This document shows positions 1-64,000 of a stretch of 64,000 nt of DNA, in pieces (within the stretch, counting starts at the first letter, position 1; each line of letters starts with the position of its first letter). The DNA is taken from positions 3,680,001 to 3,744,000 of the forward strand of contig CBDIID010000003.1 of NCBI GenBank assembly GCA_965279515.1. The letters are read 5' to 3'. Origin of the DNA: Turneriella sp. (GTDB lineage: Bacteria > Spirochaetota > Leptospiria > Turneriellales > Turneriellaceae). A program made the position numbers and the translations under genes. Under the pieces are notes generated by a model that saw only the letters and a program-made list of their open reading frames with translations, was not told the DNA's origin and ran no database searches.

Positions 1-193
1 AATCGCCGGGCAGCGCGGCGCCAGTGGCCCACCAGGGATCGAGAATTTCTCCCTTGTAGTAAGGTAACTTGCCTTCTTTAGGAATAGAAACCTCAGTCAT
101 GTCTTTTCGGAAAGGCGGATTTTTATCCTTGCTGCAGGATATGAATCCGGTTGCAGAAAGTGAGAAGAGTACCGCCATAATTAAGTGTTTCAT
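1..193 (-). CDS. Lipoprotein, probable SCO/SenC family (N-terminal part, runs off window)
   Basis: Hand-translated from ATG at 193: MKHLIMAVLFSLSATGFISCSK...LPYYKGEILDPWW; lipobox; overlaps stop of upstream gene; SCO call rests on the LPYY..P.W motif and YHYH/MORN context. Confidence 0.5.
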   Translation of the reverse strand, partial: MKHLIMAVLFSLSATGFISCSKDKNPPFRKDMTEVSIPKEGKLPYYKGEILDPWWATGAALPGD

Positions 194-732
194 GTTTTCT
201 GTTTTACCGTGTCGCAGTTCTTACTTCCGGGAACGCCCGTCTGGCCTGTGGGGCCGACGATGATATTCTGATAGACCTGTCCGTTTTCGCGCAGTTGCTT
301 GTGGACGACGACGTTTCCGCTATCGTCGTATTTTTTGTACTCATAGACCTGACCGTTAGCGTACCAGCTCCACGATTCGCCTTTATACCGGCCATTTTCA
401 AATTCTGCATAAAACTTATATTTGCCATTGTCGTGCCAGCCGCGGTGCACGCCAACTTTGACGCCTTTTTTATAGCTACGTTCTTCGATGAGCGTACCAC
501 TTTCAGCCCAGGTCATAACCGGACCGTTTTCGTAACCGTCCTGGTAGGTTGTCAGGCGGCGGGCGTTTGTTCCGGCAAATTCCTGGGTGATTTCACCGTT
601 TAAAGGTTCGCCGTGGTAGAACATTTGTCCGCCGCTGCGCACACTCAGATTTTTATCGTCGAAGGTGACCTTGTATGTTTTGGTACAGGCCACCCCGATC
701 AATACCAGAAGTAATGTGCAGCTTTTGAGCAT
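190..732 (-). CDS. MORN-variant repeat (YwqK-like) lipoprotein
   Basis: Signal/lipobox then repeats such as YKKGVKVGVHRGWHDNG and FENGRYKGESWSWYANG. Confidence 0.75.
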   Translation of the reverse strand: MLKSCTLLLVLIGVACTKTYKVTFDDKNLSVRSGGQMFYHGEPLNGEITQEFAGTNARRLTTYQDGYENGPVMTWAESGTLIEERSYKKGVKVGVHRGWHDNGKYKFYAEFENGRYKGESWSWYANGQVYEYKKYDDSGNVVVHKQLRENGQVYQNIIVGPTGQTGVPGSKNCDTVKQKT

Positions 733-755
733 ATTCTCTCTGATGTTTCCGAATG

Positions 756-1787
756 TTAGTTGGTGGAAGTTCCCTGCACGCCTCTGAAATAGGAGCCAAC
801 TAATGTTTTTGTGCTAGTCGCGTATGTAGCGCCGGCGGCAGTCGCAGTGGCATCCTGTGAATAGTGATAATGATAAGTTGCAGTTGAAAAGTGTTTAGTC
901 GTAGTCGTATGGCCGTGCAGTCTGTCGAGAGCGGTAGTGCTACTACCTGCCGAGTCTGTTGTGCTGTTGCCGACTGCCGCGCTGCCGTTAAAAGTAAGCG
1001 TTTTGGCTCCAACTCCATCGTTCTGATCGCATTTTTCATCATATAGCGCATAGCCATCGAGCATAATGCCAAGAAGCGCCCCACTTGCCATGGAAGACGA
1101 AACTTTATAGACTTCGGAGTGATGGTGATAGATATTAGTTCCATCCGGATGACCGGCATAATTATCAAAAGTAAAAGCCTGCTGCGTTAGCGTGTCGCCC
1201 GGTGCAGCCGAATTGTTGAAGACCTGTAAGCCGTTAACCGTGATGCCAATCGTTGCTTGCCCGGCCTGAGTACTTGTTAACGTGCCTGACTGGGGGGTAG
1301 GATTGATAGGTATGTTGATGACAAAATTTTGTGTTGCAATGATGTTGGTTCCTGCCCCGTAATTCGTACCATTATCTGCGGTGAGCGAATAGCTATGATT
1401 AACCGTGAAGTTTTCATATAAAGTCCCTTTGTTCGTGCATCCACCATTCTTCGTCTGGCTGCCGCAATAGTAGTAGCTTTTATGATTCGGTAAATTTACG
1501 GACTTAAACACATAATTAGACCCGTCTTTATAAACAACCTGGCATTTGAAATTGTCTTTAATCCATGTAGGTAGATCAGAATCCAGCGCCGTGTTGACGT
1601 TCGTGACGCAGCCGCTGCCCGAATCGAGCGTGGCAGTCAGCGTCGAAACAGTACCGGTCGTGGTTTTTGCGCTGGCAATGTTTCCTAATTTTGTATCTGT
1701 GGTGACATTGCCGCAGCCAAGGCCCGCCAAAAAGAGCGAGGCCGCCGCGGCAAATCCGGTTTTAAAGGTCAAATGGGCTAATTTCAT
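756..1787 (-). CDS. YHYH-domain lipoprotein
   Basis: GHPDGTNIYHHH, LLGIMLDGYALY, LDRLHGH, YHYH motifs; start moved to MKLAHL. Confidence 0.8.
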   Translation of the reverse strand: MKLAHLTFKTGFAAAASLFLAGLGCGNVTTDTKLGNIASAKTTTGTVSTLTATLDSGSGCVTNVNTALDSDLPTWIKDNFKCQVVYKDGSNYVFKSVNLPNHKSYYYCGSQTKNGGCTNKGTLYENFTVNHSYSLTADNGTNYGAGTNIIATQNFVINIPINPTPQSGTLTSTQAGQATIGITVNGLQVFNNSAAPGDTLTQQAFTFDNYAGHPDGTNIYHHHSEVYKVSSSMASGALLGIMLDGYALYDEKCDQNDGVGAKTLTFNGSAAVGNSTTDSAGSSTTALDRLHGHTTTTKHFSTATYHYHYSQDATATAAGATYATSTKTLVGSYFRGVQGTSTN

Positions 1788-1931
1788 GATATTTTCCTCC
1801 AAGCATGCATAGGGAATCTGTATATAGATTCCATAACAGAATAAACCGGACACGATTTTTCCGCAATTTACGACATTTTTAAATGTATCGATCGAGGCAT
1901 TTTCCCGAAAATTGCGGGGGCTGCCGGGAAT

Positions 1932-2390
1932 TTATTCTGTTTCTTCTTTATAATCCAGGGCAAGCTGCCCCGGCCAGGTCCATGAAAAGCTGAGGATAGC
2001 CTTTGTGCCAGGCATATCCCAGCCGGCGTGGAAGACCGGAATCGAACGCTCGGCGGGACTACCCGTATCGGGTAAAGGCGACTCGATGAGTTCTTTCCAG
2101 GCAAGCGTGCCGGTTTCCTGCGGCGCGGTGGTAAATCCGCGCGCTTTTTGCGAATAGATAATGGATTTCAAAAGCACTGTCAGGTCATCGTAGGCGTTTT
2201 GCGTAAAATCGCCGTTGACACTGAAGCTCAGCACCGCCAGCTTATCGCCGCGGAATTGCAGGCGGTAAAACATTTCGCCGCCCGCAACGGTCTCGGTAAA
2301 CACGACTGTATCTGAGGTTTTGGCGACATGAGAAAATTCCGCTGCAAACTCAGCAGCTGTCATCTGGACCGGGATTTTCTCGAGCAGCAT
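1932..2390 (-). CDS. Hypothetical protein
   Basis: 152-aa ORF co-oriented with neighbours. Confidence 0.55.
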   Translation of the reverse strand: MLLEKIPVQMTAAEFAAEFSHVAKTSDTVVFTETVAGGEMFYRLQFRGDKLAVLSFSVNGDFTQNAYDDLTVLLKSIIYSQKARGFTTAPQETGTLAWKELIESPLPDTGSPAERSIPVFHAGWDMPGTKAILSFSWTWPGQLALDYKEETE

Positions 2391-2391
2391 G

Positions 2392-2787
2392 CTATTGCCT
2401 GAAACGGAAGGCGTAACCGTCGGCCTTCAAGGTGTCGCCGTCCTGGGTGTATTCGACCTGATAGACACCGTCGGCCTTGAGCTTAGCTGCTTCTTTCAGC
2501 ATTTCTTTTAAGACATCCGCTTTCTTTTTGCCGCCGCCGGAAACTTTACCGTCGACCACACCCAGCTCTTCGATATTGTCTTTGAGTGGCCCTTTGTAAT
2601 GCATGATCACGCCGGTGGTATCGAGATTGCCACCCGGGTTGCCGGCAGTCATGTCGAGGTAGGTAATCTGCCCGTTATCGGGATACTCACGCCGTGTCTT
2701 CGACGCACAGGCAAAAAGCAGGGCCAGGGAAAGCAGGGCGAGAGAGCGGAGCATGGCTACTCTTGCAGCGCTGAACGCGGTGGTCAA
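2392..2787 (-). CDS. Hypothetical lipoprotein
   Basis: LALLFAC lipobox; abuts downstream ORF. Confidence 0.6.
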   Translation of the reverse strand: MTTAFSAARVAMLRSLALLSLALLFACASKTRREYPDNGQITYLDMTAGNPGGNLDTTGVIMHYKGPLKDNIEELGVVDGKVSGGGKKKADVLKEMLKEAAKLKADGVYQVEYTQDGDTLKADGYAFRFRQ

Positions 2788-2829
2788 TTAAAAACGGTGA
2801 CGTGTCCATGGCGCGGTCCAAAACGACGT

Positions 2830-3732
2830 ATGAGGATATCCCCCGTTTGGGTTTTTGCGTTTTGCCTGCTTGCCGTTGCCGATTGCGGGGCGCTGCGGCG
2901 TAAGCCCGGCGCAGGCAAATATACAGACCATAAAATTACCGTCGCCGGGCGCGAGCGGGGTTATGTCCGCTATGAGCCCGCCGGCGCCGCGCCGCAAACG
3001 ATGCTGCTGCTTCTGCACGGCGGTGGCGGCAAGGCATCGGGTATGATTCGCCTCGCGCGCGATATGCCGGTGCTCGCTGATCAATACCATATTCTTCTTA
3101 TCTACCCTGAGGGTATCGGCGGGCACTGGAATGACGGCCGCGGCGATATCTCTGAGGCGGCGAAAACCAATGTCGACGATATCGGTTTTTTGCGCGCCCT
3201 TGCGGCCGAAGCCGGTTATCCGGGAAAAATCCGCCATGTATTCGCTGCAGGCATTTCAAACGGCGGCATGATGGCACAACGTATTGCCTGCGATATGCCC
3301 GATGTCGTTTCAGGTGTTGCCACGGTTGCCGCGAATTTACCCGTCGAACTCGAAAAGAAATGCCAGCCGGCAAAACCCGTGTCGGTGATGTTTATCGCCG
3401 GTATGGAAGATCCGCTCGTACCCTATGCGGGCGGGCCGGTCAAGGTACTCAGAAAAGAACGGGGGATGGTTCTCAGCATCGAAGACTCGCTCGCGTTCTG
3501 GAGCCGGCAATCGGCTTGTACTGCGAGCAGCGATGAGAATATGACGGCGTCGAGTTTTCTGCGGCGCTATAGCTGTTCTAAAGGTGGGCTGAAACTGATC
3601 GCCGTGAAAAACGGCGGGCATGCCTGGCCGGGCGGCATGCCATACCTGCCCGAGGCCATCATCGGCCGCACAAGCGATGAATTTTCTGCGTCAGAGAAAA
3701 TCATCGAATTTCTTGCGCACCGGAAAGATTGA
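2830..3732 (+). CDS. Alpha/beta-hydrolase esterase (LpqC/PHB-depolymerase-like)
   Basis: LLLHGGGG, GISNGGMM nucleophile elbow, GGHAWPG; start at MRISP signal peptide. Confidence 0.85.
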   Translation: MRISPVWVFAFCLLAVADCGALRRKPGAGKYTDHKITVAGRERGYVRYEPAGAAPQTMLLLLHGGGGKASGMIRLARDMPVLADQYHILLIYPEGIGGHWNDGRGDISEAAKTNVDDIGFLRALAAEAGYPGKIRHVFAAGISNGGMMAQRIACDMPDVVSGVATVAANLPVELEKKCQPAKPVSVMFIAGMEDPLVPYAGGPVKVLRKERGMVLSIEDSLAFWSRQSACTASSDENMTASSFLRRYSCSKGGLKLIAVKNGGHAWPGGMPYLPEAIIGRTSDEFSASEKIIEFLAHRKD

Positions 3733-3746
3733 ATATGCAGTTAGTT

Positions 3747-4145
3747 TCAGGGTATTTGCTTTCTGGTTTCGGATAGAGCGCTTAATGTTTCTGCATATAA
3801 CCCCGGAAATTCCCCGAGAAGTGCGTCGAAGCCTGAAGAACCGTATTCGCCCGTGGCCTCCTCTACCCGCTCGGCCAGGTGCGCCAGGCGGATCGCGCCA
3901 ATGCTGAGGCTGGCACCTTTGATCCGGTGTACTTGTTTGCTGATTTTTGAAAGATCGTGCTCTGTCGACGCGGTGGTTAAATCCGCCAGACTTGTGTCCA
4001 CCGATTCCCGGAAAGTTCTTATGAGTTCGTGAATCGTAGAACCTGTGGTGCGTCGAAGAAGGTTCTTGAGTTCGTGAATGCGTTTGGCGTCGACTAAGTC
4101 CGCGGCGGGATGCAGGTAATCTGTCATATGATGGTTTGGACGCAT
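3747..4145 (-). CDS. Hpt phosphotransfer domain protein
   Basis: VHRIKGASLSIGA Hpt motif. Confidence 0.85.
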   Translation of the reverse strand: MRPNHHMTDYLHPAADLVDAKRIHELKNLLRRTTGSTIHELIRTFRESVDTSLADLTTASTEHDLSKISKQVHRIKGASLSIGAIRLAHLAERVEEATGEYGSSGFDALLGEFPGLYAETLSALSETRKQIP

Positions 4146-4250
4146 ATTGCGCTCAAAAGGTGTGTATTTGCCTGCATTTGCTTTCGTTGACCTTATGAGT
4201 GCGATACGTTGTTCTGATGTCCTTGCGTCTTAAGGGACGGCGGCAAAGCC

Positions 4251-5969
4251 ATGAATACGACACCAGAATTGAAAGACGCAGGCCTCGAGCAGTTTTTAAC
4301 CAGGATTGAAAACCAGAAGAGGAATTTCATTTTATTCCTCGGCGGGCTCGTTTTTTTGGTTTCGATCTTCACCACAACAGTTCGTTTTCGGGCAGGTTTG
4401 TACGAGGTCGCGCTATCCAGCCTGTTGCTGCTGTTGGCTGCCGTTGCCACGCTGCCCCTCGCGTGGAAAAAACACGTCAATCTTGCAGCACACATTCTGC
4501 TGATTGTGGCATCCGTGACAATCGGCTTCAATCAATACGGAACGCGTTCGGCAAGTTTAGGGCCGATTCTGAATGTATTGGTTATTTTTGCGGGTGGTAT
4601 TTACCTGCTCTCACTGCGCTGGGGCATCGTCTACGGAGCTATAGGCGTGACCCGGGCCTTTGGTATAAAGATTCTGCAGGATAACGGTATTTTGCAGGGC
4701 GGTTCATCCGTATTGCCGGCTTCAGAATGGTACTCTGCCGTCGCCGCTTCGTATGCTGTCTGCGCCTATCTGCTGATCGTGAGGGATAGAAACAGTGCAG
4801 AAATGCTCGAACGTTACCAGCGTGCTGCAAACATTAAGCAACGTTTTATTGCTGAAATGAGCCATGAAATCCGCACACCGCTCAACGGTCTCATTGGCCT
4901 CGGCGAGGTTCTGGCCTCAAAAATTACGGATCCCGAGCAGCTGCATTACCTAAACACGATGCTCAATTCGGGGAAAACCCTGCTACGTATTGCCAATCAG
5001 GCGCTCGATCTGTCGCGCGTAGAAAGCGGTAATCTTGTCACGAAGCGGAATTTCAGCCCCGTGACTTTGCTGGAAGAAATTATTGCCTTGTACTCGGTTG
5101 AGGCCAGACGCAAGAATATTACCCTTGCCTTGCAGGTAGAACCCGGCACTCCCGGGAATGTTTTCGGCGCAGCGGATTCGATCGCCGCCGTGCTTACCAA
5201 TCTTCTGCAAAACGCTATCAAGTTCACCGATGCCGGGAGCATTACCATGAAAGTGGATGGCGTTCGGCTGGCTGATGAGAACTTCGCGGTTTTTACCGTT
5301 GCGGATACCGGCCGGGGGATACCCGAGTCTGAAATCACGGCGGTATTCGAGCCGTACAACCAGGGCGGGGTGGCAACGCCGACGGCAAAGGGCGCGGGCC
5401 TGGGCCTGGCGATTTGCCGGGAACTGACACGGCAGATGGAAGGGAACCTGGAGGTGCAAAGTACCTTCGGAAGCGGCAGTGTCTTTACCCTGCGTGTACC
5501 GTATGAGGCGGAGATCATATCAGCACAGGTTGAAAAATCTGTGCCTGACGGAACATATGAATTCCCGCGGGCACTGAAAATCCTCAGCGTCGACGACGAC
5601 GCAGTCAACCAGATGGTGATGAGCGCGCTCTTGGCAGATAAAAACGTAAATTTATCCAAGGCAATGGGAGGGCTCTCCGCGTTAGCCATGGTCGCGGCGG
5701 AAAAACCGGATATCATCCTGATGGACCTGAATATGCCTGATCTGAGCGGGTTCGAAGTGCTGCGCAGAATACGGCAGGCCGAAAATAGCGTGGGCGTGAA
5801 ACCGTGTCCGGTTGTGGCTGTTTCGGCCAGCGTGATGCCCGAAGAGATCGGGCAGGCCCTCGCCGCGGGATTTTCGGCGCACCTGGGCAAACCACTTTCG
5901 AAGGCCGATCTCTGGCATACAATCGTTAAAGTTCTAAGTCCGCTACAGTCGGCTGTCGCCGGGGGCTAG
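4251..5969 (+). CDS. Hybrid sensor histidine kinase/response regulator
   Basis: TM helices, SHEIRTPLNG H-box, NAIKFT, DTGRGI, GAGLGL, C-terminal receiver (ILMDLNMP). Confidence 0.92.
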   Translation: MNTTPELKDAGLEQFLTRIENQKRNFILFLGGLVFLVSIFTTTVRFRAGLYEVALSSLLLLLAAVATLPLAWKKHVNLAAHILLIVASVTIGFNQYGTRSASLGPILNVLVIFAGGIYLLSLRWGIVYGAIGVTRAFGIKILQDNGILQGGSSVLPASEWYSAVAASYAVCAYLLIVRDRNSAEMLERYQRAANIKQRFIAEMSHEIRTPLNGLIGLGEVLASKITDPEQLHYLNTMLNSGKTLLRIANQALDLSRVESGNLVTKRNFSPVTLLEEIIALYSVEARRKNITLALQVEPGTPGNVFGAADSIAAVLTNLLQNAIKFTDAGSITMKVDGVRLADENFAVFTVADTGRGIPESEITAVFEPYNQGGVATPTAKGAGLGLAICRELTRQMEGNLEVQSTFGSGSVFTLRVPYEAEIISAQVEKSVPDGTYEFPRALKILSVDDDAVNQMVMSALLADKNVNLSKAMGGLSALAMVAAEKPDIILMDLNMPDLSGFEVLRRIRQAENSVGVKPCPVVAVSASVMPEEIGQALAAGFSAHLGKPLSKADLWHTIVKVLSPLQSAVAGG

Positions 5970-5975
5970 CCTGTC

Positions 5976-7580
5976 ATGCGTGCGTATTTTCGTATACCCG
6001 CTTTTTTCGTTATTGCCATTGCAATTTTATTCTTAATCGACTGGTTCTTCGGTGCCCGTCTGCAAAATGCCCTGTTGGGTACCCTGCCACGTTCGCTGCC
6101 TTTGACCTTGCTGCTGCATGCGATTCTCGCCGCCGCGTACCTGTTGCCGCTGACGGGCCGGCAAGGAGTTGTGTCTGATGTCCTTTGCCTTTTTGTGGCA
6201 GCCGTTGCCTTGCTCGCACTCGTTGAAAATGGTGACGGTATTTTTTACCAGTTTGATGCGCTGGTCGCAGCGCAAAAAAAGTTGCTGGCTGATATTATTG
6301 CACTTCCGCCGGCGCGGCATCCCGGTTTGCCGTCCTTGCAGACATGCATCGGAATTCTCATTATGGCGCTGCTGCGGTTTACCAAGAGAAAATTCTCCGT
6401 ACATTCCTGGCAGTACGTTACCCACCTGCTGGCAGCATTGTTGGTTCCGTATTCTGCGCTCTGCGGTTATGCATTCCATGCCTTGCCTATCTATATCACA
6501 CCCGGTGAAAAATTTTCTTTATCGGGGATTTCCCCCATTACGATTGCCTTATTTTTTCTCAATTATTCTGTTTTGTTTCTGAAAAACCCCGAAAACCGGC
6601 TTTTCCGGGCGTATTTTGGGGGCAGGCATTGGTGCCGCATTCTGCGCAGCTTTCAGGATATCTCAATTTTATTTCCGCTGGGCGTCGGTATTATCAATAG
6701 CCTGGTTTTTCCCGGGCAGGGGTATTTTTTTGTCATCGCCCTGGCCGCGACCGCCTTACCGTTTATTGTCGCTGTCTTCAATCTCTATGTTGCTTCGGTG
6801 TTCATGGCGCGCGATCTCGAAGGCGAAAGGGCTGTACGTGAGTTGGAGGCTTCGCTGACACTGCACAAACAGCTCGATAGCCTGATCGCGCATGACCTGC
6901 GCTCTCCGTTTAACGGCATTCTCGGTTTAACGCAGGTACTGGCGAATCCCGCGACGCTGCCCGAAAGGGTACACGAGTATGCCACGATACTCAACGCCGA
7001 GGCGGCAAAGTTCTTCGAGTTGCTCAATGACCTGTTGCGCTGGAGTCACCGCAAGAAATCTTCCCTGATGCTCGAGTTTACGGATTTCTCTCCGATCGCC
7101 CTGTTCCAGTCCCTGGAAGAAACCTACCGCGCCGAGCTCACGCGGAAAAACCTGGGATTTGAACTCGAATGTCCCGAGAATTTCCGCATTCGGGGTGACT
7201 GGCAGCTGACGCATGCTATCCTGCGGAATTTTCTTTCGAATGCTATCAAATATTCGGTGAACGGTGAAAAAATCATTTTTGAAGTAAAAAAAAATGCCCA
7301 GAATGCATTGCTGGTGGTCAAGGATTCGGGCAGCAGCGCGGAACCGGCCGAAATCGTGCAGTTGTTGAGTGGCGAGGACAAACCGTCGCAACCGGGAACC
7401 ATGGGCGAGAGTGGGTTTGGCCTCGGCTTAAGAATCTGCAGGGAATTCGCGGAGCAGTTGCATGGAAAAATTTCCGTTGCGAGCGTATCGGGCAAAGGTA
7501 CGAGGTTTGTTTTTCTCACGCCACTCAACCAGCAGCAGGCATTGCGTGAAGCGGCCCTGGCTACCATTCCAGTGGTTTAG
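5976..7580 (+). CDS. Membrane sensor histidine kinase
   Basis: Multi-TM N-terminus, AHDLRSPFNG, NAIKYS, GFGLGL. Confidence 0.9.
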   Translation: MRAYFRIPAFFVIAIAILFLIDWFFGARLQNALLGTLPRSLPLTLLLHAILAAAYLLPLTGRQGVVSDVLCLFVAAVALLALVENGDGIFYQFDALVAAQKKLLADIIALPPARHPGLPSLQTCIGILIMALLRFTKRKFSVHSWQYVTHLLAALLVPYSALCGYAFHALPIYITPGEKFSLSGISPITIALFFLNYSVLFLKNPENRLFRAYFGGRHWCRILRSFQDISILFPLGVGIINSLVFPGQGYFFVIALAATALPFIVAVFNLYVASVFMARDLEGERAVRELEASLTLHKQLDSLIAHDLRSPFNGILGLTQVLANPATLPERVHEYATILNAEAAKFFELLNDLLRWSHRKKSSLMLEFTDFSPIALFQSLEETYRAELTRKNLGFELECPENFRIRGDWQLTHAILRNFLSNAIKYSVNGEKIIFEVKKNAQNALLVVKDSGSSAEPAEIVQLLSGEDKPSQPGTMGESGFGLGLRICREFAEQLHGKISVASVSGKGTRFVFLTPLNQQQALREAALATIPVV

Positions 7581-7598
7581 CAGGCTACTTGTATACGC

Positions 7599-8195
7599 TT
7601 AAATCCAGCCGTTGGATTTTGCCACGGCAACCGCTTCGGCAGATGTCTGTGCGGCGATAATATTTTTGATGTTCTTCTTATGGTATTCGACCGTCACACC
7701 GCGGATGCCAAGAATCTTCGCGATTTCCTTGTTCTTATGCCCCGATGCCATCAGGCGCAATATTTCAAGTTGTGCGCTCGTGAAGGGGACATGACGGCGC
7801 GGGGCTGTTGATGCATCAGGGAATACGGCTTTGCCATTCATGATCGCAACAATCTCATCTTTCGTGGCTTCAAAATCTGTCGTTTTCAGAATATAACCAC
7901 GGAAACCCAGGTCGCGGCAGCGTTCGATCACCATCGCGTCTTCGTCAGCGGAGTAAGCGATATAAACTTCATCGGGAAATTTGCGTTTGAGTGCCCGGAA
8001 ATCCCGCTCTAAATCGAACCGCGGCATATGCATGTCCATGAGCACGGCATCGGGGCCGTGTTTTTCAATCACCATGGCGGCGTGGCGGTGGTCGGGACAT
8101 TCAATCACCTGGGCAAAACCATCGATTTCAAGCAGCGCCTTTACGCCGATCACGATTACGGGATGGTCGTCAATGATAACTATCTTCAGAGGCAT
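7599..8195 (-). CDS. NarL/LuxR-family response regulator
   Basis: IIDDHPV receiver, MDMHMP, C-terminal GHKNKEIAKIL...TVEYH HTH; start at MPLKIV. Confidence 0.9.
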   Translation of the reverse strand: MPLKIVIIDDHPVIVIGVKALLEIDGFAQVIECPDHRHAAMVIEKHGPDAVLMDMHMPRFDLERDFRALKRKFPDEVYIAYSADEDAMVIERCRDLGFRGYILKTTDFEATKDEIVAIMNGKAVFPDASTAPRRHVPFTSAQLEILRLMASGHKNKEIAKILGIRGVTVEYHKKNIKNIIAAQTSAEAVAVAKSNGWI

Positions 8196-8282
8196 CCTTA
8201 AGCTTTGACAAATTTTCCACCTGTTTCTGCAATCCTTTTGCTTTTCCCTATGGTTTTCCATAGGGTAGGGTGAATTAATGCG

Positions 8283-8609
8283 TTACTGTTGTGGCCCTTG
8301 GCGGGTCCCGGGAGTCCCAAAAAGTGAATAGAAGATCTTTTTATCGTTATTTTCCGTTCTCGGCTCTGCCATCTTCTGTCCGCAATTAGCATACGCACCA
8401 CGGAGGGTAAATGGAGCTGGGTTGGGCATGCAGCGTCGGCGCGGGAAACCCAGGCGATCCGGGATTCGTCCTCCGGAGAAAAGCTGTTCATCCGACGTGG
8501 AAGCGGCAATCGGCAATCGTCCGTTTGATATTTGAAGTGTAAAAACTGCCGGTAATGATGCAGAGCCATCACGATTTCCGGAAATGCCTCCGGCGCTTTG
8601 AGCAATCAT
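8283..8609 (-). CDS. Hypothetical protein (uncertain)
   Basis: 108-aa ORF filling an intergenic gap; no motif. Confidence 0.25.
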   Translation of the reverse strand: MIAQSAGGISGNRDGSASLPAVFTLQISNGRLPIAASTSDEQLFSGGRIPDRLGFPRRRCMPNPAPFTLRGAYANCGQKMAEPRTENNDKKIFYSLFGTPGTRQGPQQ

Positions 8610-8714
8610 TTTCAGATTTCAATGCCGGTAGTGATTAACGGAAAAACCGATGGCGTCGATATGCCTACGCGAACCATCACCAATTGACTTGCCGCCCCCG
8701 GTGCCGCTGGACTT

Positions 8715-10064
8715 TTGCGCCTGTCGAACATGAGCAGTGAAATCTCCAAATTTATGGAGTCGGCAACCGATTCCGACCTCAAAGCGGAGCTCATCCGCTA
8801 TGTTTCGCTTTTTCAGATCAACGAAGTTCTCTCTTCTACTCTCGACTATGACGAAGTCTTGCGCCTGGTTTTGCAAGAGATGCGTACGCTCTCGGGCGCC
8901 GAGATTGCTTCCATTTTTCTCATCAACAAAGCCGACCAGGTGCTTGAGTTCGCAGCGACGACCGATGCAAAAGCTGACTTGCTGAAAAATATTCGTGTGC
9001 CGCTCGGCAAGGGTATCTCAGGGTATGTCGCTCAAACCGGCGAGTATGTGAACCAAGGCGATATCAAGAACGACGCCCGCTTTTATAAAGAGGTGGATAT
9101 CACCCGCGGCGGAGAAACAAAATCTTACCTGTGCGTGCCGCTGAAGCTGCGCGGCGAAATCAAAGGTACTGTGCAGCTCATGAACAAGGCCGGCGGCAAC
9201 CCCTTTAACGACGCCGATGTGCGCCTGATGCTGAATTTTTCCAGCCAGGCGGCGATGGCGATTGAGACGTCGTTACTCCACCGCGATGCACTTTCGAAAA
9301 AGGCATTCGAGCGCGATGTGCATCTCGCCGCCGACATACAGAAACAATCGCTGCCGCACACGATGCCACAGGTGCCGGGTTATGCCGTCTTCGGGCATAC
9401 CGAACCCGCGCAGGATGTGGGCGGGGATTATTTTCAGTTCATCAATCGTAACGACCGTACCGGTAATCTGAAGATGGATCTCATCGTTGCCGACGTTGCC
9501 GGCAAGGGTATTCCGGCTTCGCTCATTGTGTCGAATTTTCACGCAGCGTTGCAACTTTTGTCGCCGCTCTACGATACGCTGGGCGAGCTCGCATTTCAGC
9601 TCAATAATTTCATGCGCCAGAACCTGATTACTGGTACCTTCGTCACAGCTTTCATTGCGCGCCTCGATGCTGTGACCGGTAGAATGCATTATGTCAGCTG
9701 CGGGCATAATCCGCCGTATATCTTTCGCAATGCGGATGGCAAAATTACTGAAGAGCTTCTGCAGCAGAGCGGCACTGCCTTCGGCCTGAGATATGACATG
9801 GAGTACCGCGTGCACCGGCTCGACCTCAAGCCGGGCGAGACGGTACTGATCTATTCCGACGGCATTACCGAGGCGATGGATCCGCAGAATGTGCAGTACG
9901 AAACCGATCGTATGATTGCTTGCGTCAAGAAGGCGCTCGCTAATGCTGGCACCGGTAATCCGGCGGAAACCTGTGTGCAACGCCTGCGCGAAGATGTGGC
10001 GCGGTTTCGTCAAGGCGCTGTTGTGAACGACGATTTGACCGTGGTTTGTTTGCAAAGACAGTAG
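8715..10064 (+). CDS. GAF + SpoIIE/PP2C (RsbU-like) phosphatase
   Basis: GAF (GKGISGYVA, LCVPL), VGGDYF, ADVAGKG, YSDGITEA, DDLT. Confidence 0.92.
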   Translation: MRLSNMSSEISKFMESATDSDLKAELIRYVSLFQINEVLSSTLDYDEVLRLVLQEMRTLSGAEIASIFLINKADQVLEFAATTDAKADLLKNIRVPLGKGISGYVAQTGEYVNQGDIKNDARFYKEVDITRGGETKSYLCVPLKLRGEIKGTVQLMNKAGGNPFNDADVRLMLNFSSQAAMAIETSLLHRDALSKKAFERDVHLAADIQKQSLPHTMPQVPGYAVFGHTEPAQDVGGDYFQFINRNDRTGNLKMDLIVADVAGKGIPASLIVSNFHAALQLLSPLYDTLGELAFQLNNFMRQNLITGTFVTAFIARLDAVTGRMHYVSCGHNPPYIFRNADGKITEELLQQSGTAFGLRYDMEYRVHRLDLKPGETVLIYSDGITEAMDPQNVQYETDRMIACVKKALANAGTGNPAETCVQRLREDVARFRQGAVVNDDLTVVCLQRQ

Positions 10065-10237
10065 CGCGCCAGGCAGAGCAGGTCGTGCGCGATCTGCGTG
10101 CAGATGTATTACGTTACCGCAAAGGCGCTGAGGTGAGCGGCGACGTTACCGTAGTATGGATCCAGCGCATGCATCAGGCATAAAATCCTGCTTTGAAAAG
10201 CTATTGACAATACAGGTACATACGTTATCGCCCGGGC

Positions 10238-11362
10238 ATGTTCGGGTATCGATTTTTTTCGATAACGATGGCCCTGGCCTTTCTTTTTTTTGTTGAGTGT
10301 TCTCCTTTTGGAAAATTTTGGGAAGATGAAAGAAAAAATATTGGAAATCAAGCAAGAATAGCCACTCATTTATACACGGTTGAATCCGGTACGGTCAAGG
10401 CCTACGCGATTGATCAGAAATCGGGTAGTCTTTCTTTTGCAGCGGGGCCGTTCTCCGCCGGAACTCCAAACACCGTGGTTATTGACCCGCGAACGCATTA
10501 TGCATATGTGTTGGGCGCATCGCCGAACGGCCTCAGGGTATATTCTGTTGAAGATCCGAGTACATTTGTGAACCTGGGAAATTATTTGCCGAGCAATGCG
10601 GCTACCAAGATCGCTATTCCACAGTCAGGCAATTTTGTATATCCTTCCGATGACATGAATATTTTTGGTTTTTCTGCTGATACAAGCGGCAATCTCGCAA
10701 GTTTGAGTGGTTTTCCATTGGCGGCGGGATGTATGGCTGGTTCAGCCGTATTTGCAGATCCTCTCTCGCGCTGGTTATACCATTTTTCAACAGGTACCAA
10801 TCTTAAAACAGATCAAATCAATTCTGATGGTACAGTCACTCTCTCAACACAAAGTGCTGCTGTTGCTTCTACTGCCGTGGCTGGCCGGTTTTTAGGTTCG
10901 GGCGAGGGTTTCTATTATATACATAGTTCAACGTCAGCGACAGATAATATTCATTATTATCCGGTGGATCAATCGACCGGGGCGTTAGCGGCGGGCGCTG
11001 GCTTTCCCCTCAGCGCAGGGTGTGTGAGCGCATCGGATGCCATGTTGCATCCCAATGAAAAATTTCTGTATGCTGCAGATTATGCCGACAAAGCTATTTA
11101 TACATATTCGGTCGACCCCACTACCCGGTCACTCACCCAATTGGGCGCACCCGTGGCTACACCAAACGCACCTTCAAAAATGGCGGTTACCCCTGACGGC
11201 AAATACCTTTATTTAGGGGGAGATGATGCAGGCGGAGTAGGGCTCATCAGAACTTACGCAATTGGAAATGACGGTTCGTTGGCGAGCATGCCTGACCTTA
11301 CATTAAGTAATCCCAGTGTGACTAGTATCACCGTGCGTACCGTCAGCGCGCCGCCAAACTAG
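10238..11362 (+). CDS. Lactonase-family beta-propeller protein
   Basis: Repeated blades (HPNEKFLYAA, TPDGKYLY). Confidence 0.75.
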   Translation: MFGYRFFSITMALAFLFFVECSPFGKFWEDERKNIGNQARIATHLYTVESGTVKAYAIDQKSGSLSFAAGPFSAGTPNTVVIDPRTHYAYVLGASPNGLRVYSVEDPSTFVNLGNYLPSNAATKIAIPQSGNFVYPSDDMNIFGFSADTSGNLASLSGFPLAAGCMAGSAVFADPLSRWLYHFSTGTNLKTDQINSDGTVTLSTQSAAVASTAVAGRFLGSGEGFYYIHSSTSATDNIHYYPVDQSTGALAAGAGFPLSAGCVSASDAMLHPNEKFLYAADYADKAIYTYSVDPTTRSLTQLGAPVATPNAPSKMAVTPDGKYLYLGGDDAGGVGLIRTYAIGNDGSLASMPDLTLSNPSVTSITVRTVSAPPN

Positions 11363-13810
11363 CGATATTTTCCGTCGGTTGATAAAAAAACTGAGCATAA
11401 AGGCAATTGTTAGCGCGTATAGCATGACAGTAATAATTTTACTGAATGAGTTATGAAATGATATTTCAAAAGAGTTTCCGGAAGGGCACATAAGCATTTG
11501 ATTTGTGTCGGTCTGAAAGATCGGCTCTCCATTTTGGCTTTGCCAATCAGGAAAAAAGCTTTGTTTGATTTCTACGGGCGTGCATGATTTACCTTTCTCC
11601 GGGAGCGGCATTTCGCCTTGCAGTTTGTTTCCCCCGTCGAACCTTGAATAAAGCAAAGCGGAATTTCTGACGTCCGGCAAAGGAATCTTTCTGTGGTATT
11701 TTGCAGGAAGTTTTACTATTGTATACAGGAAATGCACGTGGTTATTCGGTTTATGAGTCTTCTCGAAGTTGACTAAAATCAGGGGAAGGTTCAGTGCTTC
11801 CAGATGCTGAACGGAGTGTGAGGGTGCAAGAGCGCGCTCGGAATTAAAAATTATTACAGCTGACAGTTTGTTTTTGACTTCGCTTAAATCGCTTGCAGGT
11901 TGGTCCAGATTGATAATGGGCGCTGTTTTTCCCAGCAGGATTCTCGTCTGATTTGCGTACAGCAAGAAATCCTTTGGTGGCAATGGTCCATTTTTCATCA
12001 AATGCGACAGACTCGCAAAGCCGATAGGTAACTCAGAAAGGCTTGAAAGAAAGGGGCGGGCATACCGGATTTTATAAATAAACGCATTATCGCTGAAAAA
12101 GACCGGTTCAAACGCGCTGTTGCGCTGATTCAGATAATTGTGCATGGTAGCTGTTCTTCCGATCACATATTGCACTCCTGCCCTTTCAAGATATTCCGGG
12201 AGTAACTCTCCCTCATTTCCGGGCTCATGTAATTTCGAGAGCCAATTACTGTCGATTCCCCAAACAAACACATGGGGGAGCGCTTTGAGAAGGTATCCAT
12301 AAGTGACCAAAGAAGAAAGTGATGATTCGATCGTAAGTCCCAAAGCGTTTTTCTTCGCATTTTGACTTAAGAGATAGTCAACGCTGTGAGGGCTGCCAAA
12401 AAGTTCTGTGTTCCGGACTTTTTCCGGCAAGAAGATAGCATTTCTGGGTATTTGCTGCAAAGCGGTTTCTATGCTCTTGAAATGTGCTCTGTAATCGTTT
12501 AGTTTCATGCTTGCATAGCCTTCATGCGCCATGAAATCCCATGAGAGAAATCGGAAGATGAGCAGAATGGGCACGAGCGCCATGCCAATATTGGCATAGG
12601 GGGATTTGATTTTTGTGCCCAGATAGGAGAGGCTTAATGTACAAACGATGCAATACAGCGCAAAGGCGAGGTCAAAAATCCGATACCAATGAATTCCGAC
12701 AAAAAATAATAAAAGAGGAACAGAACTATCTTGGCTGATCCACATGAACAGAAAGCTTGCCGGCAGTACAAAGATAAATTTTTCCTGGGTGCTCCGATCG
12801 ATAATAATTGCCTTAAAGGCAAACACGTATAGACCCAAAAAGACTAAATGCAGCCATTTAAAGGACACGAGGAATTCGGTAAATACATAGCTCCCGATCG
12901 ATGCTTGCTTGGTAAATGCCGCTAAAATATCAATTCCCAATAAGGAGTTGATAACGGGAAAACTAATAATCGAAGGGCCACCACTTGTAAAAGCAGAATA
13001 TTTTAGATAAACAAAAATCATGGGCAGAGCGGGCACAAGAGGAAGAACGAACAGAGCGAAAATAGATTGCATCTTGAAACTCTTCCGATAGATCAGGAAG
13101 TATAGTGTTAAAGTGAGGTAGCAGAACGCCAAACTCAAGTAATGGGTATAGAACAGAATGGCGACCGATAAAATGAAGCGAACAAAATTACGAAACTGTT
13201 TCTTTCTGCGATAGCTCTCCAAAAAATAAAGACTTAAAAAAACAATGCCTAAAGCAAATGTTGAGACAACGGTGCCATTGATGAAACCGATAAGAGAGGT
13301 AGCTTGCGTGCCTTTTCCGGCGTAAGTAAAATAGAGGGTAATTGCCGAGATAATAAGAGCGAACCGCTTAAAAAACCCCACTTGCTCTAAAAGCAAATCA
13401 ATATACTTAATGAATGCCCACGAAAAGAAAATCAATGTCGAAAAAACCAGGAGATTAAATGCCAGTCCGGGCGATTGCAAAAAAAAATTAGATTGAGAGG
13501 CCAGAAAGTAGAAAAACGGAGGATAAAAATAAAAAACCGGAAAGCCTCCAAACCATGTGGGGTCGTATCCGACAGAATCAAAATTACTAAATAGTCGGCC
13601 ATAAACTCCTGCCAGGTGTCTATGGCCAAGGGTGTCCCATCCTGTTATCGGTTCTGAAGAAAATAAGAAACTAAATTTGATGCTTAAGAGGGCGAAGACG
13701 ACTGCCAGGCTTAAGAGAGGCGCCAGTGCCTCATGGCTCCTAATGGTCCTTCCCAGCTCCAACCAGCGCGAAAATTTCATACTTTTGATTTTGGAAAACC
13801 GGAACCACAT
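11303..13810 (-). CDS. Polytopic membrane protein, PTPS-related/GT-C-like
   Basis: GWDTLGH...WFGGFPVFYFYPP motif, many TM helices. Confidence 0.7.
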   Translation of the reverse strand: MWFRFSKIKSMKFSRWLELGRTIRSHEALAPLLSLAVVFALLSIKFSFLFSSEPITGWDTLGHRHLAGVYGRLFSNFDSVGYDPTWFGGFPVFYFYPPFFYFLASQSNFFLQSPGLAFNLLVFSTLIFFSWAFIKYIDLLLEQVGFFKRFALIISAITLYFTYAGKGTQATSLIGFINGTVVSTFALGIVFLSLYFLESYRRKKQFRNFVRFILSVAILFYTHYLSLAFCYLTLTLYFLIYRKSFKMQSIFALFVLPLVPALPMIFVYLKYSAFTSGGPSIISFPVINSLLGIDILAAFTKQASIGSYVFTEFLVSFKWLHLVFLGLYVFAFKAIIIDRSTQEKFIFVLPASFLFMWISQDSSVPLLLFFVGIHWYRIFDLAFALYCIVCTLSLSYLGTKIKSPYANIGMALVPILLIFRFLSWDFMAHEGYASMKLNDYRAHFKSIETALQQIPRNAIFLPEKVRNTELFGSPHSVDYLLSQNAKKNALGLTIESSLSSLVTYGYLLKALPHVFVWGIDSNWLSKLHEPGNEGELLPEYLERAGVQYVIGRTATMHNYLNQRNSAFEPVFFSDNAFIYKIRYARPFLSSLSELPIGFASLSHLMKNGPLPPKDFLLYANQTRILLGKTAPIINLDQPASDLSEVKNKLSAVIIFNSERALAPSHSVQHLEALNLPLILVNFEKTHKPNNHVHFLYTIVKLPAKYHRKIPLPDVRNSALLYSRFDGGNKLQGEMPLPEKGKSCTPVEIKQSFFPDWQSQNGEPIFQTDTNQMLMCPSGNSFEISFHNSFSKIITVMLYALTIAFMLSFFINRRKISLVWRRADGTHGDTSHTGIT

Positions 13811-15236
13811 AATCTTTTTCTTGCTTCATTTTGGCAATGATTACAGTGTGAATAGACTTTTCCAGCACGGCATATTTTGCGTTTAACCTGGTTATTGCCA
13901 GATGCGGTTTATCGAGCATGCCCGAATAAAATTCTTTCAGCAAAGAATACTTTTGAGTATTGTGGGAGTAGGCATATGCGGGGTTTAAGCCAAATGGATA
14001 GTAGTTATGGGCATTTTTGAAAAAAAAGACCGGAAAGTCGTCCCAGGGTAATAGAACCAGGCTCTGTTTGGGAGTGTTGCTCTTTAGCCAGTGAGCGGCG
14101 TCAAAAGCATATTGCGGATTCTGCATTCTGAATTGGAGTAATATTCTATTATAGGTTTGAGGTAAGTTGAAAAATAGTATCTGCAATGCGAATAGTGCGC
14201 AAATCACTCTCTTTGTATTCTCTGAAATGAGCATGACATTTGCTGTCGCAGCGAAGATAGTTACAAATGGGAGGAAATACTCTAGAGGTTTGACTGCCAT
14301 GGATAAAGAGGCAATGCTGAGTATAACAAGACCCAGCAGGGTTTTCTCGAACGCAGAGTCGATTTTCGTGGCTATGACCCTGGCGGCCAGGAAAACCATG
14401 GGCACAAAAATTGCGACGGTCTGTACATTTCTCGCGGCAGGAAGCCATTCAGCTATGGTTTCAATCTCATTGCCGTGAAAAAACTGGACAAAAAACTCTG
14501 CATAGTATCCTTTGAATTGATGGGGAAACGACGGATGTAGAATAAGAGCGGAAATAATTCCCCCCAAGGTTGCGGTAAGACATTTCCACTCAATTGCTTT
14601 CTTTTCGACGGTTTCGGCTATGGTGAACAATAAAGCCGCAACAATCAGGACTGGAAAACCCGGGTATGCCCACACTGATATAAAAGAAAGGATTCCGAGG
14701 GCTTTCCAATTCTTGTTTCGCAGATATTTCAAAAACAAAAACAATAGGCCCAGGAAAAGAGTAATTCCTCTGCCAAACATGAGCCTGCCGGTAAAAATAG
14801 GTGATGCCAGAAGAAAAAATAGCATCCAGAACCAGCGATAAGGTAAGTTGTTGTCTTTTAGAAGATAGCCCAGGCACCAGGTTGAAAAGCTTGAAAAAAG
14901 CACAGTTCCGATTTTAGCCGCCCAAATGAGATTGTGGTTGGTCAGCAGAATCAGAAGTGATTGGAGAGCTTGAAAAACAAAGTGAAAATGCACGAAATTA
15001 TCACTGAAACCTGTGAAAGCCATTTGTGGTAATTGATAAATAATTCCATGTTCCAGCATTAGGTTAGCGATTTGAATGTGAAAATACAGATCATGGTCCA
15101 ATAAGTAGGGCGTGTGAAATTGCAGAATCGAAAAAAAACAGGCCGGAAGAATGAAGTATAATCCTAGTTCGCGGTCTTTTACGGGCAAAGGGATCAACTT
15201 GGCAAGCTTGTCTTTAAGAAACCGCAGAGAGCGCAT
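13740..15236 (-). CDS. Polytopic membrane protein, GT-C-like
   Basis: DHDLYFHIQIA N-terminal loop, many TMs, WLKSNTP...WDDFP periplasmic tail. Confidence 0.65.
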   Translation of the reverse strand: MRSLRFLKDKLAKLIPLPVKDRELGLYFILPACFFSILQFHTPYLLDHDLYFHIQIANLMLEHGIIYQLPQMAFTGFSDNFVHFHFVFQALQSLLILLTNHNLIWAAKIGTVLFSSFSTWCLGYLLKDNNLPYRWFWMLFFLLASPIFTGRLMFGRGITLFLGLLFLFLKYLRNKNWKALGILSFISVWAYPGFPVLIVAALLFTIAETVEKKAIEWKCLTATLGGIISALILHPSFPHQFKGYYAEFFVQFFHGNEIETIAEWLPAARNVQTVAIFVPMVFLAARVIATKIDSAFEKTLLGLVILSIASLSMAVKPLEYFLPFVTIFAATANVMLISENTKRVICALFALQILFFNLPQTYNRILLQFRMQNPQYAFDAAHWLKSNTPKQSLVLLPWDDFPVFFFKNAHNYYPFGLNPAYAYSHNTQKYSLLKEFYSGMLDKPHLAITRLNAKYAVLEKSIHTVIIAKMKQEKDYVVPVFQNQKYEIFALVGAGKDH

Positions 15237-15279
15237 TGTATTTGGCTACCAACTAAGAAATTGGTTTAAAATCTGACGA

Positions 15280-16248
15280 CTAATCATTTGTCAATTTTAC
15301 TGCATGACTGAGCTCTTTGGGTATGAGGACGAGATTAAGGTGATATCTGTCATCGTTGACATTATCGAAGACGCTTTCTGTAAAATCTACCAGTTGGTAT
15401 CTTCCGGTGTAAGTGTCGTAATCATATGTCTCAGTTGAGAAGTACTTGAACAGGTACCCATCGGGTACGATTTTTTCAAATGATTCAAATTTTCCGAAAA
15501 AATTTCGCCCCACGAGATTGTATTCCATTACAACGATCGGCCTTTCCTTTTTCAGAGTCTGTTGAAGTCCTTCCATAGCAGATTTTTCAGATCCTTCAAT
15601 GTCAATTTTTATTATGCAAAAATCTTTGATGTTATTTGCCTTGAAAAAATCATCGCCCCTTACAATCGGCAACTTCTTAAAAGGGGTGTTCTCTTTTGAA
15701 AAATTCCGGATAAAGGATCCGGTCCCCAGATTGTTCTGTGGAGGTTTAAAAAAATCAGCCTCTGAATTTATTTCACCCAGCCCAATCTTCCACAGATGAA
15801 TTTGAGACAATTTGTTGAGCTGAATCATCCGGGTCATGTCCCGCCATGCTGGGTCATAAGGTTCAAAAGCATAAATTGTCTGCGCATATTTGGACATAAA
15901 AAAAGAGTGCTGCCCTCGATTCGACCCGACATCCACAAAATTACGGCATCCCGATAAACCGAAATTATCTCTCATGAAAAAAAGTAAGGGTTTTTCATAT
16001 GCTCCATAGAGCAGTATCTCCCGGTCGATCAAGTTGCCAGAGGTGCCAAAATATGTGATGCCGAAAAAATCCAGGGAGAAAGGAAATTCATTTCTGATAG
16101 TTACAGAGTTCAGTTTAAATTCGGCCCGATATTTTGCAGCCATAAACTCAGCTTTCGAATCTTTACACAATGAACCAGCCAGGACGTTTACGACCAAACC
16201 ACTCAGAAGCAGGGCTCTGCCGGTCACTTTGGAGTATTTCATGATCAT
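15280..16248 (-). CDS. FkbM-family methyltransferase
   Basis: FVDVGSNRG, AFEP, IKIDIEGSE. Confidence 0.9.
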   Translation of the reverse strand: MIMKYSKVTGRALLLSGLVVNVLAGSLCKDSKAEFMAAKYRAEFKLNSVTIRNEFPFSLDFFGITYFGTSGNLIDREILLYGAYEKPLLFFMRDNFGLSGCRNFVDVGSNRGQHSFFMSKYAQTIYAFEPYDPAWRDMTRMIQLNKLSQIHLWKIGLGEINSEADFFKPPQNNLGTGSFIRNFSKENTPFKKLPIVRGDDFFKANNIKDFCIIKIDIEGSEKSAMEGLQQTLKKERPIVVMEYNLVGRNFFGKFESFEKIVPDGYLFKYFSTETYDYDTYTGRYQLVDFTESVFDNVNDDRYHLNLVLIPKELSHAVKLTND

Positions 16249-16428
16249 CTAGCAAGAATTCAACTGGTTTTCCACCAAAAGCATCGCCGCATACCGAGGC
16301 ACTCGATTCGGTTAATCAGAATCTAAAAACCGGCTGTGGGAAGTAAACACTATTCGAAGGCCTATGAAACGGGTTTGGCGGATTTCCATTCTCCTCGACG
16401 CCCCCTCTCGGCAAAAAAATCCTGTCGC

Positions 16429-19143
16429 ATGCAGAACCCGAATTGGGCCGATAAGCTCGGCACGCGTAAGAAACTTTCCACGGCCGCTGGCGAGATTGCC
16501 TATTATTCACTCCCTGAACTCGCGAAAAAATACCCCAACATCAACCGCCTCCCTTATAGCATCCGCATTCTGCTCGAAGCGGCGCTCAGGCAAGAAGACG
16601 GATTTATCATCGATGAGAACCATATCAAAACCATCGCCGAATATAACCCAAAATCCGTAAAAGAAGAGGAGATCCCTTTCAAACCTGCACGCGTTGTCAT
16701 GCAGGATTTCACCGGTGTGCCGGGCGTCGTCGACCTCGCGGCGATGCGCGATGCGATGACTGAACTCAAAATTGATCCGACAAAAATAAATCCCGTACTG
16801 CCTGTTGACCTCGTGATCGACCACTCGGTGCAGGTGGATTTTGCCGGCGGGGCTGACTCGCTCGATAAAAATAATAAGCTCGAGTTCGAACGCAATGGCG
16901 AGCGTTATGAATTCCTCCGCTGGGGTTCGGGCGCGTTCTCTAACTTCCAGGTCGTACCTCCCGCCACCGGCATTGTACACCAGGTAAACCTCGAATATCT
17001 CGCGAAGGTTGTGCAGACGCGTACGCATAACGGCGAACTCGTCGCCTACCCCGATTCGCTTGTGGGCACCGACTCGCATACCACGATGATCAACGGCCTG
17101 GGTGTCCTGGGTTGGGGTGTTGGCGGTATCGAGGCCGAAGCCGTGATGCTCGAGCAGCCGATCTATATGCTGATTCCCGAAGTTGTCGGGTTTAAGCTCA
17201 CCGGAGCATTGCCCGAAGGCGCGACGGCAACCGACCTCGTGCTCACCGTTACACAGATGCTGCGTAAGCATGGTGTCGTCGGCAAGTTCGTCGAATTCTA
17301 TGGCGAAGGTTTAAGCAACATGACACTCGCCGACCGTGCGACCATCGCCAACATGGCGCCCGAGTATGGTGCGACGATGGGCTTTTTCCCGATCGACGAC
17401 GAAACTCTGCGTTACATGCGCCTGACCGGCCGCGACGATAAACTCGTCGACCTGGTAGAGAAGTATTCCAAGGCGCAGGGCCTGTTCCTTACTAAAGAAG
17501 CCCCAACGCCTGATTTCAGTTCAACACTCGAACTCGACATGGGCAAGGTTGTGCCCTCGATTGCCGGCCCCAAGCGGCCACAAGACCGCATCGAACTGAA
17601 GAACGCTAAAGCCGAATACCACAAGGCGATGGCTGACATCTTTAAAGACGCACCTGACAAAACGGTGGATGTCACCCTGCATGGCAAAGCTGAAAAGCTG
17701 GGCAATGGTTCACTTGTGATCGCTGCGATCACTTCATGCACCAATACATCCAACCCCTCTGTGCTCATCGCTGCGGGTCTCGTTGCCGAAAAAGCAGCAA
17801 AAGCCGGACTGCACGTGCCAGCTACGGTCAAGAGCTCACTCGCACCGGGGTCGCGCGTTGTAACAAAATATCTTGAGGCAGCAGGCTTACAAAAGTCGCT
17901 CGACCAGATCGGCTTCAACACCGTGGGTTATGGCTGCACCACCTGCATCGGTAACAGCGGGCCGCTCGATCAAACTATTTCCGATTCGATCAATAAGAAC
18001 AATCTTACCGTGGGCGCTGTGCTCTCCGGTAACCGGAACTTTGAAGGCCGTATTCACGCCGATGTGAAGGCGAACTACCTGGCTTCACCGCCGCTCGTCG
18101 TCGCCTACGCGCTCGCCGGCACGATGGACATCGACTTTGATAAAGAGAAGATCCAGGGCAAGGTGACGCTCAAAGAAATCTGGCCGACACAAAAAGAGGT
18201 CAACGATGCTCTTGCCAAGGCTGTAACCTCTGACCTCTTTAAGAAAGAGTATGGTAACGTTTTCAAGGCCAATGCGATGTGGAATGATATCAAGGTCGGT
18301 GCCGGCAGCACCTACCAATGGGACCAGAAATCCACATACATTGCGAAGCCGAACTATTTTGAAAATTTCTCGCTCAAAGAGCCGGGAATTCCCGTTCTGA
18401 AAGACATCAGCTGCCTCGCGGTCTTCGGCGATTCGGTCACCACCGACCACATCTCGCCCGCGGGTAATATTAAAAAAGACGGCCCTGCCGGTAAGTACCT
18501 GCAGGCCCGCGGCGTTCAGCCGGTTGACTTTAACACCTATGGCGCGCGCCGCGGTAACCACGAAGTTATGGTGCGCGGTACGTTCGCGAATACACGCATC
18601 AAGAACCTCATGACAGCTCCGGAAGCCGTCAGCGGCAAAACCGCCGACTGGACCAAGGTGCCTGAAGGCGGCAACACGGTGCATATCCCATCGGGTGAAA
18701 AGATGAGCATCTTTGACGCGGCGATGAAATACATGGAAGCAAAAACTCCGCTCATTGTACTCGCCGGAAAGGAATATGGTACCGGTTCATCGCGCGACTG
18801 GGCGGCGAAAGGCCCTGCGCTGCAGGGTATCAAGGTTGTGATCGCTGAAAGTTTTGAACGTATTCACCGCTCAAACCTCATTGGCATGGGCATTCTGCCG
18901 CTGCAGTTTAAGAATGGCGAAAATGCGCAGGGTCTGGGTCTCGACGGTACGGAAATTTTCAACGTCGAGGGTTATGACAATAATTTGAAGCCGCGCACCG
19001 ATATCAAAGTCACCGCCAAAAAGAAAGATGGTTCACTGGTTTCATTCACGACGCTGAATCGTGTGGATACCCCGGTTGAGGTTGTTTACCTCAAGAACGG
19101 GGGTATTCTCCATACGGTCCTGAGAAAACTGGGCGCCGGCTAA
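16429..19143 (+). CDS. acnA: Aconitate hydratase A
   Basis: [51 protein letters not shown]; start at MQNPNW. Confidence 0.97.
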
Positions 19144-19156
19144 GCGGGCTTATGAC

Positions 19157-19171
19157 GGGGGGATATCCCCC
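19157..19171. terminator. Short hairpin between convergent genes
   Basis: G-run/gatatc/C-run palindrome between acnA stop and convergent gene. Confidence 0.35.
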
Positions 19172-19175
19172 TTGA

Positions 19176-20390
19176 TTATTTCATAAAGTCGTCGAGCGAC
19201 AGGCCGCCGGTATCGGTGCTTTCGCCCGAAGCTTTGCTTTTCATCTTTTCAGGCAGCAGGGTTTCATTATAACTCTTCGCCAGTTCAAAAATTTCATCGT
19301 GTTCGAAATCCTTGCGGATAGAAACCTCGAGGTTAAAATTCGGATCGTTAATCCCTTTCTGCATGATGTGTACGACATCGGTGACGTTTTGCACAAAATG
19401 GCGGCTGTAAATGAACATGAATGAGAGCAGAATCGCGACGATGCCGAAGAAGACCATGATATTCACACGTGCACGTTCCTTGGAGAGCGGCCAGGTGTTA
19501 AAATATACGATCACGTCGCCCTCTTTAACGGGATGCACATGCGAATCGCCCTTAAATTTCAATTCAGGTTTATTCGCGGCATTGTACTTGTAATGCGTCG
19601 CGAGCTGATCGTCCGAGATCGAAGATAACAGCAGATTGCCCTTATAATAAACCTGCGCAATATTCGATTGTTTGGTCTCGATCTGGAACATGAGTCCGGT
19701 GATGAGATCCTTGGCGCGTTCTGTTTTTTCGGTCTCGCTGCCATTCGTGCCGTTTGCGACGGTCTGGATATTTTTCGCGAGTTGCCTGTAGAAAACTTCC
19801 TGGTTCTGTTCGATGTCGTGACCGCCCGTAATCCCCGCGAAAGCCATGAAGCTGTAGACAACGATAAACGCCATCGTGGCGATCGTCGAGATCACCGCAA
19901 TGTGGCGGTTTGCCATCTGTGAATCGGTGTTGTGTATTTTACCCATGACCTTGAGCAGCCGTAAGAGCCGCAGGATACGGCTAACGCGCACTGCTTTCAC
20001 GATCTTGATACTGCTCATGAAACCCAAACCGGCACCGGGGCCGAAAAGATCGGGGTTCAGCATCAGTAAAACTTCGGGGCCGCTCGAAAGAATCAGTAAC
20101 GGGAACGATGAAATGAGATCGATCCAGCCGCGCTGGTGCACCATGTAATGTTTTGCTGCGCCGTGGCGACCCGTGACGACGAGGCGTGCGCCAAATTCAA
20201 AGGTGAAGATTACGTCCGTCGCGCATGAAAGTACCAGAATAATGTTGCGCACCGGCAGTGAGAAATCCAGTACCGTGGCAAATTCGTCGAGCACCGTGAT
20301 AACGAGCGCAAAGACGATCGCAACGATGATAAAGTTCTCAACGATGCTGCCGAGGTAATTGGCTTCGTGGTAATTCTTTTTATTTTCCAT
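19176..20390 (-). CDS. Ion-transport (voltage-sensor-like) membrane protein with HAMP-like tail
   Basis: GWIDLISSFP, S4-like RVSRILRLLRLLK, C-terminal DEIFELAKSYN. Confidence 0.65.
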   Translation of the reverse strand: MENKKNYHEANYLGSIVENFIIVAIVFALVITVLDEFATVLDFSLPVRNIILVLSCATDVIFTFEFGARLVVTGRHGAAKHYMVHQRGWIDLISSFPLLILSSGPEVLLMLNPDLFGPGAGLGFMSSIKIVKAVRVSRILRLLRLLKVMGKIHNTDSQMANRHIAVISTIATMAFIVVYSFMAFAGITGGHDIEQNQEVFYRQLAKNIQTVANGTNGSETEKTERAKDLITGLMFQIETKQSNIAQVYYKGNLLLSSISDDQLATHYKYNAANKPELKFKGDSHVHPVKEGDVIVYFNTWPLSKERARVNIMVFFGIVAILLSFMFIYSRHFVQNVTDVVHIMQKGINDPNFNLEVSIRKDFEHDEIFELAKSYNETLLPEKMKSKASGESTDTGGLSLDDFMK

Positions 20391-20398
20391 GGTTTGCC

Positions 20399-21319
20399 TC
20401 AGGCCTTCATCGTAAAAGCCATGCGGTTGAATTCTTCGAGCATGCGTTTGTCAAAACCCATGAAGGCGGCGTTTTTGATCTGTACGGAAAACCAGGACTT
20501 ATCGGGTGTCTCAGAACCTTTTTCAGCCTTCTGGCCTTTGCGAAAATCTTTTGTACGTGCGAACATGATTGCGAGAAATTTTCCAATAGGTGTCGCCGTC
20601 GATTCAGAGGCAGCGATAGGTACTTTGAGTGCAACGTTAAGCAGGTCGGGATTAATGCCGGGCGCGACGGAGCGCACGAGGGCCGTGACCTTGTCGAAAT
20701 AGCTCTTTTGCTGGGCGGGTTTGTCCTTGAGGTCGAATGCATTTACGGGTTGTGTACCCACCTGCGGTATCGGAATGCGGATTGCCCCCGCAGGCACGAC
20801 GGCGGCGCAGAGCTTGATGTATTCAGACATGTGCTGCACATCAAGGTTGAGCTTCTGTACGCGAAAGAGTTCGTTGTAGATATAGCCTTTTTCTTCAAAT
20901 GCCGCCGCGACATAACGATCGATATAACTTTCATTGAGCAGCATGCAGTACTGATCGATCATCTGCCGTGCTTCTTTGTGGGCAGCGATTTTTTCGTAGA
21001 GTAGTAACAAATGCGCGAGAACATCCTCGCCGCTACCGATGCCGAGCGTTTCGGGCACGGATACCTCGAAGGCACCGGGCACGACTTCTTTGGCTTTTTC
21101 GAGAATGGACTGCGAGATATACGTGCGGATATCAGCGATCAGTTTGTCGGTGGTTTTGTCGGCCGCGATGCCGGGATAAAATTTCTGGCTGGCGATGACG
21201 GCGGACATCTGCTGTTTGTTCTGCTCTACGAAATTGCTGATTTGCTGTTCGATCATACTGATAGGCTGGCCGTTGAAGTTCGGGTTCGAAATCAGCTTCA
21301 ATATGAAGTCGGAAATCAT
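20399..21319 (-). CDS. Hypothetical protein
   Basis: 306-aa ORF in operon with RidA. Confidence 0.7.
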   Translation of the reverse strand: MISDFILKLISNPNFNGQPISMIEQQISNFVEQNKQQMSAVIASQKFYPGIAADKTTDKLIADIRTYISQSILEKAKEVVPGAFEVSVPETLGIGSGEDVLAHLLLLYEKIAAHKEARQMIDQYCMLLNESYIDRYVAAAFEEKGYIYNELFRVQKLNLDVQHMSEYIKLCAAVVPAGAIRIPIPQVGTQPVNAFDLKDKPAQQKSYFDKVTALVRSVAPGINPDLLNVALKVPIAASESTATPIGKFLAIMFARTKDFRKGQKAEKGSETPDKSWFSVQIKNAAFMGFDKRMLEEFNRMAFTMKA

Positions 21320-21344
21320 TCTTAATCCTCGGTTGTTTTGATGC

Positions 21345-21722
21345 TTATTTCAAATACATTATTGCTTCGATTTCGACCGAAGCACCCCGGGGCAGCGCGG
21401 CGACCTGGAAGGTCGAACGCGCGGGTTTGTGGTCTCCAAAGTGCCGGGCGTAGACGTCATTCATCGCCTGAAAGTGGGCAAGATCAGTCATAAAGACTGT
21501 GCATTTCGTGATTTTGGTTAATCCCCCGCCCGCCGCTTCGCAGACGGCTTTAACATTCCTGAGAACCTGCTCGGTCTGTTCGGCGATATTCTCAGAAACG
21601 AGGAGGCCCGTCTCAGGCACGAGCGGAATCTGGCCTGATAAAAACAGGAAATCCCCCGCGGCGATTGCCTGCGAGTAGGGGCCGACGGCTGCCGGCGCTT
21701 GGGGTGTCGATACGATTTTCAT
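21345..21722 (-). CDS. ridA: RidA/YjgF/UK114 enamine deaminase
   Basis: APAAVGPYSQA, SGQIP, PARS..VAALP..VEIEA. Confidence 0.93.
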   Translation of the reverse strand: MKIVSTPQAPAAVGPYSQAIAAGDFLFLSGQIPLVPETGLLVSENIAEQTEQVLRNVKAVCEAAGGGLTKITKCTVFMTDLAHFQAMNDVYARHFGDHKPARSTFQVAALPRGASVEIEAIMYLK

Positions 21723-21783
21723 GCTTCTGGATACCCATGAAAACCGGCGCCGTCAATAATAAAAGGTCAAAAAGCGGGCGAAA

Positions 21784-23838
21784 ATGGACGAAAATAGAAT
21801 GATGAATTCTCTGTTTGGCAACCTCCGGGTGCGCACCAAGATGTCGATAGCGGCGCTGTTAATGCTACTGCCGCTTTTCTACCTGGTAATACAATTCACG
21901 CTAAAGGCATCAGAGGATATCAACTCCACAAAACTGGAGACCCAAGGCATGGACTATATCATGCCGCTCCAGAATATGCTGGATCACCTGCATGGACGCC
22001 TGACCCTCGTGGCCTTCCACGATGAGAAAACCGACAATACGGTGACTGTGAAGGCGCAGACCGACGCCATCAACAAAAACATCGCCGAAATAGATTCCGT
22101 ACATACACGTCTCAGTAACCCGTTCAACATTGAAACGCAATGGAACGATATCAAAGGAAACCTGAAGTATCTGACTGAAATGGCCTTAACCGTAGACAAA
22201 AAGAAAAGCATTGAATTCCATATGGATGTCGCTAAGTCCCTGCTCGGTCTGCAGAATTTCATTCTTGAAAAATCAGCCCTGGAACTCGAGGCAGAAGGCG
22301 GGCCCTATTATCTGATCGATACCTCACTGAAGATTGTCTCTCCCCTGACAGAAACCGTCGCCGGGGTACGCCTGCGGGGTGTGGTTATGCTCATGGAGCG
22401 GGCTGCCCAGATCAGAAAACTTACGGAACTGGAAGGTGCGCGCGGTGTTATTCTGAATCGCGTCGCAGCTCTAGAACACGGCTATGAACGCGTCGCGAGA
22501 CACTTTCCTGAGAAAAAGGCGACGCTGGGAAAACTGTTCGAGACACAAAAACAGGCCGGTGAAAAATATATGAAGTTGTTCACGCAGAACCTGAATGGGC
22601 TGGTCGCCGGCTCGATGGCCGACGCAAAACAGGATTTCGCTGCCTCGTCTGCCTATGTAGAGGCATTGACGCATTTCTCCGTCGAATTGAACACATTGCT
22701 CCAGGCCCGGCTAAGGGGCAGATTGCAGATGCTGCGTATGAAAATGTGGAGCGTCATTTTTCTGACCCTGTTGGGTATCGCTATTTCAGGCGCCATGAGC
22801 TGGATTATCATGCGCCAAATATCAGGCTCCCTCGAAAAAGCCATGATGGTTTCTGAAAATCTCGCGGCAGGTAATCTTGAATTTACCGTCGCCACAGATT
22901 CACGCGACGAAATCGGCGCGTTTATGAAGTCGTTGCAGATCATGTCAGAACGCCTAAAGGGTGTGTTGCGCCAGGTACACCAGAGCGCCTCGGAGATTTC
23001 ACTCGCGGCGCAGCAGGTCGCTAGCACTGCCGAGATGCTCAATAACGGTGCGATGGACCAGGCAGCGCATGTCGAAGAAACCGGCGCTGCGCTGGGCGAA
23101 ATGGTGAATCTCATCGGTAGCAACGCGAAAAATGCCATTGAAACTGATAACACCGCTAACACGGCTTACAAGAATACGCAGATCGGTGCCGACAACGTCA
23201 TGCGCGCCGTCGATTCCATGAAAATCATCTCAGAGCGGATTACCATCGTGCAGGAAATCGCCTCGCAGACAAATCTGCTCGCGCTCAACGCGACGATCGA
23301 AGCCGCGCGCGCCGGCGAGCACGGCCGTGGTTTTGCGGTGGTGGCGACCGAAGTGGGTAAACTTGCCGAAACGAGCGGGCAGGCGGCGAAACAGATCCAG
23401 CAGCTGCTGCGTGAAAGTTCTGCAGTTTCTGAAAGCGCCGCGTCTTCTTTATCCCTGATTACCGCGAGCATGCAGGATACCGCGCAGAAGGTGGTCGCGA
23501 TCCGGCATGCGTCGCAGGAGCAGGACCAGGCGGCGAAACAGATCAGCGAGAGCATGGGCCGGCTCAACCAGACGACGGAGCAGACCGCATCGGCCGCCGA
23601 AGAGCTTGCCGCGACGGCCGAAGAGATGAGTTCGCAGACGGCGACACTCATCGAGAATCTCAAATTCTTCCGTTTTGCCACGGAAGAAGAATCGTTTTCG
23701 CATAACTATTCAGCCGCGAATGCGGTTAAACGTATGGCTGCACGCGAGACGGCATCTGTCAAGCCGCGTCCAAGCCCGACGCCCCGGCAGGGTACCGATG
23801 AATTTATCATTTCTTCGGGCGAATACGAGAAGTTCTGA
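21784..23838 (+). CDS. Methyl-accepting chemotaxis protein
   Basis: Two TMs, [34 protein letters not shown]. Confidence 0.95.
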
Positions 23839-23902
23839 AACAGCGGCTTAATTGCCGCCGATAACGTCCTTGTCAGCGCCGGCCCGAGTACATCCTTGTA
23901 CC

Positions 23903-24670
23903 ATGGCTCTTGAAATTACGACGCAGGGCCGCGTCGCCATCATTAAAATCAACCACAATGCCGCGAATACGCTGACACAGCAAAGTTTCGAAGGATTCCG
24001 CGATGCGCTGAAGAAGTTTGAGAACGACGACAGCATCCGCGTCGTCATCTTTACCGGCAACGATTCAGGCTATTTCTCCAACGGCTTTGAGCCGGCACTT
24101 TTCCTGGGGCAATCCTACGAGTATAACCTCAATGTCTGCCGCCTCGTGAACGAGACCGCGATGTATTTTTTCTTTTTTAAAAAGCCGATCATCGCCTGCC
24201 TCAACGGCCATGCGATGGGTGCAGGTGCGGTGTTTGCGCTGTTCTCTGACTGGCGGTTTATGCCGGCTTCGGGCGCGCGTCTGGGTTTTCCCGAGGCAAT
24301 GCTGGGGATGAACTTCCCGGCCTTTGTCGCGCGTTATATGCAGGATCTCATCGGTGTCACTGCAACGCGCGACATTCTGTTCGGCGCGAAATCACTCAAG
24401 GGCCCTGAAGCGCTGGAACTCAAACTGGCTGACCGCGTCTGTAATGAAACCGAACTTTTCCCGGAAACAATGAAGTTTGCCGAAAAACTGGCGAAAAGCC
24501 CGCTGCAGACACTCACCGGCATGAAACGTGCACGCACAGAATATTACCGGCCGGTTTTTGAAAGCATGCGTGAGAACGATGCTGCCGCGCTTGCTGAAAT
24601 CATGACGAGCCCGGTAACCCAGGAGGGCCTGCGTTCGATTGTCGAGAAACGGCGACCGAGGTTTGACTGA
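23903..24670 (+). CDS. Enoyl-CoA hydratase/isomerase family
   Basis: KPIIACLNGHAMGAG, LGFPEAMLG. Confidence 0.9.
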   Translation: MALEITTQGRVAIIKINHNAANTLTQQSFEGFRDALKKFENDDSIRVVIFTGNDSGYFSNGFEPALFLGQSYEYNLNVCRLVNETAMYFFFFKKPIIACLNGHAMGAGAVFALFSDWRFMPASGARLGFPEAMLGMNFPAFVARYMQDLIGVTATRDILFGAKSLKGPEALELKLADRVCNETELFPETMKFAEKLAKSPLQTLTGMKRARTEYYRPVFESMRENDAAALAEIMTSPVTQEGLRSIVEKRRPRFD

Positions 24671-25740
24671 TGGGAAACCGGCAGGACGATAAGCGCGTTG
24701 CCGTTCTGGCGTCGGGCGGCGATGCACCCGGCATGAACGCGGCGCTGCGCGCGTTTGTGCGTTCTGCGCTATGGGAGCGCTACCAGGTATTCGGGATTCA
24801 AAACGGTTACGAAGGCCTGATCGCCAATGAAATCCGCGAGCTGAGCTCGCGCGACATGGGTATGATCATCAATACCGGCGGAACCTGTCTCGGTACGGCG
24901 CGCTCCGCAGAATTTCAAACCCCAGAGGGACTGAAGAAGGCTGCGGCGAATCTTACGGAGAAAAAAATCGACGCGCTCTGCGTCGTCGGCGGCGACGGTT
25001 CATTCCGCGGGCTCATGGCGCTCAGTGAATATTATAAAGGCCAGGTCGTGGGCATCCCCGGCACCATCGACAATGATATACCCGGCACCGAATATACCAT
25101 TGGTTTTGATACTGCTGTACAGACCGCGGTCGAGGCGATCGACAAGCTGCGCGACACGGCGTTGTCGCATGGGCGGATGTTCTTCGTTGAAGTCATGGGG
25201 CGGCACTCGGGGCAGATTGCACTCTCTGTCGCGCTTGCCTCGGGCGCCGAAGACGTCATCATTCCCGAAGAAAAAATCGATGCCGACGCTTTTGCGTCGC
25301 GCATTGAGTCTGGTCGCAAAAAAGGTAAGCGTTTTGGTATCGTCGTTGTCGCCGAAGGCGCGCAGTGCGATTCGCGCGATCTCGAACGCGCAAAGTCAGT
25401 GCGCGCCGCCGCACCCGACCCGACGGTGAAGGCGGTGCTCGCGGCCGAAGAATCGCCGGCATTCCACTGGGCTGAAGTTTTGCGCCCGAAAATCGGCATG
25501 AATATCCGCGTCTCAGTCTTAGGTCACATTCAACGCGGGGGATCTCCCACGTCATACGACCGCGTTTGGGGTTCGCGTATGGGCGAGGCTGCGGTGCGCT
25601 TTCTCAAGAACCGCATGACAGGAATTTTCACCGCGATGCGCGGCGGGCATATCATACCGGCATACCTTGTCGAAGCCACGCAGGGTGTGCGCGCCGTCGA
25701 GCCGGAGATGGTTCAGCTCGTGCGCATCATGGGCAGTTGA
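24670..25740 (+). CDS. pfkA: ATP-dependent 6-phosphofructokinase
   Basis: SGGDAPGMNAA, GGDGS, GTIDND, EVMGR, LGHIQRGG. Confidence 0.95.
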   Translation: MGNRQDDKRVAVLASGGDAPGMNAALRAFVRSALWERYQVFGIQNGYEGLIANEIRELSSRDMGMIINTGGTCLGTARSAEFQTPEGLKKAAANLTEKKIDALCVVGGDGSFRGLMALSEYYKGQVVGIPGTIDNDIPGTEYTIGFDTAVQTAVEAIDKLRDTALSHGRMFFVEVMGRHSGQIALSVALASGAEDVIIPEEKIDADAFASRIESGRKKGKRFGIVVVAEGAQCDSRDLERAKSVRAAAPDPTVKAVLAAEESPAFHWAEVLRPKIGMNIRVSVLGHIQRGGSPTSYDRVWGSRMGEAAVRFLKNRMTGIFTAMRGGHIIPAYLVEATQGVRAVEPEMVQLVRIMGS

Positions 25741-26884
25741 ATAACCTTTGCGCAGAAACACCACCGGCCGCGAGGACGCGTCCGTTTCCCGCCGTGGGAA
25801 CGGCGGGTCTTTCTTCGCAAAGGTTTTTCAACTCCCCATCCTGTTTTTCAGGCAGCAAAGCATCCCAACCGTAGTATCTGACATTTCTCCAAAACGCGTA
25901 TTCGTTCAGGTAAAGCTGACTGTACTTCGGCTTAATGTAATGGTATCCAGCTACGAAGTTTCTTTTCAGCAGTGAATTATGGCCTTCTGCTACTTGGCAG
26001 TGGATTCCATTCTTGCTCCATCTTTCCCTTGCAAAGCGATACCTTTTATCTTTTGATTTCAGTGAATGGTTTATTGTTCTGAAATTCTTATTTATTCCTC
26101 TGTAGAATTTAAAACCTTCGTCCGCAAACAACGGAATATTTTTCGGAATTTCTGCATCTAAAATCGGCCTTAGTGTTGCTGCTGTGTTATCGGGAATGCT
26201 CTGATAGAGTATTGGGCCTTTCTTCCATGAAATTGTATTTACGAGTATTCCTTTTTGTTCACCACCCAAATTATCTGACATGTAGATAGAGGCCGTTAAA
26301 CCCGTGTGTTTATAGCGTTTTCTGCCCTTATTTGCCCTCGCTGAAGCGCTATATAGGGCGCACGTATCTACTTGTGGGATGCTCTTCATTCCGATGATTT
26401 CTTTCAGGTCTTTGTCATGTTCTCTTGGGAAATTTATTTCACCGAGTTCGGTTTTCATTTCTTCATAGATCAGTTTTTTTATTTTCGGGAGTTGCTCTGA
26501 AGCAAGTAGTTGCAGTCTTCTTTTCAGAAATGTTGCGGTGTTCTTTGCTACACCAAGTCTTCTTTGGATTTCTGATGCCGTCAGAACTTTCGGATAACGC
26601 TCTGCACTTTCACTTAGGCACCATCCGAATTTCCACAGTGGCAGTTTGAAATTCTGTAGCGGAGTCCCTATTAATCGGGAGCCTTGGTAATGGCATTTTT
26701 CACATCGAATCGCTGCTCTTCTTGTTGAAATGGTTTTAGTGAGAGGAGTTTTGCAGGTCGGGCAGTGCTTTGGGAACAGGCGGTTGAGTAGTTCTATTGT
26801 GAGTTTTTCGTAAGCTTCCTGACCGGGTACGTTTTCGCGCTTTTTTGAGTGATTGTGGCGTTTATGCGAAGCGGCAAGTTGAAT
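25727..26884 (-). CDS. IS1595-family (ISXO2-like) transposase, copy 1
   Basis: Frame is open well upstream of the tracked Met and encodes CPTC...CEKC zinc ribbon and HTH; LFADEG, INHS, VAEGHNSLLKR...YLNEYAFWRN; proposed ATT start. Confidence 0.8.
   Translation of the reverse strand: MQLAASHKRHNHSKKRENVPGQEAYEKLTIELLNRLFPKHCPTCKTPLTKTISTRRAAIRCEKCHYQGSRLIGTPLQNFKLPLWKFGWCLSESAERYPKVLTASEIQRRLGVAKNTATFLKRRLQLLASEQLPKIKKLIYEEMKTELGEINFPREHDKDLKEIIGMKSIPQVDTCALYSASARANKGRKRYKHTGLTASIYMSDNLGGEQKGILVNTISWKKGPILYQSIPDNTAATLRPILDAEIPKNIPLFADEGFKFYRGINKNFRTINHSLKSKDKRYRFARERWSKNGIHCQVAEGHNSLLKRNFVAGYHYIKPKYSQLYLNEYAFWRNVRYYGWDALLPEKQDGELKNLCEERPAVPTAGNGRVLAAGGVSAQRLFNCP
25729..25839. repeat. Palindromic IS-associated site S1
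   Basis: atgggcagttgaataacctttgcgcagaa ... ttcttcgcaaaggtttttcaactccccat. Confidence 0.8.
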
Positions 26885-28037
26885 AACTTTTCCTCAGAAT
26901 CGCCACTTCGCTCGTTGACTCGCTTCGTTCCCGCTGCTTCACAGCGGGCGCTCCTTTGGAAAAGTTACTCAACTCCCCATTATCCACTTCTGCACTTCTC
27001 TCCGGTAACAAAGCATTCCACCCATAGTATTTAACGTTTCTCCAGAAAGCGTATTCGTTTAAGTATAATTGGGAATATTTCGGTTTAATGTAATGGTATC
27101 CTGCTACGAAGTTTCTTTTCAATAATGAATTATGTCCTTCTGCTACTTGTGTGTTGATTCCGTTTTTAGACCATCTATCTCTTGCAAAGCGATACCTTTT
27201 ATCTTTGCTTTTTAATGAGTGATTAATCATTCGATGGTTTTTGTTTATTCTATAATAAAATTTGTAACCTTCATCTGTGAATACCGGGACATTTTTCGGT
27301 ATGTACTTATCTAAAAGTGGTCTTAAAGTATGTGCAGTATTATCTGGAATTGAATCGTAGATTACTGGTCCTTTTTTCCATGATAATACTTGTGTAAGGA
27401 TTCCTTTTTGTTCACCACCTAAATTATCTGACATGTAGATTGATGCTGTTAATCCACAGTGTTTATGCCTTTTTCGACCTTTATTTGCTCTCTGGCTTGC
27501 GCTGTAGATTGCGCAGGTATCTACTTGTGGTATTCTTTTTTCTTTGATTATTTCTGTTAGATCTTTGTCATCTTCTCTTGGGAAATTTAGTTCATTTAAG
27601 TCTTTCTGCAATTCTTCATGCATTAGCTTTTTTAGTTTTGGTAGTTGTTCACTTGCAAATAGTTGAAGTCTTCTCTTCAGCAAAGTTGAAGTATTTTTTG
27701 CTACTCCAAGTCGTCTTTGTATCTCTGATGCAGTTAATACTTTTGGATAACGCTCTATGCTTTCACTTAAACACCAACCGAACATCCAGAGAGGTAATTT
27801 GAAATTTTGAAGTGGAGTTCCTTTTAGTCTGGAACCTTGATATTGGCATTTTTCACAGCGGATTGCTGCTTTTCTTGTTGAGATAGTCTTTGTGAGTTGG
27901 GTATTGCAGGAAGGGCAGTGCTTTGGATACAGGCGGTTAAGGAATTCTGTCGTTAGCTTTTCGTAAGCTTCTTTACCGGGGATTTTCCCATGCTTTTTTA
28001 GGAGTTTGTGGGGATTCTGCGATGGGGGCAGTTGAAT
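26862..28037 (-). CDS. IS1595-family transposase, copy 2
   Basis: Upstream in-frame CPSC...CEKC; QVDT, VFTDEG, INHS, EGHNSLLKR; diverged paralogue of copy 1; proposed ATT start. Confidence 0.8.
   Translation of the reverse strand: MQLPPSQNPHKLLKKHGKIPGKEAYEKLTTEFLNRLYPKHCPSCNTQLTKTISTRKAAIRCEKCQYQGSRLKGTPLQNFKLPLWMFGWCLSESIERYPKVLTASEIQRRLGVAKNTSTLLKRRLQLFASEQLPKLKKLMHEELQKDLNELNFPREDDKDLTEIIKEKRIPQVDTCAIYSASQRANKGRKRHKHCGLTASIYMSDNLGGEQKGILTQVLSWKKGPVIYDSIPDNTAHTLRPLLDKYIPKNVPVFTDEGYKFYYRINKNHRMINHSLKSKDKRYRFARDRWSKNGINTQVAEGHNSLLKRNFVAGYHYIKPKYSQLYLNEYAFWRNVKYYGWNALLPERSAEVDNGELSNFSKGAPAVKQRERSESTSEVAILRKSYSTCRFA
26873..26980. repeat. Palindromic IS-associated site S2
   Basis: agttgaataacttttcc ... 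ggaaaagttactcaactccccat. Confidence 0.8.
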
Positions 28038-28067
28038 AACTTTTCCTCAGAATCGCCACTTCGCTCG
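28022..28067. repeat. Half site S3 (38-bp direct repeat of S2 left arm)
   Basis: 28030-28067 identical to 26877-26914. Confidence 0.85.
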
Positions 28068-28256
28068 CTTATGGAATTTTATCTTGTCGGCGCTATGCCA
28101 CTTTTTGCGCAGAGAAGGAGATTCCTGGAAGGCTAATCTTTGCGTCGGAATGTTTTTCAATTACAAGCTTATTGTGCAGAGGACTTTCATGAATCCTTGC
28201 CGTATCTTCGTAAGTCTCAATCCGCGTAACGGGAATTCCCTTGAAAAAGAAACACT

Positions 28257-29603
28257 TCAGAGCTGTTCGTACTGACTCCGAAATAAATTATTGGGAACAA
28301 GACCATTCTCACCTACCGAGAGCGAAGGTTTAATTCCTTCGACGAAATACATTTCAATTTCTCCTTTGTGCTTTGCAGGTATACGGCCTCGATATGAGCA
28401 GGTAAAAAAAATCTCGATCTGCTCATAGACAGCTTGTGAAACGTTGATCCTTCCTGCTTCACCGGATGATTCGCACCGACTTGCCGTATTAACGGTGTCC
28501 CCCCAAACGTCGTAAGCAAACTTTTTCTCGCCTATGACGCCGGCGACCAGTGGTCCCGTGTGGATACCCAGACGCAATTCCCAGTAGGGTTCGTTCTTGA
28601 TTTTCTTTGCTTGCTTCAAACGGTCCATGAAGGCTTGTATTTCGAGAGCAGCCAGCGTGCAATCTATGGCATGTGTGCGGTTACGAACCGGCACCCCGCC
28701 TGCGCACATATATGAATCTCCGATCGTTTTCAGTTTCTCCAGGTTATTTCTATCAACAATGGAATCAAAATATGTGAAGCATTGGTCAAGTTCCCGGACC
28801 AAATCAACAGGTTGCATGGATTCGGCTATTTTCGTAAAACCTTCAAAATCAGTGAAAAGAACTGTTGCATTGGGAAAAAAGACAGGTTGACTCACTCCGT
28901 TTTTTTTGAGCTCATCAGCAACACTGACGGGTAGAATATTCAGCAACAATCGCTCCGATTTTTGACGTTCTTCCGCAACTAAACGTTTGTCGCGCCTCGA
29001 ATAGCGCAAAAGTTGAGCGGTATTTTCATTGCGGCCGACATAATAACGTGAAATCAAGCCGATCCAATACGCACCTTGCATTGCAATTGGCAAACTAAGC
29101 CACAACGCCGGCGACATAGTTTCCAGGTATCCCGGACGAAGAAGTGCACAGCTTGCCAGAAAGCACACAATCATCCATGCGGTGTTTGTAACATATGACC
29201 AAAGCGGCATAATTCCGACACCAACACCTCCGCCGCCTACAAAGAGAATAAAGAAGAGGGGTAGGTAATCGGGCGCATAGCTCGAAAAGTGACCGATGAT
29301 TAAGGCCCAGGGAAAAATTGTCGCCCAGAAAAAGCGCCTTGCCCATCCTGATAAGGAAAGGCGCCCCGTCACTAACCGATAGGTCGGATAGATAGGCAAA
29401 AGTACGACTATAAAACTCAAGACGCCCGCCCACATCATAGGACGTCGCGGTACATGCGTTGGATCGATCAACGGCAGCGACAGGAAGCATGCCATAAGAA
29501 CCAATGTCCCTACAGTTGCAGAGCGCAAAGAAGGTTGGCTAAACGCTTTGCCGATAGCTGACCACATAAGGCTACAGCGATGCCTTAGACGGCGTCGCGT
29601 CAA
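28257..29603 (-). CDS. Membrane class III adenylate/guanylate cyclase
   Basis: LLLNILP, LFTDFEGFT, KTIGDSYM, YDVWGDTVNTASR. Confidence 0.93.
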   Translation of the reverse strand: MTRRRLRHRCSLMWSAIGKAFSQPSLRSATVGTLVLMACFLSLPLIDPTHVPRRPMMWAGVLSFIVVLLPIYPTYRLVTGRLSLSGWARRFFWATIFPWALIIGHFSSYAPDYLPLFFILFVGGGGVGVGIMPLWSYVTNTAWMIVCFLASCALLRPGYLETMSPALWLSLPIAMQGAYWIGLISRYYVGRNENTAQLLRYSRRDKRLVAEERQKSERLLLNILPVSVADELKKNGVSQPVFFPNATVLFTDFEGFTKIAESMQPVDLVRELDQCFTYFDSIVDRNNLEKLKTIGDSYMCAGGVPVRNRTHAIDCTLAALEIQAFMDRLKQAKKIKNEPYWELRLGIHTGPLVAGVIGEKKFAYDVWGDTVNTASRCESSGEAGRINVSQAVYEQIEIFFTCSYRGRIPAKHKGEIEMYFVEGIKPSLSVGENGLVPNNLFRSQYEQL

Positions 29604-29681
29604 CGAATATGCCCCGCATTGAAACCGGGAATTTTGCCAGGGTCAAAAAGTCAGCGTTTGCGCTGATTGATTATTTCCCTT

Positions 29682-30011
29682 TTAGGAATTGGAACTCGTT
29701 TCTTTTTTACGTTTTTTTTTGCCCTTTTTAGCTTTCTTTTTTTCGGCTTTAATTACCTTGCGTGCATCTTTGAATACGACTCGGAGAGACTTGTCCTGTT
29801 TCTCGAGTGCAGCTTTTGCCGCTTTGTGCTCAGTTTGCGCAGATTTAAGTCGGGTTTCGGCATCTTGAAATTCGTTCAAAGCTGTTTCGAGATTCGCTAC
29901 CAATTCAGTTGGAACATGCTGATACAATTCTTGTGTCCCCGATGCGCGAATTTTCGTGATCTTTGCTTTAACTTTTTCACCAAGACTATGTTTCTTTTTT
30001 TTAGCTTTCAT
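29682..30011 (-). CDS. Lys-rich coiled-coil hypothetical protein
   Basis: 109-aa ORF with GGAGAGGA RBS. Confidence 0.65.
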   Translation of the reverse strand: MKAKKKKHSLGEKVKAKITKIRASGTQELYQHVPTELVANLETALNEFQDAETRLKSAQTEHKAAKAALEKQDKSLRVVFKDARKVIKAEKKKAKKGKKKRKKETSSNS

Positions 30012-30054
30012 TTCCTCTCCGTTAAAATTTGAAATATTTCATGGTATAGGTAGC

Positions 30055-30363
30055 TTAGTTAGTCGCGAATAATTTTGTTTTGAGCAGCTCGTATGCCTTT
30101 TCGTAGATATAGACGCTGCGCTGGATAAAGTTCACACCGGTAAGTTTGTTGAGAAAATCCAGTCGGTCGGTGATTGACCATTTCTCCGTAAGATGATGAC
30201 GTAAACGTCTTAGCGTAGATTCACTGAGTTCATAACTGCTCAGAATCAGGCGGTTCATATTCTCATGCGGGGCTCCTGCGATTTCATGCAGGATAGACAC
30301 ATAGTATTGATACTCTTGAGTCGCTTCGGCTGAAATTGACCCCTTTGCGCTTTTTTCTACCAT
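30055..30363 (-). CDS. Hypothetical protein
   Basis: 102-aa ORF. Confidence 0.55.
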   Translation of the reverse strand: MVEKSAKGSISAEATQEYQYYVSILHEIAGAPHENMNRLILSSYELSESTLRRLRHHLTEKWSITDRLDFLNKLTGVNFIQRSVYIYEKAYELLKTKLFATN

Positions 30364-30541
30364 GATTCCAGTCTAATTTACGAAGTACCCGGTCAAATCC
30401 AATATTTCGTCATTTGACGAAGTATTGGATTTAGTGTGGGGAAGCGCGGAATCATTCTCTGTCCGCGCCTTGAGCCGGAAGTTAAGATTCGAGGCGGGCG
30501 TTTTTTATTGTCATAGAGTTTGAATCGAAATCGGTTGTTGC

Positions 30542-30740
30542 ATGGCAGATACCTTTCTGGAGTTAAAGAAGTACTTTGCCAAAACTCCTGATGTTGAATT
30601 GCCGGGCACCAAAGGCGCACAGGGGCTTAAATACAAAGTAAGATGTTCGTCATGTTCTATAAAGGTGACCTCATTGTGAAATTAGCTGAAGCGCGTGTGT
30701 TGGATCGGGCTTTGCGAAAAATCTTCGCGGTTTGTTAAGC
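30542..30740 (+). pseudogene. Frameshifted TfoX/MmcQ-like fragment
   Basis: MADTFLELKKYF...GAQGLKYK then, in another frame, KMFVMFYKGDLIVKLAEARV. Confidence 0.35.
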
Positions 30741-30951
30741 TTTGATAAGCGTCCAAGCTGCAATATCAACGAAGGCCATGCCTGCCGCGAAGAGCATTGT
30801 AGCTAATTAAGTTTTATCGCCGATTTCCGCAGGCAAATGGGAATTTCAGTAGTTTAATGAAAAATAGCAGAGAATAAGGCATGCAAAGAAATCTTCCAAA
30901 CAAAGTTGATTTTTTTTGAAACTGGATTAGCGAAACTGCATCTAAAGGACA

Positions 30952-31707
30952 ATGCTGGTTAGAAGAAAATCTCCACTTTCACCTCAGAAAAGAAAGCCGC
31001 GCAAAGTATCAAAGAACTCGTTTGAATTTGCAGTTGAAGAAATCCCCCTGATAAAAAGGCGCAGGCATCGACTGATTTCATTTCGCCGGCGCCTTAGGCT
31101 TGAATCAGCAAACTCGATAACGCATGGTATCGGAGCGGGTATCAGTCTGGCTGGCATGGCATTGCTGATCGCTATAAGCATCCGAAGTGCGGATTACTGG
31201 AAAATTCTCAGCGCCTCCGTTTATGGACTATGTATGGTATTGGTTTTCATGTCATCTACGCTGTATCACGCCATGATGAAGCCGAAGCCGAAACGGCTTT
31301 TCCATTTGCTCGACCATTCCGCTATCTTTCTCGCCATCGCCGGTACATATACACCGATTTGCCTCGTGCTTCTTAAGGGAGCGGTCGGATGGTGCCTTTT
31401 CATTTTTGTTTGGATTCTCGCGATAGCAGGGATATTATTCAAAACAAAATTCATCAACAGGTATGCATTGCTATCGACGTTGATCTACGTGGTAATGGGA
31501 TGGTCGATTCTCCTCGCCATCAAATCTTTCTCTGCGGCGATGCCCACACACGGATTAGTTTTATTTTTTGCAGGTGGCGGCGCGTATACATTCGGTACGG
31601 TTTTTTATGGCTGGCGTTCTCTTCCGTACAATCATATGATATGGCATCTTTGCGTTGTCTTCGGGGCAATTTTGCATTTTCTATCACTTTATATTTGCGT
31701 TTTTTAA
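30952..31707 (+). CDS. Hemolysin III / PAQR (TrhA-like) membrane protein
   Basis: ANSITHG, SSTLYH, LDHSAIF..IAGTYTP, HMIWH. Confidence 0.92.
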   Translation: MLVRRKSPLSPQKRKPRKVSKNSFEFAVEEIPLIKRRRHRLISFRRRLRLESANSITHGIGAGISLAGMALLIAISIRSADYWKILSASVYGLCMVLVFMSSTLYHAMMKPKPKRLFHLLDHSAIFLAIAGTYTPICLVLLKGAVGWCLFIFVWILAIAGILFKTKFINRYALLSTLIYVVMGWSILLAIKSFSAAMPTHGLVLFFAGGGAYTFGTVFYGWRSLPYNHMIWHLCVVFGAILHFLSLYICVF

Positions 31708-31877
31708 GGCTGTACTAACAGGGATTGCCTGCATTTTGCATTTCGTCAATCAACGAAATGTAAACTTATTTACAGCAGCGAATCATTTTGAATTTGGAGC
31801 GGGTTGCTCATATCGATTCGACTGGTATCGGTACGGTATTGTCGGTGCTCAAAGAATTGAAAACGATATAAGACATT

Positions 31878-34130
31878 ATGAAATTTCATTTCCCCATTAT
31901 TATTATCGACGAAGATTTTCGATCGGAGAACACAAGTGGTTTCGGCATTCGAGCGTTGGCGAAGGCCATCGAAGCCGAAGGCATGGAAGTCATTGGCGTC
32001 ACCAGCTATGGTGACCTCTCAAGTTTCGTCCAACAGCAAAGCCGCGCCGGAGGATTTATTCTTTCGATAGACGATGAAGAGTTTTCGTCGGATAATGCTG
32101 GCGCCCCATCAGACGTAATAAAGCAGCTTGAAGATTTTGTAGCGGAGATACGTCTCAGAAACGCTGATATTCCTCTCTTTCTTTACGGTGAAACGCGGAC
32201 GAGTCGGCATATTACAAATCCGATACTCAAAGAACTCCACGGCTTTATCCACATGTATGAGGATACTCCGGAGTTTGTTGCGCGTTACATCATTCGGGAG
32301 ACAAACGCTTATCTCGAGAAACTACCGCCACCTTTCTTCAGAGCCTTAACACACTATGCCCATGATGGTTCGTATTCATGGCATTGCCCAGGGCACTCGG
32401 GAGGCGTGGCGTTTCTCAAAAGTCCCGTTGGGCAGATGTTTCACCAGTTCTTCGGTGAAAATATGCTCCGTGCCGATGTTTGCAATGCCGTCGATGAACT
32501 TGGTCAGTTACTCGATCATACAGGCCCAGTCGTTGCGAGCGAGGTGAACGCTGCCCGGATATTTCAATGCGATACGCTTTATTTTGTAACGAATGGCACT
32601 TCTACTTCAAACAAAATTGTATGGCATTCGACGGTGGCTCCGGGAGACGTTGTCGTCGTTGATCGCAACTGCCATAAATCGGTCTTGCACGCCATAATCA
32701 TGACGGGGGCGATCCCTGTTTTTCTAATGCCGACGCGCAACCATTACGGAATCATCGGCCCGATACCCCAATCGGAATTTCTCTGGGAAAATATACAGAA
32801 GAAAATTCGCAATCACCCGTTTGCAAGTAGCGCAAAAGGAGCACCGCGCATATTGACGATTACCCAAAGTACCTACGATGGAGTCCTCTACAACGTCGAA
32901 GATATTAAAGCGATGTTGGATGGTAAAATCAATACTTTGCATTTCGACGAAGCGTGGTTACCGCATGCGGCATTCCACGATTTTTATCGCGACATGCACG
33001 CTATCAGCAGTAAACGACCTCGCCCACGACAAAGCATGATTTATTCCACGCAATCTACGCATAAGATGCTTGCCGGTCTTTCACAGGCCAGCCAGATTTT
33101 AGTGCAGGATTCCGAAACGCAGAAATTAGACCGCGATCTGTTCAATGAATCTTTTCTGATGCACACCAGCACAAGTCCACAGTACGCTATTATCGCGAGT
33201 TGCGACGTCGCGGCGGCAATGATGGAAGCGCCGGGCGGGCCTGCACTTGTGGAAGAGTCAATAAAAGAAGCGCTGGATTTCCGCCGCGCAATGCGTAAGG
33301 TTGATGCGGATTGGGGCGACGATTGGTGGTTTCAAGTCTGGGGATCGGAAAACCTTGCCGAAGAAGGGCCTATCCGGCGCGAAGATTGGTTGCTTAAGGC
33401 AAACGAAGAGTGGCATGGTTTCGGCGACCTTGGAGCCGGATTCAACATGCTTGATCCGATCAAAGCCACCATCATTACTCCGGGGCTTAAGGTCGATGGC
33501 ACATTCGAGAGTTGGGGTGTGCCCGCGTTTATTCTAACCCGCTATCTCAGCGAACACGGGATCGTCGTTGAAAAAACCGGCCTCTACAGTTTTTTCATCA
33601 TGTTCACCATCGGCATAACCAAAGGACGCTGGAATACGATGGTAACCGAATTACAACAGTTTAAAGACGCTTACGATAATAACCAACCGTTATGGCGAGC
33701 CATGCCGAAATTCGTGAGTCAACATCCCCGTTATGATCGCATCGGTCTCAAAGATCTTTGTGAGCAGATGCACGAAGTGAACCGCGCCAATAACATTGCG
33801 CAGCTCACAACGCAGATGTACACATCGCATATGGAGCCAGTCATGCGCCCTTCAGAGGCATATGCCAAGATGGCTCACCGCGAAATCGAGCGCGTGCCGA
33901 TTGATAACTTGGAGGGCCGTGTGACAACTGCCTTGCTCACACCGTATCCTCCCGGCATTCCGTTACTCATTCCCGGTGAAAGGTTCAACAAAACAATTGT
34001 CGAGTATTTGCAATTCGCGCGTGAATTTAACGCGCGATTTCCGGGATTTCAGACCGATATTCACGGGCTTGTCGAAGAGCCGGATGAAAACGGTAAGATG
34101 GCTTACTTCGTTGACTGTGTGGCAACATGA
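31878..34130 (+). CDS. Orn/Lys/Arg decarboxylase (wing domain, PLP fold I)
   Basis: WHCPGHSGG, VTNGTSTSNK, DRNCHKS, HFDEAW, TQSTHK. Confidence 0.95.
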   Translation: MKFHFPIIIIDEDFRSENTSGFGIRALAKAIEAEGMEVIGVTSYGDLSSFVQQQSRAGGFILSIDDEEFSSDNAGAPSDVIKQLEDFVAEIRLRNADIPLFLYGETRTSRHITNPILKELHGFIHMYEDTPEFVARYIIRETNAYLEKLPPPFFRALTHYAHDGSYSWHCPGHSGGVAFLKSPVGQMFHQFFGENMLRADVCNAVDELGQLLDHTGPVVASEVNAARIFQCDTLYFVTNGTSTSNKIVWHSTVAPGDVVVVDRNCHKSVLHAIIMTGAIPVFLMPTRNHYGIIGPIPQSEFLWENIQKKIRNHPFASSAKGAPRILTITQSTYDGVLYNVEDIKAMLDGKINTLHFDEAWLPHAAFHDFYRDMHAISSKRPRPRQSMIYSTQSTHKMLAGLSQASQILVQDSETQKLDRDLFNESFLMHTSTSPQYAIIASCDVAAAMMEAPGGPALVEESIKEALDFRRAMRKVDADWGDDWWFQVWGSENLAEEGPIRREDWLLKANEEWHGFGDLGAGFNMLDPIKATIITPGLKVDGTFESWGVPAFILTRYLSEHGIVVEKTGLYSFFIMFTIGITKGRWNTMVTELQQFKDAYDNNQPLWRAMPKFVSQHPRYDRIGLKDLCEQMHEVNRANNIAQLTTQMYTSHMEPVMRPSEAYAKMAHREIERVPIDNLEGRVTTALLTPYPPGIPLLIPGERFNKTIVEYLQFAREFNARFPGFQTDIHGLVEEPDENGKMAYFVDCVAT

Positions 34131-34434
34131 AGGCAAGAAGAAATAGTGCTGACTTTCGGAGTCTTCAATCTGATTACACCAGCTTGGCTGTGATTTAGTT
34201 TTCTATTTTTTTGACGTCAAAGTCGTAAATAGGCAGTTTTTAAAATTCTCAGTTATCGTTGTTTCTCTTAGAGGAAAACTTTTTCTCGCAACCACCACTT
34301 TGCTCGCTCGCGCATCGCTCTGTCCCCGCCGCCGCACGGCGGGTTTTGCGACGAAAAATTTTTCAACTGCCCATGATCCGATTCTGCGCTTCTCACCGAT
34401 AACCACGCATCCCCCTCGTCTTTGGATTTCTGAT

Positions 34435-35532
34435 TCAGTTAAAAAGCACATTCGCCGGTAATACCGGTTTTTCCGAATCTACCACCAGGTCTTCCACCAG
34501 GTAAATCTTCATCGCCGCGGTTCTGCCACGCACGCGGCTGATCGAAAGTTTGCGACAGCGTACCTGATCGGCAATCAGCCCATGCGTGTTCTCATCGATG
34601 ATCAGGTCAAAACGTGTTTTTTTCGTCAGGCCTTCGAGGCGTGAAGCGATGTTGACGGTGTCGCCAATGACAGTGTAGTCCATGCGGCGGAACGAGCCGA
34701 TCGTGCCGGCAAAGACATTGCCCGTGGCGATGCCCATGCCAATGGCGATGGGTTCGCTCAGGTAATCGGGCAGCGCTTCATTGAAGTTCGCGATGGTTTC
34801 GCGGATTGCCAAAGCGCAGCGTACGGCGTTCAGGGCGTCGTCGCCGTAGGCGACGGGGCAACCGAATGTGGCAAGCAGGGCATCGCCGATGATTTTGTTC
34901 ACCGAGCCGTGGTGACTCAAGATCAGGTCCATGACGTCGGTATAGATGCGGTTCAGCAGTTTGGCAATGATGCGCGGCTCGTGGTTTTCGCTCAGCGTGG
35001 TGAAATTACGGATGTCGAGAAAGAAGATCGTGGCCTGCGTATGCTCCCCATACACTTCCTGATTATTCTGCTCGCTGAGAATTTTGCGCACAACGTCGTC
35101 GGAGAAAAACTGCGAAAGCTTCTGGATATCGCCATTCAGCGATTCGATCAGTTTTTGCGAGTGGCGCAGGGCGAAATGTACGCGCAATTTTTCGCGGATT
35201 TCACGCGTAATAAATGGCGGCCGCAGGAATTCGTTCACACCATCGTCGAGTGCGAGAGCTTTCTGGCTTTCTGAACTGCGTTCAAAGTAGGCGAGCACGG
35301 GCAACTTGCCGAACACACCGTGTTTACGGATTTTTTCGAGCACCTGCGATTCTTCATGGTCATAGGAGTCACTTTGCAGGAAAATGACGCCGGGTACTTC
35401 GGCAACCAGCTCGGGGTCGAAGGTGTCGAAGGTGCAGATTTGCACGCTATACTCTTCACCTATCGCATCGCGAATCGCGACGAGGCGAAATTTATTCTTC
35501 ACGAGGATCAATAACTTGTTTTCTTGCAGCAT
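34435..35532 (-). CDS. Receiver-like + adenylate/guanylate cyclase
   Basis: FLDIRNFT, KIIGDA, YTVIGDTVNIASRLE. Confidence 0.9.
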   Translation of the reverse strand: MLQENKLLILVKNKFRLVAIRDAIGEEYSVQICTFDTFDPELVAEVPGVIFLQSDSYDHEESQVLEKIRKHGVFGKLPVLAYFERSSESQKALALDDGVNEFLRPPFITREIREKLRVHFALRHSQKLIESLNGDIQKLSQFFSDDVVRKILSEQNNQEVYGEHTQATIFFLDIRNFTTLSENHEPRIIAKLLNRIYTDVMDLILSHHGSVNKIIGDALLATFGCPVAYGDDALNAVRCALAIRETIANFNEALPDYLSEPIAIGMGIATGNVFAGTIGSFRRMDYTVIGDTVNIASRLEGLTKKTRFDLIIDENTHGLIADQVRCRKLSISRVRGRTAAMKIYLVEDLVVDSEKPVLPANVLFN

Positions 35533-35541
35533 ATTTTCTCC

Positions 35542-36750
35542 TTATAAAACCGGCAAGCGGACACGGATAATCAGTTTTTGCGATTTCTCTTCGTCTGCAT
35601 CCTGACGGCGCACGTCGAGCGTGCCGCCCATCTGGCGTATCCTGAACTCGCTGATCGTGAGGCCAAGCCCCAGGCCATAATTCAGCCGGTAACGGTCATC
35701 GATGGTGTTGCTCAGGCGGATAAACGGTTTTTTAAGGTTTGCGGCGTCCGCTTCGCTGGGGATTTTCGCCATGAGATTTTCCGCGCGCAGCTCAAAATAA
35801 CCTCCCTGGCGTCCGGCGGCAAGGTGGATGGCACTTCCTTCCGGAGAATATTTGAGGGCGTTGAGAATGATCTCCTGCACGACCTGGGAGAAAATCTCTG
35901 CGCTGGCAGAAACATTGTAGTCGCCGCCGTCGAAATCCGCGGCGATAAAATGACTGCGGATCTGCGCTTCGTCCTGCACAGAAACAAGCACCTGCTGTAT
36001 TGCGGCGATCAAGGCTTCGCCGGATTTAACTTCCGCGGAAATTCCATTCGTCAGCGCCTGCAAAGCACGCTCAAGATTTTCGAGCCATTGGCGCGAGGCG
36101 CCGACATTTTGTGCGATGGCGCCGAAGGTATCTTCGGAGATTACAATTTTGCCTTCTTGCCGTTCGGCAGTGGCTTCGAGCAGCTCGAAATAAGTGATGA
36201 GCGAACCAATGCCGAGGCCCTGCGAAGAGGAGTGCAGTACCTGGCGCAAGACTTCGCGCGTCAGCTGCAGCGATTTTTCCGTTTCCGATTCCGAACGGCG
36301 TCCCGAAATCCATTCGAGAATTGGTGTTTCCGATGCATTGGGATGCCGGCCTGGCGTACCGCTATGCGGCGCCGAACTCAGCACACTGCGCAGCCGCCGG
36401 CAGAGCTCAGAGAGCGGCATATCGACGGGTAAAAATTCCACGGGCCGGTACTGCCTGATAAAAAGCGCTCCTTCTTCTTCAGGGGGATTTCCCAAAACCA
36501 GCACGGGTGTATTCGGGTGCTGCAGGCGTATCGCCGCCAGCAGGCGTGGGAGTTTCATGAGGCCGAAACCTTCGACGACAACAATTGCCGCAAAGGAAGT
36601 GCCGATCAGTTGCTCGAGCGCATCGCCGGCGCCGGTGGCAATATAGAGTCCCGCGCCGATGGCGTCTTCAATTCCACGGTAGTCGGCGGAGCTCAGCGAC
36701 CTTCCCGTCAGGAACAGAACGCGGTCGGTTTCAACGGCGGTCATGATCAT
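35542..36750 (-). CDS. Histidine kinase-like ATPase with degenerate receiver
   Basis: NALKYSP, GLGLGL. Confidence 0.75.
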   Translation of the reverse strand: MIMTAVETDRVLFLTGRSLSSADYRGIEDAIGAGLYIATGAGDALEQLIGTSFAAIVVVEGFGLMKLPRLLAAIRLQHPNTPVLVLGNPPEEEGALFIRQYRPVEFLPVDMPLSELCRRLRSVLSSAPHSGTPGRHPNASETPILEWISGRRSESETEKSLQLTREVLRQVLHSSSQGLGIGSLITYFELLEATAERQEGKIVISEDTFGAIAQNVGASRQWLENLERALQALTNGISAEVKSGEALIAAIQQVLVSVQDEAQIRSHFIAADFDGGDYNVSASAEIFSQVVQEIILNALKYSPEGSAIHLAAGRQGGYFELRAENLMAKIPSEADAANLKKPFIRLSNTIDDRYRLNYGLGLGLTISEFRIRQMGGTLDVRRQDADEEKSQKLIIRVRLPVL

Positions 36751-36947
36751 ACAATCTGCCCGACGATGTCGAGCAGCTGCGCCGGGCGGAAGGGTTTGAT
36801 GATCCAGCCGTTGGCGCCCGCGGTCGCTCCCTGAGCGCGGATTTGTTTTTCGTTTTCGGAGGTCAGTGCGAGAATCGGTATGTTTTGATCCTGGCGCACC
36901 AGGTGCTGTATTGTTTCCGAATCGTCGACTGCCAGTATTCTTGCCAT
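36747..36947 (-). pseudogene. Internally deleted CheY-like receiver
   Basis: MARILAVDDSETIQ fused to IPILALTS...KPF; middle of domain missing. Confidence 0.6.
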
Positions 36948-37261
36948 TGGAATCCCCCCGAAATGTGATGGTTATGTATAACCCAAACCGGGGTAGATTG
37001 CAATATGTTCTTACCGCAAAATGCTAAGTACTTTTACAGATATCAGGTGAAACGGGAGATGTAAATGCTGCCATTGCTGGCAGCTTCGACGTAATCGGCG
37101 ACCGTGACGAATGTGGCATGGCAATCTTTGCTGCTCAAGGTGCGCAGGATTTCAAAATTATTCCGCGTTGTCGTTTCATAGTCGGGAAACACAATTTCCG
37201 CTTGGTAGTGTTTCAGCTTGTCGAGCGGACCAAAAAATCAGCGACTTGTCATTGATGCAAA

Positions 37262-37276
37262 TGAGAATCATTATCA
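37262..37276. promoter_or_regulatory. Fur-like 7-1-7 box
   Basis: TGAGAAT-C-ATTATCA upstream of small ORF. Confidence 0.6.
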
Positions 37277-37315
37277 ATTTGATTGACGGCGCATAGCCCC
37301 TGGTCCCTATGCGCT

Positions 37316-37540
37316 ATGGAAAACCACAGCCAACATCCATCCTGCGGGGAGCTTCTCGCGCACGGCAAAGTCGCGCGCGCCGATGCATTTCCCTGCGGGC
37401 ATGTCGTTCTGACCTTTGAAAATTTTAAGATCGGCTTTGCCGGCGAAGATTTCCGCGATTTTGTACACACCGTCTCCCTCGCCTTCGGCAACCTGAAGAA
37501 CCGCGAAATCGAACGGGCCGAATGGGGCCTGTTTATGTAG
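37316..37540 (+). CDS. Small hypothetical protein
   Basis: 74-aa ORF downstream of Fur-like box. Confidence 0.5.
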   Translation: MENHSQHPSCGELLAHGKVARADAFPCGHVVLTFENFKIGFAGEDFRDFVHTVSLAFGNLKNREIERAEWGLFM

Positions 37541-38446
37541 CTAGTCTTCGAAAGCGCGGTCTGTGCGCAGCGCGGCGATATTGGCGTCGGTCAGAATTGT
37601 GCCGGTGCGGCCGGTTTCGATTTTCTGGATGCGCAGTTTCTGGGCAAACGCCGCGAAACGAAAATTACCGGCACTGTGATGGGCTAACAGCGCCGTGCGT
37701 TCATCGGCATAGTCACAGCGGTCGGTGACGAGGCTCTGCACACCTTCGGGCTCGCCAGGCAAAGTGGGATTAAAAACGATAAGGCGGTTTCCATCCGTAT
37801 TGTGTATTTTACGGATATCCCAGACCGGCGAAAATACCGAGCGGTAGGTGGCGTTTTCGTGCGCTGTGAGGTTCTTCAGCACCCAGGTATTGGCAATGAG
37901 CACGCCATTCGTCTTCAGGCGTTGTTTCACCATCTCTAAGAACTCCTGCGTCATGAGCTCTGCGGGAATATAGACCTTATCGAAGGCATCGAGAAAAATG
38001 ATATCGAAGGTACCGCTGTGCTCAGAGATGAAAGATCGGCCGCCGGTGGTATGCACAACGACGCGGTGGTCCAGGTCGAAGTGCTGGCGCGCGAGTTCGA
38101 CGACCTTGTGGTTGGGCTCGACGACTTCAATTGCCAGGCTGGGAAATTGTTTCAGGAGGAATTTGCAGATCACGCCGCCACCGAGGCCGATGATCAGGGC
38201 CTTGCCCTTTTGTTTCGGAATATAACCGCTCCAGGTGAGGCTGGCCACTGCGGCCATCTGCAGGTATGACTGCACCATGAAGTCGGGTTTATCGCGCCGC
38301 CACACGGACTGCTCGCGCCCGCCCTGGATCATTTTCACGACGCCGTTGTCAGATTCTATTTTCAATGGTAAGGTATGGAACGGTATCAGAGCGGGCCGAT
38401 AAAGTAAAATCGGGATTTCCGTATCTAACGAAAATGATATCCCCAA
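37541..38446 (-). CDS. Spermidine synthase-like SAM-dependent protein
   Basis: ALIIGLGGG, VVEP, FDIIFLDAF. Confidence 0.85.
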   Translation of the reverse strand: MGISFSLDTEIPILLYRPALIPFHTLPLKIESDNGVVKMIQGGREQSVWRRDKPDFMVQSYLQMAAVASLTWSGYIPKQKGKALIIGLGGGVICKFLLKQFPSLAIEVVEPNHKVVELARQHFDLDHRVVVHTTGGRSFISEHSGTFDIIFLDAFDKVYIPAELMTQEFLEMVKQRLKTNGVLIANTWVLKNLTAHENATYRSVFSPVWDIRKIHNTDGNRLIVFNPTLPGEPEGVQSLVTDRCDYADERTALLAHHSAGNFRFAAFAQKLRIQKIETGRTGTILTDANIAALRTDRAFED

Positions 38447-39027
38447 CGCAGGGCGAGTGTCGGGTTAGCTTTAATGTTAAGAAAGCTGACTCCTGTGTCG
38501 CCTTTGGCGGATTCAAAATTACTGCTCCGACCGATTCCTGTCGAATAGGCTGCTTCAAAGCCGAATGTAAAACCGTCGTAGGCAACCAGTTCCATTCCCG
38601 CTGCAAAATACCCGGAAATACCGACAACGTTAAAAGATTCGCTGTATTGGTTTGCGCCGTTGTAAAAGCTGACATCACCGCCATAGACCGGAATGCGCAG
38701 CATTGCCGCGACATAGGGAGACCAACGTTGTCGCGGTTGATGTCCCAAAATCGCATAACGGATTCCCGCGTGCGGCATGACGAGATACTTTGAGTTTTCG
38801 AAGACAGCGCCATAGGCAGAACCGCCGCATTCAATATTGAAATTGGGGGTAAGATAATAATCTGCCGCCAGCGTATAAATATGCCCGGGGCCTCCCAGGC
38901 TGCCGCTGATGCCGAATTTGCGTTCCGCCCGGCTTGGGTTATTCGCGACGTCGGCAACGTCATTTTCAGCGTAGGCGGCGAAAGACCAAAGGATCAGCGT
39001 ACATAGATAGGCATTACGATATCGCAT
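38425..39027 (-). CDS. Exported, probable outer-membrane beta-barrel protein
   Basis: Signal peptide, amphipathic strands, C-terminal WGYHF. Confidence 0.6.
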   Translation of the reverse strand: MRYRNAYLCTLILWSFAAYAENDVADVANNPSRAERKFGISGSLGGPGHIYTLAADYYLTPNFNIECGGSAYGAVFENSKYLVMPHAGIRYAILGHQPRQRWSPYVAAMLRIPVYGGDVSFYNGANQYSESFNVVGISGYFAAGMELVAYDGFTFGFEAAYSTGIGRSSNFESAKGDTGVSFLNIKANPTLALRWGYHFR

Positions 39028-39143
39028 AGCAAAGTTATAAATGCTATTTCATGCTTTCAAGCGTTTGTCGGCCGTTCCTTCAGCCTGGTTTCGCCCGCAG
39101 AAAAAAATGGCATTTCACGAACTGCGATTTCGTACAGCGAAAC

Positions 39144-39467
39144 ATGCTTCAGGAATTGGAATGGGTTTCCCTTGAAATTGCATATACCCCACAGGGCGTG
39201 GTCGCTAAATTGACCGGCGTGCTATCGCTCACTACTTCCGCTGATTTGAAACATAAGGTTCTGGAGTTGTTAGCAGAGGGAGTAAAATCCGTTTCCCTGG
39301 AAATTTCCGAAATAAGGCATATCGATTCTGTGGGCCTGGCGACCCTCATTGTTCTGGCGCGCAATTGCGCAGAACGCGGGGTCGCGTTCAGCCTGCTTAG
39401 GCCCGCCGAGATACAAGATCGGCTTCTGCGATCCACCGGGCTTGCAAAATATCTAAACGTTCCATAA
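39144..39467 (+). CDS. STAS anti-sigma-factor antagonist
   Basis: HIDSVGLATL motif. Confidence 0.85.
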   Translation: MLQELEWVSLEIAYTPQGVVAKLTGVLSLTTSADLKHKVLELLAEGVKSVSLEISEIRHIDSVGLATLIVLARNCAERGVAFSLLRPAEIQDRLLRSTGLAKYLNVP

Positions 39468-39534
39468 GCATAATGCAGCAGCGCCGATGAGCGCCCAGGT
39501 GCAGACCAGTACGGAGAGGGTTTTTTGCTTGTAA

Positions 39535-39550
39535 TGATAATGATTTATCA
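39535..39550. promoter_or_regulatory. Fur-family (putative Zur) operator
   Basis: TGATAA-tgat-TTATCA upstream of COG0523 gene. Confidence 0.7.
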
Positions 39551-39590
39551 TTATTGATTTACACGGCGACGGCACTCCTGGTGCTGGGCC

Positions 39591-40802
39591 ATGGCAGAAG
39601 GCAAACTCCCCGTTACCGTTATTTCCGGCTTTTTAGGGGCAGGCAAAACCACCCTGCTCAATCACTTATTAGCTAATAAAGACGGCAGGCGGATTGCCGT
39701 CATCGTGAACGATATGTCCGAAGTGAATATCGACGCCGCAATCGTCGAGCAGGGCGGCTTTAAACGCACCGAAGAGAAACTCGTCGAAATGTCGAATGGC
39801 TGCATCTGCTGCACACTGCGCGAAGACCTATTACTCGAAGTCTCGAAGCTCGCGAAAGAGGGCCGCTTTGACAACATTGTCATCGAATCGACAGGCATCT
39901 CTGAACCGCTGCCGGTTGCCGAAACCTTCACTTTCGCTGATGAGAATGGCGTGAGTTTGGGCGACGTCGCTGAGCTCGACACCATGGTCACGGTCGTCGA
40001 CGCCGTAAATTTTCTCGCCGACTGGAACAGTTATGATTCGCTCAAAGACCGCGCCATGGAACTCGGCGAAGAGGATGAGCGTGACATCGTGAACCTTCTG
40101 GTCGAGCAAATCGAGTTCGCGAATGTCATTTTGCTCAATAAGGTGGATTTAGTCAGTGCCGACGATAAGAAAACGATCTACGGTATTTTGCTCCGCCTGA
40201 ACCCCACAGCAGAGATCATCGAAACCGAAAAATCGCGCGCGCCGCTGGCAAAGGTTTTGTCGACGAAAAAATTCTCTTTCGAAGAAGCGGCGCAGAACCC
40301 CGGCTGGCTCAAGGAATTGCGCGGTGAACATACCCCCGAGACTGAAGAGTATGGCATCACGAGCTTTGTCTACCGCGCGCGCATGCCGTTTCACCCGCAG
40401 CGCCTCCATGATTACCTGAGTGACGGCTTTGAGAACGTTGTGCGCTCGAAGGGTTACTTCTTCATCGCAACGCGCCCTGAAGTCGCATGGCTGTGGTCGC
40501 ATGCGGGTAAATTGTCGAATATCGAACGCGCCGGGTATTGGTATCGCGCGCTCGATAAGTCACATTGGCCGACCGACCCGGCAGCGCTCAAGGCGATTGC
40601 AAAGAACTGGCAAGAGCCGTGGGGCGACGCCCGGCAAGAAATCGTCATCATCGGCCGCGGCATGGATCAGGCCGCAATCACGCGCGCGCTCAATGCCTGC
40701 CTGCTCAGCGAAGCAGAGTTTGCAGGGCTCGACGATGCGACGATCAGGGCGATGCCCGATCCTTTTCCGGCCGATGAAGTTAAAGATGAAAATGAAGAAT
40801 AA
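39591..40802 (+). CDS. zigA: COG0523 zinc metallochaperone GTPase (ZigA/YciC-like)
   Basis: [24 protein letters not shown], CobW_C. Confidence 0.92.
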
Positions 40803-40812
40803 GGAGTTCACG

Positions 40813-41244
40813 ATGAAAATACTGGTATCCCTGTTTTTGGCAATCGCGCTGGCGGCTTGCGGCGAAAAATTCCATGAAAAGCTGAAAGCCGACCACGCGC
40901 GCCTCGAAGCCGAGCACAAACAAATGGAAGAGGCGCACCTCAAGATGGCAGTCGAGCACGACGAACTCGAAAAGGGCCATGCCGCTCATGCAGGCAAAAG
41001 CAAGAAGCACGACAAAGAAGAAACGGAGCATAAAGAGCTCGAAAAAAAACACCAGGCGCTGCTGAAGCGGCACTCAGAGCTTGTTGCGGCGCATACCGAA
41101 CTGGAAAAACGCCATGAAAGCGGTAAAGATCCCGCGCAGGCAGAATTAGAGCACAAGGGCATGATGTCAGAACACGAACAGATGCGCAAGGACCATGAGC
41201 AAATGGTTGCCGACCATAAACGAATCTCAGACCAGCATAAATAA
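40813..41244 (+). CDS. His-heptad lipoprotein (143 aa)
   Basis: AAGGAG RBS, LAAC lipobox, 18 His mostly at 7-residue spacing. Confidence 0.8.
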   Translation: MKILVSLFLAIALAACGEKFHEKLKADHARLEAEHKQMEEAHLKMAVEHDELEKGHAAHAGKSKKHDKEETEHKELEKKHQALLKRHSELVAAHTELEKRHESGKDPAQAELEHKGMMSEHEQMRKDHEQMVADHKRISDQHK

Positions 41245-41253
41245 GCAGCTCTG

Positions 41254-41550
41254 ATGCGTATTTGCTCATGGCTGGTGGCCTGTGCGATAATTTTGGCGGC
41301 GTTCCATGCCGGTCAAAGCATCATGGCCTGCGACGGCGAATGGCACCGAAACGGCGAGCTACCCGATTGGCCGAATATTTCTTTTTCCGAAAGCAATTAT
41401 CCCGACATCGAAATACCCGAGCGCAAGCGCCCGCGGCGCCGCAAAAAACAGAAACCTATTAAGGCCAATAAGCGCGAAAAACCTAATCTTGTATTAGAGC
41501 ACGACTATATCGAAGACGAGGGCTTTCTGAAGGGTTCGACGAAGCCTTAG
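41254..41550 (+). CDS. Exported hypothetical protein
   Basis: Signal-like N-terminus; in operon position. Confidence 0.5.
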   Translation: MRICSWLVACAIILAAFHAGQSIMACDGEWHRNGELPDWPNISFSESNYPDIEIPERKRPRRRKKQKPIKANKREKPNLVLEHDYIEDEGFLKGSTKP

Positions 41551-41647
41551 TTTATTAACTGATACCTGCGCGAAGTATACAGTCACGGCTGGCTTTGCGC
41601 AAAGAAATCTTTGTATGTAAAAAAACAGATTCAGAGGAGAAGAAAAT

Positions 41648-41764
41648 ATGAGTAAATTTTTCGCAATCGCAGCAACGGTGGTTTTTGTGAGCGCCTGCGC
41701 TGGCAAGTTTCATGAAAAGCTGCATGCAGACCACGAAAAGCTTGAAGCCGATCACAAGCAGTAG
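41648..41764 (+). CDS. 38-aa mini-paralogue of the His-heptad lipoprotein
   Basis: GAGGAG RBS; MSKFFAIAATVVFVSACAGKFHEKLHADHEKLEADHKQ. Confidence 0.6.
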   Translation: MSKFFAIAATVVFVSACAGKFHEKLHADHEKLEADHKQ

Positions 41765-41890
41765 GGCATGCGCAGTCCCTGACGCGGTGGAAAAGACTTC
41801 TCGTTAGCATGGGCGTCTCCTCGGGAAATATCAGGATGCGTGCCTATTGGGCGGATGGCAAGCGCGGATTGTAAAAGTTCAGAATGCAGA

Positions 41891-42901
41891 TTAATGACCG
41901 TGTGCGATCAAATCATGCACTATACCACCCCCAGCCATTTGTCCCGATGCTATAGCCTGAGCGACCGATTGCCGCCGCAGATCGATGATGTCGCCCGCGG
42001 CAAAGACGCCCTCGACACTGGTCTTGCCCATCGCGTCGACAACCACGGCACCGACAGGTTGTAAGGTGCAGCCCAGATCGTGTGCGAAAGGTGCTTTGTG
42101 TTCGAGCGGCAACTGCGGTGTGATAAAGAGGCGTTGAAGTGGATATTCCCCGGCGTCGGTGCACCGCACTGCTTTCAGGCGACCGGCGTCCATAACCAGT
42201 TCTGAGATGGCCGTTGTGACAAGAGAAACTCCAAGCCGCGACAGTTTTTCCTGCTGGTTTTGGGTAAATTCGATGCCTTCGTTTGCAAAGAGCGTGACCT
42301 GACCGCTCAGCCGACGCAGCATCCCCAGAACTCCGGTTAAGAGATCGAAAAGTACGGCGTCGCCGCCGACGAGTGCTGCATCGGTATTACAGACGAGACC
42401 CAGTGTTTCGTCCCGATGTTCGAAGCCGTGGCAGAACGGGCAATGGAAAACGCTCGTACCCCACAGTTCAGAAAAGCCGGCCACCTGCGGCAGGCGATCG
42501 ACAATGCCATACGCCAGAACAACTTTTTGAAAAATGCCCTGGCTTCCATCGGAAAATGTCGCAAAAAATGCCGTCTCTTTTTTCATCAGGGACTGCACCT
42601 GTATGTGCATGCGCTTGACTGAGGGGTATCCCATGAGCGTACCTTCTGCCTGCTCGCGCCAAATCGACGGCGGTGTGCCGTCGATGCCTATCAGGTTGTG
42701 GATTTGCTTCGCCGGCCCATTGCGCGGCCGGCGGTCGTCGCACAGCAGGGTGTCTACACCCATACGCGCCAATGCCATAGCGCAGCTTAGACCTGCCGGA
42801 CCACCGCCGACAATCAGAACATCAGCGTTTGTCACGCATTGACCTTTCAAAGCGCGCCCTGACTTCACGGCAGAAGAGGCTTTCTTCAGAAGAGCTGACA
42901 C
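41891..42901 (-). CDS. NAD(P)/FAD-dependent oxidoreductase (TrxB-like)
   Basis: IVGGGPAG, HCPFCHG, GVFAAGD. Confidence 0.88.
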   Translation of the reverse strand: MSALLKKASSAVKSGRALKGQCVTNADVLIVGGGPAGLSCAMALARMGVDTLLCDDRRPRNGPAKQIHNLIGIDGTPPSIWREQAEGTLMGYPSVKRMHIQVQSLMKKETAFFATFSDGSQGIFQKVVLAYGIVDRLPQVAGFSELWGTSVFHCPFCHGFEHRDETLGLVCNTDAALVGGDAVLFDLLTGVLGMLRRLSGQVTLFANEGIEFTQNQQEKLSRLGVSLVTTAISELVMDAGRLKAVRCTDAGEYPLQRLFITPQLPLEHKAPFAHDLGCTLQPVGAVVVDAMGKTSVEGVFAAGDIIDLRRQSVAQAIASGQMAGGGIVHDLIAHGH

Positions 42902-43616
42902 GCCATTTTCCGATGCCGGTCTTCTTCGCTGGGAAATTCAGCTTTCGCCAGTGAAGATCATGCCGGTACACAGGCTCGGCATCAAGCGCCAGAAAAATTC
43001 TCGGCGTATCTTCTTTTAGAAAAGGGGGTGAACGATGTACCACGCCGTTGCCTTCGTTTCCGCGGTACATACCTCCTTTCATAATGGCGATGTCGTAGGG
43101 CCGAAGTCTTTGTATCGGGCGGCCGTCGATATAACCCGCGTTCGTGCCAGTACCGAGGCCGCTACGATGGACATCCTCATTTTTGAGCCACTCGGTTCCT
43201 TTACCGGTATACGTCACGACGAGGCGAAGCTGGTTCTTGTCGTCATGAAACAGGCGGCAGTGGTCGCTGGTAATTTGGCCGAAAATCGCGGTCAGTGAAA
43301 GCGAGCCTGTCAGCTCCATAAAATCGTGCACGGTAGTGGTGAGTTCATTCAGAATGATGCGGGCTGTGGTGCGCGATCTACAGAACTCAAGAATGAATGC
43401 CGCAAGCGGGCCCATGGTCTGGGCACGGCTAAGGGTTCCGCGAAATTCACCCTTCAGGCGCTGATTGAGGTCTTCAAATTCAGACTTTATGATGGTAGGA
43501 TAATCGCGTTGGATGAGGGCGATGTTGACCCCCGTATCGAAGATACCTTGAGCGTCCAGAACGCGGGCAGCCTTAGTGATATGGGTTTTTAGAGGATTAA
43601 CTGACCTATTTACCAT
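42822..43616 (-). CDS. DUF1826-family protein
   Basis: CRLFHDD..LRLVVTYTGKGTEWL, MKG, GVVHRSPP. Confidence 0.8.
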   Translation of the reverse strand: MVNRSVNPLKTHITKAARVLDAQGIFDTGVNIALIQRDYPTIIKSEFEDLNQRLKGEFRGTLSRAQTMGPLAAFILEFCRSRTTARIILNELTTTVHDFMELTGSLSLTAIFGQITSDHCRLFHDDKNQLRLVVTYTGKGTEWLKNEDVHRSGLGTGTNAGYIDGRPIQRLRPYDIAIMKGGMYRGNEGNGVVHRSPPFLKEDTPRIFLALDAEPVYRHDLHWRKLNFPAKKTGIGKWRVSSSEESLFCREVRARFERSMRDKR

Positions 43617-43647
43617 ACACCATCCCGAAAAGTTTTCCAGATTTGTA

Positions 43648-43667
43648 AATGATAATATATTATCATT
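43648..43667. promoter_or_regulatory. Fur-family (putative Zur) operator, perfect 20-bp palindrome
   Basis: AATGATAATATATTATCATT between divergent genes. Confidence 0.75.
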
Positions 43668-43677
43668 ATCATTTTGA

Positions 43678-44139
43678 TTGACACCGCCGACACTTCCTTT
43701 AGGGGGATATATGAAGTACCGCCATTATATGCTCGCCACCCTAGTGGTTGCGATTCTCGGATGGGTTGAGGATTCACACGGTCACATTGATGCGCATGAC
43801 CAGGGTGAGGTTGTGACCCAGGCGATGCCCAACGGCTTTGTCCGTGGCTACAAGCCAGGTAAACTCGAATCGCAACTGCCAGGTTTTGTGAAGGTCAAGA
43901 TGTCATCGGACCACGGCGTTCAGATCGGTCCGCACTGCTTTCGGCCCCTGGAAGGTGATCTGCGGTTTTCCCTGATTCAGGGCATTCCAGAGGCGTTGGC
44001 GAAAAAAAATCCGCACGCCGAAAAGCGCTTCTATTACGAAGTCGTCGAGCGTGATGGTGACACGATACGCGTTTCGCTGGTAGATGCGCTTACCGGGGAG
44101 TTGATCGACCCTGCAACGGGTACCGGGGTATCGCCATAA
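43678..44139 (+). CDS. Exported hypothetical protein
   Basis: Signal peptide, HGHIDAHD motif; real start likely MKYRH. Confidence 0.6.
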   Translation: MTPPTLPLGGYMKYRHYMLATLVVAILGWVEDSHGHIDAHDQGEVVTQAMPNGFVRGYKPGKLESQLPGFVKVKMSSDHGVQIGPHCFRPLEGDLRFSLIQGIPEALAKKNPHAEKRFYYEVVERDGDTIRVSLVDALTGELIDPATGTGVSP

Positions 44140-44224
44140 TTTATGCATACGCGGTCGCAAAAAACAGAAATGCCATGTCTGTCCGGAGAATAGCCATGGC
44201 AGAGTTGGGCGTTTAAGTGAGTTG

Positions 44225-44818
44225 TTATTGGTCTTTGACTTGAATTTTAAAGACGATCGGGCGGCCTGCGCGCTCGATTTCAATTTTGATTTCACGTGCC
44301 TCTTTCAGCGCTACAGGCGATGCCCAGGTCGCAGGGTCGAATGGCTGACCTTGAACTCTCTTGATCTGATCGTCCAGCCGTAAGCCCAGCGGTTGCAAAA
44401 CCGTCGTAAGCCGCTCGTGCGCACTGCCGGGTTCGAACGCGGTGAGCCAACGCGTGCGTTCGATTTCGCGCAGCAGAATACGCACGTTCGGGGAAAATTC
44501 AGGGGGGATTTCTTTTGTTGCTGCAGGTTTTGGGCGGTTGGGGATTGTCCCTGGTGCCGGCAGGCTCTTCCCGGTTTCGATTTTTATCCGCCGCCCCGCT
44601 TCGCTGACCCAGATATGCTCATGCCCGATGCTTATTATGGTCGCACCTTCGATTCGGCAAGCACAGTGATCGCGGCGACACGCGAGGCTGAGCGCGCAAA
44701 AGATTTCTGTGCCCTTATTTTCGGTTTCAATCAGCGCGCGCGATTCTTCTCCCGCTTCGACTGTTCCCAAAAGTTTATGCCGCGCCTCTGGCCAAACTGC
44801 CACCCCGGCAAGTTGCAT
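44225..44818 (-). CDS. Hypothetical protein (PDZ-like tail)
   Basis: LGLRLDDQIKRVQGQ...IEIERAG. Confidence 0.45.
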   Translation of the reverse strand: MQLAGVAVWPEARHKLLGTVEAGEESRALIETENKGTEIFCALSLACRRDHCACRIEGATIISIGHEHIWVSEAGRRIKIETGKSLPAPGTIPNRPKPAATKEIPPEFSPNVRILLREIERTRWLTAFEPGSAHERLTTVLQPLGLRLDDQIKRVQGQPFDPATWASPVALKEAREIKIEIERAGRPIVFKIQVKDQ

Positions 44819-44850
44819 CAGGCAGAAAGTAGTCTTAAAAAAGTCGCTAA

Positions 44851-44866
44851 TGATAAGCCGTTATCA
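44851..44866. promoter_or_regulatory. Fur-family (putative Zur) operator
   Basis: TGATAA-gccg-TTATCA next to TTGACG. Confidence 0.65.
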
Positions 44867-44956
44867 AAAGTGTTGACGCGCCGTCTCTTGCTATTTAGTT
44901 ATCATTATCAATAATGTTCAGCGTCCAACGCTGATGCAAATTTACGGAGGTAAATA

Positions 44957-45697
44957 ATGATTCAAAAAATTACGATATTCGCGCTCGCAGTCATGGGTTC
45001 AACCCTATTGGCGGCACCAAAAAAGGCAGCGCCGAAAATAGCGGAAACGCCTAAAGTTGAAGCCAAAGCGCCTGCGGCCGCGGCAGCCCCTGTCGCCGCG
45101 AAAGCGGACAGTTTGGGTTTTGGCAATGCGAAATTCTCTGCCTCGCTCTGGGGTGGTTTGGGACTCATTGTTTCGAAGAGTACACACACCAAAGAATTCG
45201 AATCGTTCGGCTCCAAAATAGGTATCGAACAGAAGGCGACTACAGGAGCACCAGCCTTCGGTGCGACTGTCTGGTATGGCAACAGTGCCAATGCCGTAGG
45301 CCTTGAAGGTGGCTATTCCCAGGTGTATAAAAATACATCGAATACTTCAGGTGTGAGCTATACTTACGCGCTGAATATCATTAGCGCACAGGCTCTCTAC
45401 CGCTATGAAGTTTTCGACGGGCTCTATGCCGCGGCGGGTGCTGGTGTTGCAGTTGCTTCGATAACAGCTGAAAATACATCGTATGTTCAGGGAAGCCTGA
45501 AATCCAAGATTGCTCCGCTTTTCTCGCTGCGTATCGGCTACGATTATCCGCTGACCCAAGAAATTATCGTGGGCGCATACGTTCAAGGTTCAATGGCTCT
45601 GCTCAATATCGAAGATTCGTTCTCTTCGGGTAAGCAGACATATGCTGCGGGTAATGTCATTGTTGCGCCCATTGTGCAGCTGACTTACAAGTTCTGA
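44957..45697 (+). CDS. Outer-membrane beta-barrel protein
   Basis: GGAGG RBS, signal peptide, C-terminal LTYKF. Confidence 0.7.
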   Translation: MIQKITIFALAVMGSTLLAAPKKAAPKIAETPKVEAKAPAAAAAPVAAKADSLGFGNAKFSASLWGGLGLIVSKSTHTKEFESFGSKIGIEQKATTGAPAFGATVWYGNSANAVGLEGGYSQVYKNTSNTSGVSYTYALNIISAQALYRYEVFDGLYAAAGAGVAVASITAENTSYVQGSLKSKIAPLFSLRIGYDYPLTQEIIVGAYVQGSMALLNIEDSFSSGKQTYAAGNVIVAPIVQLTYKF

Positions 45698-45716
45698 TCG
45701 ATTAAGGAGGATTAAA

Positions 45717-46391
45717 ATGAAAAAAATAATTTTACTCATAACAAGCCTCGGCTTTGCTGCTGTGGCCCAGAGCTGCAACCAGACTGTAAGCTCTGCTAAA
45801 AGCGGTGATCCGGCAGTTACCGATGGCGTACTACGGGAGATTAGTGCAAGTTCTTATACTGCCACCATAACTGCCGCCAACGATTTTAGTATCCATCTGG
45901 AAGGTGTGAGTGTTGCTTCAGGGCAAAACTTGGAGATTATCGCCAAAGCCTCGGCAGTTTCTGAAGTCGCCGGCTGGAAGTTTGCCTTCACTGGTGGAAC
46001 ATCGGGAAAGGTTCGGGTTTCGCGTCTTGGCTCTTCACAAGCCATGGATTCCGGTACCTATGATACCAGTGACGGTAAGACCTGGTGCATCGACGTGCAC
46101 GCGACGGAGAACCCCAACCACCATATCATCTGGAAGGGTACTTGCTCAAATTCGATAGTCGCCGGTCAGTGGGGCAATGCGCAGTTCAACAGCAATGAGC
46201 AAAACGACAGTGCTGGCAATCACGATGCACGTTCTGCCTCAAACTATGGTACAGGTATGACAGCATGTGGCGGTACAGGTACCTGCTTCACCAACACTGG
46301 CGATCCTACCGGTACAAAAGTCCTCTATAAAGCTGATAAGGGGACCGTATCGGGCGTTGTCGTGAAGGCAGCACGGACAAGCGGTCTTTGA
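45717..46391 (+). CDS. Lipoprotein, hypothetical
   Basis: AAGGAGG RBS, AQSC lipobox, DVH...HHI motif. Confidence 0.7.
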   Translation: MKKIILLITSLGFAAVAQSCNQTVSSAKSGDPAVTDGVLREISASSYTATITAANDFSIHLEGVSVASGQNLEIIAKASAVSEVAGWKFAFTGGTSGKVRVSRLGSSQAMDSGTYDTSDGKTWCIDVHATENPNHHIIWKGTCSNSIVAGQWGNAQFNSNEQNDSAGNHDARSASNYGTGMTACGGTGTCFTNTGDPTGTKVLYKADKGTVSGVVVKAARTSGL

Positions 46392-46424
46392 CGCAGACCA
46401 GATCTTCTGAAATTGACTCTAAAG

Positions 46425-46449
46425 ACCCGGCGTTTGCCGGGTTTTTTTT
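46425..46449 (+). terminator. Rho-independent terminator
   Basis: acccggc-gttt-gccgggt followed by T run. Confidence 0.85.
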
Positions 46450-46560
46450 CAATCTACGCCGGGCATGAACCGGTATCTTACTTTCCGGCAATATTTGACA
46501 TATTCCCGATCTTGCCTAAGGTGCGTTCTTTTCAGTGGAAGATCTTTTATTGCTCGCAAG

Positions 46561-46576
46561 TGAGAATCTGTTCTCA
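46561..46576. promoter_or_regulatory. Fur-family (putative Zur) operator
   Basis: TGAGAA-tctg-TTCTCA upstream of porin-znu operon. Confidence 0.65.
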
Positions 46577-46599
46577 TTAGTGACCAAGGCTGGTTATAC

Positions 46600-47853
46600 A
46601 TGATCTCTGTCTTCTTTAAAAAGAACCTCTACTTAGGCGCCTGTCTGATCTTGCTGTACGGCCTGGTTAATGCAGTGTTGGCCGACAACAAGGCCGAAAC
46701 TGCAGACGACGAGAAAAAAATCGAAGAAGAAATCGAGCGCGCCGAGAAAAATGTGCCGACTGCCGTGCAAATGCCGACGCAGGTGCAGGCAACATCCAAC
46801 ACTAACCAGAACTGGGGTACGCAGGGCGGGGCGATGGCGACAGACAGGGTGAATTTCCCTAACATCGCCGTCGCCATCGACGCTATGGCCGAGCATGACC
46901 TCGGTGATCAGCGCCAGTCGACGAATTCTGCCTTCATTCGCACTGCCGAATTCGGTTTTACCGGAGCCGTCGACTACTGGATGCAAGGTATGGTGCTCTT
47001 TGCGATGCACCGCGAAGCCGGCGAGTACAAGCTCGATCCGCATGAAATTTCTGCCGAGTTCACCAACCTGCCGTGGAACCTGAATCTCAAAGTTGGTCGC
47101 ATGTTTATCGACGGTGGTCGCCTCATGCGCCGCCACCAGCATGATTGGAATTTCACCACCGCACCGCTGATGCACAAGCGCTTGGTGGATCCGGTGATTG
47201 GAGAGGGGTTACTCGATACGGGCGGCGAGCTCTCGTGGCTTGCCCCCTGGAATTTTTTTCAGGAAATTAAGTTTGGCGTTTTTAACGGTCGCACGTTCGG
47301 GCACTCGCATAACGACGGGCCGGATAAGCCGCTGCCCTTGCTCTTGGGCCGCTTCAAGCAATTTTTACCGACAAGCGGTTATGGCGGTATTCTTTTGGGC
47401 CTGACCTATATGCACTATTCGCCGACGCAAGACCGCGGCGACTCTGACCAGACTTTTGGCACCGATATCACCTACCGTTTTCAGAAGAACCGGATCAGCT
47501 CCGTTGAAATTGGTCTCGAAGCGCAATACCGCAAAGAGACGCGCGTCGTGGCTCGCCCCGAAGATAAACTCGGCGCCTATGCATTCATCGCTTATAATTT
47601 TATGAACTTTTGGACGGTGGGCCTCCGCGTCGATCTTTTCACCCGCTATTCGGTCATTTCGAATCGCACGGGCCTGGCTTATGATCCGCAGGATTCCGCT
47701 GGTTCTCTGTGGATCGCTTACCGCCCGTCAGAGTTTTCAACCATTCGTTTGACCGGCGAATACCTGCAAATCGACGGGCAAAACGATCCGTACCTGACAG
47801 CCTACCTGCAAATGGTTTACGTTTTGGGCTTTCATCCGCCGCACACTTTTTAG
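46600..47853 (+). CDS. Outer-membrane porin/receptor linked to metal ABC transporter
   Basis: HQHDWNF, C-terminal LGFHPPHTF; heads ABC operon. Confidence 0.75.
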   Translation: MISVFFKKNLYLGACLILLYGLVNAVLADNKAETADDEKKIEEEIERAEKNVPTAVQMPTQVQATSNTNQNWGTQGGAMATDRVNFPNIAVAIDAMAEHDLGDQRQSTNSAFIRTAEFGFTGAVDYWMQGMVLFAMHREAGEYKLDPHEISAEFTNLPWNLNLKVGRMFIDGGRLMRRHQHDWNFTTAPLMHKRLVDPVIGEGLLDTGGELSWLAPWNFFQEIKFGVFNGRTFGHSHNDGPDKPLPLLLGRFKQFLPTSGYGGILLGLTYMHYSPTQDRGDSDQTFGTDITYRFQKNRISSVEIGLEAQYRKETRVVARPEDKLGAYAFIAYNFMNFWTVGLRVDLFTRYSVISNRTGLAYDPQDSAGSLWIAYRPSEFSTIRLTGEYLQIDGQNDPYLTAYLQMVYVLGFHPPHTF

Positions 47854-47863
47854 ATGGGGGAAT

Positions 47864-48826
47864 ATGTACAGAAGTTGTTTTAAACGCAGTCGCGATCAAA
47901 GCCAGAGAGGGATTCTCCGTGTAACTACACCTTCTCTGCGGTTCGTGTTTCTTTTTGCGCTCTGCTCGTTTTTTTTTCCTGCGAATGCGCTGCGCATTGT
48001 GACAACGACGACCGACCTCGCCAGCATCGCGAAAGAAGTCGGGGGTAGCCGCGTTGAAGCCGAAAGTCTGACCGAAGGCAATATCGACCTGCATTTTGTT
48101 TCGGCGAGGCCCGACTTCATCATGAAAATGAACCGGGCAGATGTTTTCGTGGAAATCGGCCTCGATCTCGAAGCCAGCTGGACGCCGGTGCTACTGAATC
48201 AAGCACGTAACCCAAAGATACAGCGCGGGCAACAGGGCTATTGTTTCGCCTTTAAGGGTATCCGGCTGCTGCAGGTTCCCACGGGCATTGTCGACCGTTC
48301 GATGGGTGACATTCATGTTTTTGGTAATCCGCATTATTGGATAGACCCTTTAAACGGCATACAGATCGCGAAGAACATTCTGAATACACTTACCCTTATC
48401 GACTATGAGCACGAGAAAGAATACCGGGCGAACTATGAAGCGTTCGTCGCGAAGGTCAAAAAACTCACACTCGATCTCATGCGGGTCATGAAACCGCACA
48501 AAGGTAAGAAGCTGGTGGTCTACCACCAGGAGTTCAATTACCTCGCCGATCGGTTTGGTCTCGAAATAGCCGGTTCAGTCGAGCAACGGCTCGGAATTGC
48601 TCCCGGACCCGCGTGGATCAATAAGACTGTTGCTCTGATAAAAGAGCAGAAAATCGGCGTCGTGCTTGTGTCCCCGTGGTCGAATGTCGGTATTGCGCGC
48701 CGTGTCGCCGAGGACAGCGGCGCAAAGCTCCTGATCTTGCCGGTGCAGACGGGGTCGGGAGAAAACACCGAAACCTGGCTCAAAATGATTGAGACGGCGA
48801 CGCGAACTTTGGCAGCGTCGCTTTAA
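47864..48826 (+). CDS. znuA: Zn/Mn ABC substrate-binding protein
   Basis: IVTTT, DLHF, GDIHVFGNPHYW, YHQEFNY. Confidence 0.8.
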   Translation: MYRSCFKRSRDQSQRGILRVTTPSLRFVFLFALCSFFFPANALRIVTTTTDLASIAKEVGGSRVEAESLTEGNIDLHFVSARPDFIMKMNRADVFVEIGLDLEASWTPVLLNQARNPKIQRGQQGYCFAFKGIRLLQVPTGIVDRSMGDIHVFGNPHYWIDPLNGIQIAKNILNTLTLIDYEHEKEYRANYEAFVAKVKKLTLDLMRVMKPHKGKKLVVYHQEFNYLADRFGLEIAGSVEQRLGIAPGPAWINKTVALIKEQKIGVVLVSPWSNVGIARRVAEDSGAKLLILPVQTGSGENTETWLKMIETATRTLAASL

Positions 48827-49488
48827 TGATTCAATTACGGAACGCGGCCATTGGTTATGGTCGTCGTCCGCTGATTTCCTGTATTGATCTGAAAGTTACG
48901 CCGGGCGATATCATTTTCCTTTCTGGACCGAACGGGTCGGGAAAAAGCACGCTGGCAAAATCTTTTCTGGGCGTTCTGCCCCTGGTTTCGGGTGACCGTA
49001 TCAATACCTTTCATCGCCTGGCTTATGTGCCACAGAGTTCGCACTTTGATGTGCAGTACCCCGTTACCGTCAGTGGTCTTATCCGTCAGGGGCTTAGGGA
49101 CCGCTACCGTGTCGCGGCCTGGCTGCGCACTAACCGCAGGCATGAGGAGGAACAGGTAAGTGAAATTTTATCTGTTGTAAACCTGACCTCGGCGGCCGGT
49201 TCCCTGTTGCGCGAAATTTCCGGAGGTCAATTACAACGCGCCCTGATCGGCCGTGCCCTTGTCGGTAAACCCGATTTTCTGCTGCTCGATGAACCGTTTT
49301 CCAATCTCGACCGTTCAGGCCGCGGTGAAATAGCACTTATCCTGAGAAAATATGCCTCCCCTGCTTGCGCTTTATGTGTGATCGACCATGGCGATGCTAT
49401 CGAGCGCAGTTTTTACACCCGTTTTCTCGAGATTGATGCAGGGCACCTGCAGGAAAGGAACACCGTCTTTTCCGACGGGAATCAATAA
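48826..49488 (+). CDS. znuC: Metal ABC transporter ATPase
   Basis: GPNGSGKST, ISGGQLQR, LLLDEP. Confidence 0.8.
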   Translation: MIQLRNAAIGYGRRPLISCIDLKVTPGDIIFLSGPNGSGKSTLAKSFLGVLPLVSGDRINTFHRLAYVPQSSHFDVQYPVTVSGLIRQGLRDRYRVAAWLRTNRRHEEEQVSEILSVVNLTSAAGSLLREISGGQLQRALIGRALVGKPDFLLLDEPFSNLDRSGRGEIALILRKYASPACALCVIDHGDAIERSFYTRFLEIDAGHLQERNTVFSDGNQ

Positions 49489-49489
49489 T

Positions 49490-50407
49490 ATGGAAAAGAT
49501 CTTCTCTTACTTTCAGCAGTACCAGACTGCGGTTCTGCTCAGTCTGGCATATTTTATGGCTGCGGGATACATTGGCCTTTCCCTGATATTGCGGCGGGCG
49601 AGTCTATTCGGCTTGGTACTTTCGCAGGTTGCGCAGGTTAGCTTTCTATTGGGACTGGCTCTTGCAGCACAAATCCAGGGACATGAGCACGTTTATGCCA
49701 TGATCAACCGTTCCGGCGCCTCGGGCGGCGACTGGCATTTTCTTGAAATTGATATGTTTGTGGTTCCCATAACGTTATTGCTGCTGGTACCGTTCGTTTA
49801 TTTTGCCATCCGCGGCTCCCGAAACAAGGAAACATTGCTTGTTCTGGGCTTGTTGCTTGCGCTGGCGGCTTACCCCTTGATCAACAAGGTTTTTGGCGGT
49901 ACCGATGTTGTTCTTGCTAAAGCATATTTTACAGAGATATTATACACGCCTTCGGCGATGTTCATACATTATTTACCGGCGATCGCTTTGCTTGTGAGTA
50001 TCCTGGTGTTGTATCAGAGAAAATTCATGCTTTCCGGTTTTGATCCTGTACAGGCAAGACTGAATGGCATTAACACAGCCTTCAGCGATGCACTTTTTTA
50101 TTTCCTGTCCGGCATAATTCTTTCTTTTGTGGTCCGCGTCGTGGGCGCGTATGTGGCAATGGCGGTTTTGATTGTACCCGGGTTTGTTTCACTTTCGGTA
50201 ATGCGCACGATGCGCGGCGTCCTGTTTTTGTCGATTTTACTTGCGTTGCTTTTGCCCGCAATGGGATTCGTGTTTGCATTTCGGTTCGACAGTATTTCCA
50301 CAGAGCCCTTTCTCACAGTTTTTGTAATTTGTGCCGGTGGCGCAATTCTTCTATTGAGGCTTTCGATTCTGACTTTTCGGCCAAGACGAAACGGCATAAA
50401 AACATGA
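49490..50407 (+). CDS. znuB: Metal ABC transporter permease
   Basis: Multi-TM, FDPVQARLNG, VRVVG. Confidence 0.75.
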   Translation: MEKIFSYFQQYQTAVLLSLAYFMAAGYIGLSLILRRASLFGLVLSQVAQVSFLLGLALAAQIQGHEHVYAMINRSGASGGDWHFLEIDMFVVPITLLLLVPFVYFAIRGSRNKETLLVLGLLLALAAYPLINKVFGGTDVVLAKAYFTEILYTPSAMFIHYLPAIALLVSILVLYQRKFMLSGFDPVQARLNGINTAFSDALFYFLSGIILSFVVRVVGAYVAMAVLIVPGFVSLSVMRTMRGVLFLSILLALLLPAMGFVFAFRFDSISTEPFLTVFVICAGGAILLLRLSILTFRPRRNGIKT

Positions 50408-50985
50408 ACCCCAAGGTCGATTTTTACTTCCGCAAGGCCAAAAAATGGCAGAAAGAGATAGCGCAGCTACGCACAATCGCTCTCGCCTGTAAGCTCAGCG
50501 AAGAATTAAAATGGGGATGTCCCAGTTACACCTTTGAAGGCAATAACATCGTACTGATCCATGTGTTTAAAGATTACTGCGCATTTTTATTTTTCAAAGG
50601 TGCGCTCTTAAAAGACAGCAAAGGTATCTTGGTTCAGCAAACGAAAAATGTGCAGGCGGCGCGCCAGATCCGCTTTACGAATCTTAAGGAAATAGTTAAG
50701 CTGAAAGCCACTTTGAAAACTTATATTCTCGAAGCGATTCAAGTCGAAAAGGCCGGCCTGAAAGTGAAATTCAAAAAAACTACGGAATTCAAAACCCCCG
50801 AGGAGTTCCAAAAAAAGTTGGATCATCACCCTGCGCTAAAAACTGCTTTTGCCGCCCTGACGCCCGGCCGGCAGCGCGGGTACCTGCTTTATTTTTCCGC
50901 GGCGAAACAATCGGCAACGCGTGAGTCCAGGGTCGAAAAAAATATTGATCGTATTCTCGATGGCCTGGGTTTAGATGATAAATAG
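50404..50985 (+). CDS. YdeI/OmpD-associated (DUF1801) protein
   Basis: EELKWGCP, ALTPGRQRGY, AKQSATR. Confidence 0.9.
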   Translation: MNPKVDFYFRKAKKWQKEIAQLRTIALACKLSEELKWGCPSYTFEGNNIVLIHVFKDYCAFLFFKGALLKDSKGILVQQTKNVQAARQIRFTNLKEIVKLKATLKTYILEAIQVEKAGLKVKFKKTTEFKTPEEFQKKLDHHPALKTAFAALTPGRQRGYLLYFSAAKQSATRESRVEKNIDRILDGLGLDDK

Positions 50986-51487
50986 CGGCTACAGCAATTT
51001 GCTGAGAAAAATTCCGGGTATACTAATTTTTCTCGGGGCATTTTTTTGCCTGCACGGCGACAAAGAAAAAACCGAAAAACTCCTGGTCGGCATCTGGCAG
51101 GATTCCCCCGTCATGGCCTCGGGCTGGGGCGAGGCATACCAGTTTTTCCCCGATGGAAAATTTATCCTCAACCACAACCAGATGGATTGCGGGAAGCGCG
51201 AGCTGAGCCTTTTGGGTACGTGGAGCATAGAGAAAGCTTATCTCATACTGAAGGTGAGCAGCCGAAAGGTCGTTAAAGGCGGTAAAAAAGTTAAGTCATC
51301 CGGCTCCTGTGCCTCTGAGTACGATATCGAAGGCGGCCAGACCGTCACAGAAAATCTTCCGGCGCCGAAGAAGATCCGCCTTAAAATCAGCAACACAAAA
51401 GCGGATGCGGAATTTCCATTGCCGGTCATCGGGTTTGACAAACAAAAATACTGGAAACTCCGCGAAGATCCCAAAGATTATCAGTAA
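50975..51487 (+). CDS. Exported hypothetical protein
   Basis: 170-aa ORF with signal-like N-terminus. Confidence 0.6.
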   Translation: MINSGYSNLLRKIPGILIFLGAFFCLHGDKEKTEKLLVGIWQDSPVMASGWGEAYQFFPDGKFILNHNQMDCGKRELSLLGTWSIEKAYLILKVSSRKVVKGGKKVKSSGSCASEYDIEGGQTVTENLPAPKKIRLKISNTKADAEFPLPVIGFDKQKYWKLREDPKDYQ

Positions 51488-51490
51488 GGT

Positions 51491-52123
51491 GTGCGAGGTT
51501 ATATGATCGAGCTATTTGAATCCGCGATTTCCGGAAACAGCCACAAGGTCCGGATGATGCTGTCGTTCCTGAATTTGAAATACGAGAGCCGAATTGTCAA
51601 TATGAAGGAACGGGGGCATAAAACGGAAGAGTTTCTGGAAAAGAATCCGTTTGGTCAGGTACCGGTGCTGAAAGATGGCGACGTGGTTATCCGCGATAGC
51701 CAGGCAATTTTAGTTTATCTTGCGCGCGCCTATGGCGACGACCATTGGTTTCCCATGGATGCAGCAAAGGCAGCCGAGGTGACTGCATGGTTATCGACAG
51801 CCGCCAATGAAGTCGCCCGTGGGCCCAGCGCCCTGAGAGCGCATTTCGTCATCGGCAAGGCGATTAACGTCGAAGAGGCTCAGGCAATTACCGACAATCT
51901 TCTGCCGGTACTCGAAAAACGCCTGCGCGATAACCTGTGGCTTGCAACAGCATCGGTTACAGTGGCGGATATCGCCGTCTATCCCTATATTGCGCTGGCG
52001 CATCAGGGCAAAGTTGATTTAGGCGGATTTCCCCGTGTCAGGGCATGGCTGCACCGGATCGAAAGTTTACCCGGTTACGTTGGCATGGCAGGTATTCCAT
52101 TGCAGGCGCCAGGCAACACCTGA
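51491..52123 (+). CDS. Glutathione S-transferase
   Basis: SGNSHKV, NPFGQVPVL, DSQAIL, TVADIA. Confidence 0.93.
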   Translation: MRGYMIELFESAISGNSHKVRMMLSFLNLKYESRIVNMKERGHKTEEFLEKNPFGQVPVLKDGDVVIRDSQAILVYLARAYGDDHWFPMDAAKAAEVTAWLSTAANEVARGPSALRAHFVIGKAINVEEAQAITDNLLPVLEKRLRDNLWLATASVTVADIAVYPYIALAHQGKVDLGGFPRVRAWLHRIESLPGYVGMAGIPLQAPGNT

Positions 52124-52135
52124 GCCGGCCTACGA

Positions 52136-53980
52136 TTATTCTAATTTACTCAGATCCCTGACGGCGCCTTTATCGGCGCTCGTTGCCAAAAGTGCATATG
52201 CTTTGAGCGATGCCGTTACTTTGCGTGGCCGGGCTTCTGCCGGTTTCCATGCCGCTTTGCCCCTGGCGTTTTCTGCAGCGCGCCGTGCATCGAGTTCCGC
52301 ATCCGTGAGCTTTACATTGATGGTGCGGTTGGGAATATCGATATGGATGATATCGCCATTGCGCACAAGGCCAATGGCACCGCCCGCCGCCGCTTCGGGT
52401 GAAACATGGCCGATCGAAAGACCTGAAGTTCCGCCAGAGAAGCGGCCATCAGTTAAGAGTGCGCAGGCTTTGCCTAAGCCCCGTGATTTAAGATAGCTCG
52501 TCGGGTAGAGCATCTCTTGCATACCTGGGCCGCCTTTGGGGCCTTCGTAGCGAATGACGACGACCTCGCCTTCTTTTACCTTGCCTTGCAAAATATGGTG
52601 AACCGCCTGGTCCTGGCTTTCGACCACATGAGCCGGGCCTTCGAATACCCAGCAGCTCTCGTCGACGCCGGATGTTTTTACGACACAGCCGTCGATGGCG
52701 ATGTTGCCCTTGAGTACTGCCAGGCCGCCTTCTTTGCTGTAGGCATGTTCGACGGAACGGATGCAACCTTCAGCGCGGTCTGCATCGAGCGTCGGCCAGC
52801 GGGTTGCCTGGCTGAATGCAACTTGTGTCGGAATTCCCGCCGGGCCCGCTTTATAGAAAGTTGCTACGGCATCTGACGCGGTAACGGTGACGTCCCATTT
52901 ATCGAGTGCCTCTTGAAAAGTTTTGCTGTGAACCGTCGGTAACTGGTTATGGAGCAAACCGCCGCGATTCAGTTCAGCGAGAATTCCCATGACGCCGCCG
53001 GCGCGGTGTACATCTTCCATATGGTATTTCGGTGTGTTCGGCGCCACTTTGCAAAGCTGCGGCACCTTGCGGCTTAAGCGGTCGATATCCTGCATCGTGA
53101 AAGGCACCTCGCCTTCCTGAGCCGCGGCCAGTAAATGCAAAATGGTATTGGTCGAGCCACCCATTGCAATATCCAGCGCCATGGCATTTTCAAAAGCCTG
53201 GAAGGATGCAATCGAGCGCGGTAATACGCTCTCATCATTATTTTCGTAGTAGCGCTTGGTTATTTCTACAATCAGGCGACCTGCTTCGAGAAACAGTTGC
53301 TCGCGGTCGGCGTGGGTTGCCAGTACCGAACCGTTGCCGGGCAAGCTCAACCCCAACGCCTCGGTTAAGCAGTTCATCGAGTTTGCGGTAAACATGCCCG
53401 AGCAAGAGCCGCACGTGGGGCAGGCGGAGCGCTCGTAGGCATCGACTTTTTCATCGCTGGCATTTTGGTCCGTTCCAATCACGATTGCATCCACAAGATC
53501 CAGCTTGTGTTCTGAGAGTTTGGTTTTACCGGCTTCCATCGGCCCGCCGGAAACGAACACGACGGGAATGTTCAAACGCATTGCCGCCATCAGCATTCCG
53601 GGTGTAATCTTATCACAGTTGGATATGCAAACGATTGCATCAGCACAGTGCGCATTGACCATGTATTCGACAGAGTCGGCAATAATGTCACGGCTCGGCA
53701 GGCTATAGAGCATGCCGTCATGCCCCATGGCGATACCGTCATCTACAGCGATGGTATTGAACTCTTTAGCTACTCCGCCGACTTTCTCAATTTCACGCGC
53801 TACCAGTTGGCCAAGATCTTTCAAATGCACATGCCCTGGCACAAACTGGGTAAATGAATTCGCTATGGCAATAATAGGCTTATTGAAGTCATCATCTTTC
53901 ATACCGGTGGCGCGCCAGAGGGCACGGGCACCAGCCATGTTCCTGCCAGAGGTTGTAGTTTTAGAGCGATATACAGGCAT
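52136..53980 (-). CDS. ilvD: Dihydroxy-acid dehydratase
   Basis: [48 protein letters not shown]. Confidence 0.98.
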
Positions 53981-54335
53981 AGATTTTCTCAGAAAAGACA
54001 GACGAAGGAAAAAAATGAGACACCCGGCAAAGCAGAAAGGCCTCGCAGAGCATCTGGATAAGTTAATTCATCCATTTGGCGCGTAGTTTGAGGTCAGAGC
54101 TTCTTTTACAGAAAAATTAACTTTTGTCAGTCTTTGAATCCATAAAAAAAATACCCATTTTGTCCGTCGCGAATAATCAGGGTTTCGCATTTCTCAGCAT
54201 GTCCTGTGGTGCCTGGCTACTCACCAGCGCATCTCTGCGCTGTATTTTAGCAATCTCTATCCATGGCATATCTGAGCTTCGTGCAGTGCCGGAAGCTCAT
54301 TGTTCAGAGAAAGAATCGTTTATTGCAATTTAAGG

Positions 54336-54365
54336 GAAAAGTGTTACTTATGTCGTGATAGTACC
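54336..54365. mobile_element. Solitary IS481 terminal repeat
   Basis: gaaaagtgttacttatgtcgtgatagtacc matches IS end 61808-61837 at 28/30. Confidence 0.85.
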
Positions 54366-54377
54366 CATCTTAATGGC

Positions 54378-54594
54378 GGCCAACGTGGATTTTACGCTGA
54401 CGTTTTTTGACGCTTGTGTCATTTATTCAATCTGTAAAGCCGATTTGCGTCAAAAAATGTGGTCGTAGCGGCTCGCGGCGACGCGCGAAAACACACCTCC
54501 CGGTGTGCGCGTCGTCCGCGATCTTTGCCGCGGAGACCCGAGCACGCGAGGAGCTACTGCACCGCAGCGGCGCAGCGCGTAAAATTTGTTGTCT
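54378..54594 (-). repeat. attC-like site A (217 bp)
   Basis: ggccAAC gtggattttacgctg ... cagcgcgtaaaattt GTTgtct. Confidence 0.85.
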
Positions 54595-54778
54595 GAAGTA
54601 ATTGCGCCTGTGAGCCCGGGCAAGGAGGCCCGGGCGAATAAAGGATAAGAGATTTTTCCATAAGAGGCCATCGGTTATCTTAACTTGCTACTTTTTGAAG
54701 TTAAACAGACTTTACACCTCGGATATCGTAGTTTTTGATGATTCTCTCGGTATAATTTCTTAGATAAGAATTGAATCC

Positions 54779-55255
54779 ATGGAAATTCCGGTTTTTCTGC
54801 CACTACCGAAAGGCATCACAGGTTTTTCGAACGCAGGCGAGCCTTTCGTAGGCTCTTTGGATAACAAATTCGTAAAATCCCTTGCCTTCTCCATAGATTA
54901 CTCCCAGCATTATAAGCTCTTTGATTTCAAGATGCCTCAGATCAGTGCTAATTATTTCAGGTTAACAATAGAGGATGGTCGGACAAATGATGTTTTCTCA
55001 ATTCTTATCAATGCTCACTATCCTTTTTATGCAGCTGTTACCAAGGAAAGTCAATGGATGAACTTGGTATTTATTGAAGCGCCAACTGCGATTCAAAATC
55101 TTTTCGCACCTCATTTTCAGTATCTTAGTCCCAAAGATTTGGGTCAAATTGTGCAGCCTGAACAGCTTATTTTATTAGGGGAATCAGAGCTGCAGCAAAT
55201 TACCAGTTGGAAGTCGGAACGCATTGGCGACATTGTTTTTAATGGATATGATTAA
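54779..55255 (+). CDS. Cassette 1 hypothetical protein (inverted)
   Basis: 158-aa AT-rich ORF between sites A and B. Confidence 0.75.
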   Translation: MEIPVFLPLPKGITGFSNAGEPFVGSLDNKFVKSLAFSIDYSQHYKLFDFKMPQISANYFRLTIEDGRTNDVFSILINAHYPFYAAVTKESQWMNLVFIEAPTAIQNLFAPHFQYLSPKDLGQIVQPEQLILLGESELQQITSWKSERIGDIVFNGYD

Positions 55256-55318
55256 TCGGCCAATGCCGGTCATAGCGTCGGCATGGATGCCGACGGGATA
55301 CAAAGGCGCAATTATTTC

Positions 55319-55537
55319 AGACAACGTGGAAAATACCCGAATTGCGCCCCCGCGGGTGTAAAGTGTAAATAATCACGGCTTTATGTGACTTTCGCGGGAG
55401 CGCATTTGCCCGAAGCGCCTCGCGGCAAAGCACAGAACAAGCGTCCCGCTTGTGCTTTGTCCGCGATCTTTGGCGCGCAGGGCCGAGCACGCGAGCCAAC
55501 GAAGTGCTCGCGGCGCAGCGGGTATTTTTTGTTAGCC
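55319..55537 (-). repeat. attC-like site B (219 bp)
   Basis: agacAAC gtggaaaatacccg ... cgggtatttttt GTTagcc. Confidence 0.85.
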
Positions 55538-55724
55538 GCCGTTACCGGATTCGCGCGGCTGGCGAGCAACCCGAAGGTCAGCGAGATACTGTAGTTCGAT
55601 ATTATTAGTAACCGAGGAGTTGTCGCCAGGATCAAAGGCGTAAGCAGCGAAATCTGGTTGTACTCTCTGATAACAAATCCTCTTTTTCTCCCCTTCGGGC
55701 GCGAAGGAGGTAATGGTGGCTAAC
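55531..55724. other. Cassette 2, 194 bp, no canonical gene
   Basis: Bounded by gttagccgccgttacc / ggtaatggtggctaac. Confidence 0.75.
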
Positions 55725-55934
55725 GTGGAAAATACCCGAATTGCGCCCGCGCGGGTGTAAAGTGTAAATAATCACGGTTTTATGCGACTTTCGTGGGAGC
55801 GCATTTGCCCGTAGCGCCTCGCGAGCCCGCCAATGCAGGCCCACTGGCCTGCGGGCGTAGCGATCTTCGGCGCGTAGGGCCGAGCACGCGACCCAGCGTA
55901 GCGGTCGCGGCGCAGCGGGTATTTTTTGTTAGCC
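55718..55934 (-). repeat. attC-like site C (217 bp)
   Basis: ggctAAC gtggaaaatacccg ... cgggtatttttt GTTagcc. Confidence 0.85.
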
Positions 55935-56121
55935 GCCGTTACCGGATTCGCGCGGCTGGCGAACAACCCGAAGGTCAGCTATATACTGTATTTCGATCTT
56001 ATTAGTCACCGAGGAGTTGTCGCCAGGATCAAAGGCGTAAGCAGCGAAATCTGGCTGTATTTTCTGATAAAAAATCCTCTTTTTCTCCCCTTCGGGCGCG
56101 AAGGAGGTAATGGTGGCTAAC
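55928..56121. other. Cassette 3, 194-bp paralogue of cassette 2
   Basis: Same length, 10 substitutions by manual alignment, no indels. Confidence 0.75.
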
Positions 56122-56331
56122 GTGGATTTTACGCTGACGTTTTTTGACGCTTGTGTCTTTTATTCATTCTGTAAAGCCGATTTGCGTCAAAAAATGTGGT
56201 CGTAGCGGCTCGCGGCGGCGCGCGAAAACACACCTCCCGGTGTGCGCGTCGTCCGCGATCTTTGCCGCGCAGACCCGAGCACGCGAGGAGCTACGGCACC
56301 GCAGCGGCGCAGCGCGTAAAATTTGTTGTCT
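56115..56331 (-). repeat. attC-like site D (217 bp, type A)
   Basis: Near-identical to sites A and H. Confidence 0.85.
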
Positions 56332-56545
56332 GACGTAGTTGCGCCTGTGAGCCCGGCATGGAGGCCGGGCGACTGCAGAAGAAGGCTGCCCAAAAAAATT
56401 CTGTTTGTCCCATGAAGAACAGGATTCACGCCTGAGACGGACAGTTGCTTCATTAGTTAAACGCGGCGCCAATTTCTTGGATGCTAAATGAACTAGTATC
56501 TCACCGCTTTCGGAAATATGTCATGCCGTTTTTTTGGCATAGGGA

Positions 56546-57085
56546 ATGGCAGTAATTCGTACAGTAAGGGCCATGGAAAGTAGAGTTAGAGTATTCTACA
56601 TCCGAAAAATGGCGATGAGGACATTTTTTATATATAGCCTCATCATTGCCTCGCGGCAAATCAGCGCTACTGGGGAGGGGATCGCTGGTATTACAACCGT
56701 TAATGCCGGTATAGAATTTCACACAGGCAAGTTAGGTCCGGTACCAACGGTCGGTCTGCTGGCGGGTTTCTACTCAATTGTCAGCGCGCACGTACATGCA
56801 AATTTATCCTACCGCCCCGCTGACGAAACTTGGCATACACGAGGTGGGTTTGGATTCGGCATTTTGAATTTCTTACTAAATCTGGACCTGACGTACCAAG
56901 CCGGTAATCAATCCTCCGCCGGATTTCTCTTTGGGGGATCCCTTTTTTGGGGGCTTCAGAGATTACATGATTTGCAAACTTTAGTCGAGGTGTTTTATGG
57001 CTATCAAACTAATTTTGCGGCAAGTACCGAGAATAGCTTGATCGGCGGTTTAAAAATTCATCTGAACCTTGGAAAGAAAATTTGA
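56546..57085 (+). CDS. Cassette 4 exported beta-strand-rich protein (inverted)
   Basis: Amphipathic strands; true start probably at MAMRTFF. Confidence 0.55.
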   Translation: MAVIRTVRAMESRVRVFYIRKMAMRTFFIYSLIIASRQISATGEGIAGITTVNAGIEFHTGKLGPVPTVGLLAGFYSIVSAHVHANLSYRPADETWHTRGGFGFGILNFLLNLDLTYQAGNQSSAGFLFGGSLFWGLQRLHDLQTLVEVFYGYQTNFAASTENSLIGGLKIHLNLGKKI

Positions 57086-57198
57086 TAACCATCCCGTGGG
57101 TTGATAATAGTTTCAACTAAACCGTGGCGAATAGCAATTTCTTAGATGTCAAAATTGATCTTTCGTGCACCTAGCAGCGTCTAATACAAAACAACACT

Positions 57199-57456
57199 AT
57201 GCGAAAATTCATAACGCCGCTATGTCTCATCTGTAGTATCGCCTTACTCGGCGACCTTGCTCACGCAAAACAAAGCAAGGGTGGATTGTGGGCTGGGCCT
57301 GAGACCTTACCGCCGGATCCTAAAAGGAAAAAGCCCGGAGAAGAATGCAAAGCCTCCGATGAATGCCAGCTCCATCATGAATGCAAGCAACAAGGCGATA
57401 AGGGTGTCTGCACCCCACCGCCGCCCTCAAGAATTCCACCCGGTGCCGTAACGTAG
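57199..57456 (+). CDS. Cassette 4 small secreted Cys-rich protein
   Basis: Signal peptide; C-x5-C-x5-C-x8-C, Pro-rich tail. Confidence 0.6.
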   Translation: MRKFITPLCLICSIALLGDLAHAKQSKGGLWAGPETLPPDPKRKKPGEECKASDECQLHHECKQQGDKGVCTPPPPSRIPPGAVT

Positions 57457-57988
57457 CCCGCCGGGCAGCGCGGCCCGGATATTCGCGATAGCATCGCCGG
57501 GATTCTCAAAAAACGTGCGCGTCACGCCATGGATTCGGGTATTGAGGCAAGTAGCGAAGCTATAAAAAACTGCTTCGAAAGCGTTTCTTTGTATGACATG
57601 CTGCCGACCCGGATTTATCACCGGGCCCGCGATGACGCTTGTTTCGGGCTGAAACAGTTTTTTTCTGCGCCGCCTACCGGTTTTGGGCGAAGGTTTCAAA
57701 AGCAGTTCTCTAACTTGCGGTTTCTGCCACCTGATTACGGCGGGTACGCGGGCAGGTTAGCAGACAAGCAGACCTTTCAGGTCTATCTGCGTTCGGTTGG
57801 AATGAATACAGCCCTTTAAAGCCATAAATATCCATAAAGAGTCGTTTTTGCCCATGAAAACAGGATTTACGCCTGAAAAGGTCCGTAGCCTAATCGTCGA
57901 AATGAGTATCAATTTCTTAGATACTTGGTCGCATTTAGTAGCTGGCGCCCGCATGGACGCGGGCGGGAAAAAACAGCGCAACTATGTC

Positions 57989-58210
57989 AGACAACGTGGA
58001 ATTTACACGAGGTCGATGGTGCGTCGCACAATAAAATTAGGCTTACTTGAAAAGCCGAGTATTAAGCACCATCGATCTGCCGAAGACCGCTCGTTGCGCC
58101 TGACCAAACAAACGTCCCGTTTGTCAGGCGTCAACGATCTTTGCGGTCGAGGCCGAGCACGCGAGGAGCCACGGCACCGCAGCGAGCGCAGCGTGTAAGT
58201 TTTGTTGTGC
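57989..58210 (-). repeat. attC-like site E (222 bp)
   Basis: agacAAC gtggaatttacacg ... cgtgtaagtttt GTTgtgc. Confidence 0.85.
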
Positions 58211-58236
58211 GACGTTGCCCCGCTGGAAAAAAATGC

Positions 58237-58596
58237 TCAAGCGTTTGCCGGTAGAACGGCTAATGTCGGAGCAGAGTAAATTGAGATAAATATGGCGTCT
58301 TCCGAAAAATCATTTATCGCGCCATGGACTTCGTCTTGTTCAGCAACCGCTATTTGCCCGGCAGAAATTATTGATTTCATTTGATTGCCGCGGAAATAGG
58401 TTAGCTGACCTTTAACCACAAGCCATGTATCTTGGCCGTCGGGATGGGTATGTACGGGAACTTCTTGCCCCGCTTTAACGCCCCAAATCGCCAAACTATT
58501 GGTTTTCGTAGTAGAAATGACGGTTACCGTCGCCTTGTCCTCTGAAAACCGTACCAATGCGGCCGTATTAAACAATCTAATTGCTTCTTTGCTCAT
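58237..58596 (-). CDS. Cassette 5 cupin-domain protein
   Basis: VHTHPDGQDTW...EVHGAIN cupin motifs. Confidence 0.85.
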   Translation of the reverse strand: MSKEAIRLFNTAALVRFSEDKATVTVISTTKTNSLAIWGVKAGQEVPVHTHPDGQDTWLVVKGQLTYFRGNQMKSIISAGQIAVAEQDEVHGAINDFSEDAIFISIYSAPTLAVLPANA

Positions 58597-58668
58597 GTGC
58601 CATTCGTCGCGGATGAAAGCATAATCTTACGGCAAACGCGCACGGAAATATATTCCGGGGCAATGTTC

Positions 58669-58930
58669 GCACAACGCGGGTTTTACGAGATTTGCGCCTC
58701 GCGGGTGTAAAGTGCTTTCAACGTGGAATTTACCTGAGGTTGAATGACGCTTCGTTCAACTTTGTGTTTTGTAAGGCCATGTTGCGTCACTCAATCTGCC
58801 CGAAGCGCCTCGCGGCAAAGCACAAACCAAGCGTCCCGCTTGTGCTTTGTCCGCGATCTTCTGGCGCGTAGGGCCGAGCACGCGAGGAGCCACGGCACCG
58901 GAGCGGCGCAGCAGGTAAATTTTGTTGTAC
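58669..58930 (-). repeat. 47-bp site stub plus attC-like site F (58716-58930)
   Basis: gcacAAC + B/C-type arm, then tttcAAC gtggaatttacctg ... caggtaaatttt GTTgtac. Confidence 0.8.
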
Positions 58931-58938
58931 GACGTTGT

Positions 58939-59610
58939 CTATAGGGCGGCCCATGGTTCCTGAAGCTGATTAACTTTGATAAGCTCGGTAAATGCTTTGG
59001 TATAATCTTTGAAAAGGCCGTTATGAGGAAAATCTTGCAGACTCAGATGGAAGCCAGTACCTGATTTGTACGCCCATTTTCTCAGCTTATAGAATGCTTG
59101 GGCGGCCTTAAAATTATTGAGTATTTTTTGGAAAACAAAGTTCTTCGTTTCTTCCATATCAAACATATCTTCTGCAAATGCGAGTATGACAAAGGCAGAC
59201 AATGGTTGCTTTTCGGTTTTTGATGAAGAACTAGGATTTAGAAAGTTCCAATAGAAAATCGGCGGATTCTCAGTTTCTGAACAGGTTTCCCAATGCGGCG
59301 CCCAAAGTTCCAAATGGCCAAAGCGTGAGTTAGCTGGATTTTCAGGTTTCGCGGGGGTGCCATAGGCCCATTTCAGAATGGATTTCTCGCTCAAATTTAA
59401 ACGACCCAAACCTTTCACTTTGGAATATTGGCCGTTCTTTACATACTCATAGGCCCTGATACCAAATGTCTGCTTCTTCAAAAGTAAAAACTCGTTGATT
59501 GCCGCCGCCACCGGACTTATGGCACGATAGTGCCATGGCATATTGTCGCCAGTTCTAATGAATATCGAATAAGTGTGATAGCTTCGGGTCCAAAAATTAA
59601 TCATAGACAA
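58939..59610 (-). CDS. Cassette 6 hypothetical protein
   Basis: 223-aa ORF filling the cassette end to end. Confidence 0.8.
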   Translation of the reverse strand: MSMINFWTRSYHTYSIFIRTGDNMPWHYRAISPVAAAINEFLLLKKQTFGIRAYEYVKNGQYSKVKGLGRLNLSEKSILKWAYGTPAKPENPANSRFGHLELWAPHWETCSETENPPIFYWNFLNPSSSSKTEKQPLSAFVILAFAEDMFDMEETKNFVFQKILNNFKAAQAFYKLRKWAYKSGTGFHLSLQDFPHNGLFKDYTKAFTELIKVNQLQEPWAAL

Positions 59611-59614
59611 TGTC

Positions 59615-59829
59615 GTACAACGTGGAATTTACCTGAGGTTGAGTGACGCTTCGTTCAACTTTGTATTCTGTAAAGCCATTTTTGCGTCACTCAATCTGCC
59701 CGAAGCGCCTCGCGGCAAAGCACAAAACAAGCGTCCCGCTTGTGCTTTGTCCGCGATTTTTGGCGCGTAGGGCCGAGCACGCGAGGAGCTACGGCACCGC
59801 AGCGGCGCAGCAGGTAAATTTTGTTGGGC
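59615..59829 (-). repeat. attC-like site G (215 bp)
   Basis: gtacAAC gtggaatttacctg ... caggtaaatttt GTTgggc; near-identical to F. Confidence 0.85.
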
Positions 59830-59845
59830 GAAGTAGCCTTTTCGG

Positions 59846-60487
59846 TTAAAGAGCTTTGCCAACAATGTAAGTGTCAATATCTACCTCTAGATTGAGCTTT
59901 GCCATACGATTGATTGTCTGAATATCAAAATGAATACCCGCATTGGCGCTTAGTGCCTGATGTCTGCATATTGAAATTTCTACCTCTGCCATCTTCGTTA
60001 AAGACAGAATATTTTCAGCATCTTTTTCAATCTCGTCTAATACTTTGCTTAATAGCGGCTTTAAGTCATAAGCCTCACTGTCTACAAATTCATAGCTTAC
60101 CAGACTAAATGTACGAGCTTTTCCGGTCCTTGGTTGCAAATCACCCTTTGACCAACCATCATGAGGCTTGAGCTTCGTAAACTTCGCAAGTTCAGCATAA
60201 GTGTGATTTTCTGAGATTACGTTCAAAGAACACTTGTGGCCGTTTTCGATCATGATCCAGGAGATCTCCAAAGATTCTTTTCGAACAAACACGACAAAGA
60301 AGAATCGTTCATCTAAAACACGAAAATAGACCGCCACACGGTCGGCTTCAGTTTCTTCATCAACCCTCTCAACTTCATAACCCAAGTCACCTTCAACCAG
60401 CTCCATAACAGACAAATACTGTTCTGTAAGTGCAAATGTCGGGTTCTTAATTTCTTCTACTGCTTTCTGAATGTATTTTTCTGACAT
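59846..60487 (-). CDS. Cassette 7 DUF4279-like protein
   Basis: Acidic 213 aa; WSKGD and GIHFD...LNLEVDIDTY. Confidence 0.65.
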   Translation of the reverse strand: MSEKYIQKAVEEIKNPTFALTEQYLSVMELVEGDLGYEVERVDEETEADRVAVYFRVLDERFFFVVFVRKESLEISWIMIENGHKCSLNVISENHTYAELAKFTKLKPHDGWSKGDLQPRTGKARTFSLVSYEFVDSEAYDLKPLLSKVLDEIEKDAENILSLTKMAEVEISICRHQALSANAGIHFDIQTINRMAKLNLEVDIDTYIVGKAL

Positions 60488-60502
60488 AAAAAATATCTTA
60501 AG

Positions 60503-61837
60503 GGTACAATATCAGAACATCGGTAACGAAAAGTCATCACGACATCGGTAACAGTTCTGCCTCAGGCTTTGCCGTGGTTTCCTCCTGATTTGGTGTAAAC
60601 AAATAATTGTTCCGATCGATGTAGCCCAATAGCAGGCTACCGAAGTAGACGTCGATGCGCATGTCGGCGATAAACCGGAGCCCGATCGGGTAGCCGTTAA
60701 AAGAATTGCCGATAAATATCCGGTGCTGCTTGTAGTTGGTGTAACCGCGGTCATTTACGATGCGTACGATGCAATCCTCAGGGTAGGCGGGTAGTACGTC
60801 GCCAGTATACGGAATTTCAGATGGTAGGTAGAACTCTGATGGCGTCCTCATGCCCAGGGCTTCATGCGGTCGCACATTGTTGAAGTCTTCGCGCCACTGA
60901 TCAAACGAAATCTGGTGAAGCTTTAGATCACCGCGAATGCGCCCCTGCAGTTCCGTGCGGATGTCTCTGTGCATACGCTCATGGCCACCATTCTGGGCTG
61001 GCTTTCCCGGATCAATGCGGTCCAGAGAAATTCCCAAGGACAGCCACCAGACTGACAATTTTGTCAGGCCAAAGAGGCCCCACGATGATGCGAAAGGAGT
61101 TCCGTTGTCAGAGCGAATAATTTCCGGCAGACCATAGCGTTTGAAGAGTCTGGCAAAGTGTTGTTTTACATTGGAAATATTGCCCTTTTCCAGTATCTGT
61201 ATCGACAGGATGTACTTACTGTACTCATCGCGAACTGTCAGAGGTTCGCATTTCTCTGCATGTGCAGTATACCACCACCCCTTGAAATCAACCGTCCATA
61301 TGTGATTGGGATGCGTCGCCTTTTCGCGAAGCATCAGCCTCTCTCCGGTTCTGCGGCGCTTCTTTCCTCTTGGCCTTGTCAGACCAGAGCGCGCCAGAAG
61401 GCGATCGACTGTAGGCACTGAAATATCGCCTTTGCGCTCGGGGTAAAGCCTGCAGAAGACCGCATAGATCTTCTTGGCTCCCCAGCGAGGCCTGTTATTC
61501 TTTATGCGAATAATGTCGCAGATTGTTTCTTCGTCAGTGCGGTTCGGATTGCCTCCTGGTTTTCGTGACAACTCCGCCAATCCAGCTAAGCCTTTTTCCA
61601 GAAACCTTGCCTTCCACTTGTACCCTGTCTTGGTGCTGATGCCAAACTCGCGGCACAGCTCTGTGAAACTCTCTACGCCCTCCAGGGCGCGAAAGACAAA
61701 AGATCTTTTCTCTTCCATTTTGGTAACCTCTTTCCACGGCATTTGAGCCCCCTGCCGAAGGCAGGCAAAAGCTCTTTGCGAAGCAAAGTGTTACCGATGT
61801 CTTGATAGAAATGTGTTACCTATGTCGTGATAGTACC
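60503..61837 (-). mobile_element. IS481-family insertion sequence
   Basis: Ends GGTAC...GTACC with repeated acatcggtaac motifs; TAAG(G) on both flanks. Confidence 0.85.
60537..61742 (-). CDS. IS481-family transposase (rve DDE)
   Basis: MPWKE, HTH, WTVDFKG, IRSDNG, QNGGHER, NNVRPHEAL. Confidence 0.92.
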   Translation of the reverse strand: MPWKEVTKMEEKRSFVFRALEGVESFTELCREFGISTKTGYKWKARFLEKGLAGLAELSRKPGGNPNRTDEETICDIIRIKNNRPRWGAKKIYAVFCRLYPERKGDISVPTVDRLLARSGLTRPRGKKRRRTGERLMLREKATHPNHIWTVDFKGWWYTAHAEKCEPLTVRDEYSKYILSIQILEKGNISNVKQHFARLFKRYGLPEIIRSDNGTPFASSWGLFGLTKLSVWWLSLGISLDRIDPGKPAQNGGHERMHRDIRTELQGRIRGDLKLHQISFDQWREDFNNVRPHEALGMRTPSEFYLPSEIPYTGDVLPAYPEDCIVRIVNDRGYTNYKQHRIFIGNSFNGYPIGLRFIADMRIDVYFGSLLLGYIDRNNYLFTPNQEETTAKPEAELLPMS

Positions 61838-61849
61838 TAAGGCTATTTC

Positions 61850-62067
61850 GCCCAACGTGGATTTTAGGCTGACGTTTTTTGACGCTTGTGTCATTTATTC
61901 AATCTGTAAAGCCGATTTGCGTCAAAAAATGTGGTCGTAGCGGCTCGCGGCGACGCGCGAAAACACACCTCCCGGTGTGCGCGTCGTCCGCGATCTTTGT
62001 CGCGGAGACCCGAGCACGCGAGGAGCTACGGCACCGCAGCGAGCGCAGCGCGTAAAATTTGTTGTCT
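61850..62067 (-). repeat. attC-like site H (218 bp, type A)
   Basis: gcccAAC gtggattttaggctg ... cagcgcgtaaaattt GTTgtct. Confidence 0.85.
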
Positions 62068-62153
62068 GAAGTAATTGCGCCTGTGAGCGCGGCTAGGAGG
62101 GCCGCGCGAATTCTGAGTTTAATTGCCTATTACTGGTCATTTCGCGTCGGCAT

Positions 62154-63137
62154 CTACCGGTGTGAGTCTAAGGCGGCGCGGGCTGACTTCTCTTGGTTTG
62201 CGATGTAATCCATAGGATGAAATTCATGGGGCGCCATGGCTTTTTCCTGCATGATCAGCCGATACCCATAGCAGAGCATAGGCGAGTCACCATCGACCAG
62301 ACCGATAGGTCCTTCTGTTTTCAGAGCTTTATTTTCCAGGCTGTAGATAATATCGGTTTCACTGCGTGCTTCGCGTATGATAAGTTTAGCTTCATTGCGC
62401 TTCCAAGTACACGACCTATCAACGCGGTTTCCATTATAGGTCAAGAGGGAAACGAGCCGGCATCTGCCATTTCTTTCTATATTCAGATAACGGTGTTCGG
62501 TTGAATTGCTCTCATCTAAATAAAGGCCAATAAATCCGTCGGTAAACGTCTGAAGGTATCGCGATCTGAGCCTGTCGCCCAGCTCTGCGGATATTGGAAA
62601 ATCTTCAAATGAATCACCTGCCTGTCGGAAGAATTTGATACCCGAGAGAGCCGTATCGGACCATTTCGCGCCTTTATAGACGGAAACGATTCTCAAGCTG
62701 ACCTGTTTACCCTTCAGAGTATCTTTCAAATCTATATTTTGTCTGCCCGCGGTGTCCTTAAGCGTATAGACAGTCTCGCTGCCACCTTCCGCAGAGAATC
62801 CGATTTCTTTAACGCGATTATTGAGCGGGAAAAATTTCGCATCGGAGTAACCATTCCAGACAGCTATCCGATGAATTTTTGCTTTCTTATCAAATAAAAA
62901 GGTGACGGTCTCGCCGATGCCGTCGTCGGCCTTGCCTTCAACCCAACTTGCTTGGGCGCCTTCACGAAGCAGCCACTCTGCACGGTATTTACCTGTCTCA
63001 GGTTCATGCTCGCTTGAGGCTTGTATTCCTGTGACTAAGGGAGGCATCTTTTCACCACAGCTAGGCAAGAAGACGAAAAGCATAAAAAAGGAACCGAATC
63101 GTAGCATAGTCACCCTCCAATCCAACGGGTGACCCAT
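62154..63137 (-). CDS. Cassette 8 lipoprotein with discoidin/NADase-type glycan-binding domain
   Basis: LPSC lipobox; SWVEG..DGIGE, VWNGY...NNRVK, VYKGAKWSDT. Confidence 0.7.
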   Translation of the reverse strand: MGHPLDWRVTMLRFGSFFMLFVFLPSCGEKMPPLVTGIQASSEHEPETGKYRAEWLLREGAQASWVEGKADDGIGETVTFLFDKKAKIHRIAVWNGYSDAKFFPLNNRVKEIGFSAEGGSETVYTLKDTAGRQNIDLKDTLKGKQVSLRIVSVYKGAKWSDTALSGIKFFRQAGDSFEDFPISAELGDRLRSRYLQTFTDGFIGLYLDESNSTEHRYLNIERNGRCRLVSLLTYNGNRVDRSCTWKRNEAKLIIREARSETDIIYSLENKALKTEGPIGLVDGDSPMLCYGYRLIMQEKAMAPHEFHPMDYIANQEKSARAALDSHR

Positions 63138-63292
63138 TACCCAAGGAGATAATCAGTCAAACATTAAACTGAACCGCCACATTATTAAATATGGCTTTTG
63201 AAGCGGGTAACTACCCTTAAACTGGTCATTGTGTCACGATAGCTTCACCGCGCCGACAGGAGGTCGGCGGATATCAAAGGCGCAATTATTTC

Positions 63293-63517
63293 AGACAACG
63301 CGGAATTTACCTGAGGTCGATAGTGCGTCGCGTAATAAATGCAGTCTTCACTCGAAAGCTGCGTTTTGATGCACTATCGATCTGCCGCAGGTCGCCTCGT
63401 TGCGCCCGACCAAACAAACGTCCTGTTTGTCGGGCGTCAACGACTCTTAAGCGACCGGAGGCCGAGGACACGAGCCAACGAAGTGCTCGCGCCCGCAGCA
63501 GGTAAATTTTGTTCTCT
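63293..63517 (-). repeat. attC-like site I (225 bp)
   Basis: agacAAC gcggaatttacctg ... caggtaaatttt GTTctct. Confidence 0.85.
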
Positions 63518-63677
63518 GACGTAGTTGCACTTATGAGCCCGGGCATGGAGGGCCGGGCGACCATTACTAAAATGCTGTTGTTCAAAAGACTAAAAAAAGC
63601 TTTTTTCAAGATTCTGGGTTAAATTAGCTAAGGATGAAAGTCCTTGACGCATCTAATTATTCATTCCAGAGGTCTAT

Positions 63678-63917
63678 ATGAGTATCAATGAATATGTGGT
63701 TATTGACCCTGATATCTGTAACGGCAAACCGACCGTAGCCGGTACTCGAATAACTGTCCAAACGGTTCTTGAATTCTTGGCCGTAGGGGAATCGATTGAG
63801 ACCATCGTAAAGAATTATCCTAGGCTTACGACCGTTAGTATTCAAGCATGTATCCAATTTGCCGCAGACATGGCGGGACACGAATACAGCATGCATAAAA
63901 TTGCACACGCTGGATGA
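63678..63917 (+). CDS. DUF433 antitoxin
   Basis: IDPDICNGKPTVAGTRITV...YPRL. Confidence 0.9.
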   Translation: MSINEYVVIDPDICNGKPTVAGTRITVQTVLEFLAVGESIETIVKNYPRLTTVSIQACIQFAADMAGHEYSMHKIAHAG

Positions 63918-64000
63918 AAATACTTATCGATGAAAATCTACCCGAAGACATTTCTTGCTGGAAGTCTGATGATTTTATCCATGCCAAGGCATTAGGTGCA
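63914..64000 (+). CDS. DUF5615 PIN-like toxin (truncated by window)
   Basis: ATGA overlap with DUF433; MKILIDENLP. Confidence 0.8.
   Translation, partial: MKILIDENLPEDISCWKSDDFIHAKALGA

Follow-up and report, generated by a model that had tools for sequence, protein, structure and literature searches.

A probable integron-like cassette platform with long folded sites and an Xer/IntI-like recombinase in Turneriella

Integrons are the textbook gene-capture system and are recognised by an integrase-specific domain together with short attC sites, which classically have RYYYAAC/GTTRRRY cores, inner L boxes and a length of about 57-141 bp. The right-hand end of the 64,000-nucleotide stretch of Turneriella sp. 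DNA analysed here (the window) raises the question of whether gene capture of the integron type can operate without these features, and with which enzyme. An earlier note, made from the letters of the window alone, had described nine related imperfect palindromes alternating with unrelated cargo and proposed a divergent cassette-shuffling system. That overall reading is supported and was largely right; on sequence evidence, the system is real, integron-like and probably active. The window holds what is, in our judgement, likely to be the distal end of a sedentary chromosomal integron-like cassette platform run by an Xer/IntI-like recombinase on folded sites.

Nine long sites and their cargo

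All nine palindromes were located as full sites between positions 54382 and 63513 of the window. Each opens with NNNNAAC-G(T/C)GGA and closes with TTT-GTTNNNN (9/9), and the inner repeats quoted in the earlier note (tttacctg/caggtaaa and aaaatacccg/cgggtatttt) are found in the window sites. The sites are oversized as described, although the 215-225 bp given for them counts a few flanking bases: from AAC to GTT they measure 207-217 nt. In order along the window, the sites, their cargo and the associated mobile elements are as follows.

54338..54366, solo end of a decayed IS481-like element, with the sequence of the IS terminal repeat at 61785-61837
54382..54590, minus strand, site 1 (209 nt from AAC to GTT; inner-stem type TTTTACGC/GCGTAAAA)
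54779..55255, plus strand, cargo ORF of 158 aa, no Pfam family
55323..55533, minus strand, site 2 (211 nt; type AAATACCCG/CGGGTATTT)
55534-55721, 188-nt cargo after site 2, no convincing ORF
55722..55930, minus strand, site 3 (209 nt; type shared with site 2, AAATACCCG/CGGGTATTT)
55931-56118, second copy of the 188-nt cargo, after site 3
56119..56327, minus strand, site 4 (209 nt)
56546..57819, plus strand, cargo of cassette 4, three ORFs, none with a Pfam family over cut-off
56546-57085, plus strand, cassette 4 ORF of 179 aa
57199-57456, plus strand, cassette 4 ORF of 85 aa, its start signal-peptide/lipoprotein-like
57529-57819, plus strand, cassette 4 ORF of 96 aa
57993..58206, minus strand, site 5 (214 nt)
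58237..58596, minus strand, cupin protein of 119 aa (Pfam Cupin_2, E 3.9e-10)
58673..58719, minus strand, site stump (AAC and ~44 nt of site 2-type core), joined to site 6 without a gap
58720..58926, minus strand, site 6 (207 nt; type ATTTACCTG/CAGGTAAAT)
58939..59610, minus strand, cargo ORF of 223 aa, no Pfam family
59619..59825, minus strand, site 7 (207 nt)
59846..60487, minus strand, DUF4279 protein of 213 aa (Pfam DUF4279, E 2.5e-12)
60503..61837, minus strand, IS481-like insertion sequence with inverted ends (Pfam rve, rve_3, LZ_Tnp_IS481)
60537-61742, minus strand, IS481-like transposase of 401 aa
61854..62063, minus strand, site 8 (210 nt)
62154..63137, minus strand, lipoprotein-like ORF of 327 aa with an F5/8 type C (NADase_transloc) domain (PF25302, E 2.3e-25)
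63297..63513, minus strand, site 9 (217 nt)
63678-63917, plus strand, DUF433 protein
63914 onward, plus strand, DUF5615/PIN-like ORF (112 aa in the genome), overlapping the DUF433 ORF

Cassette 54384-55324 consists of site 1 and the 158-aa cargo ORF, and the stump at 58673..58719 is the leftover of a deleted cassette. Pfam upholds the cargo identities suggested previously, namely Cupin_2, DUF4279, the F5/8-type-C lipoprotein-like ORF and the DUF433 and DUF5615/PIN-like ORFs, which are a toxin-antitoxin-like pair, alongside unknowns. The cargo had also been called AT-richer than the sites, in agreement with GC fractions of 0.467 versus 0.561 in the window and 0.448 versus 0.584 over all arrays. 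Array cargo as a whole lies 8 GC points under the genome and is made up mostly of unknown proteins and toxin-antitoxin-like pairs, an extensive and unexplored store of accessory genes.

The IS481-like element is inserted in cassette 7, within the outer-stem arm, and its right end falls 17 nt short of the site 8 AAC. All copies of this element in the genome (8/8) lie inside arrays, in a single orientation and at a single relative position in the outer-stem arm. Mobile elements that target attC are known, such as the IS1111-attC elements, and the placement seen here resembles that of IS1111-attC elements and group IIC-attC introns; unlike IS1111-attC elements, the array IS belongs to a different family, with an rve/IS481-type transposase. 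The array's left edge, distal to the integrase, is the solo IS481-like end at 54338..54366, which truncates the cargo before site 1. More IS-like remnants lie at ~54167-54207.

Arrays, folds and mobile cassettes

Searching the genome with a profile of the nine window sites gave 151 matches (best E-value 1e-62), of which 142 were not in the training set. Two arrays hold 129 of the 151, all on one strand, and together occupy 3.05% of the genome; the remaining 22 lie outside them in small groups.

C3:90771-169922, array 1, 79 kb
C3:3734376-3804594, array 2, 70 kb, including the window

The next site beyond site 9 begins 316 nt past the window edge, and the window is the left, integrase-distal end of the 70-kb array. 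This distribution bears out a cassette array, not dispersed repeats. A same-genus genome carries ~220 sites over ~212 kb, and to our knowledge these arrays are among the largest seen anywhere. Across the order, 20 of 34 genomes match the site model. In other phyla the site grammar adjoins related recombinases at 11 of 80 loci, in a cross-phylum scan with a noticeable background (15 control pairs versus 61); arrays beside related recombinases are found at Patescibacteria, Bacillota, Bacteroidota and Spirochaetota loci.

The AAC/GTT cores are kept in 316 of 318 sites. The departure from the purine/pyrimidine consensus that had been noticed in the window is general: GTTRRRY fits 44/318 right boxes and RYYYAAC 35/318 left boxes. 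Core to core, sites in the host genome have a median length of 208-209 nt (range 186-218 nt), and they thus fall outside the classical attC definition in both consensus and size. An Rfam search of the sites gave no family matches.

The proposed fold pairs 92.8% of cells (78.9 +/- 1.1 in shuffles), and both partners have changed in 29 of its 62 pairs, a number that 0/500 shuffles attained. Chance is ruled out for the sites, because nine of them yield a profile with 151 matches and because fold and covariation exceed those of shuffles. Conservation and covariation are both seen in the R and L stems and in an asymmetric bubble with 5 nt facing 3 nt. The flank, or outer, stem has a median of 16 nt compared with 5 in controls and carries a G·T mispair at position 8 in 243 of 257 cassettes; on the opposite strand these wobbles are C·A mismatches. 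When sites were circularised, the plus strand gave the more stable fold in 8/8. No extrahelical bases of the classical type were identified in the sites, and their clearest asymmetry is this fixed G·T. The two halves of the outer stem are at opposite cassette ends and can therefore meet only after excision.

Cassettes are discrete units that occur at varied array positions, with borders within the AAC triplet, which reads GTT on the minus strand. Homologous cargo forms 69 pairs in 13 families, in none of which the neighbours are homologous. The proposal that each site goes with the cargo to its right is borne out by duplicated cargo. Of the 13 families, 12 show the higher conservation in the left-hand site and none in the right-hand site, with median identities of 93.6% for left sites, 74.2% for right sites and 71.5% for random pairs. 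Both borders of the duplicates fall at AAC triplets, also in pairs from within the genome that are 100% identical. Since duplicated cassettes end at AAC and carry the left site, they are read on the minus strand, as had been predicted; the longest ORF is on that strand in 167 of 257 cargos (plus in 75, absent in 15), and ORFs filling at least 60% of the cargo number 128 minus versus 32 plus. About a third of cargo ORFs are in the 'wrong' orientation. The AAC/GTT cores, exchange in the GTT triplet and a site 3' of the cargo are those of classical cassettes. Copies that are 100% identical, site included, occupy different positions within and between both arrays with exact AAC borders, a pattern that suggests recent exchange. 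Turnover between species is near total, with 4 cross-genome cargo pairs among the 257 cargos.

The attI-like end and its recombinase

At 4/4 array ends examined, an attI-like core, GTyTATTnnCTGmATkGCG, directly follows the last AAC. In G016 and G007 the AAC of the last cassette leads into this conserved core ~170 nt before the start codon of a recombinase gene, the layout of a classical attI, in which the insertion site at the array head lies beside the integrase gene. In same-genus genomes, the gene adjoining the attI-like end encodes an Xer/IntI-like tyrosine recombinase of 366-430 aa. It is transcribed away from that end; G016, G007, G013, G011, G015, G014 and G010 agree in this position and in its relative orientation, and the arrays that it abuts comprise 14 to ~220 long sites.

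In the host genome, both arrays end on the right with the common attI-like core and have no recombinase gene beside it; neither a recombinase nor a remnant lies within several kb of either array, and no recombinase lies within 0.8 Mb. The attI-like end of the window array is ~61 kb right of the window edge, and its flank leads straight into a P450 gene. An orthologue of the relatives' recombinase is present as an intact ORF at C3:2926096-2927193, ~0.8 Mb from the array. The expectation that attI and integrase would lie beyond the right edge or act in trans is thus borne out, with attI to the right, the relatives' recombinase just past it and the host's copy far off. Rearrangement has probably parted both arrays from the gene, and the enzyme would therefore act in trans. 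Array decay is possible, because no recombinase lies within that distance and eight IS copies have accumulated in the arrays.

All catalytic residues are conserved, host copy included, but the IntI-specific insertion that the earlier note expected is missing: the recombinase has 24 residues where VchIntIA (2A3V) has 65, and its model has no helix at residues 272-292. It thus lacks the additional domain around patch III of a classical IntI. Scores against TIGR02249 are 161-192 bits with a cut-off of 265, and none of 20 family genomes, near-complete single-contig ones included, exceeds that cut-off. Xer and IntI models give the enzyme similar scores, its best NCBIfam match being the XerA/integron-integrase model. 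An extra N-terminal domain of ~95 aa is predicted as three helices, and the C-terminal tail is IntI-like (...SPL). The host genome has only four tyrosine recombinases, with separate XerC/XerD-like genes at ~1.40 and ~4.83 Mb. Xer/dif chromosome-dimer resolution, which has one dif site of ~28 bp near the terminus and an enzyme unlinked to cassette arrays, does not fit the platform enzyme, given the arrays of 14 to ~220 sites that it abuts and the other Xer-type genes present.

Mechanism, alternatives and wider meaning

Read on the minus strand, a cassette consists of cargo, usually one gene, followed by a ~209-nt recombination site. The recombinase would cut and join sites, excising cassettes between two of them and inserting circular ones either into attI or into another site. 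Once a cassette is free, its site would form a hairpin of ~240 nt, with an outer stem of GTT/AAC and ~16 bp bearing the position-8 mispair and an interior formed by the bubble (GTGGA opposite TTT), a 9-11 bp inner stem and three covarying internal hairpins. Folding energies and analogy make the window plus strand (the bottom strand in integron terms) the likely reactive one, and on the same basis we infer a single-strand mechanism. The G·T/C·A asymmetry could replace extrahelical bases and the IntI-specific helix in strand selection.

The platform resembles sedentary chromosomal integrons such as the Vibrio superintegron with its VCR attC sites in its very large one-strand arrays of mostly single-gene, co-oriented cassettes. 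It also shares with Vibrio-type integrons an imperfect palindrome with AAC/GTT cores that closes each cassette, an exchange point in the GTT/AAC triplet, attI at one end with, in relatives, a divergently transcribed tyrosine recombinase, toxin-antitoxin-like cassettes and near-total content turnover between species. Unlike them, it has a recombinase below the IntI model cut-off and without the specific insertion, sites of 186-218 nt between cores instead of 57-141 bp that do not keep RYYYAAC/GTTRRRY, an outer stem reaching ~16 bp into the cassette with a fixed G·T, and a conserved three-hairpin branch in place of a free variable loop. Alignment with XerA runs the full length of the catalytic and core-binding domains and shows no insertion, and platform recombinases are close to archaeal XerA; unlike Xer proteins (XerA, or XerC/D at dif), the enzyme carries the ~95-aa N-terminal domain and the ...SPL tail and is linked to arrays of 209-nt hairpin sites, not to a single 28-bp dif. 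The platform has its integron layout outside Proteobacteria in common with the archaeal and other integrons of Ghaly et al. 2022 (PMC9668308), where the recombinases retained are only those spanning the IntI-specific domain, which the platform enzyme lacks. IntegronFinder's IntI call, as described in PMC4889954, likewise requires the IntI-specific region. In the host genome only, the arrays would pass operationally as CALINs (at least two attC sites with no integrase nearby, attC clusters lacking an integron integrase as described by Cury et al. 2016, PMC4889954); unlike CALINs, they are complete platforms in relatives and retain the attI-like end.

That last likeness underlies the view that the host arrays are fossils, CALIN-like relics that have not recombined since parting from their recombinase gene. 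Neither attI-like end has an adjoining recombinase or remnant, the flank of one runs into the P450 gene, and the arrays contain eight IS copies and a site stump; we nevertheless consider this unlikely, given the intact recombinase ORF with all its catalytic residues and the identical, exactly bordered cassettes at different positions. A REP/MITE-like or regulatory intergenic repeat spread by transposition is hardly credible: the 22 matches in small groups outside the arrays would suit it, but the hallmark of scattered single copies on either strand is contradicted by the 129 in two one-strand arrays, by borders that are cassette-specific and complementary across the cargo, by joint movement of the site with one flanking cargo and by the empty Rfam result.

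The enzyme itself raises two further alternatives. The segment that it lacks is treated as necessary for attC recombination in PMC9668308 and PMC8138268, which speaks against assigning the platform to it. A classical integron whose true IntI is unassembled, lost or too divergent, with the Xer-like neighbour a bystander such as a dimer-resolution enzyme, would account for the integron-like layout, attI, AAC/GTT cores and cassette behaviour and for the near-equal Xer and IntI scores. This is very improbable in view of the 0/20 TIGR02249 result, the host's separate XerC/XerD-like genes and the recurrence of the recombinase family at the same array end in at least seven genus genomes and beside arrays in other phyla. 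The sites might instead act as duplexes or cruciforms in an ordinary Xer-type two-strand exchange, their palindromes serving, for example, transcription termination or insulation; the helix associated with attC recombination on single strands (PMC7790495) is missing from the enzyme, and GC-rich hairpins could work as terminators. We regard this as quite unlikely, as covariation maintains pairing over ~200 nt, the outer-stem partners meet only post-excision and the strand asymmetry would be meaningless in duplex DNA.

The platform passes the behavioural tests of an integron (mobile cassettes, GTT-triplet exchange, attI and polarity) and fails both identifying features. We found no paper in the literature describing it. 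Chances appear about even that an Xer-like family without the IntI-specific helix runs true integron-type capture, with strand choice encoded in the DNA by the position-8 G·T and the bubble and not read by the protein from extrahelical bases, and that it is widespread. If the linked recombinase is the enzyme, the claimed need for the extra helix on folded sites must be qualified and genome surveys need wider models; as a rule of strand choice, the position-8 G·T is simple and testable. If the wider reading is true, surveys keyed to the IntI domain and short attC sites overlook much of the cassette pool of prokaryotes, arrays of ~220 cassettes among it, and integron function would either predate the acquisition of the IntI helix or have arisen a second time.

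Palindromic sites and the arrays they form

Nine full sites and one stump lie between positions 54382 and 63513 of the window, which corresponds to C3:3680001-3744000 of the genome, as read from the sequence together with repeat tables. Each full site is a long imperfect palindrome of 207-217 nt from AAC to GTT, opening with 4-7 variable bases, AAC and G(T/C)GGA and closing with TTT, GTT and further variable bases. Several sequence types occur, distinguished by paired changes in the inner stem (TTTTACGC/GCGTAAAA, AAATACCCG/CGGGTATTT, ATTTACCTG/CAGGTAAAT and ATTTACACG/CGTGTAAAT). Alignment of the nine sequences yields a consensus fold of 62 pairs in 8 helices, made up of an outer stem, an asymmetric bubble, an inner stem and three internal hairpins. 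Across the nine sites 92.8% of the cells in this fold are paired, compared with 78.9 +/- 1.1 in shuffles and 33-46% when partners are slid, and 29 of the 62 pairs carry changes on both sides, a count reached by none of 500 shuffles. Rfam assigned no family at the sites, its two weak matches (E above 0.2) both falling within cargo.

Searched with a profile built from the nine sites, the 4.9-Mb genome gives 151 matches, and 129 of them belong to two arrays, all on the plus strand, that together span 3.05% of the genome:

C3:90771-169922, plus strand, array 1, 76 matches
C3:3734376-3804594, plus strand, window array, 53 matches

The other 22 matches, some of which are partial, occur on either strand, singly or up to three together (contig C3 at about 1909, 2148, 2805-2807, 2881-2882, 2929, 3059-3060, 3496-3497, 3630-3634 and 4811-4812 kb); they may be cassettes at secondary sites, or array fragments relocated by rearrangement. 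The sites described in the earlier note are thus real and far beyond chance, and they are not mostly dispersed singletons, the outcome set beforehand as contrary to an array.

On the left, distal side, both arrays terminate in IS ends. All eight genome copies of an IS481-like element (C3:89513, 97820, 136718, 143096, 156647, 3740510, 3748946 and 3764966) sit in or at the two arrays in a single orientation, with the right end about 17-22 nt ahead of an AAC, within the outer-stem arm of a cassette. By its placement, the element appears to behave like one targeting recombination sites, and in this it resembles the IS1111-attC elements, which target the recombination sites of classical integrons.

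AAC and GTT are both retained in 316 of 318 sites. Classical attC sites have RYYYAAC and GTTRRRY boxes, but here only 35/318 left boxes and 44/318 right boxes conform, in agreement with the earlier remark that the purine/pyrimidine consensus is often broken; the sites instead prolong the outer stem into the cassette. Their bubble consists of GTGGA, GCGGA or GTTGG facing TTT or CTT.

The mobile unit and its cargo

The sequence just after the GTT of each site is reverse-complementary to the sequence just before the AAC of the next site, so that complementary arms flank a single cargo. Ungapped arm length, measured in 257 cassettes of five genomes, has a median of 16 nt (quartiles 15-18); the median is 5 when partners are shuffled, and likewise 5 when the two flanks of a single site are compared. 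Arm complementarity by itself fits a crossover at either box. Homologous cargos, comprising 69 pairs in 13 families with homologous neighbouring cargo in none, are more informative: the left sites of duplicated cargos share a median identity of 93.6%, the right sites 74.2% and random pairs 71.5%, and the better-conserved site is the left one in 12 of the 13 families and the right one in none. Near-identical copies start directly after AAC and finish with the next AAC. On the plus strand the unit is therefore a site core plus the cargo to its right, with exchange within AAC. A candidate unit of cargo plus the site at its right-hand end, with the plus strand canonical, was overturned by this duplicated-cassette test.

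A classical cassette consists of cargo and then site, with exchange in GTT, and the unit found here matches it when read on the minus strand. The longest ORF per cargo lies on the minus strand in 167 of the 257 cargos and on the plus strand in 75, and is absent (under 60 aa) in 15; ORFs covering at least 60% of the cargo number 128 on the minus strand versus 32 on the plus strand. Both the pairing of each site with the cargo on its right and the minus-strand reading of the cassettes, as proposed in the earlier note, are borne out by these data.

Position 5 after GTT, a G in 317/318 sites, pairs with C. At position 8, G occurs in 315/318 and T stands opposite in 310/318, and the resulting G·T is present in 243 of the 257 cassettes. 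Built in silico as a circle, the entire element folds as a hairpin of ~240 nt, and in 8 of 8 circularised cases the plus strand folds more stably than the minus, by 2-11 kcal/mol. Because G·T wobbles turn into C·A mismatches on the opposite strand, one strand is marked by the DNA itself. The marked strand is the 'bottom' strand in integron terms, which is the strand that classical integrases recombine. We propose that the sites would recombine as folded single strands, with the strand chosen by these marks in the DNA, and that the G·T asymmetry would take over the job of protein-read extrahelical bases.

In the window, the stretches between sites measure 188-2028 nt and are unrelated, and with a GC of 0.467 against 0.561 for the sites the cargo is indeed AT-richer, as had been noticed. 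The contents are as follows:

Cupin
DUF4279 protein
F5/8-type-C lipoprotein-like protein
DUF433 and DUF5615/PIN-like pair
Several ORFs without family
55534-55721 and 55931-56118, a 188-nt stretch present twice, without a convincing ORF
60503-61837, IS481-like element in the cargo region
54589-54636, 55275-55325, 56326-56366, 57945-57995, 62062-62110, 63249-63299 and 63512-63560, cassette ends with GC-rich hairpins

The 188-nt cargo is the commonest cassette, with 11 copies in the two arrays, every one behind a AAATACCCG-type site; a small RNA, a very short ORF and a selfish filler cassette are candidate explanations for it. In one cassette family the outer-stem arms measure 22-25 nt, and a GC-rich hairpin sits just within each cargo end. 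Several of its members in the window bear plus-strand ('wrong-way') ORFs, and the hairpins may be terminators that insulate them. One cassette (window 62063-63134) is covered by a contig from the wastewater metagenome run X5 that shows 4 differences over 1072 nt; several cassettes nearby have cargos that this run leaves uncovered. These contig data hint, weakly, that single cassettes are shared with environmental relatives.

Array heads and the recombinase

TIGR02249, the IntI profile, detected no integrase above its cut-off in this genome (best piece 93 bits versus 265) or in the family genomes searched, and this genome has only four tyrosine recombinases. BLAST located the sites in 12 of 20 same-family genomes, and a covariance model matched 20 of 34 genomes of the order. 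In better-assembled relatives of the same genus, the array extends up to a recombinase gene of 366-430 aa:

G016, C1:1322360-1371724, 49 sites, recombinase gene start 0.69 kb further
G007, C1:3456708-3668871 (212 kb), 220 matches with 219 on one strand, recombinase gene start 0.44 kb beyond
G013, 19 matches, array reaching the recombinase
G011, 14 matches, array reaching the recombinase

The recombinase occupies the same relative position in the shorter contigs of G015, G014 and G010. The gene is always at the GTT-side end of the array and is transcribed away from it, which, with the array taken in its minus-strand reading, is the classical divergent layout of integrons.

The final cassette in G016 and in G007 ends in AAC, after which comes GTTTATTCCCTGAATGGCGGGAAAG, about 170 nt upstream of the start codon. 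Traced by border complementarity, the right end of both arrays in this genome is AAC plus GTCTATTA(G/T)CTG(A/C)ATTGCG. The core GTyTATTnnCTGmATkGCG, common to all four array ends examined, is read as a putative attI. The window array has this attI-like core at C3:3805399, about 61 kb past the right edge of the window. On its far side comes a P450 gene, and neither a recombinase gene nor a remnant of one is present there. A tblastn search beside the two array ends returned no recombinase remnants, and a fuzzy search of this genome for the relatives' attI motifs gave only noise. An intact orthologue of the recombinase is encoded at C3:2926096-2927193, behind a hydrolase gene. Since this orthologue is remote and its own promoter-proximal stretch resembles those of G016 and G007, the platform was split by rearrangement between attI and gene. 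The expectation that attI and integrase would lie beyond the right edge or act in trans agrees with this arrangement.

A direct repeat, GTTCTATTTnTGTTCTATATT, immediately precedes the start codon of the recombinase in this genome (stretch L012:5194-5260, on C3), in G016 and in G007 (L013:1170-1215 and L014), the remaining upstream region being different; it may be an operator. In G007 the three recombinase-nearest cassettes (L106 / L014, C1:3456708-3457764) are tandem copies of a unit of about 459 bp, with a shorter site that is missing the first inner hairpin.

The recombinase retains the catalytic Arg-Lys-His-Arg-His-Tyr set in 30 of 30 aligned sequences. Its best curated model is NF040815 (XerA/integron-integrase, cut-off 220), with 222 bits for G016 and 196 for the copy in this genome, while TIGR02249 (cut-off 265) gives 192 and 161 bits, respectively. 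The protein aligns end to end with archaeal XerA (4A8E; E 4e-38) and in two pieces with the Vibrio integron integrase (2A3V; E 2.4e-34), and at the place of the IntI insertion it has 24 residues versus 65 in IntI. The predicted structure (mean pLDDT 88.4) has no helix in this 24-residue stretch and carries a three-helix N-terminal domain (residues 1-62) found in neither Xer nor IntI. The nearest solved fold is an integron integrase (E 1.3e-15), with XerA second, and the C-terminal ...SPL of the recombinase recurs in the IntI alignment. Overall, the enzyme resembles IntI in its neighbourhood, its tail and its fold rank, and Xer in being without the defining insertion; the earlier expectation of a recombinase bearing the IntI-specific insertion thus failed. 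The strong comparative linkage with the arrays suggests that this recombinase is the enzyme acting on the sites.

The fourth tyrosine recombinase of this genome (301 aa; L001:1456-2361, that is C3:2781225-2782130) has 31% identity to the array-linked family, the same ...SPL tail and a 12-residue insertion where the IntI insertion sits. A cluster of three sites at C3:2805270-2807816 lies about 23 kb away.

Activity, distribution and relation to integrons

The remote recombinase gene, the eight IS copies within the arrays and the presence of a site stump would all suit arrays that are now fossils. However, the recombinase gene is intact, and cassette copies that are 100% identical, site included, occur at different places within and between both arrays, and we consider it unlikely that the arrays of this genome are fossils. 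The contigs of the four public runs compared break inside repeats and are silent on circles either way; apparent 'joints' in them are uninformative because other cassettes share the border sequence. Only 4 cross-genome pairs of homologous cargo exist among the 257 cargos of the five genomes. Cassette content is therefore renewed almost entirely between species, as is likewise the case in known chromosomal integrons.

A scan with the recombinase alignment, using one genome per species, yielded 583 relatives, of which the best 80, with identity of at most 49%, were examined. Defining repeat edges by BLAST proved too crude and missed an array plain by eye, and was replaced by a scan of flanks with a control. 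The 80 loci contained 61 GTT/AAC pairs that were spaced by 150-6000 nt, had <=3 mismatches across 14 flank positions and carried a position-8 G opposite T, versus 15 in a reversed-not-complemented control. Same-strand runs adjoin the recombinase gene in 11 of the 80 loci:

Two Patescibacteria
A Spirochaetes MAG
Saccharibacillus
A Clostridia MAG and two further Firmicutes/Bacillota MAGs
Two Flavobacterium
Sediminibacterium and Flavihumibacter

By eye, three of these 11 loci have sites of 130-220 nt that share the AAC...GTT frame, the chain complementarity and the mispair at position 8. The array lies either 5' of the recombinase gene, as in this lineage, or 3' of it, and its polarity towards the gene's side is identical in both layouts.

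Published work holds the IntI-specific insertion to be defining and necessary (PMC9668308, PMC8138268, PMC4889954), and its helix has been linked to single-strand attC recombination (PMC7790495). A classification paper states that the insertion 'is not fully conserved' in an integron-like subgroup, whose members are given no function there (PMC8138268). In supplementary data of an IntegronFinder survey, a Turneriella parva genome has NA for CALIN, In0 and complete integron (PMC4889954). Our search of the full-text literature, with supplements covered partly, found no description of these arrays, of sites of such length or of an insertion-less recombinase running cassette arrays. The duplicated cargos, the ORF bias and the attI-like ends support the integron-like interpretation of the earlier note, including its unusual minus-strand reading. 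The platform fails both features that define integrons, and by behaviour and layout it is an integron.

Follow-up and report, generated by a model that had tools for sequence, protein, structure and literature searches.

We analysed a window of 64,000 nucleotides from a Turneriella genome, the end of which holds the first 9.4 kb of a 71-kb array in which cassettes alternate with conserved sites (Table 1). The first-pass annotation of this window had listed eight pairs of cassette arms, and all eight are where it had placed them (left 54588..62061, right 55325..63299), as is the extra base reported for c5, a single T added to the right arm. It had also predicted, beyond the window, the right end of the ninth cassette as gtgcaactaTgtcagagaac; an exact match lies at G000:C3:3744299-3744318, 299–318 bases past the window. 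The insertion sequence carried by c7 belongs to the IS481 family and entered stem positions 16–19 of the right arm of that cassette. An Rfam scan of the 64-kb window matched no family.

Table 1. Features of the cassette array within the window (positions are those of the 64-kb stretch)
Feature	Position	Strand	Remarks
Right arm of a truncated cassette, 19 nt, T at position 11	54366..54384	+	Cassette cut by IS end; array start in window
Site S0, attC body between AAC and GTT, ATTTTACGC type	54385..54587	+	
c1 left arm, G at 54598	54588..54609	+	
c1 right arm, T at 55315	55304..55325	+	
Site S1, AAAATACCC type	55326..55530	+	
c2, 194 bp, without ORF; arms 55531-55546 and 55709-55724	55531..55724	+	G.T 55541/55714 and at position 8
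Site S2	55725..55927	+	
c3, copy of c2; arms 55928-55943 and 56106-56121	55928..56121	+	G 55938, T 56111
Site S3	56122..56324	+	
c4; arms 56325-56344 and 57976-57995	56325..57995	+	G 56335, T 57985
Site S4	57996..58203	+	
c5, cupin ORF on minus strand; arms 58204-58222 and 58656-58675 (extra T in right)	58204..58675	+	G 58214, T 58664
Site S5, composite, with a second inner AAC-GTGG start	58676..58923	+	
c6; arms 58924-58942 and 59603-59621	58924..59621	+	G 58934, T 59611
Site S6	59622..59822	+	
c7, DUF4279 ORF on minus strand and IS; arms 59823-59840 and 61839-61856	59823..61856	+	G 59833, T 61846
IS481-family IS, 1335 bp, within c7	60503..61837	-	TAAG target duplication
Site S7	61857..62060	+	
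c8; arms 62061-62082 and 63278-63299	62061..63299	+	G 62071, T 63289
Site S8	63300..63510	+	
c9 left arm, G at 63521	63511..63530	+	Partner 299-318 bases past window end

The genome carries two such arrays, with 76 and 53 sites (129 in all), the second spanning 80 kb elsewhere in the same genome, and we called 126 cassette intervals between these sites. Counted from the terminal GTT and AAC, overall pairing between the two arms of a cassette was 77–100% at positions 1–10 and 12–18. Watson–Crick pairs were present in 125–126 of the 126 intervals at positions 1–3, 110–122 at positions 4–10, 115–122 at positions 12–16, 105 at position 17 and 97 at position 18; pairing then dropped to 57–70 intervals at positions 19–22 and to 35 at positions 23 and 26. 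Position 11 was Watson–Crick in none of the 126: a G in the left arm faced a T in the right arm in 121 and another combination was found in 5, which extends genome-wide the G.T pair that had been noted in the cassettes of the window. Removing duplicate arm pairs left 94 distinct ones, with G.T at position 11 in 89 and a Watson–Crick pair in none. Three of the five exceptions are variants with one extra base, in which, by our reading of the alignment, G still stands opposite T; the other two, with 3 of 14 pairs, have no repeat and probably reflect boundaries called in the wrong place. The inverted repeats had been described as 16–22 bp long. They are real, but the stem is as a rule no shorter than 18 bp, against the 16 given; c2 and c3 have 16-bp stems that include a further G.T, at position 8.

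We scored pairing controls on positions 4–18 with position 11 left out, giving 14 positions. The arms of one cassette formed a mean of 12.87 pairs (14/14 in 81 of 126), compared with 6.62 for arms on either side of one site (14/14 in 2 of 124) and 6.53 for arms set against those of random other cassettes. The ends therefore match by cassette and not by site, as the first-pass annotation had it. Positions 13–18 were all paired in 90 of 126 cassettes, with 61 different hexamers, and in 5 of 124 comparisons across sites; that 61 different hexamers are kept complementary indicates true base pairing rather than common sequence. The R arm is conserved over 12 positions, GTTNKSYGMMGT opposite ATKKCRSMNAAC, and continues for at least six cassette-specific pairs. 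Its conserved part reaches 11 bp past the point of cleavage, which matches a Xer-type binding arm in size, and double-strand recognition could partly account for the conservation of positions 1–12. Within it, the G.T at position 11 is flanked by the invariant pairs G8-C and T12-A. This 12-bp arm, with its positions 8, 11 and 12, and the non-canonical recombinase described below had gone unnoticed in the first-pass annotation. Close to position 11, a T.T mismatch at position 10 or an adjacent one-base bulge is tolerated; a Watson–Crick pair at position 11 never is. We dismissed a start-codon or coding origin of A/T at position 11, given that G follows at position 13 in only about 17% of arms.

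The same rule holds outside this genome. Among 107 intervals called in five related genomes, 77 had at least 12 of 14 pairs, and all 77 carried G.T; they comprise 74 distinct arms, only 6 of which are common to this genome. A relative has an array spanning about 190 kb. Position 11 lies outside the classical 7-bp box, and it is fixed across about 200 different cassettes and never Watson–Crick, while positions around it vary and covary. Eight of the 126 intervals in this genome and 30 of the 107 in the relatives are without a good repeat; taken as a group, these probably reflect sites that had been missed, inserted IS elements and boundaries called wrongly. We also searched with a recombinase alignment, which gave 80 loci from many phyla (the genus of the window not among them), and scanned their 932,178 bases for paired GTT.../...AAC ends. 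Matches at 14/14 pairs fell in four loci, two of which (L053 and L055) fit the pattern. The other strict matches do not: two in L094 are a long perfect repeat and the one in L045 is an AT-rich palindrome, the two true cassettes of L045 appearing only at 13/14. The feature was found in five cassettes at three other Spirochaetota MAG loci (two in L053, one in L055 and two in L045), which adjoin recombinases with 35–42% identity. The flanks of CPR, DPANN and Bacteroidota homologues, as far as they were scanned, showed no cassettes of this kind. In two canonical-IntI arrays of the phylum (G316 and G054; 26 intervals), pairing extended only through positions 7–9, and a T and a G of the 3' arm were predicted to bulge out; in the flanks of a third canonical IntI (G242), a crude detector found no attC-like hairpins.

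The sites are 186–254 nt long, typically about 205 nt, and are predicted to fold into imperfect hairpins with AAC...GTT, R and L boxes and an asymmetric spacer. The predicted fold begins with a 20-bp stem and continues through a 2-nt bulge and a 10-bp L stem to a branched end. The L stem is a perfect 10 bp that covaries between site types, and the sole bulge in the minimum-energy folds is the TG of GTGG, on the AAC arm; two more G.T pairs lie beside this 2-nt spacer bulge. The + strand fold was predicted to be the more stable in every one of 99 sites, with an average advantage of 5.15 kcal/mol, and contained 4.32 G.T pairs per fold, compared with 1.18 for the minus strand. The minus strand also folds well (mean -69.3 kcal/mol), so stability alone would discriminate the strands only weakly. 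As long as a site sits in the array, its R stem is incomplete, with pairs at only about 4.7 of the 8 variable positions. Consistent with the earlier proposal that the full stem stands beside its site only in the excised circle, the predicted gain in stability there over the array context is 12.7 kcal/mol. All 129 sites lie on one strand, and in five of six duplicated cassette families the site moves with the cassette downstream of it on the + strand. This linkage places the exchange at AA|C on the + strand, in agreement with the crossover at the AAC/GTT core that had been suggested. Assembled contigs of public runs contain many apparent joints; these trace back to copies of the sites at other places in the arrays and cannot reveal excised circles, and coverage and gaps in these contigs carry no evidence.

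We next considered the recombinase. Its gene (C3:2926093-2927193), which encodes 366 aa, lies some 800 kb or more away from either array, so that linkage between gene and array is seen only in relatives, namely in seven genomes of the genus (G002, G003, G005, G007, G011, G012 and G013) in which it lies near array sites. The protein scored 161 bits over its whole length against the integron integrase model TIGR02249, below the 265-bit cutoff, and neither this genome nor 13 others searched from the genus gave a match above the cutoff, whereas 41 of 401 genomes of the phylum have one. It aligns with VchIntIA (2A3V) in two blocks, and the stretch between them is 23 residues long, compared with 64 in the integrase; when it is aligned with three canonical IntI proteins of the same phylum, a gap of about 40 residues falls at the same place. 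A structure model, for which 2A3V was the best fold match, contains no helix between residues 272 and 292. As judged from these alignments and the model, the recombinase is IntI-like and without the IntI-specific I2 insertion. An attI-like junction, AAC|GTCTATT..., is present at the end of both arrays. Closely similar junctions, AAC|GTYTATTCCCTG..., precede the recombinase gene by 170 and about 910 bp in G002 and G005, respectively, and a less similar one, AAC|TCCTTTTCTACG..., precedes it by 90 bp in G013; in G011, one of the four genomes examined, no attI-like junction was found. Cassette ORFs run on the minus strand in 56 cases and on the plus strand in 23. Three independent lines identify the wobble-bearing + strand as the exchanged (bottom) strand: the site–cassette linkage, the way in which the recombinase gene and attI-like junction are placed and oriented in relatives, and the direction of the ORFs.

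These features resemble those of canonical integrons in several ways. Canonical attC sites comprise an R box, an L box, an unpaired central spacer, extrahelical bases and a variable terminal structure, and IntI recombines their folded bottom strands. Both have AAC/GTT at the exchange point, R and L stems with an asymmetric spacer, a single site orientation, an attI-like junction and recombinase gene at the array end (the gene, here, in relatives) and cassette ORFs that are small and mostly of unknown function. In both, the first bases of a cassette pair with the inverse core of its own site, here over at least 18 bp. There are also differences. In place of the 7–9 pairs of the canonical arrays of the phylum, the R arm here has 12 conserved positions and at least 6 cassette-specific pairs, with a fixed G.T at position 11. 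In the predicted minimum-energy folds of the sites described here, the L stem is without bulges, the only bulge is on the AAC arm, and no extrahelical bases were seen near L'' on the arm opposite. The sites are also long and branched, and the associated recombinase lacks I2. As with CALIN, which are attC clusters without an integron integrase (Cury et al. 2016, PMC4889954), the arrays are large and no gene in the genome passes the IntI model; a related recombinase is nevertheless present here and adjoins the arrays in relatives. In the 2016 IntegronFinder table, the single genome listed under the genus name we provisionally assumed is without any integron, In0 or CALIN call, which is relevant only if that assignment is correct.

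We think it probable that the region is an integron-type cassette array, that each site has an outer R arm whose two halves are what had been called 'terminal inverted repeats', and that wobble and extra pairs act as follows. Exchange at AA|C on the + strand would split the halves of the R arm, so that in the array they lie at opposite ends of a cassette. Only excision into a circle would bring them together again, with the right arm before and the left arm after the site of about 205 nt. The site would be used as a folded single strand; co-variation and orientation, both read from sequence, are what suggest bottom-strand recombination with replicative resolution. The fixed wobble may keep the exchanged strand a continuous helix acceptable to the enzyme, assisted by the two further G.T pairs by the spacer bulge, where the other strand would have C.A mismatches. 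This G.T/C.A asymmetry would replace the docking of extrahelical bases by I2 in canonical integrons, and the at least six extra pairs may clamp the long branched site in the circle, which would favour insertion over excision. XerCD is known to act on the folded single-stranded attP of CTX-phi and thereby to integrate the phage at dif. Here too, a recombinase without I2 would act on a hairpin resembling its site and exchange a single strand, leaving replication to resolve the product; the present system differs in having cassette arrays with their own recombinase and an attI-like site. It is possible, although we would not put it at even chances, that these arrays represent an unrecognised class of integron in Spirochaetota with an IntI-like recombinase that never had I2 or lost it, in which folded single-stranded sites are recombined and a 12-bp R arm with an obligatory G.T replaces the extrahelical bases.

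A role for G.T in strand selection, as the first-pass annotation had proposed, is consistent with the strand evidence, and the wobble may equally serve recognition or docking. It could mainly provide the I2-less recombinase with a mark for docking or flexibility, for instance a base poised to flip out one helical turn from the cleavage site, serving binding, choice of the active subunit or a block on the second exchange, with strand choice as a by-product. Position 11 lies inside the conserved 11-bp arm between invariant neighbours, G8-C and T12-A, it tolerates the T.T or bulge beside it and never a Watson–Crick pair, and the enzyme lacks the insertion that docks extrahelical bases in canonical integrases (PMC7790495). 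The same facts suit strand selection, however, and the two other G.T pairs at the spacer suggest a general asymmetry rather than one special base, and we regard a primarily docking function as somewhat unlikely. G:T mispairs, which are C.A on the top strand, are already reported to be commoner on attC bottom strands (1.24 versus 0.39), as an average, statistical tendency (Nivina et al. 2016, PMC5027507). Here, likewise, the wobble is on the exchanged strand; it occupies one invariant position, whereas that report gives the mispairs no fixed place. The same source describes lower recombination of canonical sites when extrahelical bases are inverted (PMC5027507); the present sites show the reverse of the canonical arrangement, which we count against our explanation.

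The arms might instead work within the array, pairing in single-stranded DNA so that the body of the cassette loops out and the flanking sites meet for excision. In favour of this idea, the arms of one cassette are complementary over at least 18 bp whatever lies between them, and the R stem of a site in the array is incompletely paired (about 4.7 of 8 variable positions); yet loops of 0.2–9 kb would be needed, and neighbouring sites are often of different types, so that their halves could not pair, which makes this use of the stem improbable. If the arms were double-stranded half-sites whose complementarity was inherited and not selected, a consensus at positions 1–12 would be natural, but positions 13–18 are fully paired in 90 of 126 cassettes without any consensus, and a single fixed asymmetry at position 11 is unexpected in a symmetric site; we consider this very improbable. 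We see hardly any chance that the cassettes are MITE- or IS-type transposons inserted in a tandem 205-bp repeat, despite the inverted repeats that bound them and their GTT starts and AAC ends. A transposase that reads sequence has no need of 61 hexamers that differ and are still complementary, the 94 distinct arm pairs contain no family-wide repeat, and the cassettes are flanked by conserved sites and not by target duplications. Furthermore, a site travels with one neighbouring cassette, an IntI-like recombinase and attI-like junction belong to the array end, and, apart from the IS in c7, none of nine other cassette ORFs scanned in the window matched a transposase family.

Our literature search, which most subscription journals fell outside, found no description of such arrays, of the extended R arm or of the fixed wobble. 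The I2 helix and the docked extrahelical bases are held to be the step from a Xer-like enzyme to an integron integrase, and intermediates in this evolution are noted as lacking (PMC7790495). If the present arrays do form an unrecognised class, it would be a living 'missing intermediate' on the path from Xer-like enzymes to integron integrases, or else a different solution to the same problem. The lineage keeps arrays of the size of Vibrio superintegrons (129 sites) with an I2-less recombinase and differently built sites, which suggests that surveys keyed to a canonical integrase and a 7-bp box may miss whole classes of integron. About 200 natural 'mutants' that obey one rule at position 11 also offer a handle on strand choice by tyrosine recombinases. 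We drew no conclusion on ancestry from a recombinase tree built with a quick method, which left out L049 because its ORF did not overlap the match. In this tree, L053 and L055 fell apart from the genus clade, which grouped with L045 beside CPR homologues (support 97), and canonical IntI formed one clade (support 99) amid I2-less relatives.

From position 54382 to the end of the window, variable cassettes are separated by conserved sites of roughly 205 bp, each site beginning with GTGG after an AAC triplet and ending with a run of T before GTT. BLAST searches with the nine window sites as queries yielded 152 intervals in the genome, of which 129 fell into two arrays, all in + orientation (see the table). 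The second array opens inside the window (C3:3680001-3744000) with its first nine sites, and it starts there because the end of an insertion sequence (IS) truncates a cassette. In the composite site S5, a second ttcAAC-GTGGAATTTACC start comes after a partial site, as if through the loss of a cassette or the fusion of two sites.

The left arm was taken as the 30 bases that follow each GTT and the right arm as the 30 that precede the next AAC; the two were then compared, with positions counted inward from these triplets. Site boundaries were set by motifs tuned on this genome, and the arms were not used. Across its 126 intervals, Watson–Crick pairs were found in 110–126 cases at positions 1–10 and 12–16, in 105 at position 17 and in 97 at position 18, and only at background level beyond. 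Position 11 was never Watson–Crick paired (0/126); a left-arm G faced a right-arm T in 121 intervals. Three of the five exceptions are variants with one extra base (window cassette c5 included) in which G still faces T, and the other two have no repeat whatever. With duplicates removed, G.T remained in 89 of 94 arm pairs. Over 14 positions (4–18 without 11), arms shared a mean of 12.87 pairs within a cassette, compared with 6.62 across a site and 6.53 between random cassettes. The left-arm consensus was GTTNKSYGMMGT, with G8, G11 and T12 almost invariant. Positions 13–18 carried 61 distinct hexamers among 90 fully paired cases, which indicates that base pairing, not a common word, is under selection. 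The first-pass annotation had predicted how cassette 9 would end beyond the window, and the sequence just past the window end matches that prediction in every letter. In five genus relatives, at least 12 of the 14 pairs were present in 77 of 107 called intervals, and all 77 had the G.T; these represent 74 distinct arms, six of them common to the genome under study. The other 30 intervals lack a repeat and are mostly long, and we take them as a set, not singly checked, to span sites that the motif missed.

Repeated cassettes locate the crossover. The same site was kept on the + upstream side in five of six families, with identities of 92–100% upstream and 68–92% downstream; in the sixth, the match runs through an IS. 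This linkage of a site to its + downstream cassette indicates that, read on the + strand, C-site-GTT-cassette-AA moves as one unit and strand exchange takes place at AA|C. In the integron mechanism, as given in PMC5027507, the bottom strand is exchanged; under that mechanism, exchange at AA|C therefore makes the + strand the bottom, exchanged strand. In three relatives (G002, G005 and G013), the right arm of the last cassette leads into an attI-like junction and, 90–910 bp further on, a recombinase gene directed away from the array. G002 and G005 have AAC|GTYTATTCCCTG... as this junction, and G013 has the less similar AAC|TCCTTTTCTACG...; none was found in a fourth relative, G011. Both arrays of the genome under study end with AAC|GTCTATTAKCTGMATTGCG, which is close to the G002/G005 motif and occurs only twice in the genome. 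This motif and the relatives' AAC|GTYTATTCCCTG... upstream of the recombinase gene are candidate attI sites. In 79 cassettes the longest ORF spans half of the cassette or more; the minus strand carries 56 of these ORFs and the plus strand 23. The junction and recombinase placement, the array-end motif and the ORF strand bias agree with + as the bottom strand.

Folding each cassette's arms joined to its own site, as in a circle, gave a predicted + strand structure with a stem of about 20 bp that contains the position-11 G.T, a G.T pair, a 2-nt bulge (TG of GTGG), another G.T, a fully paired 10-bp L stem and, at the end, roughly 170 nt of branched structure. The minus-strand prediction has C.A mismatches in place of these G.T pairs and a 2x4 loop as the spacer. 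The + strand was predicted to be more stable in all 99 distinct sites (mean 5.15 kcal/mol), with 4.32 G.T pairs per fold versus 1.18 on the minus strand; folding in the circle context, as against the array context, gained a predicted 12.7 kcal/mol. Starting at the cleavage point, positions 2–12 form an 11-bp arm, the size of an Xer-type binding arm, and position 11 would be roughly one turn of the helix away from the scissile bond.

No gene passed the integron-integrase model in this genome or in 13 genus genomes. The array-linked protein has 364–429 residues in full-length copies (284 in the G010 relative). Here it is a 366-residue recombinase encoded far from both arrays, scoring 161 bits on that model (cutoff 265). 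Its catalytic R, K, H, R, H and Y are conserved; it shares a C-terminal SPL tail with IntI, and its predicted structure has VchIntIA (2A3V) as the best fold match, followed by XerA. However, it has 23 residues where VchIntIA has 64, and a gap of about 40 columns relative to three canonical IntI of the same phylum; it thus lacks the IntI-specific insertion I2, which, as described in PMC7790495, docks extrahelical bases and blocks second strand exchange. A quick recombinase tree cannot separate ancestry from loss. A motif, GTTCTATTT(T/G)TGTTCTATATT, lies right before the start codon of the recombinase here (locus L004) and in G002, and may be an operator. A second recombinase (301 residues, 149 bits) also lacks the insertion; it adjoins purM, with no site nearby.

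Of 401 genomes sampled from the phylum, 41 have canonical IntI genes. Two of these genes (in G316 and G054) adjoin arrays of predicted attC hairpins whose AAC-to-GTT length is about 58 nt (66 nt when the full 7-bp boxes are counted) and which have the classical bulged T and G on the 3' arm. Cassette ends in their 26 intervals paired in 26, 26, 26, 25, 22, 25, 21 and 17 cases at positions 1–8 and in 5, 4 and 8 right after, and the position-11 rule was absent from these intervals. The long wobble-marked arm is therefore specific to the I2-less class. It recurs in five cassettes at three loci from other Spirochaetota MAGs, next to recombinases at 35–42% identity, where sites are much shorter (about 85 nt in L053 and L055, about 125 nt in L045).

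We read the arms as the outer R arm of the attC of a non-canonical integron. They pair, given their co-variation, and geometry limits such pairing beside the site to the excised circle or to a looped-out cassette. The wobble is under selection that disfavours Watson–Crick pairing, and it sits on the exchanged strand. It may select the strand, dock the enzyme or do both. G:T on the bottom strand, C.A on the top, appears in PMC5027507 as a tendency; our literature search found no description of a fixed wobble position, a 12+6 bp arm or a tie to an I2-less recombinase.

Coordinates of arrays, recombinases and cassette features (C3, contig; otherwise window positions)
Feature	Position	Detail
First array	C3:90771-169936	76 sites
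Second array	C3:3734349-3804594	53 sites
Array-end motifs	C3:170673; C3:3805399	
IS-truncated cassette	54365/54366	
Site S5	58676-58923	
IS481-family element	60503-61837	1335 bp; nine other places in C3
Loop hairpins (examples)	54611-54640; 55276-55297; 56352-56373	
194-bp cassette	55531-55724; 55928-56121	no ORF
c8 ORF	62154-63137	minus
Cassette 9	63678-64000 (ORFs)	
366-residue recombinase	C3:2926093-2927193	
301-residue recombinase	C3:2781225-2782130	L001 1456-2361

The IS481-family element has ten right ends in the genome, all within the two arrays and in a single orientation. Nine of them lie exactly 18–19 nt before an AAC triplet, where the stem ends on its outer side. A clear 4-bp target duplication flanks three of five complete copies (TAAG, GGAG and TGCG), a fourth copy is flanked by GAG or GGAG and the fifth lacks a duplication; the insertions showed no common target sequence. 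Either the edge of the stem is what the element recognises, or the element gauges its distance from the conserved site.

Many cassette ends have, immediately on their inner side, a GC-rich hairpin with the loop C-A/T-GGA-G/T-G. The + strand of the contig holds 28 of these hairpins, every one inside the arrays (3% of the genome), and the three on the minus strand are all outside; the same 22-nt arm with such a hairpin is common to at least 14 different cassettes. The 194-bp cassette, which may be a promoter or small RNA cassette, belongs to a repeated family with 11 occurrences, each having the same type of site ahead of it, and has a second G.T at position 8. Cassette 9 encodes a DUF433 ORF with a second, putative short ORF immediately after it, running off the window; the two look like a toxin–antitoxin-type pair. 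The c8 ORF has a NADase_transloc (F5/8 type C) domain and a weak, sub-cutoff AcrIIA4 match, and the c8 cassette occurs at 99% identity or more in contigs from two wastewater metagenome runs.
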